Positions 1 to 64,000 of a stretch of 64,000 nucleotides of DNA are shown piece after piece. The DNA is from Planctomycetia bacterium (GTDB lineage Bacteria; Planctomycetota; Planctomycetia; Pirellulales; PNKZ01). Positions within the stretch are counted from its first letter, which is position 1. Each line of letters begins with the position of its first letter. A program made the translations under genes and the position numbers. The notes beneath the pieces are model-generated. The model was given only the letters and a program-made list of their open reading frames with translations, was not told the origin of the DNA and ran no database searches. The stretch is taken from positions 44,165 through 108,164 of the forward strand of contig JAIOPP010000100.1 of assembly GCA_021413845.1 (NCBI GenBank), in the 5' to 3' direction.

Positions 1-1366
1 AAACGACCGAGGCTCCCAGCAGCAACAGACAGACGGCTCGCAAGCCGCGCCGGTTTGCACAGGCATCGACTGCCGGCAACATCATGGCCGACCACAGCGG
101 CGCGAACCAAAAGACCCAGCGGAAACCGGAAGCGACGCCGCCGTAGTTGCGATCGATCAACGACCGCGAAAGATAAAACGCCAAGCAGACGACCGAGGCG
201 AGCGCGATCGCGGCGGCGATCGGGCGGAGCGGCTCGTTACGACGTCGGCATAGTTGCCCCAGGCCGGCGACCGTGAGCAGCCACATCGGCGTGAGCGAGA
301 AGATGCCATGGTGTCCGACCAGCACATGCAGCGCATAGCGCGCGCGCGACGGCTCTCCACGATCGACCCCTTCCGGAATATCCGACCAATGGCTATTGCG
401 CACGACGCCGTCTTTGCGGAACTGATAGAGATACCAATTGTTGTCGGGATCGCGCCGGCCGTAGGGAGGCATGACGGTCCCATGCGCGGCATAGTTCGTT
501 CCGCACGACGCGACGGCGACGACGAGCGCCGCCGGCAAGAAGCCGAGCAACGTTTGGCGTGGAAACTTCACCAGCAACCCCACCGCGGCGATCGCCGCCA
601 GCGATAAGGCCGGCAATTCGTTGGCCGCCATGAACGCTGCGAAGAACCCGGCTTGCGCGAAACGGCGTAAGCGTAGGTCTCCTTCGACGACGATTCTTGC
701 CACGGCATCGAGCAGCACCATCGCCGACGCGGCCGCGATTAGGTGGTTGTTCAACGAGATGGCGAAAGTCGTTTGCATGCTGCCGAAGATCGCGCCGGCG
801 ACGACGAACATCCGGCCGAAATCGGTGCGGCCGTAGCGTTCGACGTACCGCGCCAATAGCAGCCACATCAAGACGATTGTCGGAATATTGATCGTCGCGA
901 GCATGAACCGGCCGACGCCGTACGGGTGTTCGCCGAGCGAGTAGCCGGTGAGTCGGTAGATCAGCCAGTATTCCCCGGCGATCAGCGTCGACAACAGCGG
1001 CGGCTTCGACGAATAGAGGTGTCCTTCATCAGGGCCCGGGGCGGCACGGCCGGCGTCGTCGTGCTTCACGACATCGATCGACGCCCAATTCGGTTCGGCG
1101 AAAATGTCGTCGATGACATACGTCCCTTTCTCGACGAGCGACCGGATCGTCAGCCACCGGCTTCGATCGTTGGCGCTGAGAAACGGCAACTTCTTCTGCC
1201 AGTCGGCTCGGCCTTGATTGAAGAGGTGGTTCTCGAGTCGGCCGGAATCGACGGCATCGACGGCCATGATGCGGCCGAGCAAACCGGCCGCTCCGACGAC
1301 GATCAGAATCGCATAGATGCTGCGACGGAGCGCGGAGTTGGGATCAGGGTCGGCCTGAATGGACAT
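1..1366 (-). CDS. Polytopic membrane protein, putative GT-C-type (lipid-linked sugar) glycosyltransferase; 3' end runs off the window
   Basis: Not in the ORF track. Translated by hand from ATG 1366: MSIQADPDPNSALRRSIYAILIVVGAAGLLGRIMAV...PFLSANDRSRWLTIRSLVEKGTYVID...YSSKPPLLSTL...NNHLIAA...GHHGIFSLTPMW...RNYGGVASGFRW. It stays open to position 2, has many hydrophobic helices and follows GT2 and flippase genes. Confidence 0.75.
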   Translation of the reverse strand, partial: MSIQADPDPNSALRRSIYAILIVVGAAGLLGRIMAVDAVDSGRLENHLFNQGRADWQKKLPFLSANDRSRWLTIRSLVEKGTYVIDDIFAEPNWASIDVVKHDDAGRAAPGPDEGHLYSSKPPLLSTLIAGEYWLIYRLTGYSLGEHPYGVGRFMLATINIPTIVLMWLLLARYVERYGRTDFGRMFVVAGAIFGSMQTTFAISLNNHLIAAASAMVLLDAVARIVVEGDLRLRRFAQAGFFAAFMAANELPALSLAAIAAVGLLVKFPRQTLLGFLPAALVVAVASCGTNYAAHGTVMPPYGRRDPDNNWYLYQFRKDGVVRNSHWSDIPEGVDRGEPSRARYALHVLVGHHGIFSLTPMWLLTVAGLGQLCRRRNEPLRPIAAAIALASVVCLAFYLSRSLIDRNYGGVASGFRWVFWFAPLWSAMMLPAVDACANRRGLRAVCLLLLGASVV

Positions 1367-1421
1367 CGCCGGCGTTTGCATAGAGGTGTCGACCAACGAA
1401 TCGTCGCGAAAGGAAGAACGC

Positions 1422-2392
<971 letters not shown>

Positions 2393-2396
<4 letters not shown>

Positions 2397-3439
2397 GGAG
2401 CGTGCGTCGGCGAAGTGGAGGAGGGTTCGGAGCTCGGCGGCGGGGCGGCGGCCTTCGTTCGCAATTGATATAGAATAATCGAAACCGCGAGTTCGGCCAC
2501 CAGCCAAACCAAGCGAACGAGAATCGCCGTGACCATCGCCGCGGCATTGCCGTAGATCCAGCCGAGCACGCTGAAGAGGACGCCGTCGCGCACGCCGAAT
2601 CCGCCGGGAATGAACGACAAAAACCCGATGACGACCGATAAGGCCGCGGCAATCGTGCCGATCGTCCACTCTTCGGCGAGCGACCTGCCCGAGGTGAAGC
2701 CCGCTCCGCGCGCCGTCGCCCAGATGCTGAGGCCCATCATAATCCACGCAACCGTCATCAACCCCCAACCGCTCAGGAAGGTGGCAAGGCCGATGCGGCG
2801 AAGTTCGTGCGAGGCCGTGGCTTCGTCCCCTTTGCCGCTCCGCAAGCGGCGGACGATCTGCTCGAACACCGGTGGAATCGTCGGCAGGCCTGTGATGCCG
2901 ACCATCGCGAGGGATCCCCAGAGCCAGTCGGTGCGCTCGGGATACTTCAGCACGATGACCACGGCCGAGACCATCGCTCCGACCGCCATCATCGTAAATG
3001 TTTCGTAGAAGACGCTCACCGCGGCCAGCGCCGGCTTGGCGCCATGCACGACGAGCATGCTCGTCCGCATGACGACGACCATCGCCTTGCCCGGCACGTA
3101 TTTGCCGAGATGCCCGATGTAAAACGCCCTGACGACGGCGCTCGTCGGCACGCGCTGCCCGAGGCCGGCGAGGATGCGTCCCCAAAAAATGCCGCATGGG
3201 AGTTGGCCGAGAGAATAGAGAGCTGCAGCGAGCGCGAGCCAAGACCAACGCAACTCTGCGGGCGACCAACGGCCGGTGCGGATGTTTTCTTGCAGGCTTT
3301 CCCAACCATGCAGGAGAGCGCCGTGAATAAACCAAGCCACGACCGCGAGCAGCGCGAGTTTAGCGACCGTAATAATCCGGCGCTTCGCAAGAGGATTGTT
3401 TTTCGCGAAGCTTTGGATCGCTACCAGCGGACTCGGCAC
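2393..3439 (-). CDS. Lysylphosphatidylglycerol synthase TM-domain / UPF0104 flippase-like membrane protein
   Basis: GHLGKYVPGK and FIPGGFGVRDG motifs, about 8 TM helices. Confidence 0.85.
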
Positions 3440-3653
3440 GGCGACTTGCTCGCTATTTCAGACACGCGCCGAAGCGCAAGAGCTTGTGGATTACCGCGTA
3501 GACCGCAGTTGCCGGCCGCTAACGACGAGGCCGGGCCGGGCGTCTACGCAGAGACGAAATGGAGAAAGCCCAATTCTGTCGGCTGAGAGGGCATCGCACA
3601 AGCAGGCGGGAGTGCCGAGCGAGAAAGTGCTTGTAGCAGCGACGTGCGCGAAG

Positions 3654-4094
3654 CTAGTTCGTCTTCTCGCGCGTCAACGTACAGGAACGGGTGATCGTGC
3701 CGGCGCTCGTGAACTTCGGCGTGATCCAGGCGTTGTTCGTGAGGTTCACGGAAACGGTCACGGTCACCGTGGTCGTAGCGTTGGTGATCGTCGTCGGGTT
3801 GATCGTCACGGTGCCGCCGGTGATTAAGTTGGCGGATAAAACCGTGTTCACGGCCGCCGTCGTGTTCGCGGCCGTGGCGCCCGGCACGATCGCGCGGCGG
3901 CAGCCTTGGTAGCTGGAGAGGGCGACGGCATTGACGATCTGGTTGCAACGCGCGAACTCGATCGCTCCGCAGAACAGCGTGAAGAGCAGCGGGCAAACGA
4001 TCGCGAATTCGACCGTCGTCGTGGCCTTGCGATGGCGCTTACGACGTAAAAGTCGCGGCACGGCGTTCGGCGTTGGGGCGATTCGATGTTGCAT
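3654..4094 (-). CDS. tadE: TadE-like pseudopilin
   Basis: Basic leader followed by ATTTVEFAIVCPLLFTLFCGAIEFAR. Confidence 0.85.
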   Translation of the reverse strand: MQHRIAPTPNAVPRLLRRKRHRKATTTVEFAIVCPLLFTLFCGAIEFARCNQIVNAVALSSYQGCRRAIVPGATAANTTAAVNTVLSANLITGGTVTINPTTITNATTTVTVTVSVNLTNNAWITPKFTSAGTITRSCTLTREKTN

Positions 4095-4141
4095 GACCGT
4101 GAGTTCTCTGCTCGGGCGAATTCATCAAACCGGAATGAGCG

Positions 4142-5350
4142 TTACTTCGTCAACACCACGGGCAGCGTGTAGGCCAAGTCTTTGAAGGCGGCATCCAAGC
4201 TCGCGGCATCGGTGGCATAGTAAAACTTTCCGCCTGTCATGGTGGCGATCGTTTGCGTCGTGGTTTGATCGGCGTTCTTCAGGAAGCAGACGCAATGGAC
4301 CGTGATGTTCGCGTCGACGCAGTCGTCGGCGGCATCGATCGGATCGCGGCCCGCGTTCCATTGACCGTCGGTCATGAGAATCATGACTTTCTTGGCATAG
4401 CTCTTCACGCTAGGGCCGGTGAGGACCGTCCGGCCTGCGTCCATCCCGGCCGACATTTCCGTGCCCCCGAGCATGACGTTTAGCGACTTCGCATGCACGG
4501 CGTTGTAGACCGCGTTCATGTCGGTGGTGAGGCCGAGATCGGTCGTGCAACCAACCGAAGTTTGGCCGGTTAGGGAGTATTCCGTCGTGCTCTTGTCGAC
4601 GTCGTCGGCCCAGGTGACCACGGAGACGCGCGGCGGAGCGTTAGCGGTTTTCAAAATCGTGCAAAACGAATTGATCGCGGTATCCAACGCCAACCAACGG
4701 CTCCCGGTGGTCGGCTTGTTTTTGATGGCCGTGACCCAGTCCAGCAAATAAGGGAGCGGATAGCTCCAAGCAGTGCCGGTTTGATCGAAGCACATCGAGT
4801 GCGAACGATCGAGCACCAAGCAGACTTCGCACGCGAATGCCGAGGCGACGGAAGTGTTGCTGGTCGTGAAGGTCTTCGTGCCGAAAACCGGTGCGAAAAA
4901 GAGATTCACGGCTCCGTTGGCGTTGGCGCTCGACATGTTGGACGTGATCTGCATCGCTTGCGACGGCTTGGCGCCGGCCACGAACAGCCAGGAGCCGTCT
5001 CCTTGCAGCACCGATTGGCCGACGGCGATATCGGCCGAGGTGAGCGTCAGCGGCTTGCCGGCTACCGTGTTTTGCGCCGCCATCGCGATCGCGGCGCTGA
5101 TGGCCTGAGCATCCGTCTTACCTTGCACCAGGGCCGAGGTTCCGGCCTTGCTGGCCGCGTCGGTCGAGGCCTTGAGCTGCGTTTGCACGAGTTCGATATA
5201 AGAAATGTCGATCGAGAAAGCCGCCATCGCCATCAGCACGACGACGAACAGGGCGACCAGCGCCAACACCGCGCCGCGGCGCTCTTTGCGGCTTCGCAGA
5301 CGCAACGTGGATGGAATGGATTCGCCGTTTCGAAGTTCATCGCGATGCAT
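4142..5350 (-). CDS. TadG-like pilus protein with von Willebrand factor A domain
   Basis: RRGAVLALVAL prepilin-like N-terminus; MIDAS motif LVLDRSHSM; ILMTDG. Confidence 0.85.
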   Translation of the reverse strand: MHRDELRNGESIPSTLRLRSRKERRGAVLALVALFVVVLMAMAAFSIDISYIELVQTQLKASTDAASKAGTSALVQGKTDAQAISAAIAMAAQNTVAGKPLTLTSADIAVGQSVLQGDGSWLFVAGAKPSQAMQITSNMSSANANGAVNLFFAPVFGTKTFTTSNTSVASAFACEVCLVLDRSHSMCFDQTGTAWSYPLPYLLDWVTAIKNKPTTGSRWLALDTAINSFCTILKTANAPPRVSVVTWADDVDKSTTEYSLTGQTSVGCTTDLGLTTDMNAVYNAVHAKSLNVMLGGTEMSAGMDAGRTVLTGPSVKSYAKKVMILMTDGQWNAGRDPIDAADDCVDANITVHCVCFLKNADQTTTQTIATMTGGKFYYATDAASLDAAFKDLAYTLPVVLTK

Positions 5351-5407
5351 GGTGTGCTTCTTTATAAATGAGGCGGAAACTTGTCCGACGCTTGCTATGA
5401 CGAAATT

Positions 5408-5887
5408 CTAGAGATGCGGAATCGTGATTTTTGCGGAAAGGGTCGGGCTGCCGATGTAGCCGAAGACGAGCGAGTTCGAAGCAAACGGAGCCGAAACCGT
5501 TACGACGATCGTCGTGCCGATCGGCGTTGCGGTGGTGACGGTTGGCGAGATGGAGACGGTGCTGTTCTTGATGCCGAGACTCGTGAGCACGGCGTTGGCC
5601 CGCGTTTGGGCCGTGACGGAAGTTCCGCCGATCGCAGAAGCGACGTTCGCGGCTTCGTACGAGGCCGAGGTCAACGCTTGTTGGACGAACACGGCATTCG
5701 ACGCTTCGATCACTCCCATGATCATCGCCATGAGGATCGGCAGGCAAACGGCGAACTCGACCGTTGCGATGCCGGTGCGAGACGGCCGGCGCCGCGGTTT
5801 GCGGAGCATGACGAACGGTGCCGCCGAGATAAGCGATTGGCTTGCTTGCGACGGCGAATCGGCTGGTGAACGAATGGCCTTAGTCAT
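5408..5887 (-). CDS. tadE: TadE-like pseudopilin
   Basis: RTGIATVEFAVCLPILMAMIMGVIE...ASYEAA. Confidence 0.85.
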   Translation of the reverse strand: MTKAIRSPADSPSQASQSLISAAPFVMLRKPRRRPSRTGIATVEFAVCLPILMAMIMGVIEASNAVFVQQALTSASYEAANVASAIGGTSVTAQTRANAVLTSLGIKNSTVSISPTVTTATPIGTTIVVTVSAPFASNSLVFGYIGSPTLSAKITIPHL

Positions 5888-6560
5888 GGGGGCGGGTCAA
5901 TCCTCGTTCGGCGAGCATGTGAATGGTCCGCAGACGCTCGATGTACTGTCGTTGGGTGAACGCTCGCCCGGTCGGAAGATCGAGCGTTTGGCAACTCGGC
6001 TCGTTCGGGTATTTGACGGCGAGCGCTTTCGCCGTCTCAGGCAGGCAGAGTTGCTCGATCACGGTGAGCGCGTTCGGCGCGACCACCAGGTTTCGCAAGA
6101 GCTCCTGCCCTTCCGAGAAGTAACAAAGTCGATCCATCCGATCGAGCGCCAGTTCGAGATTCTTGATCTTCGGGATGAGGGCTTCGCCTTGCGGCGTACG
6201 CAGAAGGGTGACCAGCAGGTGGTCGTCGGCTAGTAAGACTTCTATGCCTTTCGAGACTTCTCGCACGGGGAAGCCGAGCTTTTCGAGTTGCGGAATAATC
6301 GGCGCGACGTCGCTGCGCGTGATCAGATCGCCGTCGCGATATCCGGACTTCTTTGCCAGTTGCTTCTCGACGAGGTCTTGCACGACGGCGAACGGCGGAA
6401 CTTTGCTCTTGCGCTCTTCCGCCGGCGACGAAGTTTGCGTAGCCGGTTGATCTGCAGCCGAGAGCGGAGCGGATGTCGAGATCGCGGCAAGCACCACGGC
6501 GAGCGCTGCGGCAGCACGCGGCGTAAGCACGATCGAAAGAGAGCGAGGAATGATGGACAT
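5880..6560 (-). CDS. Secreted hypothetical protein
   Basis: Signal-peptide-like N-terminus from MSIIPRS (ATG 6560); the stop overlaps the tadE start by 8 nt. Confidence 0.65.
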   Translation of the reverse strand: MSIIPRSLSIVLTPRAAAALAVVLAAISTSAPLSAADQPATQTSSPAEERKSKVPPFAVVQDLVEKQLAKKSGYRDGDLITRSDVAPIIPQLEKLGFPVREVSKGIEVLLADDHLLVTLLRTPQGEALIPKIKNLELALDRMDRLCYFSEGQELLRNLVVAPNALTVIEQLCLPETAKALAVKYPNEPSCQTLDLPTGRAFTQRQYIERLRTIHMLAERGLTRPHD

Positions 6561-6924
6561 TTTGCAAACTCGGATCATCGAACGGACGACACATTCGTGC
6601 GAAGGACGCTGGAAACCCTCGCGCAAGAGAGGCGCCCATAGTCCCGTATAGAATGTGTAGGTCGAAAAAGGACCTTCTGCCGGCGAAAGTTTTCAACCTG
6701 GTAGGGATAGTCCGAAGGTTGCGAATGCGCCGGTCGTCGAGCGCTCTTTCGGGTTGCGGTTTTTCCGTTCGCACCGTAATTAACGTCGCCGCTTTCGGCG
6801 TCCGCAGCGTATTTCGCGACGGAATTGCGGGGCGATGCGCGACGATCGAGAGGGAAATATGGCGTTTTCCCCGAAAGTCCTGCTATAAACAGCGACGGGC
6901 GGAAATTAACCGGGGATGTGAATC

Positions 6925-8487
6925 ATGGCCGATATCGTGCTGATTAATCCTCGCTTCGAGATTTCCTTTTGGGGGCTCGAGCTGGCTCTGCCGCTTTTGG
7001 GAAAGCGCGCCAACCTGCCGACGGCTTGCTTGCCGCTGTTGGCGGCGCTCACGCCCGGCGAACATACGGTCACGCTCATCGACGAAAACGTCGAGGCGAT
7101 CGATTTCGCGCGCTTGGAAAAGGCCGACATCGTCGGCGTGACCGGCATGAATGTGCAGCGGCATCGGATGCGCGAGATTCTCGTTGAGTTGAAAGACCGT
7201 GGAATCTTTACGGTCGTCGGCGGCCCTTGGGTCACGGTTCAAGAAGATTATTTCGGCGAGCTGGCCGACGTGATCTTCATCGGCGAGGCGGAAGACACCT
7301 GGCCGCAGTTTCTCAAGCAATGGGCCGCCGGCTCGCACGGCAAACGCTACGAGCAACTTCAACCGACCGACATGACGAAGGTGCCGCCCCCCCGCTTCGA
7401 TCTGCTTAAGATGCGCCACTACGCGTTCGGCAGCTTGCAATTCTCACGCGGCTGTCCGTTTCAATGCGAATTCTGCGACATCATCATCACCTTCGGACGC
7501 CGACCTCGGCTCAAGACGAACGAGCAGGTGATCACGGAAATCGAAGAGATGCATCGGCAAGGAATGTCGAGCGCGTTCATCGTCGACGACAATCTGATCG
7601 GCAATAAAAAGGCGGTTAAGGTTCTGCTGGCGAAGGTAAAGGAGTGGCAGGAAAAGAACGGCTATCCGATTACGTTCTTCACCGAAGCCTCGATCGATCT
7701 GGCCGACGATGCCGAGCTGATGCAGGCGATGGTCGACTGCAACATCACGGGCATCTTCATCGGCGTCGAGAGCCCGAACGAGGCCTCGTTGCGGGAAACG
7801 AAAAAGTTTCAGAACGTGCGGAGCGGCGGCACGATCGTCGAAAAGATTCATCGCATCCAAGACGCCGGGCTCGACCCTTGGTGCGGGATGATCGTCGGGT
7901 TCGACGCCGACGATCGGACCATTTTCAAAGCTCAGTACGAGTTTCTTAAACAATCGCGCATCTTGCATGCGATGGTCGGCTTGCTGTATGCCGTGCCGAA
8001 AACGCCGCTGCATAAACGACTCGCGGCCGAGGGGCGGCTCGATTACGACGATCAGCCGGTCTTCGGCACGAACGTCATTCCCGCCCAAATGAGCCGCGAG
8101 GAAATGCGCGACGGCTATATCGATCTGATGGCGTCGGTCTATGAGCCCGACTTCTACTTCGAGCGATTAGACAGTTTGTACCTTAGCGAAAAGTTCCGAC
8201 TCGGAGCTACTCGCGAAAAGTATGCAAAATCGCATTTCTTCACGAGGATCAAAGGGCTGGTCGCCGAGTCCGTCAAGTCGGCCTATGTGTTTATGAAGTT
8301 GATGCGCGAAGTGCCCGAGGCCTCGCTTCGTAAGGAATATCGCCGCCGGATCGGGCATTTCTTAATGCAGCGCCGCGATCCGTTCATGCTCTTCATCTAC
8401 ATTCTTAAGTGCGCGATGCACTATCACCACTACACGCTCACCCGGCAGATGGCGAGTCGCGAGACGGGCGTCGTAAGTACGTTCTAG
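6925..8487 (+). CDS. Cobalamin-binding radical SAM protein (DUF4070 / HpnP-like methyltransferase family)
   Basis: N-terminal B12-binding domain (VVGGPW), CPFQCEFC triad in FSRGCPFQCEFCDI, VDDNLIGN, FTEASIDLA. Confidence 0.88.
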   Translation: MADIVLINPRFEISFWGLELALPLLGKRANLPTACLPLLAALTPGEHTVTLIDENVEAIDFARLEKADIVGVTGMNVQRHRMREILVELKDRGIFTVVGGPWVTVQEDYFGELADVIFIGEAEDTWPQFLKQWAAGSHGKRYEQLQPTDMTKVPPPRFDLLKMRHYAFGSLQFSRGCPFQCEFCDIIITFGRRPRLKTNEQVITEIEEMHRQGMSSAFIVDDNLIGNKKAVKVLLAKVKEWQEKNGYPITFFTEASIDLADDAELMQAMVDCNITGIFIGVESPNEASLRETKKFQNVRSGGTIVEKIHRIQDAGLDPWCGMIVGFDADDRTIFKAQYEFLKQSRILHAMVGLLYAVPKTPLHKRLAAEGRLDYDDQPVFGTNVIPAQMSREEMRDGYIDLMASVYEPDFYFERLDSLYLSEKFRLGATREKYAKSHFFTRIKGLVAESVKSAYVFMKLMREVPEASLRKEYRRRIGHFLMQRRDPFMLFIYILKCAMHYHHYTLTRQMASRETGVVSTF

Positions 8488-8735
8488 GTTGGCGGTCTTT
8501 TAGAGCACGGCTTTTTGCCTCGAATGCCGCAGAATGCCACCCATCGACGAAAGCCGTTTGCCAATCCTGCCGGCTTTCGTCATTCTTATCCATGCTTGTG
8601 CGGAGGTGAATCGGGCCGCGCCACGCGCAGTCGACGATCCGCGGCTTACATAGCTTGCCGTGACTCCATTTTCCGCGCAGCCATTGATAGACCCTGAACG
8701 AAGCGGCAGACCTTATCTTGCTCGGAGAAGCCCGC

Positions 8736-10163
8736 ATGGCGCGGATGGTTTCGCTCGGTGTGTTGGTTGTCTTGATCGTCGTGATCGGCTTCTTGTCGTA
8801 CGAAGTGATGGCGACTTTTTTGTTGCCCTTGTTTCTTGCGGCGATGCTCACGGTGTTGTTCCACCCGGTCAACGACTGGATCGCAAAGCGATGCCGCGGC
8901 CGCACGAGAATCGCCGCCGCCCTGACGACCTTATTGATCCTCCTAGCCGTGCTCTTGCCGTCGTTGGCCTTGGGAGGCTTGGCCGTTTCGGAGTCGTCGG
9001 ACTTGTTTAGACGTCTCGATCGCGACGACATCTCGCGCAAGATCGCGATGCTCCAAAATCGCCTCTCGCTCGGGCCCCCTCCCGCGCCGGTGATGGGGGC
9101 CTTAGATCGGATCGATCGATCGCTACATCGGGTCGAAGAGCTTCCTCGTAGCTTGCTCGAAGCTGCGGAAGAACGCTCACGCTTGATCGAAGAAGCACAG
9201 AAGCAAATGAAGATCGACAGCGATCTCATTCAAGAAAAGCTCGGCTTCGGCGAAGGCCCTGCCCAGCCGTCGGACGCCGCAGCCGTTCCCCCGCCGCAGT
9301 TGAAAGCGGCTTGGAACACTTGGGTCGCCGCTTGGAGCGAGCCGAAGCCGGCCCCTTCCGATGTCGAGGCCTGGGAAGCGGCTTGGCGAAAGTCGTACCT
9401 CGCGCTCGACGCCTTTCGCAACGAGCTCCTCGGCGGGCCTCTGGCTGCCGCCGTGAAGCGGTTCGTTAATCTAGAGCCCGATCAACTCGACAAGCTGCTC
9501 GATCGGGCACGCTCCGCCGCCGGCCCCTTGGCGCTCGGCACGACTCAATACGTCGGCGGTCTCCTGGTGCAACTCATCATCGGTTTGGTCGTGATGCTGA
9601 TCAGTTGCTACTACTTTCTTGCCGACGGCCGCGCGATGCTCGCCTCGCTGACCTTGCTCACGCCGCTCGACTCGAAGCATGTCGAAAAGCTGCTCGCGGA
9701 GTTCGGCAACCTCACGCGCGCCGTCGTGTTGTCGATGTTCCTTGCAGCGCTGGCGCAGGGCTTTCTTGCCGGCATCGGCTATCTCTTCGTCGGGCTCGAT
9801 TCGATCTTCCTCCTCACGCTGTTGACGATGCTCTTCGCGCTGCTGCCGCTCGTAGGAGCGACGGCCGTATGGGGCGGCTGCTCGCTCTGGCTCTATTTCA
9901 TCGACGGCCGGCCCGGCGCAGCGATCGGTCTCGCGATCTACTGTGCGATCGTCGTTTCGCTCGCCGATAATCTGATTAAGCCCTTGGTGCTGCAAGAACG
10001 CTCGAACATGCATCCTCTGCCGGCATTGCTGAGCGTGTTGGGGGGAGTCGAAGCGCTCGGGCCGATCGGTGTTTTCGTCGGGCCGATGGTGCTCGCGCTG
10101 CTACACACTCTGTTGGTGATGCTCCGAACGGAGTTGGCGAACTTCGAGAAGCGCAAGACGTAG
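8736..10163 (+). CDS. AI-2E family transporter with a large soluble insertion
   Basis: YYFLADG, ADNLIKPLV, HPLPALLSVLGG...GPIGVFVGP; GGAG RBS before ATG 8736. Confidence 0.88.
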   Translation: MARMVSLGVLVVLIVVIGFLSYEVMATFLLPLFLAAMLTVLFHPVNDWIAKRCRGRTRIAAALTTLLILLAVLLPSLALGGLAVSESSDLFRRLDRDDISRKIAMLQNRLSLGPPPAPVMGALDRIDRSLHRVEELPRSLLEAAEERSRLIEEAQKQMKIDSDLIQEKLGFGEGPAQPSDAAAVPPPQLKAAWNTWVAAWSEPKPAPSDVEAWEAAWRKSYLALDAFRNELLGGPLAAAVKRFVNLEPDQLDKLLDRARSAAGPLALGTTQYVGGLLVQLIIGLVVMLISCYYFLADGRAMLASLTLLTPLDSKHVEKLLAEFGNLTRAVVLSMFLAALAQGFLAGIGYLFVGLDSIFLLTLLTMLFALLPLVGATAVWGGCSLWLYFIDGRPGAAIGLAIYCAIVVSLADNLIKPLVLQERSNMHPLPALLSVLGGVEALGPIGVFVGPMVLALLHTLLVMLRTELANFEKRKT

Positions 10164-10424
10164 TAGAGCGTAACCGCGCGTTGTCGGGCATCGAAGCGTG
10201 GCCGCGTCGGTCTCGCACTAAACCCCCGATTTCGAGCTTGTGGCAAAACGCGAAACGGGGCTAAGATGCGACCCGCCGGGGGCATGCGACGGTACGCGAA
10301 GCTATTTCGCGCACCGTTGAACACACATCCCAGTCGCCGGTTTTACGCTGTTTTAGCCCCTTCGCACGTTGAGTTCACTCCCCCTTACAACTGCGCTGCA
10401 CGGCAACGTCGCAGGAGTCGTTTA

Positions 10425-11792
10425 ATGAATGCTTTGGTACTCATGCTGATTCCGGCGACGCTCGGCGTCGACTTCGGTTGGGAACGTCAGCCGGACAATT
10501 CCATCGAGTACATCGTGCAGATCGAGCCCGAGGCGGTCGAGTCGATGAAGACCGGCACGGAGCTGATCAGCAGCTTGCCGCCGGCGCTGCGCAACATTCG
10601 CGACTATCGGATTCGCGTCGGCCGCGATCGGCTGCCGAACCAAAATATCATCCCTCCGGAAATCAATTCCAATCCTGCGGTGGGATCGAATCGCTCGACG
10701 ATCGGCAACGCGCCGATGAATGCGCCGAACAACTATCCGGCCTCGACCTATACGCAGAACAACGGCGCGTTCGTCAACAACTCCGCAACTCCGCAAACGC
10801 TCTCGCAACAGCAACTCGCCTCGGCTCAACCGACGCAATACAACAATCAACCGAACTACAACAACACGCCCACTGGGCTCGGTCCGACGACGAGCAACGT
10901 CGCGGGCATGAGCAACGTCACCGGCACGCCGACGGTTCCGACCTCGACGAGCGGCTTCCCGTTGCAAACGTCGAACGCCACGTATCCCGCCACGAACTAT
11001 CCGACCAACACAAACAACCAGTACCTCGGAAACCTTCCGCCGCCGCCGGGAACTTACCCGAACAACGCTTACCCGGCCGGCTCCGCACAGCAGCCGGGCT
11101 ACAACCAACCCGCCTATAATCAACCCAACTACAATACGCAGCCCGGCTACAACAATCAGCCGAACTACAACAACCAACCGTCGTACAATCAGCCGGGCTA
11201 TCCGCAGCAGCAAACGAATCCGCAATACGGTCAACAGCCGCCGCAATATCTGGCGTCGAATCCCGGACCTGCGGTTCCGAACTTGTACGGCCCCGGCCTC
11301 GGCGACCCACGCTCGTTCGGTGCGGCGAAGCCGAGCATCACCGATCCGGCCAACCCCGCCGGAACGGCCGGTTTCGGCAACCCGCAATTCGCCGGTCAGC
11401 CGACGAACGGATTTCCGCCGGGCACGCAATTCACGCAACCGGGCGCGAACACGATGGGCACCTATCCACAGGGCCAGTTCGCCGGCGCGCCTCCGCTCGG
11501 TGTGAATCCCAATTTGTTGCTGCCGAACGGTCAACTCGCCGGCAATCAGCCGCCGCTCAATCCGCAATTCACGAACGCCGCGAATACCGAAAATCGCTCC
11601 GGTTCCGATCCGCATCAGTCAGGAGCCGCAGGACGCACGACGGCCGCCGAGCAGCAATCGCAATGGGTCTCGCTGACGTTCACCTTGGTCGCGCTCTTCG
11701 CTTCGATCGGCGCCAACTTCTACTTCGGTTGGACGACCTATCACCTGCGTGAACGCTATCGCATGATGCTCGTCGACCGAGCGACGTATTAA
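10425..11792 (+). CDS. Hypothetical protein: small N-terminal domain, long N/Q/P/Y-rich low-complexity region, C-terminal TM anchor
   Basis: AGGAG RBS before ATG 10425; GVDFGWERQPDNSIEYIVQIEP; C-terminal WVSLTFTLVALFASIGANFYFGW. Confidence 0.75.
   Translation: MNALVLMLIPATLGVDFGWERQPDNSIEYIVQIEPEAVESMKTGTELISSLPPALRNIRDYRIRVGRDRLPNQNIIPPEINSNPAVGSNRSTIGNAPMNAPNNYPASTYTQNNGAFVNNSATPQTLSQQQLASAQPTQYNNQPNYNNTPTGLGPTTSNVAGMSNVTGTPTVPTSTSGFPLQTSNATYPATNYPTNTNNQYLGNLPPPPGTYPNNAYPAGSAQQPGYNQPAYNQPNYNTQPGYNNQPNYNNQPSYNQPGYPQQQTNPQYGQQPPQYLASNPGPAVPNLYGPGLGDPRSFGAAKPSITDPANPAGTAGFGNPQFAGQPTNGFPPGTQFTQPGANTMGTYPQGQFAGAPPLGVNPNLLLPNGQLAGNQPPLNPQFTNAANTENRSGSDPHQSGAAGRTTAAEQQSQWVSLTFTLVALFASIGANFYFGWTTYHLRERYRMMLVDRATY
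11091..11201 (+). repeat. Coding tandem repeat, QP(G/A/N/S)YN(N) peptide about 7 times
   Basis: QPGYNQPAYNQPNYNTQPGYNNQPNYNNQPSYNQPGY. Confidence 0.85.
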
Positions 11793-11859
11793 CGGATCTA
11801 AATTCGGAGTTCGTCGATTCTCCGCATTTGATTTTTGCCGTAAGAATTTTCTCTTTCGG

Positions 11860-14800
11860 TTATCCCGTTCGCTTGAGCTGCTTCAGTAGCTCGTCGGCCC
11901 GTCGGGTCTCGATCTCTTCGAGGAAGCGCACTTCACCGGCTTGTGCGACCGCCACGATCCGTCCGTCGCAAAACGCGATCGAGTTGCCCGTCACGGCCGG
12001 CAAGCGCGGCCCAGGCAGAATGATCCCCGTGAGGTTCAGCGGATCGGCCGCCGAGAGAATCAGCCATTGCTTCTCCGCCCCTGCTTCGACCTGCTCTTCG
12101 CGGACTTTGCGAACTTGTTCGACGGCGTCGCCGAGCGCGAACTGCTCCCCTCCGACTCCCGCAATGAAGCGCCCGCCCCGAATCTCGCCGCGCGCTTCCA
12201 TTCGCCGATACTGACTCACCAGCGCCCACCACGGCGGCGCACAGGTCTCGCGTTCGAGTAAGTCGCGGAATACGATTCCCCAACGCTTCAACAAGTGCCA
12301 AGCCCATTTCACCACGCGCTCCTCCGGGCTCACTTCCAGCAGCGCACCCGGGAACAGCGACCAGCGGCCGGCCATCGTGCAACTTCCCGTTCGTCGACGT
12401 CGCGAGCGCAAGCGAACGCGCGACGACCGCTTTTGCTCATCGGCCGTCAACGCTCGCACCGCGCCGAAAGCGTCGGACGAGGCGAGCCCTTGCGCGGCGA
12501 GCTCATAAAGCCCCATGTCTAAGTGGTCGGGAAGTAGACCGGTGAGCGCTACTAGATCGTGATAGAAGAGCGCGCCGCGTGCCCGGAGCACGTCGAGCAC
12601 ATCGAGCGCGTTGCCGCGCAGCGGTACTTCTTCGAGATTGCGATCCGGCGGAACGAGCCACGCGATATCGGTACGCGCCGCCAGCGCGATCGGCATCACG
12701 CGATTGAGCCCGACCGCGCTGGGGCCGGCTTCTTCGTCTCTGCGCGGCGGCTTGAGTCTCCCCCACATCACTTCACCCGAAAGGGAAAGCTCATCGAGCC
12801 AGAGTGGGTCGTAGTCGGTGACGCGACTCGCCAGCACGCGCGATTCCCAAGCTCCGGCCGGAATTTCGAGTCCTTCGAGTTGTTCGATGACCTCGCGCAA
12901 CCCGGCGCGGCCACGCAACCGGACCTCGCCCGTCAGCCGCTGATGTCGCAAGAGAAACCGTAAGTAATCGCTCGGCTCGACCGGTTTGATCTGCTTGCGC
13001 AAGCCATCGAGAGTCATGCGATGGATCCGCGCGAGCAAGCGTCGATCGCACCACTCCGGATGCTTTTCACCGGCCGCTGCAGCCGCTTGGCCGGCCGGCG
13101 TGAACGAGCCGCGGAGCACGACCCCTTCTCCTTCGAGCGACTCGAGCGCGGCGCCGACCGCCGAGATGTCGAACCCCAGTCGCTCGGCAAGTTGCGGCAC
13201 CATGATCGGCCCCAAGCACGGCATCCAGCCGCGCAGCGCAACGATCAGCGCAGCGCTCCGCTCGGTCGCAGTATCGTCGCCGGCAGGCAATTCGGGCTCG
13301 AACCGCGCATCCGCATAAATCGCTTTCGCGAGCGACGCTCGTTCGGCGGCGACCCAAAACCGTCGGCCTGCCGCGGTCGTCGCCGTTAGGGCGCGCTTCG
13401 CTCGTCGCAACGGCTCGAACATTTCGCGCCAAGGCGCGCCGTCGACTTCCGAAACGACGACCATACTCAATAGAGCGTCGTGCAGTTCATCGGGATCGCG
13501 AACCGTCGGCCATGCATCCGCGCACACTTGCTCGATCGCCGCAGGCTCGAGCCTGCCGAGATCCCGTACGGCATCGATCGTGACACCGCGCCTCGTGGCG
13601 ACGGCCCGAGCTCGGCGTTCTTCGAGCGGCGCGTCGTCGAGGAATGCGTAGGGATTCGCGTTCACCAGTTCGTGGCTCATCGGCGACGGCTCGCGCGTAT
13701 CGATCGCGACGAACTCGATCTTGCCGGCGTGGTAATCGTCGAGCGTGCCGAGCCAGCGCTTTAGGTCCATCGCTTCGGTATGGCAATCGTGAATCGTTTG
13801 CCGCACGAGGGGATGATCGGGAATGTCGATGTCGCCGTGATGGTTCTCGAAGCAACCGGTCTTCGCAGGAAATACGGCGGCAAGAAAGTCGTCGGCCTTG
13901 AAGCGCTGCATGTGCGGCGGGACTTTCTTCCCGGCTTTCATCCGTGCGACGACGAGAGCCCGCGAGGCATTCCAACGCCAGCGCGTTTCGAACATCGGCG
14001 CGGCCAGCAACGCCTGAGTCAGCAGATACTCACCGTTCCCGCTATTGAGCATCTTGAAGAGTGCATCGATCGGGAAGCTATGTTGCGGACCGATCGCGAG
14101 GACGAAGCCGTCGTCGTCGGCCGAGGCTTGGAGCTCGAAATCGAACGAGCGGCAGAATCGCTTGCGCATCGCGAGCCCCCAGGCGCGTGTTACCCGTGCA
14201 CCGAGCGGTGCATGGATGACGACTTGCATTCCGCCCGACTCGTCGAAGAACCGCTCGAACAAGATCTTCCAGCGTGTGGGAATGAACCCGACCGCGGCTT
14301 TCTGCGCCGCGATATAACGGACGACTTGCTGCAATGCCCACTCTTCCGTCGGGCACTCGCGCTGCAACCATTCCAGCGCCTCGCGCGTGTCGACGTTCGG
14401 CGGATCGGAGTCACCGCCGGCGGTCGAGGTTCCTCGTTCCGGAAGCGGCGGCAGCGGCGGCGCGAGCGCTACGGCCGTGCGGTGTTCGTCGTCACGGCTG
14501 GGAAACGATTCGGCGTCGTCGTCCCCCTCGAAGAACGAGCGTTGTTGCTTGCTCGAGGGGCCGCGCGCGAGAATCGCGTAGTCTTCACGAAACTGCGAAG
14601 CCTCTCGGGTCTTCGTCGCCGCCGGTTCGCCGAGATGCACGCGCTCGCCAAGCGCTTGCCGCAAGAGCGAGACTTCGGTGGAGAGTTCGTCGGTGCGGCC
14701 GGGGGCTTCGCCGAGCCAAAACGGGATCGAGGCCGGGGCACCATGCGCATCGTTGACGACGACCTCGCCGCCGCGCACATATTTAATTCGCCAGGAAGTA

Positions 14801-16434
14801 TTGCCGAGTTGAAACACATCGCCGGCGAGGCTTTCGATCGCGAAGTCTTCGTTGACCGAGCCGAGCACCGTGCGGTCTTCCTCCGTCACCACGCGGTAGT
14901 CGGCAAGTTCGGGAATCGCGCCGCCGTTCATGAGCGCGGTCAGGCGGGCGTGTCGGCGCGGTCGGACCTTGCCGTTCACGACGTCGCGGAAGATATGCAT
15001 CCCGTGCTTTTGCGAGACCGACATCCCTTCGTGCAGCAGCTTCACGATCTCGTCGAATTCGCCCCGTCCCAGATCGCGAAACGGCCACGCGCGTCGGCAC
15101 ATCGCAAAGAGCGCGTCTTCGTCCCATTCGTCGCTCGCGACGGTCGCCGTGATTTGTTGTGCGAGGATGTCGAGCGGCTTCTGCGGGATCTCGATCGTGT
15201 CGAGTCGTCCGCAGCGCGCGGCCCTGAGCAGCGCCATGCATTCCACGAGCTCGTCGCGCGTGAGCGGAAACAGCCGCCCCTTCGGGACGACGCCGAGCGA
15301 GTGTCCCGAGCGGCCGATCCGCTGCAGAAATGTCGCGATCGAGCGGGGCGAGCCGATCTGAATGACCAAGTCGATATAGCCGACGTCGATTCCCATTTCC
15401 AAGCTCGCCGTCGCGACGACCGCTTTGAGCTCGCCGTCTTTCAAACGCTGCTCGGCCGAATGGCGCATCTGTCGCGAGAGGCTGCCGTGGTGGCTGGCAA
15501 CCGCTTCTTCGCCGAGCAACTCCGCCAAATGATGCGTCACGCGCTCCGCGAGCCGGCGCGTGTTGACGAACACGAGCGTGCTGCGGTGCGACTGAATCAA
15601 GCCTACGATCCGCTCGTAAACTTCGCCCCATTGTTCGTGCGAGCAAACCGCTTCGAGCTCCGACGGCGGGACTTCGATGCCGAGATCGAGCGTGCGCAAG
15701 TGCCCGACATCGACGATCTCGCAGCGCGGCACATTATCGGCATCGACGTTGCCGGCCCCGATCAAGAACCTTGCGATCTCGTCCATCGGGCGTTGCGTGG
15801 CCGAGAGGCCGATCCGCGTCGGTGCTTTGCCGCCGTCGGAAGCCAGGCATAAGGCGTCGAGTCGTTCGAGCGTGAGCGTGAGGTGCGAGCCGCGTTTGTC
15901 GCGCGCGAGAGCATGGATTTCGTCGACGATCACGGTCTTCACGCTGCGCAGAATCTCGCGGCTCTTCGACGACGTGAGCAACAGATAAAGCGACTCCGGT
16001 GTCGTGACCAAAATCTGCGGCGGCCGCTTCACCATCGCTTGTCGTTCGGAAGCCGGCGTGTCGCCGGTGCGAACGGCGACCCGAATCGGCAGCGGATTCA
16101 GGCCCTCGGCCTTAGCGGTTTCTTCGATCTCCAGAAGCGGCAGTACGAGGTTGCGACGAATATCGTTGCTCAAGGCTTTGAGCGGCGACACATAGAGCAC
16201 ATCGACCGCGTCGCGTAGATCGCCTGCGAGCGCCGAGCGCAGCAGCCGATCGAGCGGCACCATAAAGGCCGACCTCGTCTTGCCGGAGCCGGTCGGTGCG
16301 GCGATGAGCGTATGCCGCCCGGAAGCGATCGCCGGCCAACCGAGCCGCTGCGGATCGGTCGGGGCGCGGAACTTTTCGAGGAACCAACGACGGAGAACGG
16401 GATGGAAGTTGTCGAGCGACATCGGTGCGTTCAC
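11860..16434 (-). CDS. lhr: Lhr-family ATP-dependent DEAD/H helicase (long form)
   Basis: APTGSGKT, DEIH, GLSAT, HHGSLS, QRIGRSGH; C-terminal IRGGRFIAG and SAADPLNLTG. Start may be ATG 16422. Confidence 0.93.
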   Translation of the reverse strand: MNAPMSLDNFHPVLRRWFLEKFRAPTDPQRLGWPAIASGRHTLIAAPTGSGKTRSAFMVPLDRLLRSALAGDLRDAVDVLYVSPLKALSNDIRRNLVLPLLEIEETAKAEGLNPLPIRVAVRTGDTPASERQAMVKRPPQILVTTPESLYLLLTSSKSREILRSVKTVIVDEIHALARDKRGSHLTLTLERLDALCLASDGGKAPTRIGLSATQRPMDEIARFLIGAGNVDADNVPRCEIVDVGHLRTLDLGIEVPPSELEAVCSHEQWGEVYERIVGLIQSHRSTLVFVNTRRLAERVTHHLAELLGEEAVASHHGSLSRQMRHSAEQRLKDGELKAVVATASLEMGIDVGYIDLVIQIGSPRSIATFLQRIGRSGHSLGVVPKGRLFPLTRDELVECMALLRAARCGRLDTIEIPQKPLDILAQQITATVASDEWDEDALFAMCRRAWPFRDLGRGEFDEIVKLLHEGMSVSQKHGMHIFRDVVNGKVRPRRHARLTALMNGGAIPELADYRVVTEEDRTVLGSVNEDFAIESLAGDVFQLGNTSWRIKYVRGGEVVVNDAHGAPASIPFWLGEAPGRTDELSTEVSLLRQALGERVHLGEPAATKTREASQFREDYAILARGPSSKQQRSFFEGDDDAESFPSRDDEHRTAVALAPPLPPLPERGTSTAGGDSDPPNVDTREALEWLQRECPTEEWALQQVVRYIAAQKAAVGFIPTRWKILFERFFDESGGMQVVIHAPLGARVTRAWGLAMRKRFCRSFDFELQASADDDGFVLAIGPQHSFPIDALFKMLNSGNGEYLLTQALLAAPMFETRWRWNASRALVVARMKAGKKVPPHMQRFKADDFLAAVFPAKTGCFENHHGDIDIPDHPLVRQTIHDCHTEAMDLKRWLGTLDDYHAGKIEFVAIDTREPSPMSHELVNANPYAFLDDAPLEERRARAVATRRGVTIDAVRDLGRLEPAAIEQVCADAWPTVRDPDELHDALLSMVVVSEVDGAPWREMFEPLRRAKRALTATTAAGRRFWVAAERASLAKAIYADARFEPELPAGDDTATERSAALIVALRGWMPCLGPIMVPQLAERLGFDISAVGAALESLEGEGVVLRGSFTPAGQAAAAAGEKHPEWCDRRLLARIHRMTLDGLRKQIKPVEPSDYLRFLLRHQRLTGEVRLRGRAGLREVIEQLEGLEIPAGAWESRVLASRVTDYDPLWLDELSLSGEVMWGRLKPPRRDEEAGPSAVGLNRVMPIALAARTDIAWLVPPDRNLEEVPLRGNALDVLDVLRARGALFYHDLVALTGLLPDHLDMGLYELAAQGLASSDAFGAVRALTADEQKRSSRVRLRSRRRRTGSCTMAGRWSLFPGALLEVSPEERVVKWAWHLLKRWGIVFRDLLERETCAPPWWALVSQYRRMEARGEIRGGRFIAGVGGEQFALGDAVEQVRKVREEQVEAGAEKQWLILSAADPLNLTGIILPGPRLPAVTGNSIAFCDGRIVAVAQAGEVRFLEEIETRRADELLKQLKRTG

Positions 16435-16766
16435 CCATCTAAGATCGAAGTCGACGAAGCCACGGCGGGAAAAGCGTCAGTGAACTTCTGTATCCCATTC
16501 GATCGTTTTTCAATGCTCGCGTGAAGTACCGCGACCGGCCGGCAAGGGTTATCCGCCGAGCGTTGTAGATCGCTATTCGTTTCTGAAACCGCTGCAACCG
16601 GCCTAGTTACGGCGAATTCCCCGGCTTGAAGGGTTCGGACGAAGTTCGTAGAATGTTCGTTTCTCGGCAGAAGCGCCTTTCGCGTCAATGAGCCGGTTTT
16701 TTATCGCGCCCCAGCACTAGATCGTGTCCGTTGGGGTCGCGTGATCGATTTTCGGAGACTTTGAAG

Positions 16767-17105
16767 ATGACGATGGACAAGAGCTTGCGTATCCGTGCCG
16801 GAAGCACGCGGTCGCGCAACGTGTTGACCCGAGCCGAGCGGATCGAGCAAATGAAGGGAGCCGATACCTTCGCTGAAGATTCGACGCGCCCTTACGGGCT
16901 GCCGAAGACCCGCGTCGTGAAGCTCTCGATGAAAAAGAAGAAGAAGGTCAAGGAAGCGGAAGAAGACGATCCGAAGGCCGCCAAGGGTGCGAAGCCGGCC
17001 GCCGGCGCGAAGCCCGCTGCTGCCGCAGCCAAACCGGCCGCCGGTGCGAAGCCTGCCGCCGCCGCTGCTGCCAAACCGGCCGCAAAGCCTGCCGCTAAGA
17101 AGTAA
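16767..17105 (+). CDS. PVC-superphylum small basic signature protein with K/A/P-rich tail
   Basis: MTMDKSL...RNVLTRAERI...YGLPKTRV, then poly-K and AKPAA repeats; GGAG RBS. Confidence 0.88.
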   Translation: MTMDKSLRIRAGSTRSRNVLTRAERIEQMKGADTFAEDSTRPYGLPKTRVVKLSMKKKKKVKEAEEDDPKAAKGAKPAAGAKPAAAAAKPAAGAKPAAAAAAKPAAKPAAKK

Positions 17106-17276
17106 TCGCTCGAAAAAATACTCCGAAGTCGTGCCGCCGGCTTGGTCGTGCGGCGCATCGATCGGACGGTGTACGATGGAAGAGCCGCGTTCGGCAGCGG
17201 AGCGAATCTACTACGGTTCGCTTTGCCGCCGAGCGCGGCTTTTCGCACGTATCGACAACTCCTGAGGACTCTCGCG

Positions 17277-18551
17277 ATGCGCGTGAAGCTCGAATACGGA
17301 AAGACCGGGCTCGAAGTCGAGTTGCCGAGTGAGCGAGTCGTACGCACGCTGGCGTATAAGAACGCCGTGCCGACGGCTGAGCCTGAGCTTGAGTTGGAGC
17401 GGGTGCTGCGCGAGCCGATCGGTTCTCGTGCGCTCGGCGAGCTTGCGCGCGGGCGTAAGAGCGCGTGTATTCTCATTTGCGACCGTACGCGACCGGTGCC
17501 GAATGAGCTGCTGCTGACCCCGATTTTGCGCGAGCTCGAAGCGGCCGGCATCGCCCGAGAACGGATCACGATTCTCGTCGCGACCGGTTTGCATCGGCCG
17601 AATGAAGGAGAAGAGCTCGTCGAGCTTGTCGGCCGGCGAATCGCAGAGACGTATCGTTGCGAGAATCATTTCGGTAAAGATCGGGACTCGCATACCTACC
17701 TCGGCGATAGCCCGCACGGCGTCCCCATTTGGATCGATTCGCGCTACATCGACGCCGAACTCAAGATCACGGTCGGCTTGATCGAGCCGCACTTCATGGC
17801 CGGCTTCTCGGGCGGCAGGAAGCTCATCTGCCCCGGCATTGCGGCATTGGAAACGATCAAGGCTTGGCATAGTCCTCGGTTTCTCGAACACCCCAACGCG
17901 ACGAGCGGAGTGCTGGCGGGGAATCCGGTGCATGAAGAAAACACCTGGATCGCAAAGAAGGCCGGGTGCGACTTCATCGTCAACGTCGTGATCGACGCCC
18001 TGCGTCGGCCGCTTTGCTTCGTCGCCGGCGATATGATCGAGGCGTTCGAGGCCGGTGTGCGATTCGTGCGCGGCGTGGTCGTCGACACGATGCCGGCCGA
18101 AGCGGATATCGTCGTCACGAGCGGGGCGGGCTATCCGCTCGACACGACGTTTTATCAAGCCGTCAAAGGAATGGTCGGCGCGATGTCGGTCGTGCGGCAA
18201 GGTGGGACGATCATCATCGCCGCCGGCCTGACGGAAGGGATCGGTAGTCCCGAGTTTTGCGGACTGTTCGACGACAACGGGACGCTCGAAGGTTTCGTCG
18301 AGCGGATCGTCACGACCGATTACTTCGTGATGGATCAATGGCAGATGGAAGAACTTGCCAAAGTGCGGCGCAAGGCGAAGGTGAAGATCGTGAGCGATGG
18401 CTTGCCGCGCGCGACGCTCGATCGGTTGTTCGTCGAGAGTGCGGAGAGCGTCGAGGCGGCCGTCGCAGCATCGCTCGCGGAGTACGGCGCCGAAGCGACG
18501 ATCGCCGTGATTCCGAAGGGGCCGTACGTGCTGGCCCAAGTCGGCGCGTAG
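17277..18551 (+). CDS. larA: Nickel-pincer-dependent lactate racemase family protein
   Basis: [48 protein letters not shown]. Confidence 0.9.
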
Positions 18552-18573
18552 ATGCGCCGCTTGCGAAGCCGCG

Positions 18574-19059
18574 CTATTCCGGTTTTCCGAAGGTTGCGAG
18601 TTCGTCGCCGCTGAGGCGAAACAAGCGCCAGTCGGTCATCTGCTTCGCTCCGAGCCCTTCGTAGAAACGAATCGCCGGCTCGTTCCAATCCAGCGCCGTC
18701 CATTCGACCCGACCGCAACGCCGCTCGACGGCGATCTCGGCGATCCGTTTCAGCAAGAGCTTGCCGAGCCCGACTCCGCGTGCCGCCGGGCGAACATACA
18801 GATCTTCCAAATACAAGCCAGGACGACCGACGAAGGTCGAGTAGTTGTGAAGGTATAAGGCGAAACCCAGCGGTTCGTCGTCGACGGTGCCGAGCAGGGC
18901 TTCGCAATAAGGTCGCGGGCCGAAGAGGGCTGCCCGTAAGTCGGCTTCCACGGCAACGACCGCGTGCCGGAGCCGTTCGTAGTCGGCTAGCTCGCAAATG
19001 AGCGTATGCAGCAATGGGATATCGTCGGGAAGAGCCGCACGGACGGCGAGAGCAGGCAT
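18574..19059 (-). CDS. GNAT N-acetyltransferase (diamine acetyltransferase-like)
   Basis: LYLEDLYVRPAARGVGLG, WTALDWNEPAIRFY. Confidence 0.92.
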   Translation of the reverse strand: MPALAVRAALPDDIPLLHTLICELADYERLRHAVVAVEADLRAALFGPRPYCEALLGTVDDEPLGFALYLHNYSTFVGRPGLYLEDLYVRPAARGVGLGKLLLKRIAEIAVERRCGRVEWTALDWNEPAIRFYEGLGAKQMTDWRLFRLSGDELATFGKPE

Positions 19060-19084
19060 CGATCGATTCCGAAGTCGAATAAAT

Positions 19085-19120
19085 AAAAAAGGGCCCTCGA
19101 CACGGCTGTCGAGGGCCCTT
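19085..19120 (-). terminator. Intrinsic terminator of the 19191-20399 gene
   Basis: Perfect 12-bp stem GGGCCCTCGACA/TGTCGAGGGCCC with a 4-nt loop, followed on the minus strand by TTTTTT. Confidence 0.88.
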
Positions 19121-19190
19121 GGATTCTATTGCGCAACTGCGCGATCCGAAAGTCAGGTAGATCGCGAGATGCTTGACGGAAGCGTAGTCG

Positions 19191-20399
19191 TTAGCGAATG
19201 CCCGACGTCGGCGACGCGGACATCATCGAAGCGGAGTGCATCGACAACGGGTTCCGAACGGCCGCGTGAACCGGTGAGGAGTTTGCCCATTCACGTTGCG
19301 GTTCGTAGCGACGCGTGAACGGAGTCGTCGTCGGCACGGGGCGGAACTCGTTCGGGAAGAACGTCTCGGCGACGGTCTTCAAGAAGCGGCATTCCATCGA
19401 ATCGGCGTTTTCGGTAACCACGCGATCGAGCAGTTCACGCATCATCGCTTTGCCGCGCGGCCAACGAACATCGACCACGGTCGAGGCGTCTTCGAGGAGT
19501 TGATAGATGCGTGCGCGAGTGAGCCGCATCCGCATCGCTGCTTTGCGAACGCTCAAAGCAGGGCCGTCGAAGCCGAGGCGGCCGCGCAACATCGTGGCCG
19601 TTTGCGTTCCGGCATCGACGTCGATTTGCTCGATGATCGGTTCGACCAAGGCTTGACGAAGCAACTCGCTGGACGGCAGCGACTTGGCGCCGATCAGTTC
19701 TTGCATCCGCATTTCCAAGCGTTCGATTCGTTCCGGAGTGAGACGCACTTGCACTCGCCCGTCGGTCGGCTGACCGTCGAGCTGCGAATGCAGCTGGCCG
19801 AAAATCGTGACGACGCAACGGACTCGCTTCTCGCCGTGCGTTTTCAACTTGCGAATTTCAGCAAGCGTCAGGCCGGCGTAGGTCTCGAGCGGAACGCTCC
19901 AAATGACGCGCGGAAGCTCGTGCAACGAAGCGGCGAAGCAACCGAGAGGTTCGTGGCCCAAGCGATGCGTGATGATCGTCGAGCGCCAGGTGGCCCAAGT
20001 GACTTCCGAGATATTCGAAGGGTCGCCGATATGGGTGACGGTCGTTGCGGGAGCCCCCACGGCAACCGAGGTGATTTGCGGTGCGACATCCTCCAAGCGT
20101 TCTTTCTGCAGCTCTTCGGTATGCAGAGCTCGGTCGAGCAACTTGAGAAGCGAAAGCATTTTCTTTTGGCCGATGCCGGGCACCGCTGCGAGCGAGTCGT
20201 AAGGGGTGCGCAGCAAATCGCCGAGGGAGCGATGTAAGAGAGCTCGCGGAAGCCGACGATCGGCCGGGAGAGCCCAATCGTAAAGCGGATGATTCAACTG
20301 GGGGGCGTAGCGATCAGTGAGCAGCAGATTGCGAATCTTCTCGAAGCGGGCGGCTAGTTCGAAACGCATTTGCCGAGGGGAAGCTGAATGCTTAATCAT
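19191..20399 (-). CDS. Hypothetical regulator: two alphaCTD/HhH-like repeats plus a sigma70 region-4-like HTH
   Basis: AGGAG RBS before ATG 20399; SLGDLLRTPYDSLAAVPGIGQKKM; LTLAEIRKLKTHGEKRV; MLRGRLGFDGPALSVRKAAMRMRLTRARIYQL. Confidence 0.7.
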   Translation of the reverse strand: MIKHSASPRQMRFELAARFEKIRNLLLTDRYAPQLNHPLYDWALPADRRLPRALLHRSLGDLLRTPYDSLAAVPGIGQKKMLSLLKLLDRALHTEELQKERLEDVAPQITSVAVGAPATTVTHIGDPSNISEVTWATWRSTIITHRLGHEPLGCFAASLHELPRVIWSVPLETYAGLTLAEIRKLKTHGEKRVRCVVTIFGQLHSQLDGQPTDGRVQVRLTPERIERLEMRMQELIGAKSLPSSELLRQALVEPIIEQIDVDAGTQTATMLRGRLGFDGPALSVRKAAMRMRLTRARIYQLLEDASTVVDVRWPRGKAMMRELLDRVVTENADSMECRFLKTVAETFFPNEFRPVPTTTPFTRRYEPQREWANSSPVHAAVRNPLSMHSASMMSASPTSGIR

Positions 20400-20505
20400 G
20401 TGCGGGACTCCTGCCCAAAAAACCAGCATCGATCGTCGTGAAACTATGCATCCGCCTGTCGTAAGTCGTTTGGATTCACGATCTTCCAACGACATGGAGA
20501 CTGTT

Positions 20506-20523
20506 AGGCAAAGTCTGTGCCAA
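20506..20523 (-). promoter_or_regulatory. sigma54 (-24/-12) promoter
   Basis: Minus strand reads TTGGCACAGACTTTGCCT, matching TGGCAC-N5-TTGC with GG-N10-GC spacing, about 110 nt upstream of ATG 20399. Confidence 0.75.
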
Positions 20524-20852
20524 AAATCACTATGCCCGAATTAAAGATCGGCTTACTTCCCGTTTGGGTTCCATGAGCTTCCTATGCGAGTAGCGATATT
20601 CGAGACAGCATGAAATAAGGACTCGAAGATTGGGGTAGTCATTCACGGTCGAAGCGGCGGCATGCTCACGCGGAGAAAATTTGCGCGCGCGTCGTAGGTA
20701 TCCCGAAGCGACGGAACCGCACATAATCAACCCGCTAACAATCCGCCGGCCCGCGCTGAATGGATCAAACTGCTGAGTTGATCAAGCGTGGCCACCGCTG
20801 CTCGTTCATCTGCCCCACCATCCGCCTCAATCACACTTGGGAGGACATGCCG

Positions 20853-22136
20853 ATGTCGCTCGATCGTCGCGAGTTTATGAATCGTTCTTTGGCTGCGGGC
20901 ATGGTCGCCGGATGCGCGACGTTTACCGGCTACGAAAAGAAAACGCGCGCCGCGAGTCCGAACGAGAAGATCGTGGTCGGTGTGATGGGGCTCGGCCGAG
21001 GCAAGCAACTCGTCGACACGTTCTCGCAGAGTCCGAACGCGATCGTCGAGTACGTTTGCGATGTCGATTCGCGCCGCTTGCCGGCCGCCGCCAGCTTGGT
21101 GACGAAGAACGGCGGCAATACGCCGCAACAGATCGGCGACTTCCGCAAGATTCTCGACGATAAGAAAGTCGACGCACTCGTCATCGCGGCTCCCGACCAT
21201 TGGCACGCTCCCACCACGATCTTGGCTTGCAATGCCGGGAAGCATGTCTACTGCGTAAAGCCGGCGAGCCACAACGCACAAGAAGGGGAATGGATGGTGC
21301 AAACGGCGCGGAAGCAAAACCGCGTCGTGCAACTCGGGACGCAGCGCCGCAGCATGCCGTCGTATATCGAAGGGATCAAGCGACTGAAGGCCGGGGCGAT
21401 CGGCAAGCCGCTCTTGGCGCGATCGTTCTATTTCAATCCTCGCCCGAGCATTAAGAAGGGGGCCGATGCCGCGGTGCCCGAGTGGTTGAACTACGACTTG
21501 TGGCAAGGCCCGGCGCCGGAGCGCGGTTATCGCGACAACGTCGTTCATTACAACTGGCACTGGCTCTGGCATTGGGGAACGGCCGAGCTCGGCAACAACG
21601 GCATTCACATGATCGACATTTGCCGCTGGGGCCTGGGGGTCGACTATGCGCAGCACATCACGACCGGCGGCGGCCGCTATCGCTACGACGATGATCAGCA
21701 AACGCCCGACACGAGCATCACGACGTTCGATTTCGGCGGCCAATCGATCTGTTGGGAAGGGCGCAGCTTCTACAAACCGATCGATAACGAGATCAAATAC
21801 GAAGCGGCGTTCTTCGGCGAAAACGGCTCGATGACGTTCGATCAGACGAAGTACAAAGTCTACGATGCCGACGGCAAGGTGATCGAAGAAGAGAAGTTCA
21901 CCGGGGGCGACGCACCGCACATCGAGAATTTTCTCGCTTGCGTGCGCGACGGTAAACGCCCGAACGCCGACATCGAAGAAGGGCACAAGAGCACGCTCTT
22001 ATGCCATCTCGGCAACATGGCCTACCGCACCGGCCAAGCGATCACGCCCGACCCGACGACGCATAAGCCGAACAACGCCGATGCGCAAAAAATGTGGGGC
22101 CGAGAGTATCGCGCCGGGTGGGAACCGAAGGTGTAG
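20853..22136 (+). CDS. Tat-exported Gfo/Idh/MocA oxidoreductase
   Basis: DRREF twin-arginine signal, GLGRG, APDHWH, AGKHVYCVKP, GTQRRS; GGAGGA RBS. Confidence 0.92.
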   Translation: MSLDRREFMNRSLAAGMVAGCATFTGYEKKTRAASPNEKIVVGVMGLGRGKQLVDTFSQSPNAIVEYVCDVDSRRLPAAASLVTKNGGNTPQQIGDFRKILDDKKVDALVIAAPDHWHAPTTILACNAGKHVYCVKPASHNAQEGEWMVQTARKQNRVVQLGTQRRSMPSYIEGIKRLKAGAIGKPLLARSFYFNPRPSIKKGADAAVPEWLNYDLWQGPAPERGYRDNVVHYNWHWLWHWGTAELGNNGIHMIDICRWGLGVDYAQHITTGGGRYRYDDDQQTPDTSITTFDFGGQSICWEGRSFYKPIDNEIKYEAAFFGENGSMTFDQTKYKVYDADGKVIEEEKFTGGDAPHIENFLACVRDGKRPNADIEEGHKSTLLCHLGNMAYRTGQAITPDPTTHKPNNADAQKMWGREYRAGWEPKV

Positions 22137-22151
22137 TGAAGTTTACTATCG

Positions 22152-24538
<2,387 letters not shown>

Positions 24539-24542
<4 letters not shown>

Positions 24543-25111
24543 GTCGCTTCCTCCGCCAGTTCCTTGCGGAGCCACGCGCGGATCATCGTCCATTCCGATT
24601 CGACGGTTCGCTTGGAAACTTTCAGCACCGTCGCCACTTCCTCGACGGTCAGACCGCCGAAGAACCGCAACTCGACGATCTTCGCTTGCCGCGCGTCGAT
24701 GACCGCCAGTTTCTCCAGCGCATCCTCGACCCTGAGCACATCTTCATCATGGCTGATCACCAAAGTGTCGGGATGCAGCGGCTCTCGCTTGCGGTCTCCG
24801 CCGCGCTTCCGCCGATTCTTCGCGCGCGCATGATCGACGAGCAATTGCCGCATGATTTTCGCCGCGGTCGCGAAGAAGTGAGCCCGCTGCTCGAAGTTGA
24901 CGTTCTCATGCTCGACGAGCGCGAGGTACGCCTTATGGACTAAGGCCGTCGGTTGCAGGGTATGGGCTCGGCGTTCGTGCCGAAACTGTCGGCGCGCCAT
25001 GTCGCGCAACTCGTCGTAGACGAGCGCGAACAACTGATCGGCGGCATGCGTGTCGCCCCGATTCAGTCGTTGCAGTGCTTGCGTGATTTCCGCTTTCGAT
25101 TCGTCGGCCAC
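24539..25111 (-). CDS. ECF sigma factor, kinase-associated planctomycete type (TIGR02999-like)
   Basis: LVYDELRDMA, HTLQPTALVH, RQLLVDHARAKNRRKRGG, VELRFFGGLTVEE; GAGGAG RBS before GTG 25111. Confidence 0.92.
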
Positions 25112-25388
25112 GCGCAATCTCCTCGGCTCAAGCGCTTACCCATCCAAGTTTTAGAATCAGCGAGTTGTCCCATCAAAGAGGCGCGATTAGATCGTCATTC
25201 TATTTAATTGTCGCGAATTCGGCTGGTTTTCCGCTCCCGACTGCGGGTTTCCCTCGTCGCCGACGCAGTGATTCATAGGGGGCAAGGAAATACGCCCCGA
25301 ATTGTAACACGGCAGTAGGGGGTGTACCTCCGGAATTGCGAATGCCGTGATGAACCTATTTGAGCCCTTTATTGCGAGTTGATTCGAT

Positions 25389-26060
25389 ATGCAATCTTTA
25401 CTCATTTGTCGAACCCACGGCTTAGACCGAGCTACGGCTGCCGAGGTGGTTGCCGTTGCCGAGAAAGCCGGGGTCTCCCACTTCGGATCATCCTTGGATT
25501 CGAGCGCCGAGTTCTTCGGCCCCGACTTCGACCCGCTTCAAGCCGGCTGTGTGGTGGCGCGCCTCGACGCCGATGCCAAGCAGCCGAGCGAGCTATTAGA
25601 CCGCCTCACGGAGCAACACTCGCCGCTGACGGTCGTTTATCTGCTTGAGAAACCTGTTACCAAGACGATCGTCGACGCCGTGCGAAAAGGGGCCGACGAT
25701 GTGCTCGATTGGCCCTCGGAACGGGAACGGCTCGCTGCTTCGATCGAACACGCCCTCGCGGCGTCAGTCGACAAGCAACGTCGCCTGAACGACGCGATGA
25801 ATGCCCAGCGTCGCTTGGCAGAACTTACTGCCGGTGAGCGCGACGTGCTCCAACTGATGCTCAGCGGAAAGGTCAATAAAAGCATTGCGAGCCGCTTAGG
25901 TATTGCTTTGCGCACGGTCGAGGCCCGGCGAAAGCGGGTTTTCACGAAGATGGGAACCCGGAGCTTGGCTGAAATCGCCGCGGTGCTGCACGTCGCGGGG
26001 CTGTTGTTTGCCTCGGGTATGGTGACACTGACGGGCATTCCTTCTCCGATGGCCCATTAG
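25389..26060 (+). CDS. FixJ/LuxR-family response regulator with degenerate receiver
   Basis: LTAGERDVLQLMLSGKVNKSIASRLGIALRTVEARR HTH; the receiver lacks the acidic pocket (GCVVARLD where FixJ-type proteins have GCxxxD). Confidence 0.85.
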   Translation: MQSLLICRTHGLDRATAAEVVAVAEKAGVSHFGSSLDSSAEFFGPDFDPLQAGCVVARLDADAKQPSELLDRLTEQHSPLTVVYLLEKPVTKTIVDAVRKGADDVLDWPSERERLAASIEHALAASVDKQRRLNDAMNAQRRLAELTAGERDVLQLMLSGKVNKSIASRLGIALRTVEARRKRVFTKMGTRSLAEIAAVLHVAGLLFASGMVTLTGIPSPMAH

Positions 26061-26107
26061 TTTCAGGTTTGGAAGCCTGTTTTCGCGATGTTTGATTTGC
26101 ACACGTA

Positions 26108-26143
26108 TTTGAGGCTGGAATTTTAAGTAATTCCAGCCTCAAA
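26108..26143. repeat. Perfect 15-bp inverted repeat (terminator or operator)
   Basis: TTTGAGGCTGGAATT-ttaagt-AATTCCAGCCTCAAA. Confidence 0.8.
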
Positions 26144-26852
26144 GCGTTTCCTAATCGGGACAAAACGGCTTGGGAAACCGCTTATATCGGTTAGGTTTTA
26201 TCGAACGGTAATTGCCTATTTTCCCACAAAAATCGTACTTTCTATTACTTCGTCGAAATATCCTCTCCCGCAATCCGGCCACATCTTATTACACTAGGAG
26301 AGAAGTGTGGCGGTAGAGCTTGCGCACGCCGTAGGGATTCTCATGGGTTCCACGTCGTACGCGGCCTTTTCGTCACGAATTGCGTATTCGGCAAACGGGC
26401 CCGAACTTACCAAGTCTTGATCCGTATTGGACGAAGAGGAGCAATGCTGGCGGCGCGCCTAGGCGATTGTCTTTTGAAAACAATCCAGTAACGCCGGCAG
26501 AATTCCGCCTGTGAGTCGCATAGGATTCTGGTCGTGACGGTCCCGCTGTTGTGCTTCCGAAACCGAATTGGTATCCGTACCCACGAAAGATTGACGCACC
26601 AAAATCAGCCTCAGCCGAGAGAGCCGGCAAGCCCGACCCGCCCGTAAGCCTCCCTGCGACCCGAGATCGAGCCGACTCCGTTCGGTTCATCCAGGTCGTC
26701 ACCCAACGATACCGAACCGCCGTCGAACCGTTTTCGCTTTCAAATTTCACGCTCCCAGACGAGTATTCCGGCCTGACACGTTAGAAGCCTTCCCCGCCGT
26801 TCACGACCGCGCAAGCTGCTTCGCAGGCCTTTCAAGATGAATTGGAATTAAC

Positions 26853-29726
26853 ATGGCCCTGTTCACCGACGAAGCGGAATCTCCCGCTTCCGACGAGTCG
26901 CAACACGATTTCAACAGCGCAAGCGCCGGCTTCGTCGAGGCGCTCTATGCGGATTACCTGAACGACCCGAATTCCGTTTCGCGTGATTGGCAACGGTTCT
27001 TCTCGCAGATCGCGCCGCATGAATGGCCGCAGCCGCAACTCGGCCCGTCGTTCGAGGTACGCAGCGTATTCAATCCGCCGTCCGACGACTCCGGCGCGCA
27101 TGGCGCTGCGTCCAACGGTGCCACGCTCGAGGGCCAGGTCACGGCCCGCCCCGGCGTCGATATGGCCGTGCTGCAAGACCGCGTCGACCAAATGGTTCGG
27201 GCCTTCCGCGTGCGCGGCCACATGGTCTCTACGCTCGATCCGCTCGGCCTGCCGCGCCCACCGCAACCCGAGCTCGAGCCCGAATACTACGGCTTTACCG
27301 AAAGCCAGCTCGATATGTCGCTGTCGACCCGCACGATCAAGGGGCCGAAAAAGCGGACGCTCCGCGAGATCGTCGGTTGCATGCGCAACACGTATTGCCG
27401 CCAGATCGGTGTGCAGTTCATGCACATCGATAACTATCGGGTCCGCCAGTGGTTGCAAGACCGCATGGAAGGGACCGAAAACCGCTTAGAGATGCACCGC
27501 AAAGAGCAGCTTCGGATTCTTACGAAACTCACCGATGCCGTAATCTTCGAAGATTTCCTTGCCAAGAGCTTTCTCGGAGCCAAGAGCTTTTCGCTCGAAG
27601 GAGCCGAAAGCCTCATTCCGCTATTGGATATGGCGATCGAACGTTCGGCCGAGCATGGGGTGCAAGAAGTCGTGCTCGGCATGGCGCATCGCGGCCGCTT
27701 GAACGTGTTGGCGAACATCATGGGCAAGAGCCCGCGCCGGATCTTCCGCGAATTCGCCGACGTCGATCCGGAACTCCACCTCGGCCAAGGAGATGTGAAG
27801 TACCACCTCGGTCATAGCGCCGATTGGATCACGAGCACCAACCGCAAGGTTCACTTATCGCTCTGCTTCAATCCGAGCCATCTCGAATTCGTCGGCCCGG
27901 TCGTGCAAGGTCGGCTCCGCGCGAAACAAGACCGCATCAACGACACGCAGCGCGAACGAGGTCTTGCGATCGTGATCCACGGCGACGCCGCATTCGCCGG
28001 CCAAGGGATCGTGCAGGAGATGCTCAACATGAGCGAACTTGCCCCGTACTCGATCGGCGGCACGCTCCACATCATCATCAACAACCAGATCGGCTTCACG
28101 ACTCCGCCGGAAGAGTCGCGCTCGTGTGCCTACTGCACCGACGTGGCGAAGATGCTTCAGAGCCCGTTGTTCCATGTCAACGGCGAAGATCCGGAAGCGG
28201 TGGCGCAGGTCGTGCAACTCGCGATCGACTTCCGTCGCGAGTTCAAACGCGACGTCGTGATCGATATGTATTGCTACCGTCGTCGCGGGCACAACGAAGC
28301 CGACGAGCCTTCGTTCACGCAACCGCTGTGGTACAAGACGATCGAGCGCACGAAGAACGTCCGCGAAGGGTATCTCGAATATTTACTCAAGATGGACGGT
28401 ATCTCGCGCGTCGAAGCCGATGCGATCGCGGCCCGACGTCGCGAGCAATTGGAAAAAGATCTGCTCGTCGCGCGCAGTCCGGAAAATAAGCCTCGCCGCG
28501 AACCGTGGACCGGTTCTTGGTCGGGCTATGCCGGCGGTGCGGAAACCACGGCCGATGAAGTGAACACCGGCGTCGCCAAGGAAAAGCTGGCGTCGTATTT
28601 GGAAAGCCTGGCGACGGTGCCGGCCGACTTTAACGTTCATCCGAAGCTGACCCGATTCTTGGAAGCGCGCCGCGAGATGGCGACCGGCGCGAAGCCGCTC
28701 GATTGGTCGGCTTGCGAAGCGCTCGCGCTGGCGACTCTTTCGATCGAAGGCTATCGCATTCGCATGACGGGCCAAGACTCGGAGCGCGGTACGTTCAGCC
28801 ATCGCCACTCCGTATTGCACGACTATGAGAACGGTCGTCGCTACATGGGGCTTGCGAACCTCTCCCCATCCCAATCGCCGATCGAGATCTGCAACAGCCC
28901 TCTCTCGGAAACCGGCGTGCTCGGATACGAATACGGCTATAGCCTGGATTGGCCGCATGGCCTCGTCATTTGGGAAGCGCAGTTCGGCGACTTCGTCAAC
29001 GGCGCGCAAGTCATCATCGACCAGTTCATCGTCAGCGCCGAAGACAAATGGCGCCGCTTGAGCGGTCTCGTCATGCTGCTGCCTCACGGCTTCGAAGGGC
29101 AAGGGCCCGAGCATTCCAGCGCTCGGCTCGAACGCTTCCTGCAGCAAGCGGCCGAAGACAACATGCAGATCTGCAACGCCACGACTCCGGCGCAGTATTT
29201 CCACCTGCTCCGCCGCCAAGGGCTGCGGAAGTGGCGCAAGCCGCTGATTATCATGTCGCCGAAGAGCTTGCTGCGCAACGCCAGCGCCTCTTCGACGCTG
29301 GAAGAATGTGAAACCGGTTCGTTTCAACGGATCATTCCGGACTCGAACCCGAACCGCGAAAAAGTCGATCGCGTCCTCCTCTGCTCCGGCAAGATCTACT
29401 ACGATCTGGAAGCGAAGCGGAAGGAGCTCGGCCGCGAAGACGTCGCGATTCTCCGCGTGGAGCAGCTTTATCCCTTGCCCACCGAAGCTCTGCGAACCGA
29501 GCTCGGGCGCTACCCGGATGCGGCCAATGTCTACTGGGTGCAAGAAGAACCGGAAAACATGGGGGCCTGGCGATTCATGCGGGTCCATTTCGGCGAAAAG
29601 CTTTTCAATCGGATGCGATTCAGCGGTATTTGCCGTGCCGCGTCGGGTAGCCCGGCGACCGGGTCGATGGGAAGCCACAAAATCGAACAGGCCGAGCTTC
29701 TAGCCCAAGCGTTCGACGGACGTTAA
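26853..29726 (+). CDS. sucA: 2-oxoglutarate dehydrogenase E1
   Basis: FSLEGAES, GMAHRGRLN, HGDAAFAGQG, YRRRGHNE, WEAQFGDF, GPEHSSAR. Confidence 0.97.
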   Translation: MALFTDEAESPASDESQHDFNSASAGFVEALYADYLNDPNSVSRDWQRFFSQIAPHEWPQPQLGPSFEVRSVFNPPSDDSGAHGAASNGATLEGQVTARPGVDMAVLQDRVDQMVRAFRVRGHMVSTLDPLGLPRPPQPELEPEYYGFTESQLDMSLSTRTIKGPKKRTLREIVGCMRNTYCRQIGVQFMHIDNYRVRQWLQDRMEGTENRLEMHRKEQLRILTKLTDAVIFEDFLAKSFLGAKSFSLEGAESLIPLLDMAIERSAEHGVQEVVLGMAHRGRLNVLANIMGKSPRRIFREFADVDPELHLGQGDVKYHLGHSADWITSTNRKVHLSLCFNPSHLEFVGPVVQGRLRAKQDRINDTQRERGLAIVIHGDAAFAGQGIVQEMLNMSELAPYSIGGTLHIIINNQIGFTTPPEESRSCAYCTDVAKMLQSPLFHVNGEDPEAVAQVVQLAIDFRREFKRDVVIDMYCYRRRGHNEADEPSFTQPLWYKTIERTKNVREGYLEYLLKMDGISRVEADAIAARRREQLEKDLLVARSPENKPRREPWTGSWSGYAGGAETTADEVNTGVAKEKLASYLESLATVPADFNVHPKLTRFLEARREMATGAKPLDWSACEALALATLSIEGYRIRMTGQDSERGTFSHRHSVLHDYENGRRYMGLANLSPSQSPIEICNSPLSETGVLGYEYGYSLDWPHGLVIWEAQFGDFVNGAQVIIDQFIVSAEDKWRRLSGLVMLLPHGFEGQGPEHSSARLERFLQQAAEDNMQICNATTPAQYFHLLRRQGLRKWRKPLIIMSPKSLLRNASASSTLEECETGSFQRIIPDSNPNREKVDRVLLCSGKIYYDLEAKRKELGREDVAILRVEQLYPLPTEALRTELGRYPDAANVYWVQEEPENMGAWRFMRVHFGEKLFNRMRFSGICRAASGSPATGSMGSHKIEQAELLAQAFDGR

Positions 29727-29742
29727 AACCAAGTAAGTATCA

Positions 29743-29787
29743 GCGATCGGCGAGCGTTCGATAGCGAGCGCTCGCCTCGCTTTTTTT
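29743..29787 (+). terminator. Intrinsic-terminator-like hairpin between sucA and sucB
   Basis: GGCGAGCGTTCG-atag-CGAGCGCTCGCC stem, extended by GCGA/TCGC and followed by T7. Confidence 0.75.
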
Positions 29788-29874
29788 ACCTCGGCGATTT
29801 ACGATATCCGGTTCGGTTTCGCTTTCTCGCTTCCACAAATACATCTCGCTCACTCGCGGCATTTGAAATCTATC

Positions 29875-31143
29875 ATGGCTATCGAATTACGAGTTCCGTC
29901 GATCGGAGAATCGATCACCGAAGTCTTCATCGGCGAGTGGCGCAAACAAGAAGGTGCGCATGCCGCTTCGGGCGAAAACCTCGTCGAGCTCGAATCGGAC
30001 AAAGCGACCTTAGAACTTCCGGCTCCCGAAGCCGGCGTCGTCGCGAAGATCTTGAAGAAGAAAGGGGAGACGGCCGCGGTCGGCGAAGTGATCGGATACT
30101 TCGAGCCCGCCGCAGCCGGCGCCGCCAACGGCGAAGGCCCGAAGACCGATGGCGCCAAGCCTGCGGTTGCCGAAGCGCCGAGCGCCAAGCCGGCCGCTGC
30201 TTCTGTCGGCGGCCCCGGCGATGGTGCGCGAGTGATGCCTGCCGCCGCGCGTGAACTTGCCGAGCGAGGTTTACAAGCCACGGCTGTTGCTCCATCGGGC
30301 CCGGGCGGCCGACTGTTGAAGGAAGACGTCGTGCGACATGCCGAAGCGCCGCGCCCGGCGGCGCCGACCGCCGTAGCGACGAAACCCGTTCCGGCCCGTC
30401 CGGCGTCGTTGCCGATTCCGGTCGGTCTTTCCGGTTCGGCCACGCGGCAAGAAGAGGCGGTGCCGATGAGCCCGATCCGCCGGCGCATTGCGCAGCGATT
30501 AGTTGAAGCTCAGCAAAACGCCGCGCTGCTGACCACGTTCAACGAAGTCGACATGTCGGGCGTGATGAGCCTGCGATCCGACCACAAGGATATGTTTCAG
30601 CAGAAGCACGGCATCAAGCTCGGCTTCATGTCGTTCTTCGTCAAAGCGACGATCGATGCTTTGAAGATGGTGCCGCAAGTGAATGCCGAAATCCGCGGCA
30701 ACGACATCATCTACCATAACTACTACGACATCGGCATCGCGGTGAGCGGCGGCAAGGGCCTGGTCGTGCCGGTGCTGCGCAACGCCGAACGCATGAGCTT
30801 CGCCGAAGTCGAAGGCTCGATCGAGCACTTCGGTAAGTTGGCGCGCGACAACAAGCTGACCTTGGAGCAATTGCAAGGCGGGACGTTCACGATCTCGAAC
30901 GGCGGCGTGTTCGGCTCGCTGTTGTCGACGCCGATCGTCAACCCGCCGCAAAGCGGAATTCTCGGCCTGCATGCGATCCAAGAGCGTCCGATTGCCAAAG
31001 ACGGCCAAGTCATCATTCGCCCGATGATGTACATGGCCTTCACCTACGACCACCGGATCATCGACGGCCGTGAAGCGGTGACGTTCCTCCGCCGCATCAA
31101 GGAAACGATCGAGAATCCATCACGTATGCTGCTGGAAATCTAA
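29875..31143 (+). CDS. sucB: Dihydrolipoamide succinyltransferase E2
   Basis: Lipoyl [30 protein letters not shown]. Confidence 0.96.
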
Positions 31144-31148
31144 TTAAA

Positions 31149-31232
31149 GGCAAAAGTCAGAAGGCAAAATGCAAAACGGCTGAGATCGCTTGGCGAATCT
31201 CACGTTTTGCATTTTGCCTTTTGCATTCTGAG
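31149..31232. repeat. Heptamer-built inverted repeat element A
   Basis: GGCAAAA GTCAGAA GGCAAAA TGCAAAA ... TTTTGCA TTTTGCC TTTTGCA TTCTGAG, with inner stem TGAGAT/ATCTCA. Confidence 0.85.
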
Positions 31233-31240
31233 TTACATCT

Positions 31241-32620
31241 ATGAATCACGATCTCGTCGTTATCGGTGCCGGGCCCGGCGGTTATGTTGCGGCGATTCGC
31301 GCCGCGCAACTCGGCTTGAACGTAGCCTGCGTCGAAAAGGAAGCGGCGCTCGGCGGCGTTTGCTTGCGCATCGGTTGCATCCCGAGCAAGGCATTGCTGG
31401 AGTCGAGCCACCTCTATCACATGACGAAGCACGAACTGTCGCTGCACGGCATCAACGCCGAGGGTGCGACGTTCGACTTGGCCGCGATGCTCAAGCGCAA
31501 AGACAAGATCGTCTCGGAGTTGACCAAGGGGGTCGAGTTCCTCTTCAAGAAAAATAAGATCACCCGCTATCGCGGCACCGCGAAATTCGATGGACCGGGA
31601 CGCATCGTCGTCGAAGGCGAGAAACGGGAAGAGCTGACCGCGAAGAACGTCATCATCGCCTCCGGCAGCAAGCCTTTCATTCTGCCGGGCATCGAGATGG
31701 ACGGCGCGAACATCGGCACCAGCACCGAAGCCCTCTCGTACGATAAAGTTCCCGAGCATCTCGTGATCATCGGCGGCGGCGTCATCGGGCTCGAACTCGG
31801 CAGCGTCTGGAAGCGGCTCGGCGCGAAGGTCACGGTGCTGGAGTATCTCGATCGGCTCATGGCCGGCTTCGACACGGAACTCGCCGCCGACGCGAAAAAG
31901 ATCTTCGAAAAGCAAGGGCTCGAGGTCCGCTTGAAAACTCGCGTCACCGGCGCGAAGTTCGACGGCAAGCAATGCGTCGTCACATGCGACGGAGCGGAGC
32001 CGATCACCTGCGACAAAGTGCTCGTCTGCGTCGGTCGTGTGCCGTGGACCGATGAATTGAACCTCGCTTCGATCGGGCTCGAGCTCGACTCGAAGAAGCG
32101 CATCCCGGTCGACGCGCACTTGCGAACCAAAGTCGAAGGGGTGTATGCGATCGGCGATTGCATCGCCGGGCCGATGCTCGCACACAAAGCGGAAGAAGAA
32201 GGGGTCGCGGCGGCCGAGTTTATCGTGCGCGGTTACGGCCATGTGAACTACGATGCGATCCCCAGCGTCGTCTATACGGAGCCCGAGATCGCCTCGGTCG
32301 GGAAGTCGGAAGACGACCTCAAGGTCGCGGGCGTGGAATATAAGAAGGGGCAGTTTCCGTTCAGCATCAACGGCCGCGCGAAAGCCCTTGCTCAGACCGA
32401 CGGCTATGTGAAGATCCTCGCCGATGCGAAGACCGACCGGGTGCTCGGCATTCACATTCTCGGGCCGCGCGCCGGCGACCTCATTGCCGAAGCGGCGACG
32501 GCGATCGAATTCGGGGCGAGTGCGGAAGACATCGCACGCACGAGCCACGCCCATCCGACCTTAGCGGAAGTTATCAAGGAAGCGGCCTTCGCCGTCGACG
32601 GACGCGCGATTCACCGCTAG
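31241..32620 (+). CDS. lpdA: Dihydrolipoamide dehydrogenase E3
   Basis: GAGPGGY, GGVCLRIGCIPSK, GGGVIGLE, HAHPTLAE. Confidence 0.97.
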   Translation: MNHDLVVIGAGPGGYVAAIRAAQLGLNVACVEKEAALGGVCLRIGCIPSKALLESSHLYHMTKHELSLHGINAEGATFDLAAMLKRKDKIVSELTKGVEFLFKKNKITRYRGTAKFDGPGRIVVEGEKREELTAKNVIIASGSKPFILPGIEMDGANIGTSTEALSYDKVPEHLVIIGGGVIGLELGSVWKRLGAKVTVLEYLDRLMAGFDTELAADAKKIFEKQGLEVRLKTRVTGAKFDGKQCVVTCDGAEPITCDKVLVCVGRVPWTDELNLASIGLELDSKKRIPVDAHLRTKVEGVYAIGDCIAGPMLAHKAEEEGVAAAEFIVRGYGHVNYDAIPSVVYTEPEIASVGKSEDDLKVAGVEYKKGQFPFSINGRAKALAQTDGYVKILADAKTDRVLGIHILGPRAGDLIAEAATAIEFGASAEDIARTSHAHPTLAEVIKEAAFAVDGRAIHR

Positions 32621-32744
32621 GGCAGTGGTCGGTTGTCAGTGGTCAGTGGTCAGTTGAAAAAAGACAAAAGTCAGCAGACGACGATCGGAAGTCCGGGGTC
32701 GCGATGAAGTCGCAACTGACCACTGGCCACTGACAACCGACCAC
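32621..32744. repeat. Heptamer-built inverted repeat element B
   Basis: GGCAGTG GTCGGTT GTCAGTG GTCAGTG GTCAGTT; 32-nt arms 32625-32656 and 32713-32744 are complementary at 31 of 32 positions. Confidence 0.88.
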
Positions 32745-32749
32745 CTTCT

Positions 32750-33025
32750 TTACGCGGCCATCTTTCTCATTTGCGGAGCTGCGCGATCGTGTAGGCTCAC
32801 CGTGGCGAGCATCGCACCATCGGCGGCATAGAACTGCACCAACCCGATCTCGATCATCCACATCGCGAGCATGCCGCCGGCGCGATAGGAGCGACCCCGA
32901 TATTTGCCGTCGCGAATGAGAATCGTTTCGGCACACGCTTCGGCGTCTTGGGTCTGGGCGCCGAAATGGGTGAAGTGCTCGACGACTAGCTGCCGGATCA
33001 ACGTCGGCGTGGGAGTGGGAAGCAT
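32750..33025 (-). CDS. Small hypothetical protein
   Basis: ATG 33025 with AGGA upstream; globular-looking ETILIRDGKYRGRSYRAGGMLAMWMIEIGLVQFY. Confidence 0.65.
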   Translation of the reverse strand: MLPTPTPTLIRQLVVEHFTHFGAQTQDAEACAETILIRDGKYRGRSYRAGGMLAMWMIEIGLVQFYAADGAMLATVSLHDRAAPQMRKMAA

Positions 33026-33192
33026 TTGGCGACGTCCTGTCGTTTTGGGCCATCCTGGCACGGTCGAGCACCGCTGTCGTTGATTAGCATCGGGTGTTCG
33101 TCGCTAATTTCTTTGTGCGGTCGGTGTGCCCGGCTCAGGCGATACTTCCCTCCCAGATTCTCAGTAGATGGCGTACCTTCGCCGCTCGCTGG

Positions 33193-33220
33193 TTGACATT
33201 AGCGCGATTGAGCGTAAGAT
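33193..33220 (+). promoter_or_regulatory. sigma70-like promoter
   Basis: TTGACA-N16-TAAGAT upstream of the ORF at 33272. Confidence 0.6.
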
Positions 33221-33226
33221 AACGAT

Positions 33227-33246
33227 TAGTGTTCAATTGATCACTA
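33227..33246. promoter_or_regulatory. Operator palindrome (LexA-box-like)
   Basis: TAGTGTTCAATTGATCACTA; core TGTTC-AATT-GATCA, just downstream of the -10 element. Confidence 0.55.
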
Positions 33247-33271
33247 TCCTGTCTCCAGTGCGAGGTGTGGC

Positions 33272-33496
33272 ATGGTTGCTCGTTTCACCGGTCGCAATGA
33301 AGGTTTTGAGGTGGATGCCGCGAGGCCGAGAGACTCTTCTCAGATTACCGCGACCAGAATCGGCGATCTCTTGCCCGAGATTCTGCGTCGCTACGGCTTG
33401 GAAAGCTCGGCAGTTGCGACCGCCGCCGCCGCGGCTGGTCGTCGTCCGGAAACGAACCGACCCGGCATCGCTGGGGAGCGACGTCGGGTCGGGTGA
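33272..33496 (+). CDS. Small hypothetical protein (74 aa)
   Basis: GAGGTG RBS, upstream promoter, amphipathic TRIGDLLPEILRRYGL helix. Confidence 0.55.
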   Translation: MVARFTGRNEGFEVDAARPRDSSQITATRIGDLLPEILRRYGLESSAVATAAAAAGRRPETNRPGIAGERRRVG

Positions 33497-33537
33497 TCGT
33501 TTGTTTGCTAAAAACCGTATTACGCGCCCTGAAGGGC

Positions 33538-33885
33538 TTAGCGCAGCCGGTCGAGGATGTCGAGCAAGGCTCGAGCTCGCTCTACCCCGCCGATCTTTTC
33601 GGCCAAGATGCGGGCTTGAAGCAACTCCTCGGCGGTGGCCGAGGCGCCGGCCGACGAACCGGTTCCTTTGCGAGCCGATTTGCCGCCGCCATGTTCCTTG
33701 AGTTTCGTCCGGATGTTGCTGATCTGGGCCGGAGCGACGCTCACGTTGTGCGCTTCGCACTCGGCTTGAATATCTTTAGCGGCTGCGTCGATGCCGAGTT
33801 TTTTCAAAGCATCCCGGATGAGTTGTGCCTTATTAACGGCTTCGGCTGCGCCGGACTTCTTCGTCAATGTTGCGCCTTTGGTCAT
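33538..33885 (-). CDS. Small basic hypothetical protein, possibly DNA-binding
   Basis: NKAQLIRDAL...VAPAQISNIRTKLK HTH-like segment, G/S/K linker, C-terminal helical hairpin AEKIGGVERARALL. Confidence 0.75.
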   Translation of the reverse strand: MTKGATLTKKSGAAEAVNKAQLIRDALKKLGIDAAAKDIQAECEAHNVSVAPAQISNIRTKLKEHGGGKSARKGTGSSAGASATAEELLQARILAEKIGGVERARALLDILDRLR

Positions 33886-34025
33886 TTAACATCGCCCTGC
33901 GGAAAGAGTTCCTAGCCGGTCGTCGAGCGACGAACCGTGCAGCGGGCGATCGTTGGAAGCCTGGATCGGATACTCGCGGCATCGGCTCTGGATGCCCACG
34001 AAAACAGGTCGCGGTCGTCTCGCTG

Positions 34026-34050
34026 TGTATGTAAAGCCAAGTTACATACA
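34026..34050. promoter_or_regulatory. Perfect palindromic operator candidate
   Basis: TGTATGTAA-N7-TTACATACA, about 140 nt upstream of the 33885 start. Confidence 0.65.
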
Positions 34051-34192
34051 TTCACGACGCCTACAACCCCCACTCGCTGATGGCTGGTCCCGTTTTCCGT
34101 CGGGGGGTCGAATCGTGTTAACGTTAATTAACGATAGACGGCTGATGAGCCTTCAAGGGTGGTTCGCAACTCTTAGGCGGACCCAGCTTCGC

Positions 34193-34420
34193 TTAGAAGA
34201 AGACGACGCGCGTCCGTCCGGTGCGGCCCGTCGAAAACACGATCCGACTCGCGCGAATGACGGGGCAGTTTTCTTCGATGTCGTCGAGGCCTGCTTCCGC
34301 CGTCTCGAGTTCGGCACGCTCGGCCTTCATCTTCGAGTCGTTGAGCTGAGCTGTCGAGGTGTGCGCGCGGTCATGGCGTCGTTCGATCTGCGTCTGATTA
34401 GGAAGCGTAATGACGGTCAT
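34193..34420 (-). CDS. Small hypothetical protein (75 aa)
   Basis: GGAG RBS before ATG 34420 (MTVITLPNQ...RTRVVFF). Confidence 0.5.
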   Translation of the reverse strand: MTVITLPNQTQIERRHDRAHTSTAQLNDSKMKAERAELETAEAGLDDIEENCPVIRASRIVFSTGRTGRTRVVFF

Positions 34421-34574
34421 TGTGTCGCACTCCGAAGGACTATAGGCTGCCCGAACTATCGACATAAGCGTTACGAAACGTGAGCGAATCTCCGGCAAAT
34501 TCAGCACAGTCGTTGCTGCCGGCAACTTCGGAAGCCCACCCTTGACATGGCAAGCCCCTGATCGAGGTCTTAGG

Positions 34575-34592
34575 TTGCAGATCAGGTGCCGG
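34575..34592 (-). promoter_or_regulatory. Possible sigma54 promoter
   Basis: Minus strand CCGGCACCTGATCTGCAA (GG-N10-GC), about 155 nt upstream of ATG 34420. Confidence 0.4.
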
Positions 34593-34762
34593 ACGGCGGT
34601 GATCACTACATCATCCCTCTGTTAAACTCATAAGCATTCTGGAGTTGTGCTTTTTCGCGAGCGTATTCCGCTTCGCTACGACCATGTGCCGGCGTCGTCG
34701 GTTCGACGACAATCGGCGAGACACGTCCGAGCTTCCATTCGCTAGCATTCCGCAAATCGGCC

Positions 34763-35914
34763 ATGCCACGCATCGCTCGCATCGAGACATTTCCGATCAC
34801 ATATCCGACGGTCGGCTCGTTTAAGTTCTTCGCGGCGCCGCGCGGGCTTCCCGCCGGCAGACGAACCGTGGTCGTGAAACTCACTGACGATGAAGGGCTC
34901 ATCGGTTGGGGACAAGCGGTGCCGTCCCCTCGTTGGAGCTATGAAACGCCGGAAACGGTTCGTTCGACGATCGATCTCTATCTCGCGCCGGAGTTGGTCG
35001 GGCTCGACCTTGCCGCTGCATCTGAGATCGAGCTGACGATGCAGCGGGCCATCGCCCCCGGCTTTTCCACCGGCCAGCCGATCGCCAAAGCAGCGATCGA
35101 TCTGGCCCTCTGGGATCTGCGCGCACGTCGCGCGCATTGTTCCGTTGCGTCGCTGCTGATGGAAAGTGAGCGACCGGCGAGTCTTTCGATAGCGCCGCAG
35201 CCGATCACGCTGAGTTGGACGCTGAACCCTACCGATCTTGCCGACGCCGAGCGCTCGATTGCCGCTGCTCAGGCGCTCGGTTATCGCAATTTCAATCTCA
35301 AGGTCGCGCCCGACATCGAGTTCGACGTTGCACTTTGCCGTACCGTGCGAAGGCTTGCTCCCGACGCTTTCATCTGGGCCGATGCGAACGCCGGCTACGA
35401 CGTTGCCTCGGCTCTGGCGATCGCGCCGCAACTGGCCGATCTCGGGATCGCCGCCCTCGAACAACCCCTGCCGGCGAACCGTCTCAATGGATATCGGCAA
35501 CTGCGCGCTCAACGAGCCTTGCCGATCTTGATGGACGAATCGATCGTCTCGACGACCGATTTCGACGAGTTCCATCGTCTCGGCTTGCTCGACGGAGTGG
35601 CCGTGAAAATAGCGCGCATGGGAGGGCTTACCGAAGCGTGGCGACTGGTCCGACGCTTGCGCGAGACGGGCTCGCTGTTCTACGCGAGCGGCTTAACCGA
35701 TCCCGATCTTTCGTTGGCCGCTTCGCTCCAGCTATTCGCATGCGGCGGGCTCGCGCTTCCGGCAGCGCTGAACGGCCCGCAATTTCTGAGCGGTTCGATC
35801 TTGCGCCAACCGCTCGTCGCCTCAGGCGATCAGTTGTACGCGCCGGCGGGCCTCGGTCTCGGCGTCGAAGTCGACGAGGACCGGCTGCGGGAGTTGAGCG
35901 AACTGCCTCATTGA
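34763..35914 (+). CDS. Enolase superfamily, muconate cycloisomerase/mandelate racemase family
   Basis: GWGQA, AKAAIDLALWDL, ADANAGY, LEQP, MDES, KIARMGG, GLGVEVDE. Confidence 0.9.
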   Translation: MPRIARIETFPITYPTVGSFKFFAAPRGLPAGRRTVVVKLTDDEGLIGWGQAVPSPRWSYETPETVRSTIDLYLAPELVGLDLAAASEIELTMQRAIAPGFSTGQPIAKAAIDLALWDLRARRAHCSVASLLMESERPASLSIAPQPITLSWTLNPTDLADAERSIAAAQALGYRNFNLKVAPDIEFDVALCRTVRRLAPDAFIWADANAGYDVASALAIAPQLADLGIAALEQPLPANRLNGYRQLRAQRALPILMDESIVSTTDFDEFHRLGLLDGVAVKIARMGGLTEAWRLVRRLRETGSLFYASGLTDPDLSLAASLQLFACGGLALPAALNGPQFLSGSILRQPLVASGDQLYAPAGLGLGVEVDEDRLRELSELPH

Positions 35915-35930
35915 TGCGTACAGCGCGCGT

Positions 35931-38789
35931 TTATGCTTCGCTGCGCACGCGCGGCGATCGTAGTTCGGTCGGTTCGTGAAAGTGCGGCGCATGCAAATGA
36001 GGGGCATTTCCCGGATGCGGGCGTTCGTCGCGATGGTGAGGGCGCAGACCGCCGTCGTCGCTCGCTTGAACACCCTCGTCGGCGGCGTTCTCTTCATCAA
36101 CTTCCGGCCGATTGCGAGTCATCCAAGTAAGCAGGGCCGGCAGCATGATCATCGAGGTAAACAAGCAACAGCTGACGCCGATCGTCAGCACCCGGCCGAG
36201 GCTTTGCAGACCTTGATGACTGGCGATCATGAGCGCGCCGAAACCGACGACGGTCGTCAGCGAATCGACGAGCACCGCAACGGCCGTCGACGGCGACATG
36301 CGGTAAGGACCGCGCTGGTCGAGGTAATCGTGAACGATATGCACTCCGTAGTCGACGCCGATGCCGAGCATGAGCGGCAGCGCGATCATGTTCGCCGGAT
36401 TCAGCGGCAAATTCAGAATCCCCAAGATGCCGAAGGTCTGAAACACCCCGATCCCGAGCGGCAACGCGGCGAGCATCGCATAGGGAACGCTGCGAAAGTC
36501 GAACCAGAGCACGGCCAAGATAACGGCCAGCGCCAAGAGCGCGGAATGCTCGTAGCTCCCCTTCATTTCGAGCGACGCCTCGTAGGCTTGCAGCGGATTG
36601 CCGGTCGCTTTCGGATCGACCGAGCGAACGTCGCGCACGAAGGTCGCGAGCGCATCCATGTTCCAAATGTCGCCGCGACCGTAGATCTTCAGCAAGTGCC
36701 GATTGTTATGGCCGACGAACCGATGCACCAAACTTTCGGGCAAGTCCGCGAGTTTCGGCGGTTCCGGATCGGCCATCGAACGCAAGGCGTGTAGCCGACT
36801 GAGCAAGTCGCCGGCCATTTGTTGTTGGAATTGAGACAGCAAAGCCGAGCAATCGGGAGCCGGCAGGCGGCGGAGCGCATCGCGGATTTGCTCGAGCCTG
36901 CGAGCCGGGCCGAGTTGATGTCGGTCGGTGAGTGCTTGTTGCGCGTAAGCGAGCGTTTGCCCGAGCTCTTCCGGTCGCTCGACCGGGATCAACGGCGGAC
37001 GTTCCGGAAGCGTCGCGAGCTTCGTTTGAATGCGCTCAATGATCGGCTGTTTCTTTTCATGATCGATCGGCAACAAAGAAACGATTTCCTCCGTCCGTTC
37101 GACGGAGTTGAGCTTTAAGAGTTGCTCCTTACGGGCCAGCAACTCTTCGCGGCTATCGGCCATCGACACGGCGAACCACATGCTCTGGCTGCATTCGCTC
37201 AGCAATTTCTTTTCGAGCTCGACGCTTTCCAATCCGTCGGCTTGCATGTTGAGCAGGTTGTGGTCGTACCAGAGCTTCGAAATGCCCGCCCCGAGCACGA
37301 GCGTGAACACGGTCGTCGCGAAGAGGAGCTTGCGAGGGTTTTTCATCAACGGTGCGATCCATTCATGCACCGGCAACGGTGTCGGCATGTTGAAGCCGAT
37401 GCCGCTTCGATCGACGAGTTGAATGCAGGCCGGCAAGATGAAGAGCTCGGCGAGCGCGCAAAGCAGAATACCGCCGCCGGCGATGATGCCGAGTTCGGCA
37501 ACACCGGTAAAGTTCGTTAGACCGGCGGCAAAGAACGAAATGGCGGTCGTAATCGCACCGGTCGCGATCGCGGGTCCGACGCCGTTCATCGTCTTGAGCA
37601 AGGCTTCATGCGGCGAGCGCATGTGGTCTCGCAACTTCACGTAGCGCGCGACGAAATGGATGCCGTAGTCGATGCCGATGCCGATCAACGTCGCTGCGAA
37701 CGAGACGCTGAGAATGTTCAAATGTCCGACCGCGAACGTGATGTAGCCGAAAGTCCAAGCCATGCCGATCAGCAACACGAGGTTCGCCAACAAAGCATGC
37801 CGAATCCCGCCGAAACCGGCAATAAACAGGGCCGCCACGCCCGCGAGCGAAATGATGCTGGCCCAGGTCATCGACGATTGGCTGGTTGCCATCTCGTCGA
37901 ACTCCATGACCGGAATCCCAGTGAGCCCGAGTTTGACCTCGGGATGGCGCAACTGTAACTGCGCGAGTAAGACGCGTAACGCTTTGACCGCTTCGGCGCC
38001 ACGCGCGAAGCCGTCGTCGGCATGGCCCGAGAGACGCAAGAGGACGAAGCCGAGACGGCCTTCCTTCGTTAACAGGTATTCGGAATTGAGTTCGCTGAGG
38101 GTCGCAAACGACGACGGCATCTCGGGCCAAGGGGATTGATAAGTCCCTTTCTTGCCGAGCGACGTGTAAAGGCTGTCGCTGAGGCGCGCGAGTTGTTGTT
38201 CGCTCGTGGCGACCAATGCCGAGGTCGGGGCCGGCCCTTGTGCCTTGGCCGTTTCGCCTTCGTGCTGCATGCGCATGGTCATGCCTTGCACCATGCTGCC
38301 GACGGAGAGCCGAGACCATTGCCCATGCACGACCGCACCGGCTTCGTCTAAGAATTTCTCGACGCCGAGCAGTTCATCGGGCGGAAGATAATGGAGCCCT
38401 TTGGAGCGAATTTTTTCGAGATTCACGCCATGCAGCACCGCATGAAAGTATTTGTTGTCGCTGCCGAGCGCCGTGGCGAGTTCTTGCAAGACGGGAACGA
38501 CACGCGCGCGGTTTTCCCCTTCGACGACGACGACTGCATCGTCTTCTTCGCCGAACTCTTTGATGTAGTCGTTCCAAAGCCGACCGTACTCGTTCTTAGG
38601 ATTCACCAAGTCGTGACGGCTGGTCTTATAGCCGAGATGCATCCAAGAGTAGACGCCGGCCGCTCCGCTGAGCACTAAGGCAAGCACGACGATAGCGACG
38701 GGATAACGAAGCGTGATCGCGACGAGCCCGGTCATGAGGCGCGCGGCGATCGAATGCTCGTCGGCAGCCGGCTTCCGTTCCGCTGTCAT
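35931..38789 (-). CDS. MMPL/RND transporter (HpnN-like, hopanoid/lipid exporter)
   Basis: Two RND repeats: GIGIDYGIHF and GIGVDYGVHIV; SHQGLQSLG. Confidence 0.88.
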   Translation of the reverse strand: MTAERKPAADEHSIAARLMTGLVAITLRYPVAIVVLALVLSGAAGVYSWMHLGYKTSRHDLVNPKNEYGRLWNDYIKEFGEEDDAVVVVEGENRARVVPVLQELATALGSDNKYFHAVLHGVNLEKIRSKGLHYLPPDELLGVEKFLDEAGAVVHGQWSRLSVGSMVQGMTMRMQHEGETAKAQGPAPTSALVATSEQQLARLSDSLYTSLGKKGTYQSPWPEMPSSFATLSELNSEYLLTKEGRLGFVLLRLSGHADDGFARGAEAVKALRVLLAQLQLRHPEVKLGLTGIPVMEFDEMATSQSSMTWASIISLAGVAALFIAGFGGIRHALLANLVLLIGMAWTFGYITFAVGHLNILSVSFAATLIGIGIDYGIHFVARYVKLRDHMRSPHEALLKTMNGVGPAIATGAITTAISFFAAGLTNFTGVAELGIIAGGGILLCALAELFILPACIQLVDRSGIGFNMPTPLPVHEWIAPLMKNPRKLLFATTVFTLVLGAGISKLWYDHNLLNMQADGLESVELEKKLLSECSQSMWFAVSMADSREELLARKEQLLKLNSVERTEEIVSLLPIDHEKKQPIIERIQTKLATLPERPPLIPVERPEELGQTLAYAQQALTDRHQLGPARRLEQIRDALRRLPAPDCSALLSQFQQQMAGDLLSRLHALRSMADPEPPKLADLPESLVHRFVGHNNRHLLKIYGRGDIWNMDALATFVRDVRSVDPKATGNPLQAYEASLEMKGSYEHSALLALAVILAVLWFDFRSVPYAMLAALPLGIGVFQTFGILGILNLPLNPANMIALPLMLGIGVDYGVHIVHDYLDQRGPYRMSPSTAVAVLVDSLTTVVGFGALMIASHQGLQSLGRVLTIGVSCCLFTSMIMLPALLTWMTRNRPEVDEENAADEGVQASDDGGLRPHHRDERPHPGNAPHLHAPHFHEPTELRSPRVRSEA

Positions 38790-38950
38790 AGGTTTCTTCT
38801 GCGCATGAGGAGACTGGCGGCGACCATCCTTGGCTGCGGCTCGGCGGAGGATTCTAAGACAAGCGGCGGTGAATCACCAAGACGTATTCGATGCGCATGC
38901 CGGCGGGCCGACGCTATCGTTCGCGACGTTCCCGGCCGCCGCTTTCGCGA

Positions 38951-40987
38951 CTACTTCTTGAGCGCCGCGAGAATGCTATCGACGTCATAGACGCAGCCTC
39001 CCCAAGTGCCGCCGCCGGCTGCTTGCAGTGCTGCCCAAAGACGCGAGTCGTCCGGAAGGTCGGCGTCGGGATGAAGATCGGCCGGCAGCGATCGGAGAGA
39101 AAGAATCGCGGCCCCTTCTTCGGGCGTGAAACGGACGGCCGTCCCGGTTGCATCGGCCGCTTCGCCGATAAAGTCGACGCTGCCGATAAGATTAGTGCGA
39201 TCGACGATGATTTGAATGAGATCGCCGTCGCGAAGCTTGCCGATCGGTCCACCTGCCAGCGCTTCGGGCCCGACATGGCCGATGCAAGCGCCGGTGCTCA
39301 CGCCGGAGAAGCGAGCATCGGTTACCACGGCGACTTCACGACCGAACGGCAAATGCTTGAGCGCCGAGGTGATCTGATAAATCTCTTCCATACCGGAGCC
39401 CATCGGCCCGCGCCCGCAAAGCACAAGCACGTCGCCTGCCTTGATCGGCTGCACCGGCTTCGCGCCGGGAACCGCGATTCCCTTAATCGCCGCGACGGCG
39501 TCTTTCTCGCGCGTGAAAACACGTGCCGGCCCCGTCTTGCGATAGACGCCATCGGCATCGACGACCCGGGCATCGATCGCGGTCGCTTTGATAACCGAGC
39601 CTTCAGGGGCAAGATTGCCGCGAGGGAAACAGACCGTGCTGGTGAGACCTCGCTCACGCGCTCGGGCCGGGCTCATAATGACGTTATCGGGTTCGATCCC
39701 GTCGCGATCGCGCAAGAGCTGCCGCAGACGAGTGCGGCGCGGCGACGTCTCCCACCACTCGAGAACTTTTGCGAGCGTCTCGCCCGTCGCGGTCAGCACA
39801 TCGAGATTTAAGAGGCCGAGGTCGCGGAGGTGAAGCATGATCTCCGGCACACCGCCGGCGAGAAAGACTTGTACCGTCGGATGACCGACCGGACCGTTCG
39901 GGAGCGCATCGACGATGCGCGGCACGCGGCGATTCACATCGTTCCAGTCCTCGACCGTCGGACGACGAAGTTTCGCGGCGTGTGCGATCGCCGGTATGTG
40001 CAGCAGCAGATTCGTACTGCCGCCGCAGGCCGCATGGACGACCATCGCGTTGTGAATCGCGGCGTCGGTGAGAATGTCTTTGAGAGTAAGGCCACGCTCG
40101 GCGAGGCTGAAGAGCGCTTTCGCGCTGCGCCGGGCCGCGTCGAGCCAGATCGGTTGACCACTGGGAGCGAGCGCGGCATGCGGCAAAGTCATGCCGAGCG
40201 CTTCGGCCACGACCTGCGCCGTGGCCGCGGTGCCGAGAAATTGGCAGCCGCCGCCGGGCGACGCGCACGCACGACAACCTAGCTCGGCCGCTTCTTCCAG
40301 CGAGATCTCGCCATGCGCGTAGCGCGCGCCGATCGATTGCACTTTGCCGGCGTCTTCGCCTTCGGTCGGCGGCAGCGTCACGCCGCCGGGCACAAGCACC
40401 GACGGCAACGACGACGCACCGGCCAGCGCCATCATCATCGCGGGCATTCCCTTATCGCACGTCGCCACGCCGAGCACGCCGCGGCGCGTCGGGAGCGAGC
40501 GAATGAGCCGGCGCAACACGATGGCCGCATCGTTGCGATACGGCAGGCTATCGAACATGCCCGTGGTCCCTTGCGAGCGACCATCGCAAGGATCGGACAC
40601 GGCGGCGGCGAAGGGCACTCCGCCGGCCCGTTTGAGTTCGCGCGCGGCGGCTTGCACGAGCAGCCCGACTTCCCAATGGCCGGTGTGATAGCCGAGCGCG
40701 ATGGGGGAACCATCTTCGGCGCGAACGCCTCCTTGCGTACTGAGCAAAAGAAACTGCGGCCCGAGCATTTCAAGCACGGGCCAGCCCATCCCGGCGTTTT
40801 GCGAAAGCCCGAACAGATCGCCGCTCGGGGCATTGAGCAGCATGTCGGCGGAGAGAGGCAAAGAGCCTCGCGGGCCTGCGGCATTGGTCTCGACGTCGAG
40901 CAGGTCCGGAGTCGCAGCATCGGCCGGCGAACTCGAAGGAGGCGTATCGAGGATTTCGTTCAGGGCATATTTCGGCATCGCGGGCAT
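38951..40987 (-). CDS. yjhG: YjhG/YagF-family D-xylonate dehydratase (IlvD/EDD superfamily)
   Basis: [54 protein letters not shown]. Confidence 0.92.
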
Positions 40988-41238
40988 TCCCAATGCGACA
41001 AATTTAAGAAGCGTCGACAGTATAACACGGATGATCGCTAGAGCCTCACGCGGCTCGCGCGTCCGGCTCTTGACTCGCGCCGGGCCACGTGTTCAGATTG
41101 GCGGATTCTTATGAGCCGGGCCCAGGCTGTTCGGATGGGCCGTTACGCACGACGCGTCCCACCTTCCGCTTGTCGCATCTCTCCGCTCCCTCCGGCACCG
41201 ACCCCTCGCACGCGACGCTCGCACGTCGCCTTCGCACC

Positions 41239-42636
41239 ATGAGCAATTCGCCCGTCACCGCAGCGTATCGACCTTGGTACAAGGAACTCACCGGTTACCA
41301 CTGGTTCGTGTTTATAGTGGCGGCGCTCGGCTGGTTGTTCGACACGATGGATCAGCAGTTGTTCAACCTTGCGCGGCGACCGGCGATGGTCGAGTTGCTG
41401 CCGAAGTTGGATGATGCTAAAGCATTTAACGCGATGGTCGCAGACTATGCCGGGTATGCCACGGCCATCTTTCTCCTCGGCTGGGCGACGGGCGGTCTTA
41501 TTTTCGGTGTCTTGGGCGATCGGTACGGCCGTGCGCGGGTAATGATGTGGACGATTCTTGCCTATTCGCTTTGCACCGGTCTGAGTGCATTCTCGGTAGG
41601 CTTTTGGGACTTCGCCTTCTATCGCTTTCTTACCGGCCTCGGCGTCGGTGGAGAATTCGCCGTCGGTGTGTCGCTCGTGGCGGAGGTAATGCCGGAACGC
41701 TCGCGATCGTTTGCGCTTGGTTGGCTTCAAGCCCTCTCGGCAGTCGGCAACATCATGGCGGCGTTGATCAGCATGTCGCTCGGTGAAATGGAACAACGCG
41801 GGATCGTCGGCACGTGGGTCGTCGGTGGCTTTACACTGACGGCCTGGCGCTTAATGTTTCTCGTCGGCACCGTACCGGCGCTGTTGGCGTTGGTCATTCG
41901 GAGCAAACTGCGCGAGCCCGAACGTTGGCAGCAAGCCGCGAAAGATGGGTCTGTAAAGAAAGTTGCCGGGTTCTACGGAGAACTCTTCGGGGACCCGCGT
42001 TGGCGCAAGAATGCGCTCGTCGGAATGTGCTTGGCGTTTTCAGGCGTCGTCGGTCTCTGGGGCATCGGCTTTTTCAGCTTCGATCTGATCGACGTCGTAT
42101 TCCGTAAACACTTCGCCGGTTCCGATCTCACGCCGGCAGAGATCAACGGAAAGATCGGCTACTGGAAGGGTATTACGTCGGTAGTGCAAAACATCGGCGG
42201 ATTTTTCGGAATTTACGTCTTCAGCCGCGTTACGCATGTGATAGGTCGTAAGCCGGCGTTTGCGATTTCATTCGTCTTAGCGATGGTCAGCACTGCCTTT
42301 ACCTTCTGGTATCTCGACGAATTCTCCGAAGTGTTCTGGATGGTTCCGATGATGGGCTTCTGTCAGTTGATGCTCTTCGGCGGATATGCGATCTACTTCC
42401 CGGAACTGTTCCCAACCCGTTTGCGTAGTACGGGCATCTCGTTCTGCTACAACGTCGGCCGCTTCGTTGCGGCGATCGGTCCGTTTACATTCGGCTATCT
42501 CACAAGCAAAGTGTTCGTGGGCCTCGAACATGAGCCGATGCGTTACGCAGGTGTAGCGATGTGCGGAATCTTCCTGCTTGGGTTCGCGGTGTTGCCGTTT
42601 GCGCCGGAGACGAAGGGGAAGCCGCTGCCGGAATAA
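41239..42636 (+). CDS. MFS transporter
   Basis: LGDRYGRAR motif A, GLGVGGEF, PELFPTRLRSTG, APETKG. Confidence 0.93.
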   Translation: MSNSPVTAAYRPWYKELTGYHWFVFIVAALGWLFDTMDQQLFNLARRPAMVELLPKLDDAKAFNAMVADYAGYATAIFLLGWATGGLIFGVLGDRYGRARVMMWTILAYSLCTGLSAFSVGFWDFAFYRFLTGLGVGGEFAVGVSLVAEVMPERSRSFALGWLQALSAVGNIMAALISMSLGEMEQRGIVGTWVVGGFTLTAWRLMFLVGTVPALLALVIRSKLREPERWQQAAKDGSVKKVAGFYGELFGDPRWRKNALVGMCLAFSGVVGLWGIGFFSFDLIDVVFRKHFAGSDLTPAEINGKIGYWKGITSVVQNIGGFFGIYVFSRVTHVIGRKPAFAISFVLAMVSTAFTFWYLDEFSEVFWMVPMMGFCQLMLFGGYAIYFPELFPTRLRSTGISFCYNVGRFVAAIGPFTFGYLTSKVFVGLEHEPMRYAGVAMCGIFLLGFAVLPFAPETKGKPLPE

Positions 42637-42659
42637 GGGGCCGGTTTGAATCACGGCCG

Positions 42660-43901
42660 TTAAGCGGCGGCTGCGCGGCAGACTCGCCGCGCCATTTCCG
42701 CGGCGTGGAACGGGAGCCAATCGAGCTTCGTGTACACACCGTGGCCGGCTAGGTGTTCGCTGATGCCGCCGCTGGGAGAACCGTAATCGACGAGCAGCGT
42801 CTCGCCGGCGTCGGGCACGCGAAGGCCGACGCGCAGACGGTCCGTCAGGTTGAGCGAGGTATATTCTTCCGGCTGCAAGAGCGTGTTCAGCCGGCGATCG
42901 GCGAGCCATGCCCGTAGCGCCAATGGAAACGGCGGCACGTTCGTTCCCGCGATGCCGAACTGTTGCACGTAATCGCCGGCCGAAGCTCGAGCGATGTCGT
43001 CGATCGTGCCGGGAAACGTCGTGAAGTAAGGATCGATGTCGGGCAGCGGCTTGTGGTTGATGAAGTGGATGAGCTTGTCGTAGCCTTGCACATCCCACCC
43101 GTAGCGGATCGGCGTGCCGAACGTGGCGATATCGAGCGGGTTCTTGATGATCGGCCGCGCAGCGCTGCGCAACCGCTGCTCGACCGCTTGCCAAATCGGA
43201 ATGTCGACGATGTTGACCCAAGGGATTCGGTAGTGGCATTCCGCCGCACGAAAGAAGGAGTCGACGGTTGCTTCGTCGCCGGCGACGAGGTTGGTGAGCA
43301 GCGCGAGAATGTTGCCGGCGTGACTATGTCCCCAAAGCAGAATGCGGCGCTCGGGAGCGATGTCGAGCGTGGCGAGTTCGTCGATCAGGCGCACGGCGGC
43401 ATCGGCTCGTCCCAGATGGTGGTTCTCGCCCGACCAAGGAAAGATGCGCACCGGAATCGTCGGGCCACCGTCGGCGTTGAGCGCCTCTTCGAACTCGCGG
43501 GCATATTCGATCGTGTAGTTGCCGTTGTCTTTCATCACGGCATCGACGAGCACCTTGGCGATCTTGCCGAGGCCGCGACGTACGGCAGGAAAGAACCGAC
43601 CGAGCTCGGTCAATACGCCCGCCGCATCGTTGCCCGCGAAGGTTCCGTGCAATAGATACACGGCACCGTAGCCGGCGGCTCGAAGTTGTCGAGCGGCCGA
43701 CGCTAAGGCTTCGCGGTGTTCGTTACTTCCGGCGGACGGGGGCGCCGGCGGACTTGCCAGGACCGGTTGCGAAGTGAGGGGCGCGCCCCTGTAGAGCTGA
43801 TGACGAAACCGATTGGCCGCGAACAGCGGTGTCGGCGGGGTCGAGTCGGCGGACGATGTTTTCCGTGGTACTAATGCCCAAAGTCCCTGTCCAAGTTTCA
43901 T
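42660..43901 (-). CDS. Alpha/beta-hydrolase-fold hypothetical protein (start uncertain)
   Basis: YLLHGTF oxyanion strand, WSGENHH, nucleophile elbow GHSHAG, TFGTP, C-terminal GHGVY. Confidence 0.75.
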   Translation of the reverse strand: MKLGQGLWALVPRKTSSADSTPPTPLFAANRFRHQLYRGAPLTSQPVLASPPAPPSAGSNEHREALASAARQLRAAGYGAVYLLHGTFAGNDAAGVLTELGRFFPAVRRGLGKIAKVLVDAVMKDNGNYTIEYAREFEEALNADGGPTIPVRIFPWSGENHHLGRADAAVRLIDELATLDIAPERRILLWGHSHAGNILALLTNLVAGDEATVDSFFRAAECHYRIPWVNIVDIPIWQAVEQRLRSAARPIIKNPLDIATFGTPIRYGWDVQGYDKLIHFINHKPLPDIDPYFTTFPGTIDDIARASAGDYVQQFGIAGTNVPPFPLALRAWLADRRLNTLLQPEEYTSLNLTDRLRVGLRVPDAGETLLVDYGSPSGGISEHLAGHGVYTKLDWLPFHAAEMARRVCRAAAA

Positions 43902-45219
43902 AGGGCCGGCCTTTCCGCTCATCGCCTTGGAAGAAAGCCAGATACGTCATCACGTCGGACGGTAGGAATTCGTGTTCGCTCGGAGCCAGCACCGTTTGCC
44001 GATGCACGCGCCGCCATGTGCCGGAGTTGAAATAGTTTTGGTTGAGGACGTAACCCTCGGCGTAGCTCGCGTCGAGGGCCACGTTCTCGGCATAGTGCGT
44101 GTGTCCATATACGATATGCTTCGCGCGACGGTTGCGAAAGTCTTGTTCGGCCAACGCATGGGTCGCGTAGGAGTCGTTCGACTGGCCGCGCAAGCCGTTC
44201 ACGTAAAGCAGCAGATCGGCGGCCCATTTCGTCGAGATGCGCTTGCTGAACTTCAAGAGCCGTTGCAAGTTGTCGACGACATCGTTCGGGTTCCAGGTGT
44301 CGCGCTCGCGCACGTAGGAAAGATCGAGGAAGTCGTCGGCCAGGCGGTCCCAAATGAGCTTCACGCGCTTGCGCAGTTCGGGAAACGCGCAGGTTCGTTC
44401 GAGGATGCCGTCGACCCAAACAGGCACGAGCAGCAACGGCCGGACGTTGTCGATTTCCCGCAGGCCTGCGAACGTGGCGTCGGGCAAGTCGCCCCCCATC
44501 TCGGCTTCGACTTGTGCGGGGAATCGGTTCAGAAGCTCGATGACGATCGAGTCGCCGAGGCTGCTCGTGTTGCGATCTCCTTCGAAGTTGAACGGATCGT
44601 AGATGTCGCCGTGGCGACCGAACATCTTATGCGCGCGCATCGCGGCGAGAATCGTTTCGCTCTCGTTCGGATCGTGCGGAAACGGTTGATCGGCCCGATT
44701 CGAGAGGCCCATGTGGCGCACGATCGATTGGCGGAGCAGATCGTAGCTCGGGCCGGGCAAGCGAAAGAACCAGTCGTGGTTGCCGACCATGTAATGAATG
44801 TTCACTTTTACCGGCTGCTCTTCGCGAGTGAACGCAGGTCTGCCGAGCGCATCTGCCGGCGCAAGACGAATCACGTTCTCGGTGGCGAGGCGGCGCAAGA
44901 CGGTGAGCGAAGCTTCGTTATGCTTGAGAATGCCGGCCGTAATCTGAGTGACCATCTCGATGTATTCGGGCTTCGACGAATCGCTCCACGGGCGAACGTC
45001 TTTGCTTTTAAGCCAACGCGTGGAACGAATGACGTCGAGCACGTCGCCGAGTAGCACGACGTCGAGCTGTTCGATCGGTCGATAGGAGCCGTCGGCTCGT
45101 TGCGATGCGGCGCAGGCAAGATCTTGCAGACGCTCGGCAAAGACGTCGAACGCCCCGGCCGAAATCGTGGCGCCGCTGGTGCCGTCGGTGAGGTGAAGAT
45201 CGCTGATGACGACGAGCAT
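43723..45219 (-). CDS. Calcineurin-like metallophosphoesterase-fold protein
   Basis: SDLH, LGD..D, GNHD, HGD, GHTH, NSGTW. Confidence 0.85.
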   Translation of the reverse strand: MLVVISDLHLTDGTSGATISAGAFDVFAERLQDLACAASQRADGSYRPIEQLDVVLLGDVLDVIRSTRWLKSKDVRPWSDSSKPEYIEMVTQITAGILKHNEASLTVLRRLATENVIRLAPADALGRPAFTREEQPVKVNIHYMVGNHDWFFRLPGPSYDLLRQSIVRHMGLSNRADQPFPHDPNESETILAAMRAHKMFGRHGDIYDPFNFEGDRNTSSLGDSIVIELLNRFPAQVEAEMGGDLPDATFAGLREIDNVRPLLLVPVWVDGILERTCAFPELRKRVKLIWDRLADDFLDLSYVRERDTWNPNDVVDNLQRLLKFSKRISTKWAADLLLYVNGLRGQSNDSYATHALAEQDFRNRRAKHIVYGHTHYAENVALDASYAEGYVLNQNYFNSGTWRRVHRQTVLAPSEHEFLPSDVMTYLAFFQGDERKGRPYETWTGTLGISTTENIVRRLDPADTAVRGQSVSSSALQGRAPHFATGPGKSAGAPVRRK

Positions 45220-45370
45220 GGCAACTTCCCTGTTGCAGTTCGGAGGGCGTTCGAGCGGACATGCCGACGAGCGCGAGCTTGCTACTCATCCGAAACTATC
45301 GACCTGGTCGACTTGAGGAGTTGAGAAGATTTTCCGATCGTAGCGAACATAAGGCCGCCGGCGCAGCAAG

Positions 45371-45412
45371 CGGGCGTCTGCCGCGAGCAGGAAAGCTCAC
45401 GGCAGACGCCCG
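45371..45412. repeat. Long GC-rich hairpin downstream of the 45448 gene
   Basis: CGGGCGTCTGCCG/CGGCAGACGCCCG (13 bp) plus inner GAGC/GCTC; no U-run. Confidence 0.7.
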
Positions 45413-45447
45413 ATGAAGAACAGCAAGTCTCAGTTACCGCGGCGGAA

Positions 45448-47469
45448 TTACTTCGCCGGCGAGAACCGGAAGAATTTATTGCCGGTCGTCGTGAAGTAGA
45501 TCTCGCCGGCTTCGTCTTCGCCGAATGAGACAACCGGCAAAACGTTGCCTTTGATTTCTTGGTTTGCCAGCACCTTCTGCTTCGTAGCATCGTAGGCGAG
45601 GGCCCACACGGTTCCGCGAACGTAGTCGGCGTAGATATACTTTCCTTGCAGTGCCGGCACTTTCGAGCCGCGATAGACGGAGCCGCCGGTGATCGAGCGA
45701 CCGAGATCGTGGTGGTATTCCCAAATCGGCTCGATGTATTCCGGCTTCGGTTGCGAACCCTCAGGTCGGAACTGGTGCATCCCTTCGCGCTTGTTCCAGC
45801 CGTAGTTGCCGCCGCGAACGATGATGTCGATCTCTTCCCAAATGTCTTGGCCCACGTCGGCGGCCCACAGCGCACCGGTTTTGCGATCGAACGCGAGCCG
45901 CCAAATGTTGCGGATCCCGTAAGCCCAGATTTCGCCTCGGGCATCTTTCCGGCCGACAAACGGATTATCTTTCGGTACCGCGTAGCCGAGCCCTTCGTCT
46001 TGATGATCGACATCCAATCGCAAGATCGAGCCGTTCAGCGTTGCGAGATTTTGGCCGTTCTTTTCCGGATCGTTGAACAAGCCCCCGTCGCCCAGAGCGA
46101 TGTAAAGCATGCCGTCGGGCCCGAAGGCGATCGTGCCGCCGTTGTGGTTCCAGAACGGCTGCGGGATGCGGATGACTTCTTTTTCGGTCGCAGGGTCGGC
46201 AGTCGCCGCACCGGCCGACGCAGCATGGAAGCGGGAAACGACCGAGGTGTGCGCCGGCGCGTCTTTCTTCGTGTAGAACACGAAGAACTGCCCGTTGTCT
46301 TTAAACTTCGGATGGAATGCGAAGCCGAGGAAGCCTTCCTCGTTTTCGGTATCTTTGTAAGTCACGTGCTTTTGGAAATCGAACCAGAGCTTCGGTTCCG
46401 CGGCATCGTCGGCCTTGTCGATCACATAGATGTTGCCGAGTTGCGAAGCGACGAAAAGCCGGCCGCTGCCGTCGCCGGCGTGCGTGATGACGATTGGGCG
46501 TTGGATCTCGTCTTCGAGCTTCGGGAAGGCCGGCTCGATCGCCACTCCGGCCAACGGCGAAGCGTCGACATCGGTCGGTGCGCCGGAAACGATCGAAACG
46601 CCGACCATCTTGCCGGCCGTCAGGTCGGGGATCAGGAGTTGGCCGCTTTTCGGGTTGAGTGTGAGATCGGCCGGGCCGGTGAGGGTCGGGCCATGTTTCA
46701 CGGCCGGGCCTTTGCCGCCGCGAAGGATCGAGAGCGTCCCCTTGCCGACTTGCGTGACGTAGATGTTGTTATCGAAATCGCGCGCAATGCCGTCGCCGGT
46801 TTCCAACCCGTCGGCGATCAACTCCAGCGCGCCATCTTTCAAGCTCAATCGGTTGAGTTCGCCGCTGCCGTAGTCGAGCACCAAGAGATGGTCCGGGCCG
46901 TCCATCAAGAGCCCATTGGGAGTCTTGATCTTCGGATTTTTGGAATCGACGACGGTCGACACTTTGCCGTCGGCCGCGATCTTATAGATGGCCCCTCCGG
47001 CCCCCTTCAGGTCTCCCGAATCGGAGACGTAGAGATTACCGGCGGCATCCGCTTCGATGTCGTTTAAGAACAGCGGCGGCACGGGAAACGCGTCGGCGGC
47101 GGCGAAGACTTCTTTGCCCCCTTTCGTGCCGATGCGTAAGACCTTCTTGTTGTCGGTGACGAACAGTTGTTCGCCGATGTAAACCATCCCCTTCGGGTCG
47201 TCGAGACCGTCGGCGAGGGTCTTCTTGTCGGCGCCGCTGATGATCGTGATCTTGCCGTCACCGTCTTTGCCGAACTCGCCGATCTCGGACACTGCGATGG
47301 TGAACGTCGGGAATGTCTTCGCATAGCTGACGCCGACTGCGATCGACTCCGGGTTCTTTAATTCCGCCGCCAGTGGCGTGACGACCGGTTCCGTAGCTTG
47401 CACGACGGCTGCCGGCGGCAAGCTGCCGATGAACGCCGCGACGAATATCCGACTTAATGAAAATTTCAT
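45448..47469 (-). CDS. Secreted fusion: SMP-30/gluconolactonase-like propeller plus PQQ glucose/sorbosone dehydrogenase domain
   Basis: Signal peptide; FLNDIEAD, PNGL, DGIA; then NHNGGTIAFGPDG, YGIRNIWR, DVGQDIWEE, SITGG. Confidence 0.88.
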   Translation of the reverse strand: MKFSLSRIFVAAFIGSLPPAAVVQATEPVVTPLAAELKNPESIAVGVSYAKTFPTFTIAVSEIGEFGKDGDGKITIISGADKKTLADGLDDPKGMVYIGEQLFVTDNKKVLRIGTKGGKEVFAAADAFPVPPLFLNDIEADAAGNLYVSDSGDLKGAGGAIYKIAADGKVSTVVDSKNPKIKTPNGLLMDGPDHLLVLDYGSGELNRLSLKDGALELIADGLETGDGIARDFDNNIYVTQVGKGTLSILRGGKGPAVKHGPTLTGPADLTLNPKSGQLLIPDLTAGKMVGVSIVSGAPTDVDASPLAGVAIEPAFPKLEDEIQRPIVITHAGDGSGRLFVASQLGNIYVIDKADDAAEPKLWFDFQKHVTYKDTENEEGFLGFAFHPKFKDNGQFFVFYTKKDAPAHTSVVSRFHAASAGAATADPATEKEVIRIPQPFWNHNGGTIAFGPDGMLYIALGDGGLFNDPEKNGQNLATLNGSILRLDVDHQDEGLGYAVPKDNPFVGRKDARGEIWAYGIRNIWRLAFDRKTGALWAADVGQDIWEEIDIIVRGGNYGWNKREGMHQFRPEGSQPKPEYIEPIWEYHHDLGRSITGGSVYRGSKVPALQGKYIYADYVRGTVWALAYDATKQKVLANQEIKGNVLPVVSFGEDEAGEIYFTTTGNKFFRFSPAK

Positions 47470-47692
47470 GGTTGAGTTCTCGAGAGACTAGGGCGATGCA
47501 AAGCGCGGTGTCGGGGATCGGAACCGCCGACACGGAAACGAGATAATACGTCGTCGCGCGGTGAGTTGCTAGCGGTTTCAGCGCCGGATCGTGTCGGAAC
47601 GGGAATGATTTGCTTGTCTTTCCCCTGCTGACTTCTAGACTGAAACTCGCATGCTGTTTTGGGTTGCCAACGATCTTGTCGAAGGGTTGCCG

Positions 47693-48445
47693 ATGTTTTC
47701 TATGTGGGTAAAGCGGACCGTCATTGCGGTGGCTGTGTTGGGTGGCTTGGCAGTAACCGGAGCGATCGTCGTATCCGGATCGGTGCGGGGCTTCATCGAA
47801 GGCTTTCGACCTGGGCCGGAAGTCGGCGACACGGCGTTAACAGCTTCGGAACTGATTCCGGCCCTCGAAACGAAGCCGCCGGCGGGCGTTGCGCCCGTTG
47901 CCGCGGAGCAGGTCGCCCAGGCCGCGATCGAACACGAGGGGATTTTCCCGGTCGTGGTTCGGGCCGAGGTCGGCGGTAAGCCGGCCGAGATGCGATTGAC
48001 CGGCCAAGCGATTCGCAAAGCGTTCGGAATCAAATTCTATAAGATCGGCAGCTATTGTTGCGAAACGATCTCCCCGACGAATGTCGATGCACTTGCCGCC
48101 GCCGACGTGCCGAAGCAACTGCTGCTGGTCATGGAACGGGATGTTTCAGAGGCGGTATTGTCGCGCAGTTTTCGCGAGACGTTCGAGAAGAATGATCCCG
48201 ACAAGAAGTTCGTGAAAGAGATTCAAACGATGCTCGATTACATGACGAGCAGCCCTTTGAAAAAGGGAGAGCATGTCCTGATCACGCACTTGCCTCAGAC
48301 CGGTGTTTCGGTTCGCGGGCGCAATCAAGATCCGATTACGGTCGACAACCCCGCGTTTGCGGAAGTCGTGTGGAACGTCTACATGGGCCCAAAGGGAGTG
48401 AGCGACGAGCTACGAACGGGGCTAGGAACAAGGCTGAAAAAATAG
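47693..48445 (+). CDS. Chalcone isomerase-like family protein
   Basis: LTGQAIRKAFGIKFYKIGSY...FAEVVWNVYMG...LRTGL; N-terminal TM. Confidence 0.75.
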   Translation: MFSMWVKRTVIAVAVLGGLAVTGAIVVSGSVRGFIEGFRPGPEVGDTALTASELIPALETKPPAGVAPVAAEQVAQAAIEHEGIFPVVVRAEVGGKPAEMRLTGQAIRKAFGIKFYKIGSYCCETISPTNVDALAAADVPKQLLLVMERDVSEAVLSRSFRETFEKNDPDKKFVKEIQTMLDYMTSSPLKKGEHVLITHLPQTGVSVRGRNQDPITVDNPAFAEVVWNVYMGPKGVSDELRTGLGTRLKK

Positions 48446-48513
48446 ACGTCGTATCGTAGCGTCACCAGCCCCCTCCTTCGCTTGCGTTTTCGGCGACAAA
48501 CCTCTGCCGCCTC

Positions 48514-50676
48514 TCACGGCCGTCGGCGAATCTTCACGCCGCCGCTTTCAAACACGACGGGCCATGAGCTTCGCACGATCTCCGGTGCCGGGCGGCCGGC
48601 ATCTTCCACGACGTATTCGACCGGCACTTCCTTCAATACGAAGTCGATCGTCTCGTCGTCCGGCTCGGTATAGAACTTCTTTCGCCCACGGCTGCGCCGA
48701 TACACCTCTTCGGGCGCGATGAAACCGTTGGAAAATGTGTAGTCTTCGCGCCCTTCGTAGTACATCGTTCGCCCGGCAAGGTTCGAGCCGAGCGTGAAGT
48801 GGCGTTTGTAGATGAATGAAACGGCATCGCTGCGCGCGGCATCGCGAATCTCGCAATCGCTCCAAGGATGTAGGATCACGCTGCCGTACGGAATGTTTTC
48901 TCGCATATATGCCAAGGCTTGCATCTGCTCCGGCGTTACTTCGAGATACGTGGTTGCCGGGGCAAGATGTTCGGCCGTAACGGTGACGAGCCAATAACCG
49001 GCGACGGCGAGCAGAGCCCAAGTGGAGCGTTGTTTCCACGCCGCGCGATGGGTAACGCAGTCTAATAGCACGCCGGACCCGAGCGTGGCAAGGAGCCAAG
49101 AGCCGAATTCCGTCGGACGATAAAGGTTCGGCGAACTCCACCATTGCCCACCGGCCGTAATGCCGACATCGACGACCCACGGGACCGTAAACCCGATCAG
49201 CGCTGCGGCTGCGATGATCTGCTCGCTCGCGCGTAACGTCCCTTTGCGGCGACGTTCAACGAGATGTGCGACGCCGAGAATCGCAATATGCACGAAACGG
49301 CAAAAGACATACACGACGAGCCCAATCGTGTAGACGACCTGTGCCGTAACCCGTTGATACCACGCCACGGGAGCCGGCGGGATCGCCATGTCGGAACTGG
49401 GCGGCGAGGTTTCTTTCTTCGAGGGCTTCCGTTTCCAGTGATCGAGATTCGCGAGCACATGGCCGACGGTGTCGTCGTCGGCCAGGCGCGATTGCCAAGT
49501 GTTGCGATAAGAATCGCCGAACACGTTGTCGACGACGATGCGCGGCGGAGCGATCGGACGCTCGCCCAGGTAGAGAAGTTGCAGCGAACCGAAGGCGACG
49601 ATCCCCATCAGCGCGGGAACGACAAGGCGACTCGCCGGCAATCGCATTCGCTTCGAGGTTCGTCGTCGCGTGAGATCGGCGACGAAGCCGACACCTCCCC
49701 AGAGACCGATCGCGCCGAGCATGAGAAAAGCATGAAATGCCTCGAAGCAGGGCATCGTGCCGATAAGCACGATCGATAACGCCACCCAGCATTTGCGTCC
49801 GGAGGCTAGAAAGCGGTCGAGCGCGAGTAGCCCCAGCAGAGTCGCGGCCGGTGTGATGTCGAGCGGCTTGAGTGCTGGTGTGACGCTGGTGAGCCCATAG
49901 ATCAAAAGAGCGATACAACCGGCCGCATACGACTTCAACACCCTGCGCGCGAAGGCGAGGATCGCAAGCCCGTTGATGACGATGCCGAGCGTCGGCACGT
50001 AGAACCAGAACCCCGAAAGGTAAGGGATGCCGGCTTCGGAACCTAAACCGTTGAGCTTTGCGGAAAAGAGGTGGGGAAAGTAATGGCTCGGGAACTTGTG
50101 GCCTGCGAAACGGAGACAGTCGGGAGGCACATCGTGGATGAGTGCCGCACACGACATCATATTCGTCGTCTTATCGGTGAACGCCGCACCATAGAGCCGG
50201 AGTCGCGAGCCGTCGAAATCGAAGAGAGGAACCGTGCGCACGAGGTAGTAGCACACGAGCATAGCGATAATGACATAGCCTGCCGCTTCCCATGAACTGT
50301 GCAAACGGGGAAGACGCAAATAGCTCTGAAAGTTCTTCGCCGTCCGACCTTCGCGAATCTTCGCTCGATCCCTAGCCATCAGGATGAGGAGGGCGCTCGC
50401 GATGAAAACCAACTCGAACGTGAAAGCGAGCGAAGCAGGCTCTCCTGCCGACTGCGCAGCCAGTGCGCCCCAAGAAACGAAGCAGTTAAAGAGCACCCCA
50501 AGTAGCCCAACCGTGGCCCAACGCTCGGCGCGGCATCCGCTTCGCAAGCGAAACAGCTTCGTCAGCAGCCAGCCGGGCAAGGCGACGTCGAGCAGGCATT
50601 GCACCGCGAACTCGAGTGAGTAGCCCCAATTCCAATGAGGCACGAGCGCAGCGAGATCGAGCGAGGCTGGTTCCAT
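48514..50676 (-). CDS. Large polytopic membrane hypothetical protein (possible GT-C fold)
   Basis: More than 10 TM helices and a soluble C-terminal domain; likely ATG 50676 (MEPASL). Confidence 0.7.
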   Translation of the reverse strand: MEPASLDLAALVPHWNWGYSLEFAVQCLLDVALPGWLLTKLFRLRSGCRAERWATVGLLGVLFNCFVSWGALAAQSAGEPASLAFTFELVFIASALLILMARDRAKIREGRTAKNFQSYLRLPRLHSSWEAAGYVIIAMLVCYYLVRTVPLFDFDGSRLRLYGAAFTDKTTNMMSCAALIHDVPPDCLRFAGHKFPSHYFPHLFSAKLNGLGSEAGIPYLSGFWFYVPTLGIVINGLAILAFARRVLKSYAAGCIALLIYGLTSVTPALKPLDITPAATLLGLLALDRFLASGRKCWVALSIVLIGTMPCFEAFHAFLMLGAIGLWGGVGFVADLTRRRTSKRMRLPASRLVVPALMGIVAFGSLQLLYLGERPIAPPRIVVDNVFGDSYRNTWQSRLADDDTVGHVLANLDHWKRKPSKKETSPPSSDMAIPPAPVAWYQRVTAQVVYTIGLVVYVFCRFVHIAILGVAHLVERRRKGTLRASEQIIAAAALIGFTVPWVVDVGITAGGQWWSSPNLYRPTEFGSWLLATLGSGVLLDCVTHRAAWKQRSTWALLAVAGYWLVTVTAEHLAPATTYLEVTPEQMQALAYMRENIPYGSVILHPWSDCEIRDAARSDAVSFIYKRHFTLGSNLAGRTMYYEGREDYTFSNGFIAPEEVYRRSRGRKKFYTEPDDETIDFVLKEVPVEYVVEDAGRPAPEIVRSSWPVVFESGGVKIRRRP

Positions 50677-50764
50677 GACATCCGTGCGAGCGGCGGAACG
50701 ATCGGGATCGGCCCGAAAGGTAACACGCCGGCCGCACCGCGAGCAATCGGACTCGAGTAGGCGC

Positions 50765-50803
50765 AAAAAAAGCCGGCTTCTCGGCGGGAATCGAGAAGCC
50801 GGC
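50765..50803 (-). terminator. Intrinsic terminator with no protein gene upstream on this strand
   Basis: 12-bp stem GCCGGCTTCTCG/CGAGAAGCCGGC followed by T7 on the minus strand. Confidence 0.85.
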
Positions 50804-51090
50804 CGTGTTGCAATCGGGAACCGTCCGACGTTTAACCCGTCGGGCAACTCACCATGTCGAACTCATGAAGCGGAGGCGAACGGTGGAAACAAAGTCGAAC
50901 TCACGCGGCCCTGATTACGCGGAAGTAGCAATCCTTTGCGTTACGAACACCTATCTGCGTCACGGAACATCGTGGCCGGCCGTTGCGAAGTCGACTGCGA
51001 ATCAAGAACCGCTGCGTACTCTCCTACATGTGCTGTCGTCTGAACTCCGAAGCCTGCGACCGTTGCGGATCGCCGGCTTCGGCTGAAAAA
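50765..51090 (-). ncRNA. Candidate structured sRNA or leader (unassigned)
   Basis: Several hairpins ending in a strong terminator; no convincing ORF. Confidence 0.35.
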
Positions 51091-51500
51091 GCGATTCTCT
51101 CGTCGCGCAAAACTTGGCAGCGCGGTAGCCCTATTGCCTGCGGAAAAGGAACGAAAATAGATGTGATTTCACCGAGCGGCGATGCTTTTTCAAGCGGCCC
51201 TGCTCGGTGCTTTGGAAGATATCAGGCTTTCGATCGATTGCAAGAAATTGCCGGCTGGAATTCGCCTAACAGTCAACGGTCATCCAGTATGCGCCATCGG
51301 CAGTCCCGCTAGACGCGACCCAAGACGAACGATCGCTCTGATTCCTATCGGAACATGTACCAGGCGTTTAGCTCGACGAAGTTGTGCGACAAGCGGTCGC
51401 CCGGTTGCTTAGCTCGCTTCGCTCGGCCACAATAACTCGCTCGGCGAAACTGGCGCTCGAAGATAGTTTGCCGAATTCCCACCGGAGCGATGCACCCCTG

Positions 51501-51791
51501 ATGAAACTCGTCCCTTTAAACGATTACGTTGTCATTCGTCCGCAAGCGGCCGAAGTCGAAACCGCCGGCGGCATCGTCTTGCCCGACTCGGCGCAAGAGC
51601 AGTCTTTCCAGGGACGCGTGCTAGCGGTCGGCGATGGGCTCCGGTTCGACGGCTCGCAGAATCGAAGCGCCTGCCAAGTGCAAGAAGGGGATCGGATCCT
51701 CTATTCTCGCTACGCTGGTTCGCCGGTCACGGTCAATGGAGAAGAGCTCATCATCATGAGCGAGCGACAAATTCTCGCGATCTTGCGATAA
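51501..51791 (+). CDS. groES: Co-chaperonin GroES (stand-alone paralogue)
   Basis: MKLVPLNDYVVI...TAGGIVLPDSAQE...VGDG...YAGS...ILAI. Confidence 0.95.
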   Translation: MKLVPLNDYVVIRPQAAEVETAGGIVLPDSAQEQSFQGRVLAVGDGLRFDGSQNRSACQVQEGDRILYSRYAGSPVTVNGEELIIMSERQILAILR

Positions 51792-51983
51792 ATCGCCTCT
51801 TTCCGCTGAATCGGCGATGTTCCTACCGTCGCCTCTCCGTTGAATTCTGCCCCCTCGTAGACCGATGCTTTCGACACTGCTCCCGAGTACAATACCGGGC
51901 GTCGTTCGTTTCGGGTGCCGGGGCACGCATCGGGCCGCCGCTGGAATTCCGACGAACCGTTTCATCTCCGAAAGGTTGCGGAA

Positions 51984-52826
51984 ATGCGGTTCGTCCGCAA
52001 AGACGGCGGCGTCTATCAGGCCGAAAGCAACCATGTGAACTACGAAACGTGCATCACGATCATGGCGTTCGTCGAAGCCAACAAAGACGGCCGCTATACG
52101 AAGCTGATCAAAGGGGCCGAGAAGTACGTCAAAGAGTTGCAATGGGATGAGAGTGAAGGAAAGGACAAGAGCTCGACCGAATACGGCGGCGCCGGCTACG
52201 GCCGTAGCAAACGGCCCGACCTCTCGAACACCACCTTCTTGATCGACGCGCTGAAGGCTGCCGGAGCGGGCCCTGACGACGAAGCGTTGAAGAAGGCGCT
52301 CGTATTCGTCTCGCGCTGCCAGAATCTCGAAACGGAATACAACACGACGGAATTCAGCGCTAAGAATCCCGACGGCGGCTTTTACTACACGCCGGCAGCC
52401 GGCGGATCGAGCCAAGCCGGAAAGACCGAGCAAGGGGGCCTGCGCAGCTATGCGTCGATGACCTATGCCGGGCTCAAGAGCATGATCTTCGCGGGGCTCG
52501 GCTCGAACGACCCGCGTGTGAAAGCGGCGACCGAATGGCTGCAAAAGAACTACGCCTTAGATACGAATCCGGGCATGGGGCAAGCGGGGCTGTTCTACTA
52601 CTACCACACCTTCGCCAAGACGCTCGACGCACTCGGGAAGGAGACGTTTACCGATTCCGCGGGTATGGCGCATGCATGGCGCATCGATCTGGCAAAGGTC
52701 TTGGTCGAACGGCAAAACGCCGACGGATCTTGGACGAATAAAGAAGCGCGGTGGATGGAAGGGGATCCGAACCTGGTGACCGGCTACGCCTTGCTGGCGA
52801 TGGCCTACCTTCATCCGGCGAAGTAG
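51984..52826 (+). CDS. Prenyltransferase/squalene-cyclase repeat (alpha/alpha toroid) protein, apparently lacking its N-terminus
   Basis: DLSNT, SRCQN, DGGFYY, SYASMTYAGLKS, RQNADGSW; begins directly at a KDGG repeat. Confidence 0.75.
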   Translation: MRFVRKDGGVYQAESNHVNYETCITIMAFVEANKDGRYTKLIKGAEKYVKELQWDESEGKDKSSTEYGGAGYGRSKRPDLSNTTFLIDALKAAGAGPDDEALKKALVFVSRCQNLETEYNTTEFSAKNPDGGFYYTPAAGGSSQAGKTEQGGLRSYASMTYAGLKSMIFAGLGSNDPRVKAATEWLQKNYALDTNPGMGQAGLFYYYHTFAKTLDALGKETFTDSAGMAHAWRIDLAKVLVERQNADGSWTNKEARWMEGDPNLVTGYALLAMAYLHPAK

Positions 52827-52845
52827 CGAAAGCGAGCGGAGCCAC

Positions 52846-52881
52846 GGAGCGCATGGCGTTCGGCCATGCGCTCCTTTTTTT
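52846..52881 (+). terminator. Intrinsic terminator
   Basis: GGAGCGCATGGC/GCCATGCGCTCC stem followed by T7. Confidence 0.85.
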
Positions 52882-52913
52882 GTCACGACATTTCAGCGAG
52901 ACGGAGTTCGACG

Positions 52914-54218
52914 ATGAGAAACGTGAGCAAGTATGTCGTGTTGTGCCTTTCGACGCTCGCCTGCACGGCCCGCGCCGACGACTGGCCGCAATGGCGTGGT
53001 CCGACGCGCGACGACGTATGGCGCGAAACGGGGCTCATCGAGAAGTTTGCCGGCGAGCAAGTACCGATTCGCTGGCGCGTTCCGGTCGGTTCAGGCTATA
53101 GCGGTCCCTCGGTCTATCAAGGCCGCGTTTACCTTACGGATCGAATCGTCGAACCGGCGCAAATCGAACGAGTTCATTGCTTCGATGAAGCGAGCGGTAA
53201 GACGATCTGGAGCTACACCTACGATTGCCCCTATGCGAAAGTCGGCTATCAAGCGGGGCCGCGCGCGAGCGTCGGCTGCGACGAGGGGCGGGTCTATGCG
53301 CTCGGAACGATGGGGCATTTGCATTGCTTCGACGCCGCGAAGGGAACGGTCCTTTGGAAGCATGAACTGGCGCCGGAATACAAGATCGACATGCCGATCT
53401 GGGGCATCACGGCCTCGCCGCTCGTCGAAGGAGATCTGATTATCGTGCAGGTCGGCGGGGAGCATGCCTGCCTCGTGGCGTTCGATAAGCGGACCGGCGT
53501 CGAGAAGTGGAAATCGGTCGACGACCGCGCCTCTTATGCCGCGCCGATCATCGTCGAACAGGCCGGCAAGCGAGTGGTCGTTTGCATGACCGGCGACAAC
53601 GTGGTCGGGCTCGATCCCGCGACGGGTGGCGTCTATTGGACGGTGCCGTTTCCGCCGAAGAACATGCCGATCGGCGTGTCGACGCCGGTCGTGAGCGGCG
53701 ATCGGGTCTTCATGACCTCGTTTTACGACGGCTCGTTGCTTTTAAAGCTCAACGCGGAAACGCCGACCGCCGAAAAGCTTTGGCTCCGCGTCGGGGCGAA
53801 CGAAAAGAAAACCGATGCATTGCAGTCGATCATTGCTACGCCCCTCTTCCTCGGCGACTACGTCTACGGCGTCGATAGCTACGGGCAACTCCGTTGCTTG
53901 GAAGCGAAGACCGGAGATCGCGTGTGGGAAAACATCACGGCCGTTCCGCCGGGCCGCTGGAGCACGATTCACTTGACACAGAACGTCGATGGCCGGACGT
54001 GGATGTTCAACGAACGCGGCGAATTGATCATCGCGAAGCTTTCGCCGGCGGGATACGAAGAGCTGAGCCGCGCCAAGCTGCTCGCGCCGACCAGCGATCA
54101 ACTTCCGCAACGAGGGGGCGTCTGCTGGTCGCATCCGGCTTACGCGAATAAGCGCGTGTTTGCCCGAAGCGATTTGGAACTCGTTTGCGGCGAGCTGGCT
54201 GCCGAGCCGGCGAAATAG
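52914..54218 (+). CDS. PQQ-like beta-propeller repeat protein, secreted
   Basis: Signal peptide, ADDWPQWRGP, repeated xDxxTGxxxW blades, WSHPAYAN. Confidence 0.9.
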   Translation: MRNVSKYVVLCLSTLACTARADDWPQWRGPTRDDVWRETGLIEKFAGEQVPIRWRVPVGSGYSGPSVYQGRVYLTDRIVEPAQIERVHCFDEASGKTIWSYTYDCPYAKVGYQAGPRASVGCDEGRVYALGTMGHLHCFDAAKGTVLWKHELAPEYKIDMPIWGITASPLVEGDLIIVQVGGEHACLVAFDKRTGVEKWKSVDDRASYAAPIIVEQAGKRVVVCMTGDNVVGLDPATGGVYWTVPFPPKNMPIGVSTPVVSGDRVFMTSFYDGSLLLKLNAETPTAEKLWLRVGANEKKTDALQSIIATPLFLGDYVYGVDSYGQLRCLEAKTGDRVWENITAVPPGRWSTIHLTQNVDGRTWMFNERGELIIAKLSPAGYEELSRAKLLAPTSDQLPQRGGVCWSHPAYANKRVFARSDLELVCGELAAEPAK

Positions 54219-54246
54219 AGCCGCTGCGAAGTTTTATGTCGCCAGC

Positions 54247-54888
54247 TTACTTCTTCTTCCGCCGTTCCCGTTCGTAGCGAATCATGCAGCCGATCGCAAC
54301 GGTCTCGGCCGTCTTGGGCTTCTCGCCTTTGAGGACGGAGTCGAGCGCCGTTTCCAAGTAGCGGTTTTTGACGAGCGTGGCGCTGCTGTGATCGTCGAGC
54401 CCGCCCATATAGGCGATCTTGCGATTCTTATCGAGCACGAAGAACTCGGGCGTGAAGGTCGCGCCGAAATCCTTGGCGATCTTCTGCGTGTCGTCGTAGA
54501 GATAAACGAATGGGAATTTCTTCGCTTCGGCCCGCTTCTTCATCGAAGCGAGGTCGTCGGCGGGAATCTTATTCACGTTCACCGCCACGATCGCGACCTT
54601 CGCTTTCGCATCGGAATACTTCTTTGCCAAGGCCACGATTCGGTCCTCGTAGTCCGTTGCCACGTCGCAGCTGTTGCACGTGAAGCAGACGACGACGACG
54701 TCCTGGTCTTTCAGATCGGCCAGCGAATGCTTCTTGCCGTCGATGCCCGGCAGGTCTTTCCACTCCGGCGACTTATCGCCGACGTTGAGCACGGGATTAT
54801 ACGCACCGGCGCGTGCGACCTCATTCAACGAGGCGCCTACAAAGCAGAAGACGATCGCGAACACGAAGACGAAACGAAGACGCGACAT
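54247..54888 (-). CDS. Thioredoxin-fold (AhpC/TSA/redoxin) protein, secreted
   Basis: FTCNSCDVA CxxC, ATFTPEFFV, AIGC. Confidence 0.9.
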   Translation of the reverse strand: MSRLRFVFVFAIVFCFVGASLNEVARAGAYNPVLNVGDKSPEWKDLPGIDGKKHSLADLKDQDVVVVCFTCNSCDVATDYEDRIVALAKKYSDAKAKVAIVAVNVNKIPADDLASMKKRAEAKKFPFVYLYDDTQKIAKDFGATFTPEFFVLDKNRKIAYMGGLDDHSSATLVKNRYLETALDSVLKGEKPKTAETVAIGCMIRYERERRKKK

Positions 54889-54987
54889 ACGGAAGATTCC
54901 GAAGCGGAAGGGGGGAGGCGAGGGCGTAAGTGCGGCGGGGTCTTTATTCTAAGTGACGCCGCCAGGAATTCCAAATGCTCGTCGCGG

Positions 54988-56226
54988 CTATTGCGAAGTC
55001 CGGCTCACGGGCCTTTCCAGCACGAGAATCGTCGCCTCCGGTTTGCAGAAAAGCCGGAGCGGAAGTTTGCTGGATAGGCCCCGGCCGACGTGCAGGATCG
55101 TCGGCGGTTCGTGGAACGTGCCCGATGCGTAGCGCGTGCCGTAGCTGCTGGGAGCCAAGATCGGGCCTAGCGGCGGAAACTGGATCTGCCCGCCGTGTAC
55201 ATGGCCGGCGACCATGAGATCGAACCCATGAAGCCGAGCCCAAGGGAGTTGATCGGGGGAGTGCGAGAGGAGGATGCGAAACTCGCGGCCGTTGTTGCGC
55301 GGCGGGCAGTCGTCCATCGGAGCGGCCGGCTTGAGCCACGGCATGGCCGTCCCTGCGAGGACGACATCGATCCCGCGAATGGAAACGGTCGTGCGGCGGA
55401 TTCCGACGTCGATGAGCCCGGCGGCGATGAGCCGACGGCGCGTCTCTTCGTGATCGACTCGAATATCGTGATTGCCGAAAATGAAATAGACGCCATGACG
55501 CGCGCGGAGCTTGCCGAGCGTCGTCGGGATCCAGTCCCAGCAAGACTCGGTCTCCAGTAGGTCGCCGGTGAGGAGCACTAAGTCGGGCTCGGCTTCGTTG
55601 ACCAAGTCGATCGCTCGTTCGTAGTAGCGGCGGTCGATGATACCGGTCAGATGCACATCGGTGAGATGCGCGATCTTCAAGCCGGCCAGCTGAGCGGGAA
55701 GGCGCGGAGGCGCGATCCGTTTCGTCTGCACGGCGAGTTGCAGCACCTCGTTGAGCGGCAGCGTGGACATGAGCCGACCATAGAGGCTGTGCGTCGTCGG
55801 AGGAACGAGCGCGGGGCGCAGGTCGTGTACGACCGTGTCGTCGGATAAGAGCACGTCCGGGTCGGTGCGCTGAATTCGGCGCAAGAGCCACGGCAAGAAA
55901 CCGAAAAAGACGTTGATCGCGCACAGGTCGACGTAGATGCGCAGCTCAAACGGAAGCGGCACGTTCCAGCGTCCGAGTAGCGCCGTCACGTGCGCGAGCG
56001 AATTACCCGGCGTGGCAAGAGTCGGAGATAAATCTAAACCGCGGGCGACGATCCATAGCACCGCAGCGACGCTTCCCGCCGCAAGGCAAGAGTTGATCAC
56101 GAAGCCGAGAGCTTTGATCAGCCTTCGCGGCCAGGCTTGGGCATGGATATTGTTGCCGAGCCAGAGAAGCCAACTGATGTGTCCCGGTATCGAACCGAGC
56201 ACCAGGAGCACGTAGGGATCGTTCAT
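54988..56226 (-). CDS. Membrane-anchored metallophosphoesterase (YkuE-like)
   Basis: TDVH, TGD, GNHD, SHSPD, GHVHGGQ. Confidence 0.9.
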   Translation of the reverse strand: MNDPYVLLVLGSIPGHISWLLWLGNNIHAQAWPRRLIKALGFVINSCLAAGSVAAVLWIVARGLDLSPTLATPGNSLAHVTALLGRWNVPLPFELRIYVDLCAINVFFGFLPWLLRRIQRTDPDVLLSDDTVVHDLRPALVPPTTHSLYGRLMSTLPLNEVLQLAVQTKRIAPPRLPAQLAGLKIAHLTDVHLTGIIDRRYYERAIDLVNEAEPDLVLLTGDLLETESCWDWIPTTLGKLRARHGVYFIFGNHDIRVDHEETRRRLIAAGLIDVGIRRTTVSIRGIDVVLAGTAMPWLKPAAPMDDCPPRNNGREFRILLSHSPDQLPWARLHGFDLMVAGHVHGGQIQFPPLGPILAPSSYGTRYASGTFHEPPTILHVGRGLSSKLPLRLFCKPEATILVLERPVSRTSQ

Positions 56227-56326
56227 GCGACGTGCCGCCGTGCGCGATCCGCGCGGAAACGCGGATCGTGGAAGGAACGAGAACGCTCACCGAGCGCGCG
56301 GCGAAAATGAAAGCGACCGCCGCCCA

Positions 56327-58183
56327 TTATTTCACGATGAACTTCTCGACGGTGTCGAGAAGCTGATCTAGGCGGAACGGCTTGTAGAGAACCGCTTGCA
56401 GACCGGCTTGCCGAGCCTTGACGATCGAATGGCCCGGATCCCAGCCGAAGCCCGACATCAAGACGAGCGGGACGGGATTCACCAAATCGAGCAGCTTGAG
56501 CATGACGTCGTAGCCGGTCATGTCGGGCAGGCGAACGTCGGCGATGATGACGTCGTAGTGAGTTCCCTTCGCCATGTTGCGGACCATGCAGACGGCCTCG
56601 GCACCGTCGTGGGCGGTCTCGACGATGCAACCGTAGCGCTCGAGCAAATGATGTGCGGCAGTGCGAACCGATTCGTCGGCATCGGCCACGAGGATTTGCT
56701 TGCCGCGGAGTTTCGGTCGATCGGGACCCATCGTCCCTTGCGGCAGCGCTTGGCTCGGGGCCATCTTCTGACCGACCTTCTGGATCACTTGCTTGATGTC
56801 GCGCGCGTTGCGGAGGATGCGCTGCAGCCGTTCGGCGACATCCGGCTCGTGGCCGATATAACGCTCCATGATGTTCACGGCGTCGTTCAGGATGTCGTCG
56901 ACCGGCAGGGCCACGGCACTATGAATCGCTTCGACGCTCATCGCCGCCGCCCCGGCGCGCTCGACGACCAGCAACTCCAGCGTGTTCAAAGCGACGGCCA
57001 CATCGCGGGCGAAGATCTCGAGAAACTGTTGATCGCTGTCGCCGAAGGCGTGCGGATCGGGACTTTCGACGTTGAACGTGCCGATCACTTCTTCGTGCAG
57101 CATGAGCGGCACGGTGAGCGAGCTCCGGCCGCCGTGCGCCCCTTCGATATAGAGCGGGTCGCTCGTGGTGTCTTCGCAGATATAGCTCTTACGAGTTGCG
57201 GCAACGAAGCCGGTCACGCCGTTGCCGCGCGGTTCGGCGAAGAGCATTCGTTGCGAGGCTTCCGACGACATGCCGACGGCGAGCAGCGGCTCGAGCTTAC
57301 CGGTCTTGGCGTCGAGAAGGCGAATCTCGATGATGTCGAAATTCAGCAGTTGGCGAGCGTAGAAGAGAATGTTTTCCTTGAGCAGTTCGATTCGCTCGTC
57401 GATCGTCATCCGGAAAAGTTCTTCCGGAGAGAGATTGGCGAGTTCGACGCCGGCCTTGTGGATCGCGGCGAGTTTCTGCTGCTGCACTACTTCGAGCGTG
57501 ACGTCGCGCAGCGTGACGATCAGGTGTCGCGAAGAGCCGTCGCCCAGGGGGGCGGCGTGAACGCGAAAGAAGTCTTCGCCGGAGTGAAGCGTCGAGCTAC
57601 TCGGCCGGCCGGAAGCGCGGGCCGTGTTGAAGGGGCACATGTCCGGTCCGAGAATTTCCGGACCTTTCAAGGCAGCGTAGAAACCCTGCCCTACGAGCGA
57701 TTCGTTCTTCGTCCATTCGCAAAGACGTTGATTGCACCAAACGATTTTGTTCTCGGCATCGAGCACGACGACTCCGTCGGGCATCGAACGCAACATCTGC
57801 TCGTATTGGGCCGTTTCGCTCACAGTCCGCTTTCCCACTGACGAGACTGCCGGCAACCCGACGGCGGGCGGCATGAGCGGAGGCGAAGCAGGCGATAGAG
57901 CCGAGCCCGCAACGGCCACGGTTGCCGAAGGCGCCGCCATCGCCGGGAAACCGGCATCGGTCGGCTGCTGTAGAGGGCATTCGGCTTTGGGGTCATCGGC
58001 ATCACTGCGAACGGCACTACCAGCACCCGTTTCACTCACCGGCTTGGAAAGCTTCGCGTTCGAACTCGTCGCTTCGGATCGACGCGGCGGGCTATCGGCT
58101 ACCGCCGATGCGCTGCCGGCATTCGCTTCTCCGACTATCGAGCTCTTAGTCTTGGCGCTCAAAGCATCGTCTCCGAAGGGCAT
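56327..58183 (-). CDS. PAS-GAF-helical-REC signalling protein
   Basis: MPDGVVVLD PAS; VIGTFNVES GAF; ILVADAD...ADVRLPD...KPF receiver. Start uncertain because of an N-terminal low-complexity stretch. Confidence 0.85.
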   Translation of the reverse strand: MPFGDDALSAKTKSSIVGEANAGSASAVADSPPRRSEATSSNAKLSKPVSETGAGSAVRSDADDPKAECPLQQPTDAGFPAMAAPSATVAVAGSALSPASPPLMPPAVGLPAVSSVGKRTVSETAQYEQMLRSMPDGVVVLDAENKIVWCNQRLCEWTKNESLVGQGFYAALKGPEILGPDMCPFNTARASGRPSSSTLHSGEDFFRVHAAPLGDGSSRHLIVTLRDVTLEVVQQQKLAAIHKAGVELANLSPEELFRMTIDERIELLKENILFYARQLLNFDIIEIRLLDAKTGKLEPLLAVGMSSEASQRMLFAEPRGNGVTGFVAATRKSYICEDTTSDPLYIEGAHGGRSSLTVPLMLHEEVIGTFNVESPDPHAFGDSDQQFLEIFARDVAVALNTLELLVVERAGAAAMSVEAIHSAVALPVDDILNDAVNIMERYIGHEPDVAERLQRILRNARDIKQVIQKVGQKMAPSQALPQGTMGPDRPKLRGKQILVADADESVRTAAHHLLERYGCIVETAHDGAEAVCMVRNMAKGTHYDVIIADVRLPDMTGYDVMLKLLDLVNPVPLVLMSGFGWDPGHSIVKARQAGLQAVLYKPFRLDQLLDTVEKFIVK

Positions 58184-58707
58184 GAACGGCCCGCGACACG
58201 TTGCTCGTCTGAGTGACGAACCTATGTCGCCTCGTCATTCCCTGTCATCCCGATCGTATAAGGAATTATACGACGCACGATTACGCGGAACAACGAAAAT
58301 GCACAGCCTCTAACAGCATCGACGTTTCTTACGCCACACTTTGGAAACCTCATGGAATGGGCAGAGTTTTCCGGTCGTGGCGGCTCGAACGGCGCTGCTC
58401 GCCGGTTCAAACGTTACACAACTTGGAATGGTTTCCGCAACCGGGTTTCTCTTTCCGCGCGACGCACGATTCGACATTGACGACCGAAACTTAGCATTGA
58501 AAAAGAGGAGCCGTTGCCGCTCGCCGGTCGCCGCGAACATACAACCGAGTCGACCGTTACGAGTCGTATTTGCCGGCATCTGTCGATGATCGGGGCTCTC
58601 AATGTCGACAAGATAAAAGAGTCGGACTCGATCGAACTCCGCTGGACCGTGCTATTTGCAACGGTGCGGCCGGCTTGCGTTCCACGAAACCGTCGGAGAC
58701 CGTAGAA

Positions 58708-58941
58708 ATGTGGCGTTCGCTCTTCGTGGCCGTAGGATTGTACGCAGTCCTTTTGGGGGTGGAGTGCTTGCTGATCGACAAAGCAGTGCTCGCGCGGCGC
58801 GAAAGCGCAGCTCCCGGAATGGAGCAAAAAATCGGTCGCAATCGGGAGTATTCCCCGCCCGATTGGGCCCCTTGGAGCCTCATGTCGACCGGCGCCGTGA
58901 CGGTGCTGTATTCCTTCACGCTGCCGAAACGGGGCGGCTGA
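58708..58941 (+). CDS. Small membrane hypothetical protein
   Basis: GGAG RBS; MWRSLFVAVG...PPDWAPWSLMSTGAVTVLYSFTLP, two hydrophobic segments. Confidence 0.7.
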   Translation: MWRSLFVAVGLYAVLLGVECLLIDKAVLARRESAAPGMEQKIGRNREYSPPDWAPWSLMSTGAVTVLYSFTLPKRGG

Positions 58942-59053
58942 GTCGACTGCCGGCACTACCGGAATGCAACGGCTCGCCTAGTCGGTTCGATGTACTCGTC
59001 GAGCGAGACACTTATCGACCTCGCGTAGAACACGGTTTCTTAGAACTCGTCGC

Positions 59054-60889
59054 TTAGTCCGCTTTGCGAAGCGCGTTGAAGTATTGCTTCTTCTGTTCGC
59101 GGCGTGAACGATCGAGCGCTTGGCTTTCTAGCGTCTGCGCTTCTCGACCTGCCGAGACCGCTTGTTCTTGGTTGCGAATCGCTTCGAGCGCTTTGCCTTT
59201 GGCGTTGGGACCGTCGGTCGGGCCGATGATGCGAAACGCGCCGGTGCCGATTTGCTGCTTCACGCGCGAGTCGAATGCCGCCGTTTGACCTGGGGCTTCG
59301 CCATCGAGGCCGTTGCCGACCCCTTGGCCCGGCTGATTTCCTCCTTGGTTTCCTGCACCTGGTCCTTTTTGTCCCTGACCTTGTCCGGCCATGCCTTGCC
59401 CTGGTTGCCCCTGACCCGGTTGTCCTTGGCCCGGTTGTGCTTGGTTGCCGCCGTTTTGTCCGGGCGCGCCGCCTGGTTTCTTTCCTTCTCCCGCCCCCGG
59501 TTCTTGGCCTTGTGACATGCCCGACTTACATTCGGCGAGATCTTGCAAGCCGCGGTCGAGCAGTTGGCTCTCGCTCGCTTGCTTCGCGAGTTGATCGAGC
59601 TGCTTTTGCAAGTCGTTCAACGCTTGCGAGGCTTCGTTTCCCTTGCCGCTTTGCATCCCTTGCGATGCTTGCTCGAGCGCCTCTTGCAGGCCCGCGAGCG
59701 ATTGCTGTTGCGCGGCCATTTGCGAAAGCTTCTCTGCCAATGCCGAGGCGTCGAGTGCGCCCGGTTGCGATCCGGCACTCGCCGACGGTTCGGAACCTTT
59801 GCCGTCTTTCTTTTGCCCTGCTCCGTTCTTTCCTTCGCTCGAGCTTTCCGCTTGCTTCTGTTTCGCGGCGAGTTGTTGCTCGGCTTCTTTACGACGTTCT
59901 TCTTGCGCCTGGGCCAGTTGTTCCATTTGCTTTTGCAATCGATCCAACTGCTCGGCCATTTGCTGCTTCTGCGCAGGATCGAGCTTGCCCGACTCTAGTT
60001 CTTTGCGCAATTGCTCGACTTGTTCCGCGGCGCCGCGGAAATTTCCTTCTTGGATCGCGTTCGTCAACTTCTCCGACGCACCAGGATTCTTCGACCGTAG
60101 CCGACTCAATTGCTTCTTGAGTTCTTCGGCTCCCGACACTTGTTCGCGTCGCTCTTGAATTTGCTTCGCGAGGTCGTTGAGCTTGACGAGCGATTCTTTT
60201 TGATCGACCTCGGCCGCTCCCTTGATCTTGCGGGCCTCGTCTTGCAATTTCTCCAGTAGCTTTTGCGCTTCGACGAGCTTGAGCTTCTCCGCTTCCAGCT
60301 TTTTGTCTTCTAGTTTTTTCTCCAACGTTGCCGCCGTCTCTTTCATTTGCGCCTGCACTTGCTTCGCGGCGGCAGCCGCCGGTGCCACCGGAGGAACGGC
60401 CGGCGAAAGCGATAGCGCGACGACAACAGCAGTCGCCAGCGGCACCAGAGGCCACGCCAGCCGGCGCGACGAAACAAGCGGGAACGAGGCGCGTACGTCG
60501 AGGTTGGCGATGGCGCGCTCGGCATCGGCTTCGACTGCCCGCCGCGCGGCACCATCGGCCGCGACGTCGGAGCCTGCGATCGACCGCAGCGCCAGCGCCG
60601 TGGAGACTCGTTCGTCGAGTCGGCAGCGTCGGTCAAGTTCGACGGCCGCCGCCAGTTCATCGTGGCTCGTCGCTCGTCCGGCGATCAAGGTCGCAAGCAG
60701 CGCAATAATCGCGGCGATGCCCAGCACGATCGGCCATGAGATTCCGAGCGGAAAGTATTTGTCGACGACGATGACACTCGCCGCGATTCCGAACGCGAGC
60801 GTGGCGATCCAAGGAAAGAGCGCGACGACCCGTTCGAGAAAGAGTCGGCGTCTCGCGATCGACAATTGCTTGGCAAGAGATGCATTCAT
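59054..60889 (-). CDS. Membrane-anchored coiled-coil protein with G/Q-rich tail
   Basis: N-terminal TMs, LDERVSTAL, long E/K/Q coiled coil, QPGQG repeats, C-terminal KQYF. Confidence 0.75.
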   Translation of the reverse strand: MNASLAKQLSIARRRLFLERVVALFPWIATLAFGIAASVIVVDKYFPLGISWPIVLGIAAIIALLATLIAGRATSHDELAAAVELDRRCRLDERVSTALALRSIAGSDVAADGAARRAVEADAERAIANLDVRASFPLVSSRRLAWPLVPLATAVVVALSLSPAVPPVAPAAAAAKQVQAQMKETAATLEKKLEDKKLEAEKLKLVEAQKLLEKLQDEARKIKGAAEVDQKESLVKLNDLAKQIQERREQVSGAEELKKQLSRLRSKNPGASEKLTNAIQEGNFRGAAEQVEQLRKELESGKLDPAQKQQMAEQLDRLQKQMEQLAQAQEERRKEAEQQLAAKQKQAESSSEGKNGAGQKKDGKGSEPSASAGSQPGALDASALAEKLSQMAAQQQSLAGLQEALEQASQGMQSGKGNEASQALNDLQKQLDQLAKQASESQLLDRGLQDLAECKSGMSQGQEPGAGEGKKPGGAPGQNGGNQAQPGQGQPGQGQPGQGMAGQGQGQKGPGAGNQGGNQPGQGVGNGLDGEAPGQTAAFDSRVKQQIGTGAFRIIGPTDGPNAKGKALEAIRNQEQAVSAGREAQTLESQALDRSRREQKKQYFNALRKAD

Positions 60890-61094
60890 CGCATTACGGT
60901 CCTTGGTCGTCACCGAAGCCGAAAGATCGACTTCGTATTAGTTTACCGTTTTAGCTTGCCTAGGCCATAAAATACGAAAGAAGATCGGTCTGACCCGAAG
61001 CTTGCGGACGACGTATACTAATAGAGAGGAAGAAACTCACGGTTGTCGCCGTGAGCCTCCTTCCCTACGACGCGAGTTGGAAGAGGTTGGTTCC

Positions 61095-61550
61095 ATGGCA
61101 GTCATGCAAACACCGGGGCAGACAGCAACGGGCCAACTCCCGTCTCCGGCCGATCATCCGCAGGCCGACGTCTTGATCTACGACGGCGACTGCAAATTCT
61201 GCACGGCCAGCGTTCATAAGCTCCATCAAGCCGATCGTCGCAGACGGCTGACGTTTATTTCCTTGCACGATCCCGAGGTGCAGGCCCGTTGGCCGGACCT
61301 GAAGCACGAAGATCTGATGCGGTATATGTATGTCTGCACGGCCGATGGTCGGAAGTTTCACGGAGCCGAGGCGTTTAAGTATCTCAGTACGCGATTGCCG
61401 CTGCTCTATTGGATGGCACCGGCCCTCTACTTCCCGGGCCTGATGCCGCTCTGGCAAGCCTGCTATCGCGCGTTCGCGAAACGCCGATATCGCTGGGGAC
61501 GGATCGAGAGTTGCGAAAACGGCACCTGCAAGATCCCGGCCCGAAAGTAG
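61095..61550 (+). CDS. DCC1-like thiol-disulfide oxidoreductase (DUF393)
   Basis: YDGDCKFC, YRAFAKRRYRWG. Confidence 0.88.
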   Translation: MAVMQTPGQTATGQLPSPADHPQADVLIYDGDCKFCTASVHKLHQADRRRRLTFISLHDPEVQARWPDLKHEDLMRYMYVCTADGRKFHGAEAFKYLSTRLPLLYWMAPALYFPGLMPLWQACYRAFAKRRYRWGRIESCENGTCKIPARK

Positions 61551-61696
61551 CTCGTGTTTCCTTCGGCTGCGAGGCCCTCGTCGACGCGCCGTTTCTGCGT
61601 ATAATCGGCGACGGCGTTCTTCCGGTTTCTCACTGCTCAGTAGGCCCGATTGTCATCGGGTCCGAGTGGTTTATTTAGATCATCGTGATTCGAAAC

Positions 61697-63118
61697 ATGA
61701 CTCAATTTCGCATTGAAAAAGATTCGATGGGGGACGTGAAAGTTCCCGCTCAGGCCTACTACGGCGCGCAAACGCAACGAGCCGTCGAGAACTTTCCGAT
61801 CTCCGGTAAGCCGCTCCCGAAACAATTGATCCACGCAATGGGCCTCGTCAAGCTCGCGTGCGGCATCGCAAATCGCGATCTCGGCAAGCTTACCGGCACC
61901 GGGAAGAATCCGCTGAACGATGCGCAGGTCAAGGCGATGCTCGCCGCTTGCCGCGAAGTCTCCGAAGGAAAGTACGACGGCGAGTTTCCGATCGACGTCT
62001 ATCAGACCGGCTCGGGCACTTCGAGCAATATGAATGCCAACGAAGTGATCGCGAACCGTGCGATCGAAATGATGGGGGGAGATCGACTCGTGGCCGCGAA
62101 GCCGATTCACCCCAACGATCACGTCAACATGGGCCAGAGCACGAACTGCACGTTTCCGACGGCGATTCATGTCGCCGTGGCGATGGCGATCGTGAAGGAA
62201 TTGATTCCCGCTTTGGGGCGTCTCGGCGATGTGCTGACGAAGAAAGCCGCGGCCTGGGACAAGATCATCAAGATCGGCCGGACTCACTTGGCCGATGCCA
62301 CGCCGCTGCGGCTGGGTCAGGAAATCGGCGGCTTTGCCCGACAGATCGAGCAATCGATTCATCGGGCCCGCCGCGCTGCCGATGCCGTGCTGGAACTCCC
62401 GGTCGGCGGCACCGCCGTCGGAACGGGCATCAATACCCATCCCGAGTTCGCGGCGCGCACGAGCGCCGCGCTGGCGCAGGAAACCGGCATCCCGTTTATC
62501 GAAGCGGTCAACCACTTCGAAGCGAATGCCCAACGCGACGGCCTCGTCGAATGCCACGGTCAACTCAAGACGGTCGCCGTGACGCTGTTCAACGTCGCCA
62601 ACAACATTCGCTGGCTTGGCTCCGGCCCTCGTTGCGGTTTCTATGAGCTGATTCTTCCCGATCGCCAGCCGGGCAGCTCGATCATGCCGGGCAAGGTGAA
62701 CCCTGTGATGTGCGAGAGCATGATGCAGGTGACGGCGAAAGTCATGGGGAACGATCAGACGATCTCGCTGAGCGGTGCGACCGGCGGTCAGTTCCAACTC
62801 AATATCATGATGCCCGTCATGGGCGACACGACGCTCGAAAGCATCTCGCTCTTGTCGCATTGCACGAACGCGTTCGTCGAGTTCTGCGCGGAAGAGATGG
62901 AGGCAAATGAAGCACAGTGCAACGCCAGTATCGAGAAGAGCCTGTCGATGGTTACCAGCTTGAACCCCTACATCGGCTACGAGAAAGCCTCGAAGCTCGC
63001 GAAGGATGCGTTTAAGAGCGGCAAAACGATTCGCGAACTCTGCACGGAACAAAACATCCTGCCGCCGGATCAGCTGGAAAAAGCCCTTGATCCTTGGGCG
63101 ATGACGGAACCGGGGTAG
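61697..63118 (+). CDS. fumC: Class II fumarate hydratase
   Basis: RIEKDSMG, QTGSGTSSNMNANE, HPNDHVN, GSSIMPGKVNP. Confidence 0.93.
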   Translation: MTQFRIEKDSMGDVKVPAQAYYGAQTQRAVENFPISGKPLPKQLIHAMGLVKLACGIANRDLGKLTGTGKNPLNDAQVKAMLAACREVSEGKYDGEFPIDVYQTGSGTSSNMNANEVIANRAIEMMGGDRLVAAKPIHPNDHVNMGQSTNCTFPTAIHVAVAMAIVKELIPALGRLGDVLTKKAAAWDKIIKIGRTHLADATPLRLGQEIGGFARQIEQSIHRARRAADAVLELPVGGTAVGTGINTHPEFAARTSAALAQETGIPFIEAVNHFEANAQRDGLVECHGQLKTVAVTLFNVANNIRWLGSGPRCGFYELILPDRQPGSSIMPGKVNPVMCESMMQVTAKVMGNDQTISLSGATGGQFQLNIMMPVMGDTTLESISLLSHCTNAFVEFCAEEMEANEAQCNASIEKSLSMVTSLNPYIGYEKASKLAKDAFKSGKTIRELCTEQNILPPDQLEKALDPWAMTEPG

Positions 63119-63170
63119 GCAAAATGCAGAAGTAGAAATGCAAAATGCAAAACTTCGGAGGCGTTTTGCG
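63118..63170. repeat. Heptamer repeat element C
   Basis: GGCAAAA TGCAGAA GTAGAAA TGCAAAA TGCAAAA, with short inverted arm GCAAAAC/GTTTTGC. Confidence 0.8.
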
Positions 63171-63261
63171 CTTTCGTGGTTTAGCATAAGGGCCTTCCGC
63201 TGCGAGTGCGTTGCGGTCGACCTGCTGCGCTTGGCCCCTTTCTCTAATTTGAGACTTTGCC

Positions 63262-63738
63262 ATGAAGAACATCGTGTCGCTCGTCGCCGGTTCGCTTGCG
63301 TTCGCGCTTTGCTTGCTGGTTGCCGGTTCCGCGTCGGCGCAAGGCGATGCGGAGGTCGAAGCCAAGTTCGTCGCTACGCTCAAGAACGCGACGCTCAAAG
63401 GTTCTTGGGCGCCGGTCGCCGGCGGGAAGCTGGGGGCCGAGAAGGGAAACGACTCTTATCGCATCGCACGCGCCGAGAAGAGTTCGGCCGGCCAATGGTC
63501 GATCGTCTCGCTCTATAACGTCGGCGGGCGACAGGTCGAGTTCCCGATCTCCGCTTCCGTGAAGTTCGCCGGCGACACCGCCGTGCTGATTCTCGACGAT
63601 GTTCGCGCCGGTCCTGGCGCCGCCAACTGGTCGGCTCGGGTCATGTTCCACAACGACGTTTACGCCGGCCGGTGGTGGGCGACGGCTGATCCCGAACACG
63701 GCGGCACGATCAACGGCACGATCACGCGAGCGCCGTAA
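63262..63738 (+). CDS. Secreted hypothetical protein (beta-rich)
   Basis: Signal peptide ending ASA-Q; YAGRWW...HGGTING. Confidence 0.7.
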   Translation: MKNIVSLVAGSLAFALCLLVAGSASAQGDAEVEAKFVATLKNATLKGSWAPVAGGKLGAEKGNDSYRIARAEKSSAGQWSIVSLYNVGGRQVEFPISASVKFAGDTAVLILDDVRAGPGAANWSARVMFHNDVYAGRWWATADPEHGGTINGTITRAP

Positions 63739-63751
63739 GCGGCAACTCGCG

Positions 63752-64000
63752 TCAGCTGCGTAACGACGCCCCGAACGCTTTCGCGCACGCATCGACGATC
63801 CGCGTTCGCAGTTCGTCGGCTTCGGTGTTCGTCAGCGTCCGCTCGCGCGAGCGGAGCAGCAGCGTAATGACGAGGCTTTTCTTTCCTGCGCCGAGTTTCT
63901 TCTCGTCGCGAAACGGCTCGCCTTTGAGGTCGAGCGTCGCGAGCAGGTCGCCGCCGCAGCTACGCACGGTCGCCGCAATGTCGTTCCAGCGGACTTGCTC
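63752..64000 (-). CDS. pheT: Phenylalanyl-tRNA synthetase beta subunit, C-terminal FDX-ACB domain (partial)
   Basis: EQVRWNDIAATV...GKKSLVITLLLRSRERTLTNTEAD...FGASLRS; open to the window edge. Confidence 0.88.
   Translation of the reverse strand, partial: EQVRWNDIAATVRSCGGDLLATLDLKGEPFRDEKKLGAGKKSLVITLLLRSRERTLTNTEADELRTRIVDACAKAFGASLRS

Follow-up and report, generated by a model that had tools for sequence, protein, structure and literature searches.

An unannotated, stand-alone gene family of the Pirellulales that joins two HhH repeats to a homologue of sigma70 region 4

What is the role of a free-standing gene whose product resembles the promoter-reading parts of RNA polymerase, and which itself lies behind a sigma54-type promoter? 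The question is raised by a 402-aa ORF, here called P0001, in a window of 64,000 nt (the whole stretch of DNA that was analysed) from a Planctomycetia bacterium (Pirellulales; PNKZ01; assembly GCA_021413845.1, JAIOPP010000100.1:44,165-108,164, forward strand). An earlier note had described a complete unit of sigma54 box, RBS, ORF and terminator, and all four are indeed in place (Table 1), as are the three peptides that it quoted from the ORF. Neither Pfam nor NCBIfam gives P0001 a match above cut-off, and no enzyme or sensor domain was detected in it; its AlphaFold2 model (mean pLDDT 86) is ordered in three blocks of helices, and its C-terminal tail is basic. We read the protein as a sigma70 region-4 domain combined with two HhH repeats, the latter likely of alphaCTD origin.

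Table 1. Features of the P0001 gene and protein, in positions of the window
Feature	Position	Strand	Detail
Sigma54-type -24/-12 box TTGGCACAGACTTTGC, TTGGCAC-N5-TTGC (GG-N10-GC)	20508..20523	(-)	consensus match and close-clade conservation
Predicted 5' leader, ~97 nt	20400..20496	(-)	TSS at ~20496 predicted by the -12 rule
RBS AGGAG	20408..20412	(-)	8 nt 5' of ATG; CAGG invariant in the close-clade leader alignment
402-aa ORF P0001, unannotated family protein	19191..20399	(-)	ATG at 20399; start Met common to close homologues
Repeat 1, aa 8-95, HhH domain with alphaCTD-like fold	20115..20378	(-)	turn PGIGQKK; model of the repeat alone has pLDDT 94.5
Repeat 2, aa 128-208, diverged HhH repeat	19776..20018	(-)	turn KTHGEKR; homologous to repeat 1
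Third domain, aa 222-352, sigma70 region-4-like HTH	19344..19736	(-)	HTH aa 283-303 with helix TRARIYQ; a conserved RWPxG and two helices follow
Intrinsic-terminator-like hairpin and T run	19082..19120	(-)	perfect 14 bp, 4-nt loop; hairpin plus T run at 19120-19089

The P0001 gene stands alone. No conserved co-oriented partner was found across the loci compared; a glycosyltransferase gene is convergent with it in 30 loci, and the genes upstream are divergent or distant. In the window it is followed, beyond the terminator, by a GNAT acetyltransferase gene at 18574-19059 (-), and at 20760-22136 (+) there is a divergent Gfo/Idh/MocA oxidoreductase gene, which is conserved beside the P0001 gene in the close clade. 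Further out the window contains a PVC-type small basic protein with a PAAK-repeat tail (16731-17105 (+); TIGR04137, above cut-off), a LarA-family racemase (17142-18551 (+)), and a stretch at 22152-25117 (-) with an ECF sigma factor (Sigma70_ECF) and, immediately after it, an ORF whose translation looks like a membrane Ser/Thr kinase.

Homologues of P0001 numbered 211 among 8000 scored candidates, and a separate search gave 529 representatives at E<=0.001; those that carry a name are called 'hypothetical' and come from Pirellulales and Planctomycetota; one member, DSM3645_00005, belongs to the cultured Blastopirellula marina DSM 3645. A profile search found the gene in 173 of the 301 genomes of the window's order, mostly in single copy (the genome of the window has one), and did not find it in the other 128, among them one family at 0/44. 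Outside the order it is scarce: in a sample of the phylum it was present in 3/3 genomes of the same order vs 0/397 other genomes, and in other orders of the same class in 1/90. A quick tree largely groups the sequences by bacterial family. This is an unannotated, mostly single-copy gene family of the window's order.

The earlier note saw a resemblance to sigma70 region 4 in the third domain, and the resemblance can now be called homology. The domain aligns with region 4 of group-1 sigma factors at 87% in hhalign, and the bridge is made by longer relatives (~720-830 aa) that are collinear with P0001 over aa 18-348 (29% identity, E 3e-50). Of the four long relatives scanned, three score above the Pfam cut-off for Sigma70_r4 and one is short of it by 0.2 bit; the short family itself falls below. 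A profile of the long forms reaches SigA in the PDB at E 4.8e-9 and the P0001 gene at 9.6e-72, and its third domain scores 97% against group-1 region 4 and 99.6% against the short family (hhalign). These sequence comparisons make the third domain a genuine homologue of sigma70 region 4, with the long forms as the transitive link.

Homology does not mean the same reading of DNA. The recognition helix of the short family is TRAR(V/I)YQ (T90 R95 A90 R96 x Y97 Q92 % in 248 sequences), while TRER(V/I)RQ is kept in 23/23 long forms listed. Numbered from the aligned ranges of P0001, the long forms and SigA, the position of sigma70 E585 is Ala (90%) and that of R588 is Tyr (97%) in the short family, with Arg kept at R584 (95%). 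Passages of PMC5101437 describe R584 and E585 of sigma70 as contacting bases at -32/-33. With its helix rewired from TRERxRQ to TRARxYQ, P0001 is unlikely to be a plain mimic that reads the -35 element, as had been proposed. The absence of a sigma2 domain, on the other hand, was rightly noted earlier: the family and long-form profiles reach 0.2% against a sigma2 profile built from six sigma factors of the same genome (hhalign), and there are no Pfam sigma2 matches among the families shown. P0001 was considered as a sigma factor of the sigma70 family and rejected, since no region 2 was found in it, even though region 4 is homologous.

The internal duplication reported for the first half of the protein is not detected when P0001 is compared with itself by BLASTP, but it is clear between family profiles of repeat 1 and repeat 2 (hhalign 93-95%, E 5e-8 to 3e-7). 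The repeats are HhH domains, and an alphaCTD origin is likely. When the model of repeat 1 was searched with Foldseek, the top 8 rows were all RNA polymerase alpha chains (four named as alphaCTD, and four ~300-aa chains of polymerase complexes that we assigned to alpha from their size), all of them weak matches (E 0.4-4.2; none below 0.001); on isolated alphaCTDs 58-60 residues superpose at 2.6-3.4 A, with TM by target 0.47-0.60. In hhalign against an alphaCTD profile, repeat 1 scores 28% and repeat 2 3%, with reversed controls below 1%, and a pooled repeat profile scores 64% (E 6.5e-5). Neighbours of aa 25-210 in the Atlas are RNA_pol_A_CTD clusters, the best at 0.87, which is a lead only. More generic HhH proteins are close as well, as the PDB sequence search puts ERCC1 HhH slightly ahead of RpoA (E 0.13 vs 0.39) and also returns ComEA HhH; in Pfam, HHH_5 appears in 41/66 members and RNA_pol_A_CTD (PF03118) in 3/66 at E<=1 (best 0.16), the latter in no case above its cut-off. 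The view of the repeats as alphaCTD-like HhH domains is favoured by the ranking of the RpoA chains in the fold search for repeat 1, but not by the strength of the scores or by the Pfam cut-off.

Both repeats are basic (pI 10.3 for repeat 1 and 8.8 for repeat 2), and the hairpin residues are very well kept in 248 sequences: G77 100%, K79 93%, G189 100% and K191 98%. With R265/N294/K298 mapped on the N-x-G-x-K turn, the K298 equivalent is kept, the N294 position is Gly or Thr, and R265 has no confident counterpart, the position of the first alphaCTD helix being a loop with DRRLP or LPRVIW. In passages of PMC5101437 these three alphaCTD residues are given as UP contacts. The proposal that the repeats read UP elements in the manner of alphaCTD is for this reason unsupported as it stands, since the lysine of the HhH is present but the helix with R265 has no clear counterpart.

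The family has several variant forms. Four relatives (P0201, P0209, P0220 and P0247) have three repeats instead of two, as judged by eye, and the HTH is degenerate in the first three of them. Divergent paralogues at L218:4131-6608, L219:2779-3853 and L221:4061-6503 (genomes G420 and G569) are partly in tandem; their HTH is degenerate, and their sigma54 boxes have one mismatch. Because the HTH is degenerate in these three-repeat relatives and in the divergent paralogues, which keep the HhH repeats, DNA reading by the sigma4 domain is not essential in all members. In 3/4 of the paralogue regions fetched there are large PATR (passenger-associated-transport-repeat) proteins divergent from the paralogues, and the paralogues beside them may regulate adhesin-like genes. 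The long forms (L216:2073-4226 in genome G713, and P0243 and P0269-P0289) have a canonical sigma4 helix and a conserved C-terminal region of 400 aa, to which there was no Pfam or PDB match. They are rare and patchy, and none was found in full length among 300 genomes of the phylum.

The window gene had been placed under sigma54 control, with the expectation that orthologues would keep the box. The pattern TTGGCACAGACTTTGC has one match in the window vs 0.02 expected (2/100 shuffles), and the site is the sole occurrence of TTGGCAC-N5-TTGC in the 7.08-Mb genome. The shorter TGGCAC-N5-TTGC is not enriched genome-wide (4 sites vs 5-12 for wrong spacings), so a single site proves little, and conservation is the real evidence. 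In the close clade the box lies ~120 nt upstream in 8/8 loci, the window counted, seven of them perfect and none with more than one mismatch; its GG and GC columns are invariant in the eight aligned leaders, and these loci have neither a sigma54 box on the reverse strand nor a sigma70-type pattern. The genome itself encodes rpoN and has 20 matches to the sigma54-activator domain. Predicted sigma54 regulons have been reported in Planctomycetia, in passages of PMC12316311 that do not mention the P0001 gene.

Outside the window's family the picture is another one. Among 51 loci, 46 have TTGAC-N18-20-AnAAT within 600 nt, a pattern that was derived in part from loci in which it was then counted; the reverse strand gives 5, and 0.003 per 600 nt would be expected from the window's own genome. 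The same loci, which are related, partly picked as best scorers, and counted after dropping duplicates and those without upstream DNA, include 0/51 with a perfect sigma54 box and 3/51 with a one-mismatch box. Conservation of the box is thus confined to the window's bacterial family, and with a sigma70-type promoter in front of most of the orthologues examined, sigma54 control is not supported as a general property of the gene. To judge from these upstream sequences, the promoter class of one orthologous gene looks to differ by lineage, sigma54-type in the window's family and housekeeping-type in most relatives examined. The divergent paralogues of the window's family are mixed: the box is perfect in L074 and L076, has one mismatch in L079, L080, L085, L218 and L219, and is absent at some other loci, e.g. 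L068, L069, L072, L073, L075, L082 and L086.

The leader is conserved too, and carries AGGCGGATGC at 20457-20448 (-); an RNA element or a site bound by a protein could lie behind this. A possible hairpin around it pairs TCGTGAA (20481-20475) with TTCACGA (20442-20436), both (-), and its covariation is weak (two-sided change in 3/19 pairs, covariation term +0.23). No palindromic operator was found near the promoters of the orthologues.

How could such a protein work? The reading that we prefer, and to which we would give an even chance, is that P0001 is a stand-alone DNA-binding transcription regulator made from promoter-reading modules of the polymerase, with target sites of its own, where it would occlude or redirect the holoenzyme. 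The major-groove site read by its sigma4-type HTH would differ from TTGACA, given the fixed Ala and Tyr at the positions of E585 and R588, and the adjoining backbone or minor groove would be held by the two basic HhH repeats, in the way that alphaCTD lies beside sigma4 on promoter DNA. Without sigma2 it could not open DNA, so by default it would sit on the upstream half of its target promoters, where it would block or redirect the holoenzyme. In a protein without a sensor domain, activity likely depends on how much of it is made, from a housekeeping-type promoter in most lineages and, in the window's family, from a sigma54 promoter that would be gated by an activator. The family probably descends from a longer multidomain protein of the alphaCTD-sigma4 kind through loss of the 400 residues at the C-terminus, a direction of change that we propose.

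An unlikely alternative is that P0001 is a sigma appropriator or RNA polymerase cofactor, whose sigma4-like domain would replace sigma4 on the beta-flap tip and whose alphaCTD-like arms would help to bring the holoenzyme to promoters with a non-standard -35 element. The full-length model matches chimeras that join SigA region 4 to the beta-flap tip (prob 1.00, TM by target 0.62-0.64, E 0.27-0.36), and the RLG motif is kept (R274 94%, L275 89%, G276 82% in 248 sequences). The RpoA of the order itself, moreover, ends in a hairpin with an acidic turn, N(F/L)G-E/D, in 26/26 of the RpoA loci listed (L186-L215), which would leave room for a surrogate; in the wider phylum the hairpin has K/R in 13/14 of the likely RpoA frames listed, and the acidic hairpin may weaken UP-element binding in this class. 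The acidic turn is however also found in five genomes without a detected gene of the P0001 family and in one genome outside the order, and does not co-vary with the gene. The start of region 4.1, L-x-x-R-E in the sigma factors of the same genome, is DxG in the P0001 family, the C-terminal tail is replaced by RWPxG and helices, and there is no sigma2 that could hold P0001 on the core.

Two other proteins with alphaCTD domains were seen during this work: a short stand-alone alphaCTD protein in most genomes of the order (L095, G000:C8:13620-13829; frames of ~90-230 aa), and a ~450-aa protein with two alphaCTDs and an N-terminus that looks TPR-like by eye, found across the phylum (L092, G000:C83:40978-41430).

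There is also a small chance that the likeness to alphaCTD is of superfamily level only and that P0001 is a non-specific DNA-binding or nucleoid-type protein with generic HhH repeats. The commonest Pfam match, HHH_5, the ERCC1 and ComEA matches, the basic tail and the strong-looking housekeeping-type promoter of 46/51 orthologues would all fit, but RpoA chains outrank all other HhH proteins in the structure search, the Atlas lead points to RNA_pol_A_CTD clusters, and a recognition helix conserved at 90-97% suggests a specific partner. We are more doubtful of a protein decoy that soaks up activators, NusA or anti-sigma factors of alphaCTD and sigma4 with no need for DNA. Such a decoy would explain why both activator-contact modules are in one chain, why the base-reading Glu is lost and why paralogues drop the HTH consensus and keep the HhH repeats; the best-kept residues are nevertheless DNA-facing (Gly and Lys of the HhH, R295, R297, Q300), and the repeats match the alphaCTD profile of their own genome so poorly (3-28%) that mimicry of its contact surface is doubtful. 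That P0001 belongs, like other alphaCTD-bearing conflict proteins, to a defence or mobile system as an accessory component is very improbable. Passages of PMC12839542 do give BREX PglW an alphaCTD-like domain followed by wHTH modules, and the long forms are rare and patchy, but P0001 has no PADLOC match and a stable stand-alone context, nuclease or methylase genes do not recur among the neighbour clusters listed, and the quick tree largely follows bacterial family.

The earlier note knew of no characterised protein with this layout, but the layout is not unique. Uncharacterised multidomain proteins with RNA_pol_A_CTD (PF03118) and Sigma70_r4 (PF04545), some also with HARE-HTH, are in the databases from several phyla, and Aravind and Iyer reportedly discussed alphaCTD-sigma4 fusions in 2012. 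They have alphaCTD-type HhH repeats followed by sigma4, without sigma2, an order of modules that P0001 likely shares, and the Atlas neighbours of P0001 among them score 0.89-0.94; one, P0290 (2x PF03118 and PF04545), is reached by the long-form profile via its sigma4 part only. The P0001 family differs in passing neither Pfam cut-off, its repeats included, in its rewired recognition helix, in having no long C-terminal part, and in its stable existence as a stand-alone gene within one order. We would class it as a compact, lineage-fixed new variant of the uncharacterised alphaCTD-sigma4 proteins. The literature search found no paper on the P0001 family or on the function of alphaCTD-plus-sigma4 proteins, and the passages of PMC10853773 contain nothing on this layout.

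Compared with better known systems, P0001 shares with region 4 of SigA/RpoD a homologous HTH with RLG...LTRxR..Q, and differs by the missing sigma2, Ala at E585, Tyr at R588 and a remodelled region 4.1. On the alphaCTD of RpoA, repeat 1 superposes in the HhH core, and the Gly and Lys of the hairpin are kept in the repeats, whereas the extra N-terminal helices, the loop in place of the first helix and the missing link to an alphaNTD set them apart. The AsiA and MotA proteins of phage T4 are sigma appropriators or sigma4 mimics that change -35 recognition. P0001 would likewise alter -35 recognition without being a sigma factor, but it is one chromosomal protein that carries the modules, and no viral structural match to it was found. 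BREX PglW is alike in that, according to passages of PMC12839542, an alphaCTD-like helical domain serves to bind DNA in a protein other than RNA polymerase; P0001 differs in that kinase, nuclease and ATPase domains are missing, as is a BREX context.

A bolder picture, which we hold to be improbable, is that of a chromosomal 'half-holoenzyme' with two alphaCTD arms and a re-specified sigma4, which would dock on RNA polymerase or on promoter DNA and swap the -35/UP code of the housekeeping holoenzyme throughout the order. In the window's family it would have come under sigma54 control and expanded next to adhesin-like genes, to form a relay from sigma54 to sigma70. The P0001 family in any case offers a compact, stand-alone and mostly single-copy version of the alphaCTD-plus-sigma4 proteins, and because Blastopirellula marina DSM 3645, which is in culture, has a member, the function of such proteins becomes testable. 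It also provides one orthologous gene with a clean difference in promoter class between lineages, sigma70-type vs sigma54-type. If P0001 binds RNA polymerase, it would represent a new cellular route by which promoter recognition is re-specified and no new sigma factor is needed.
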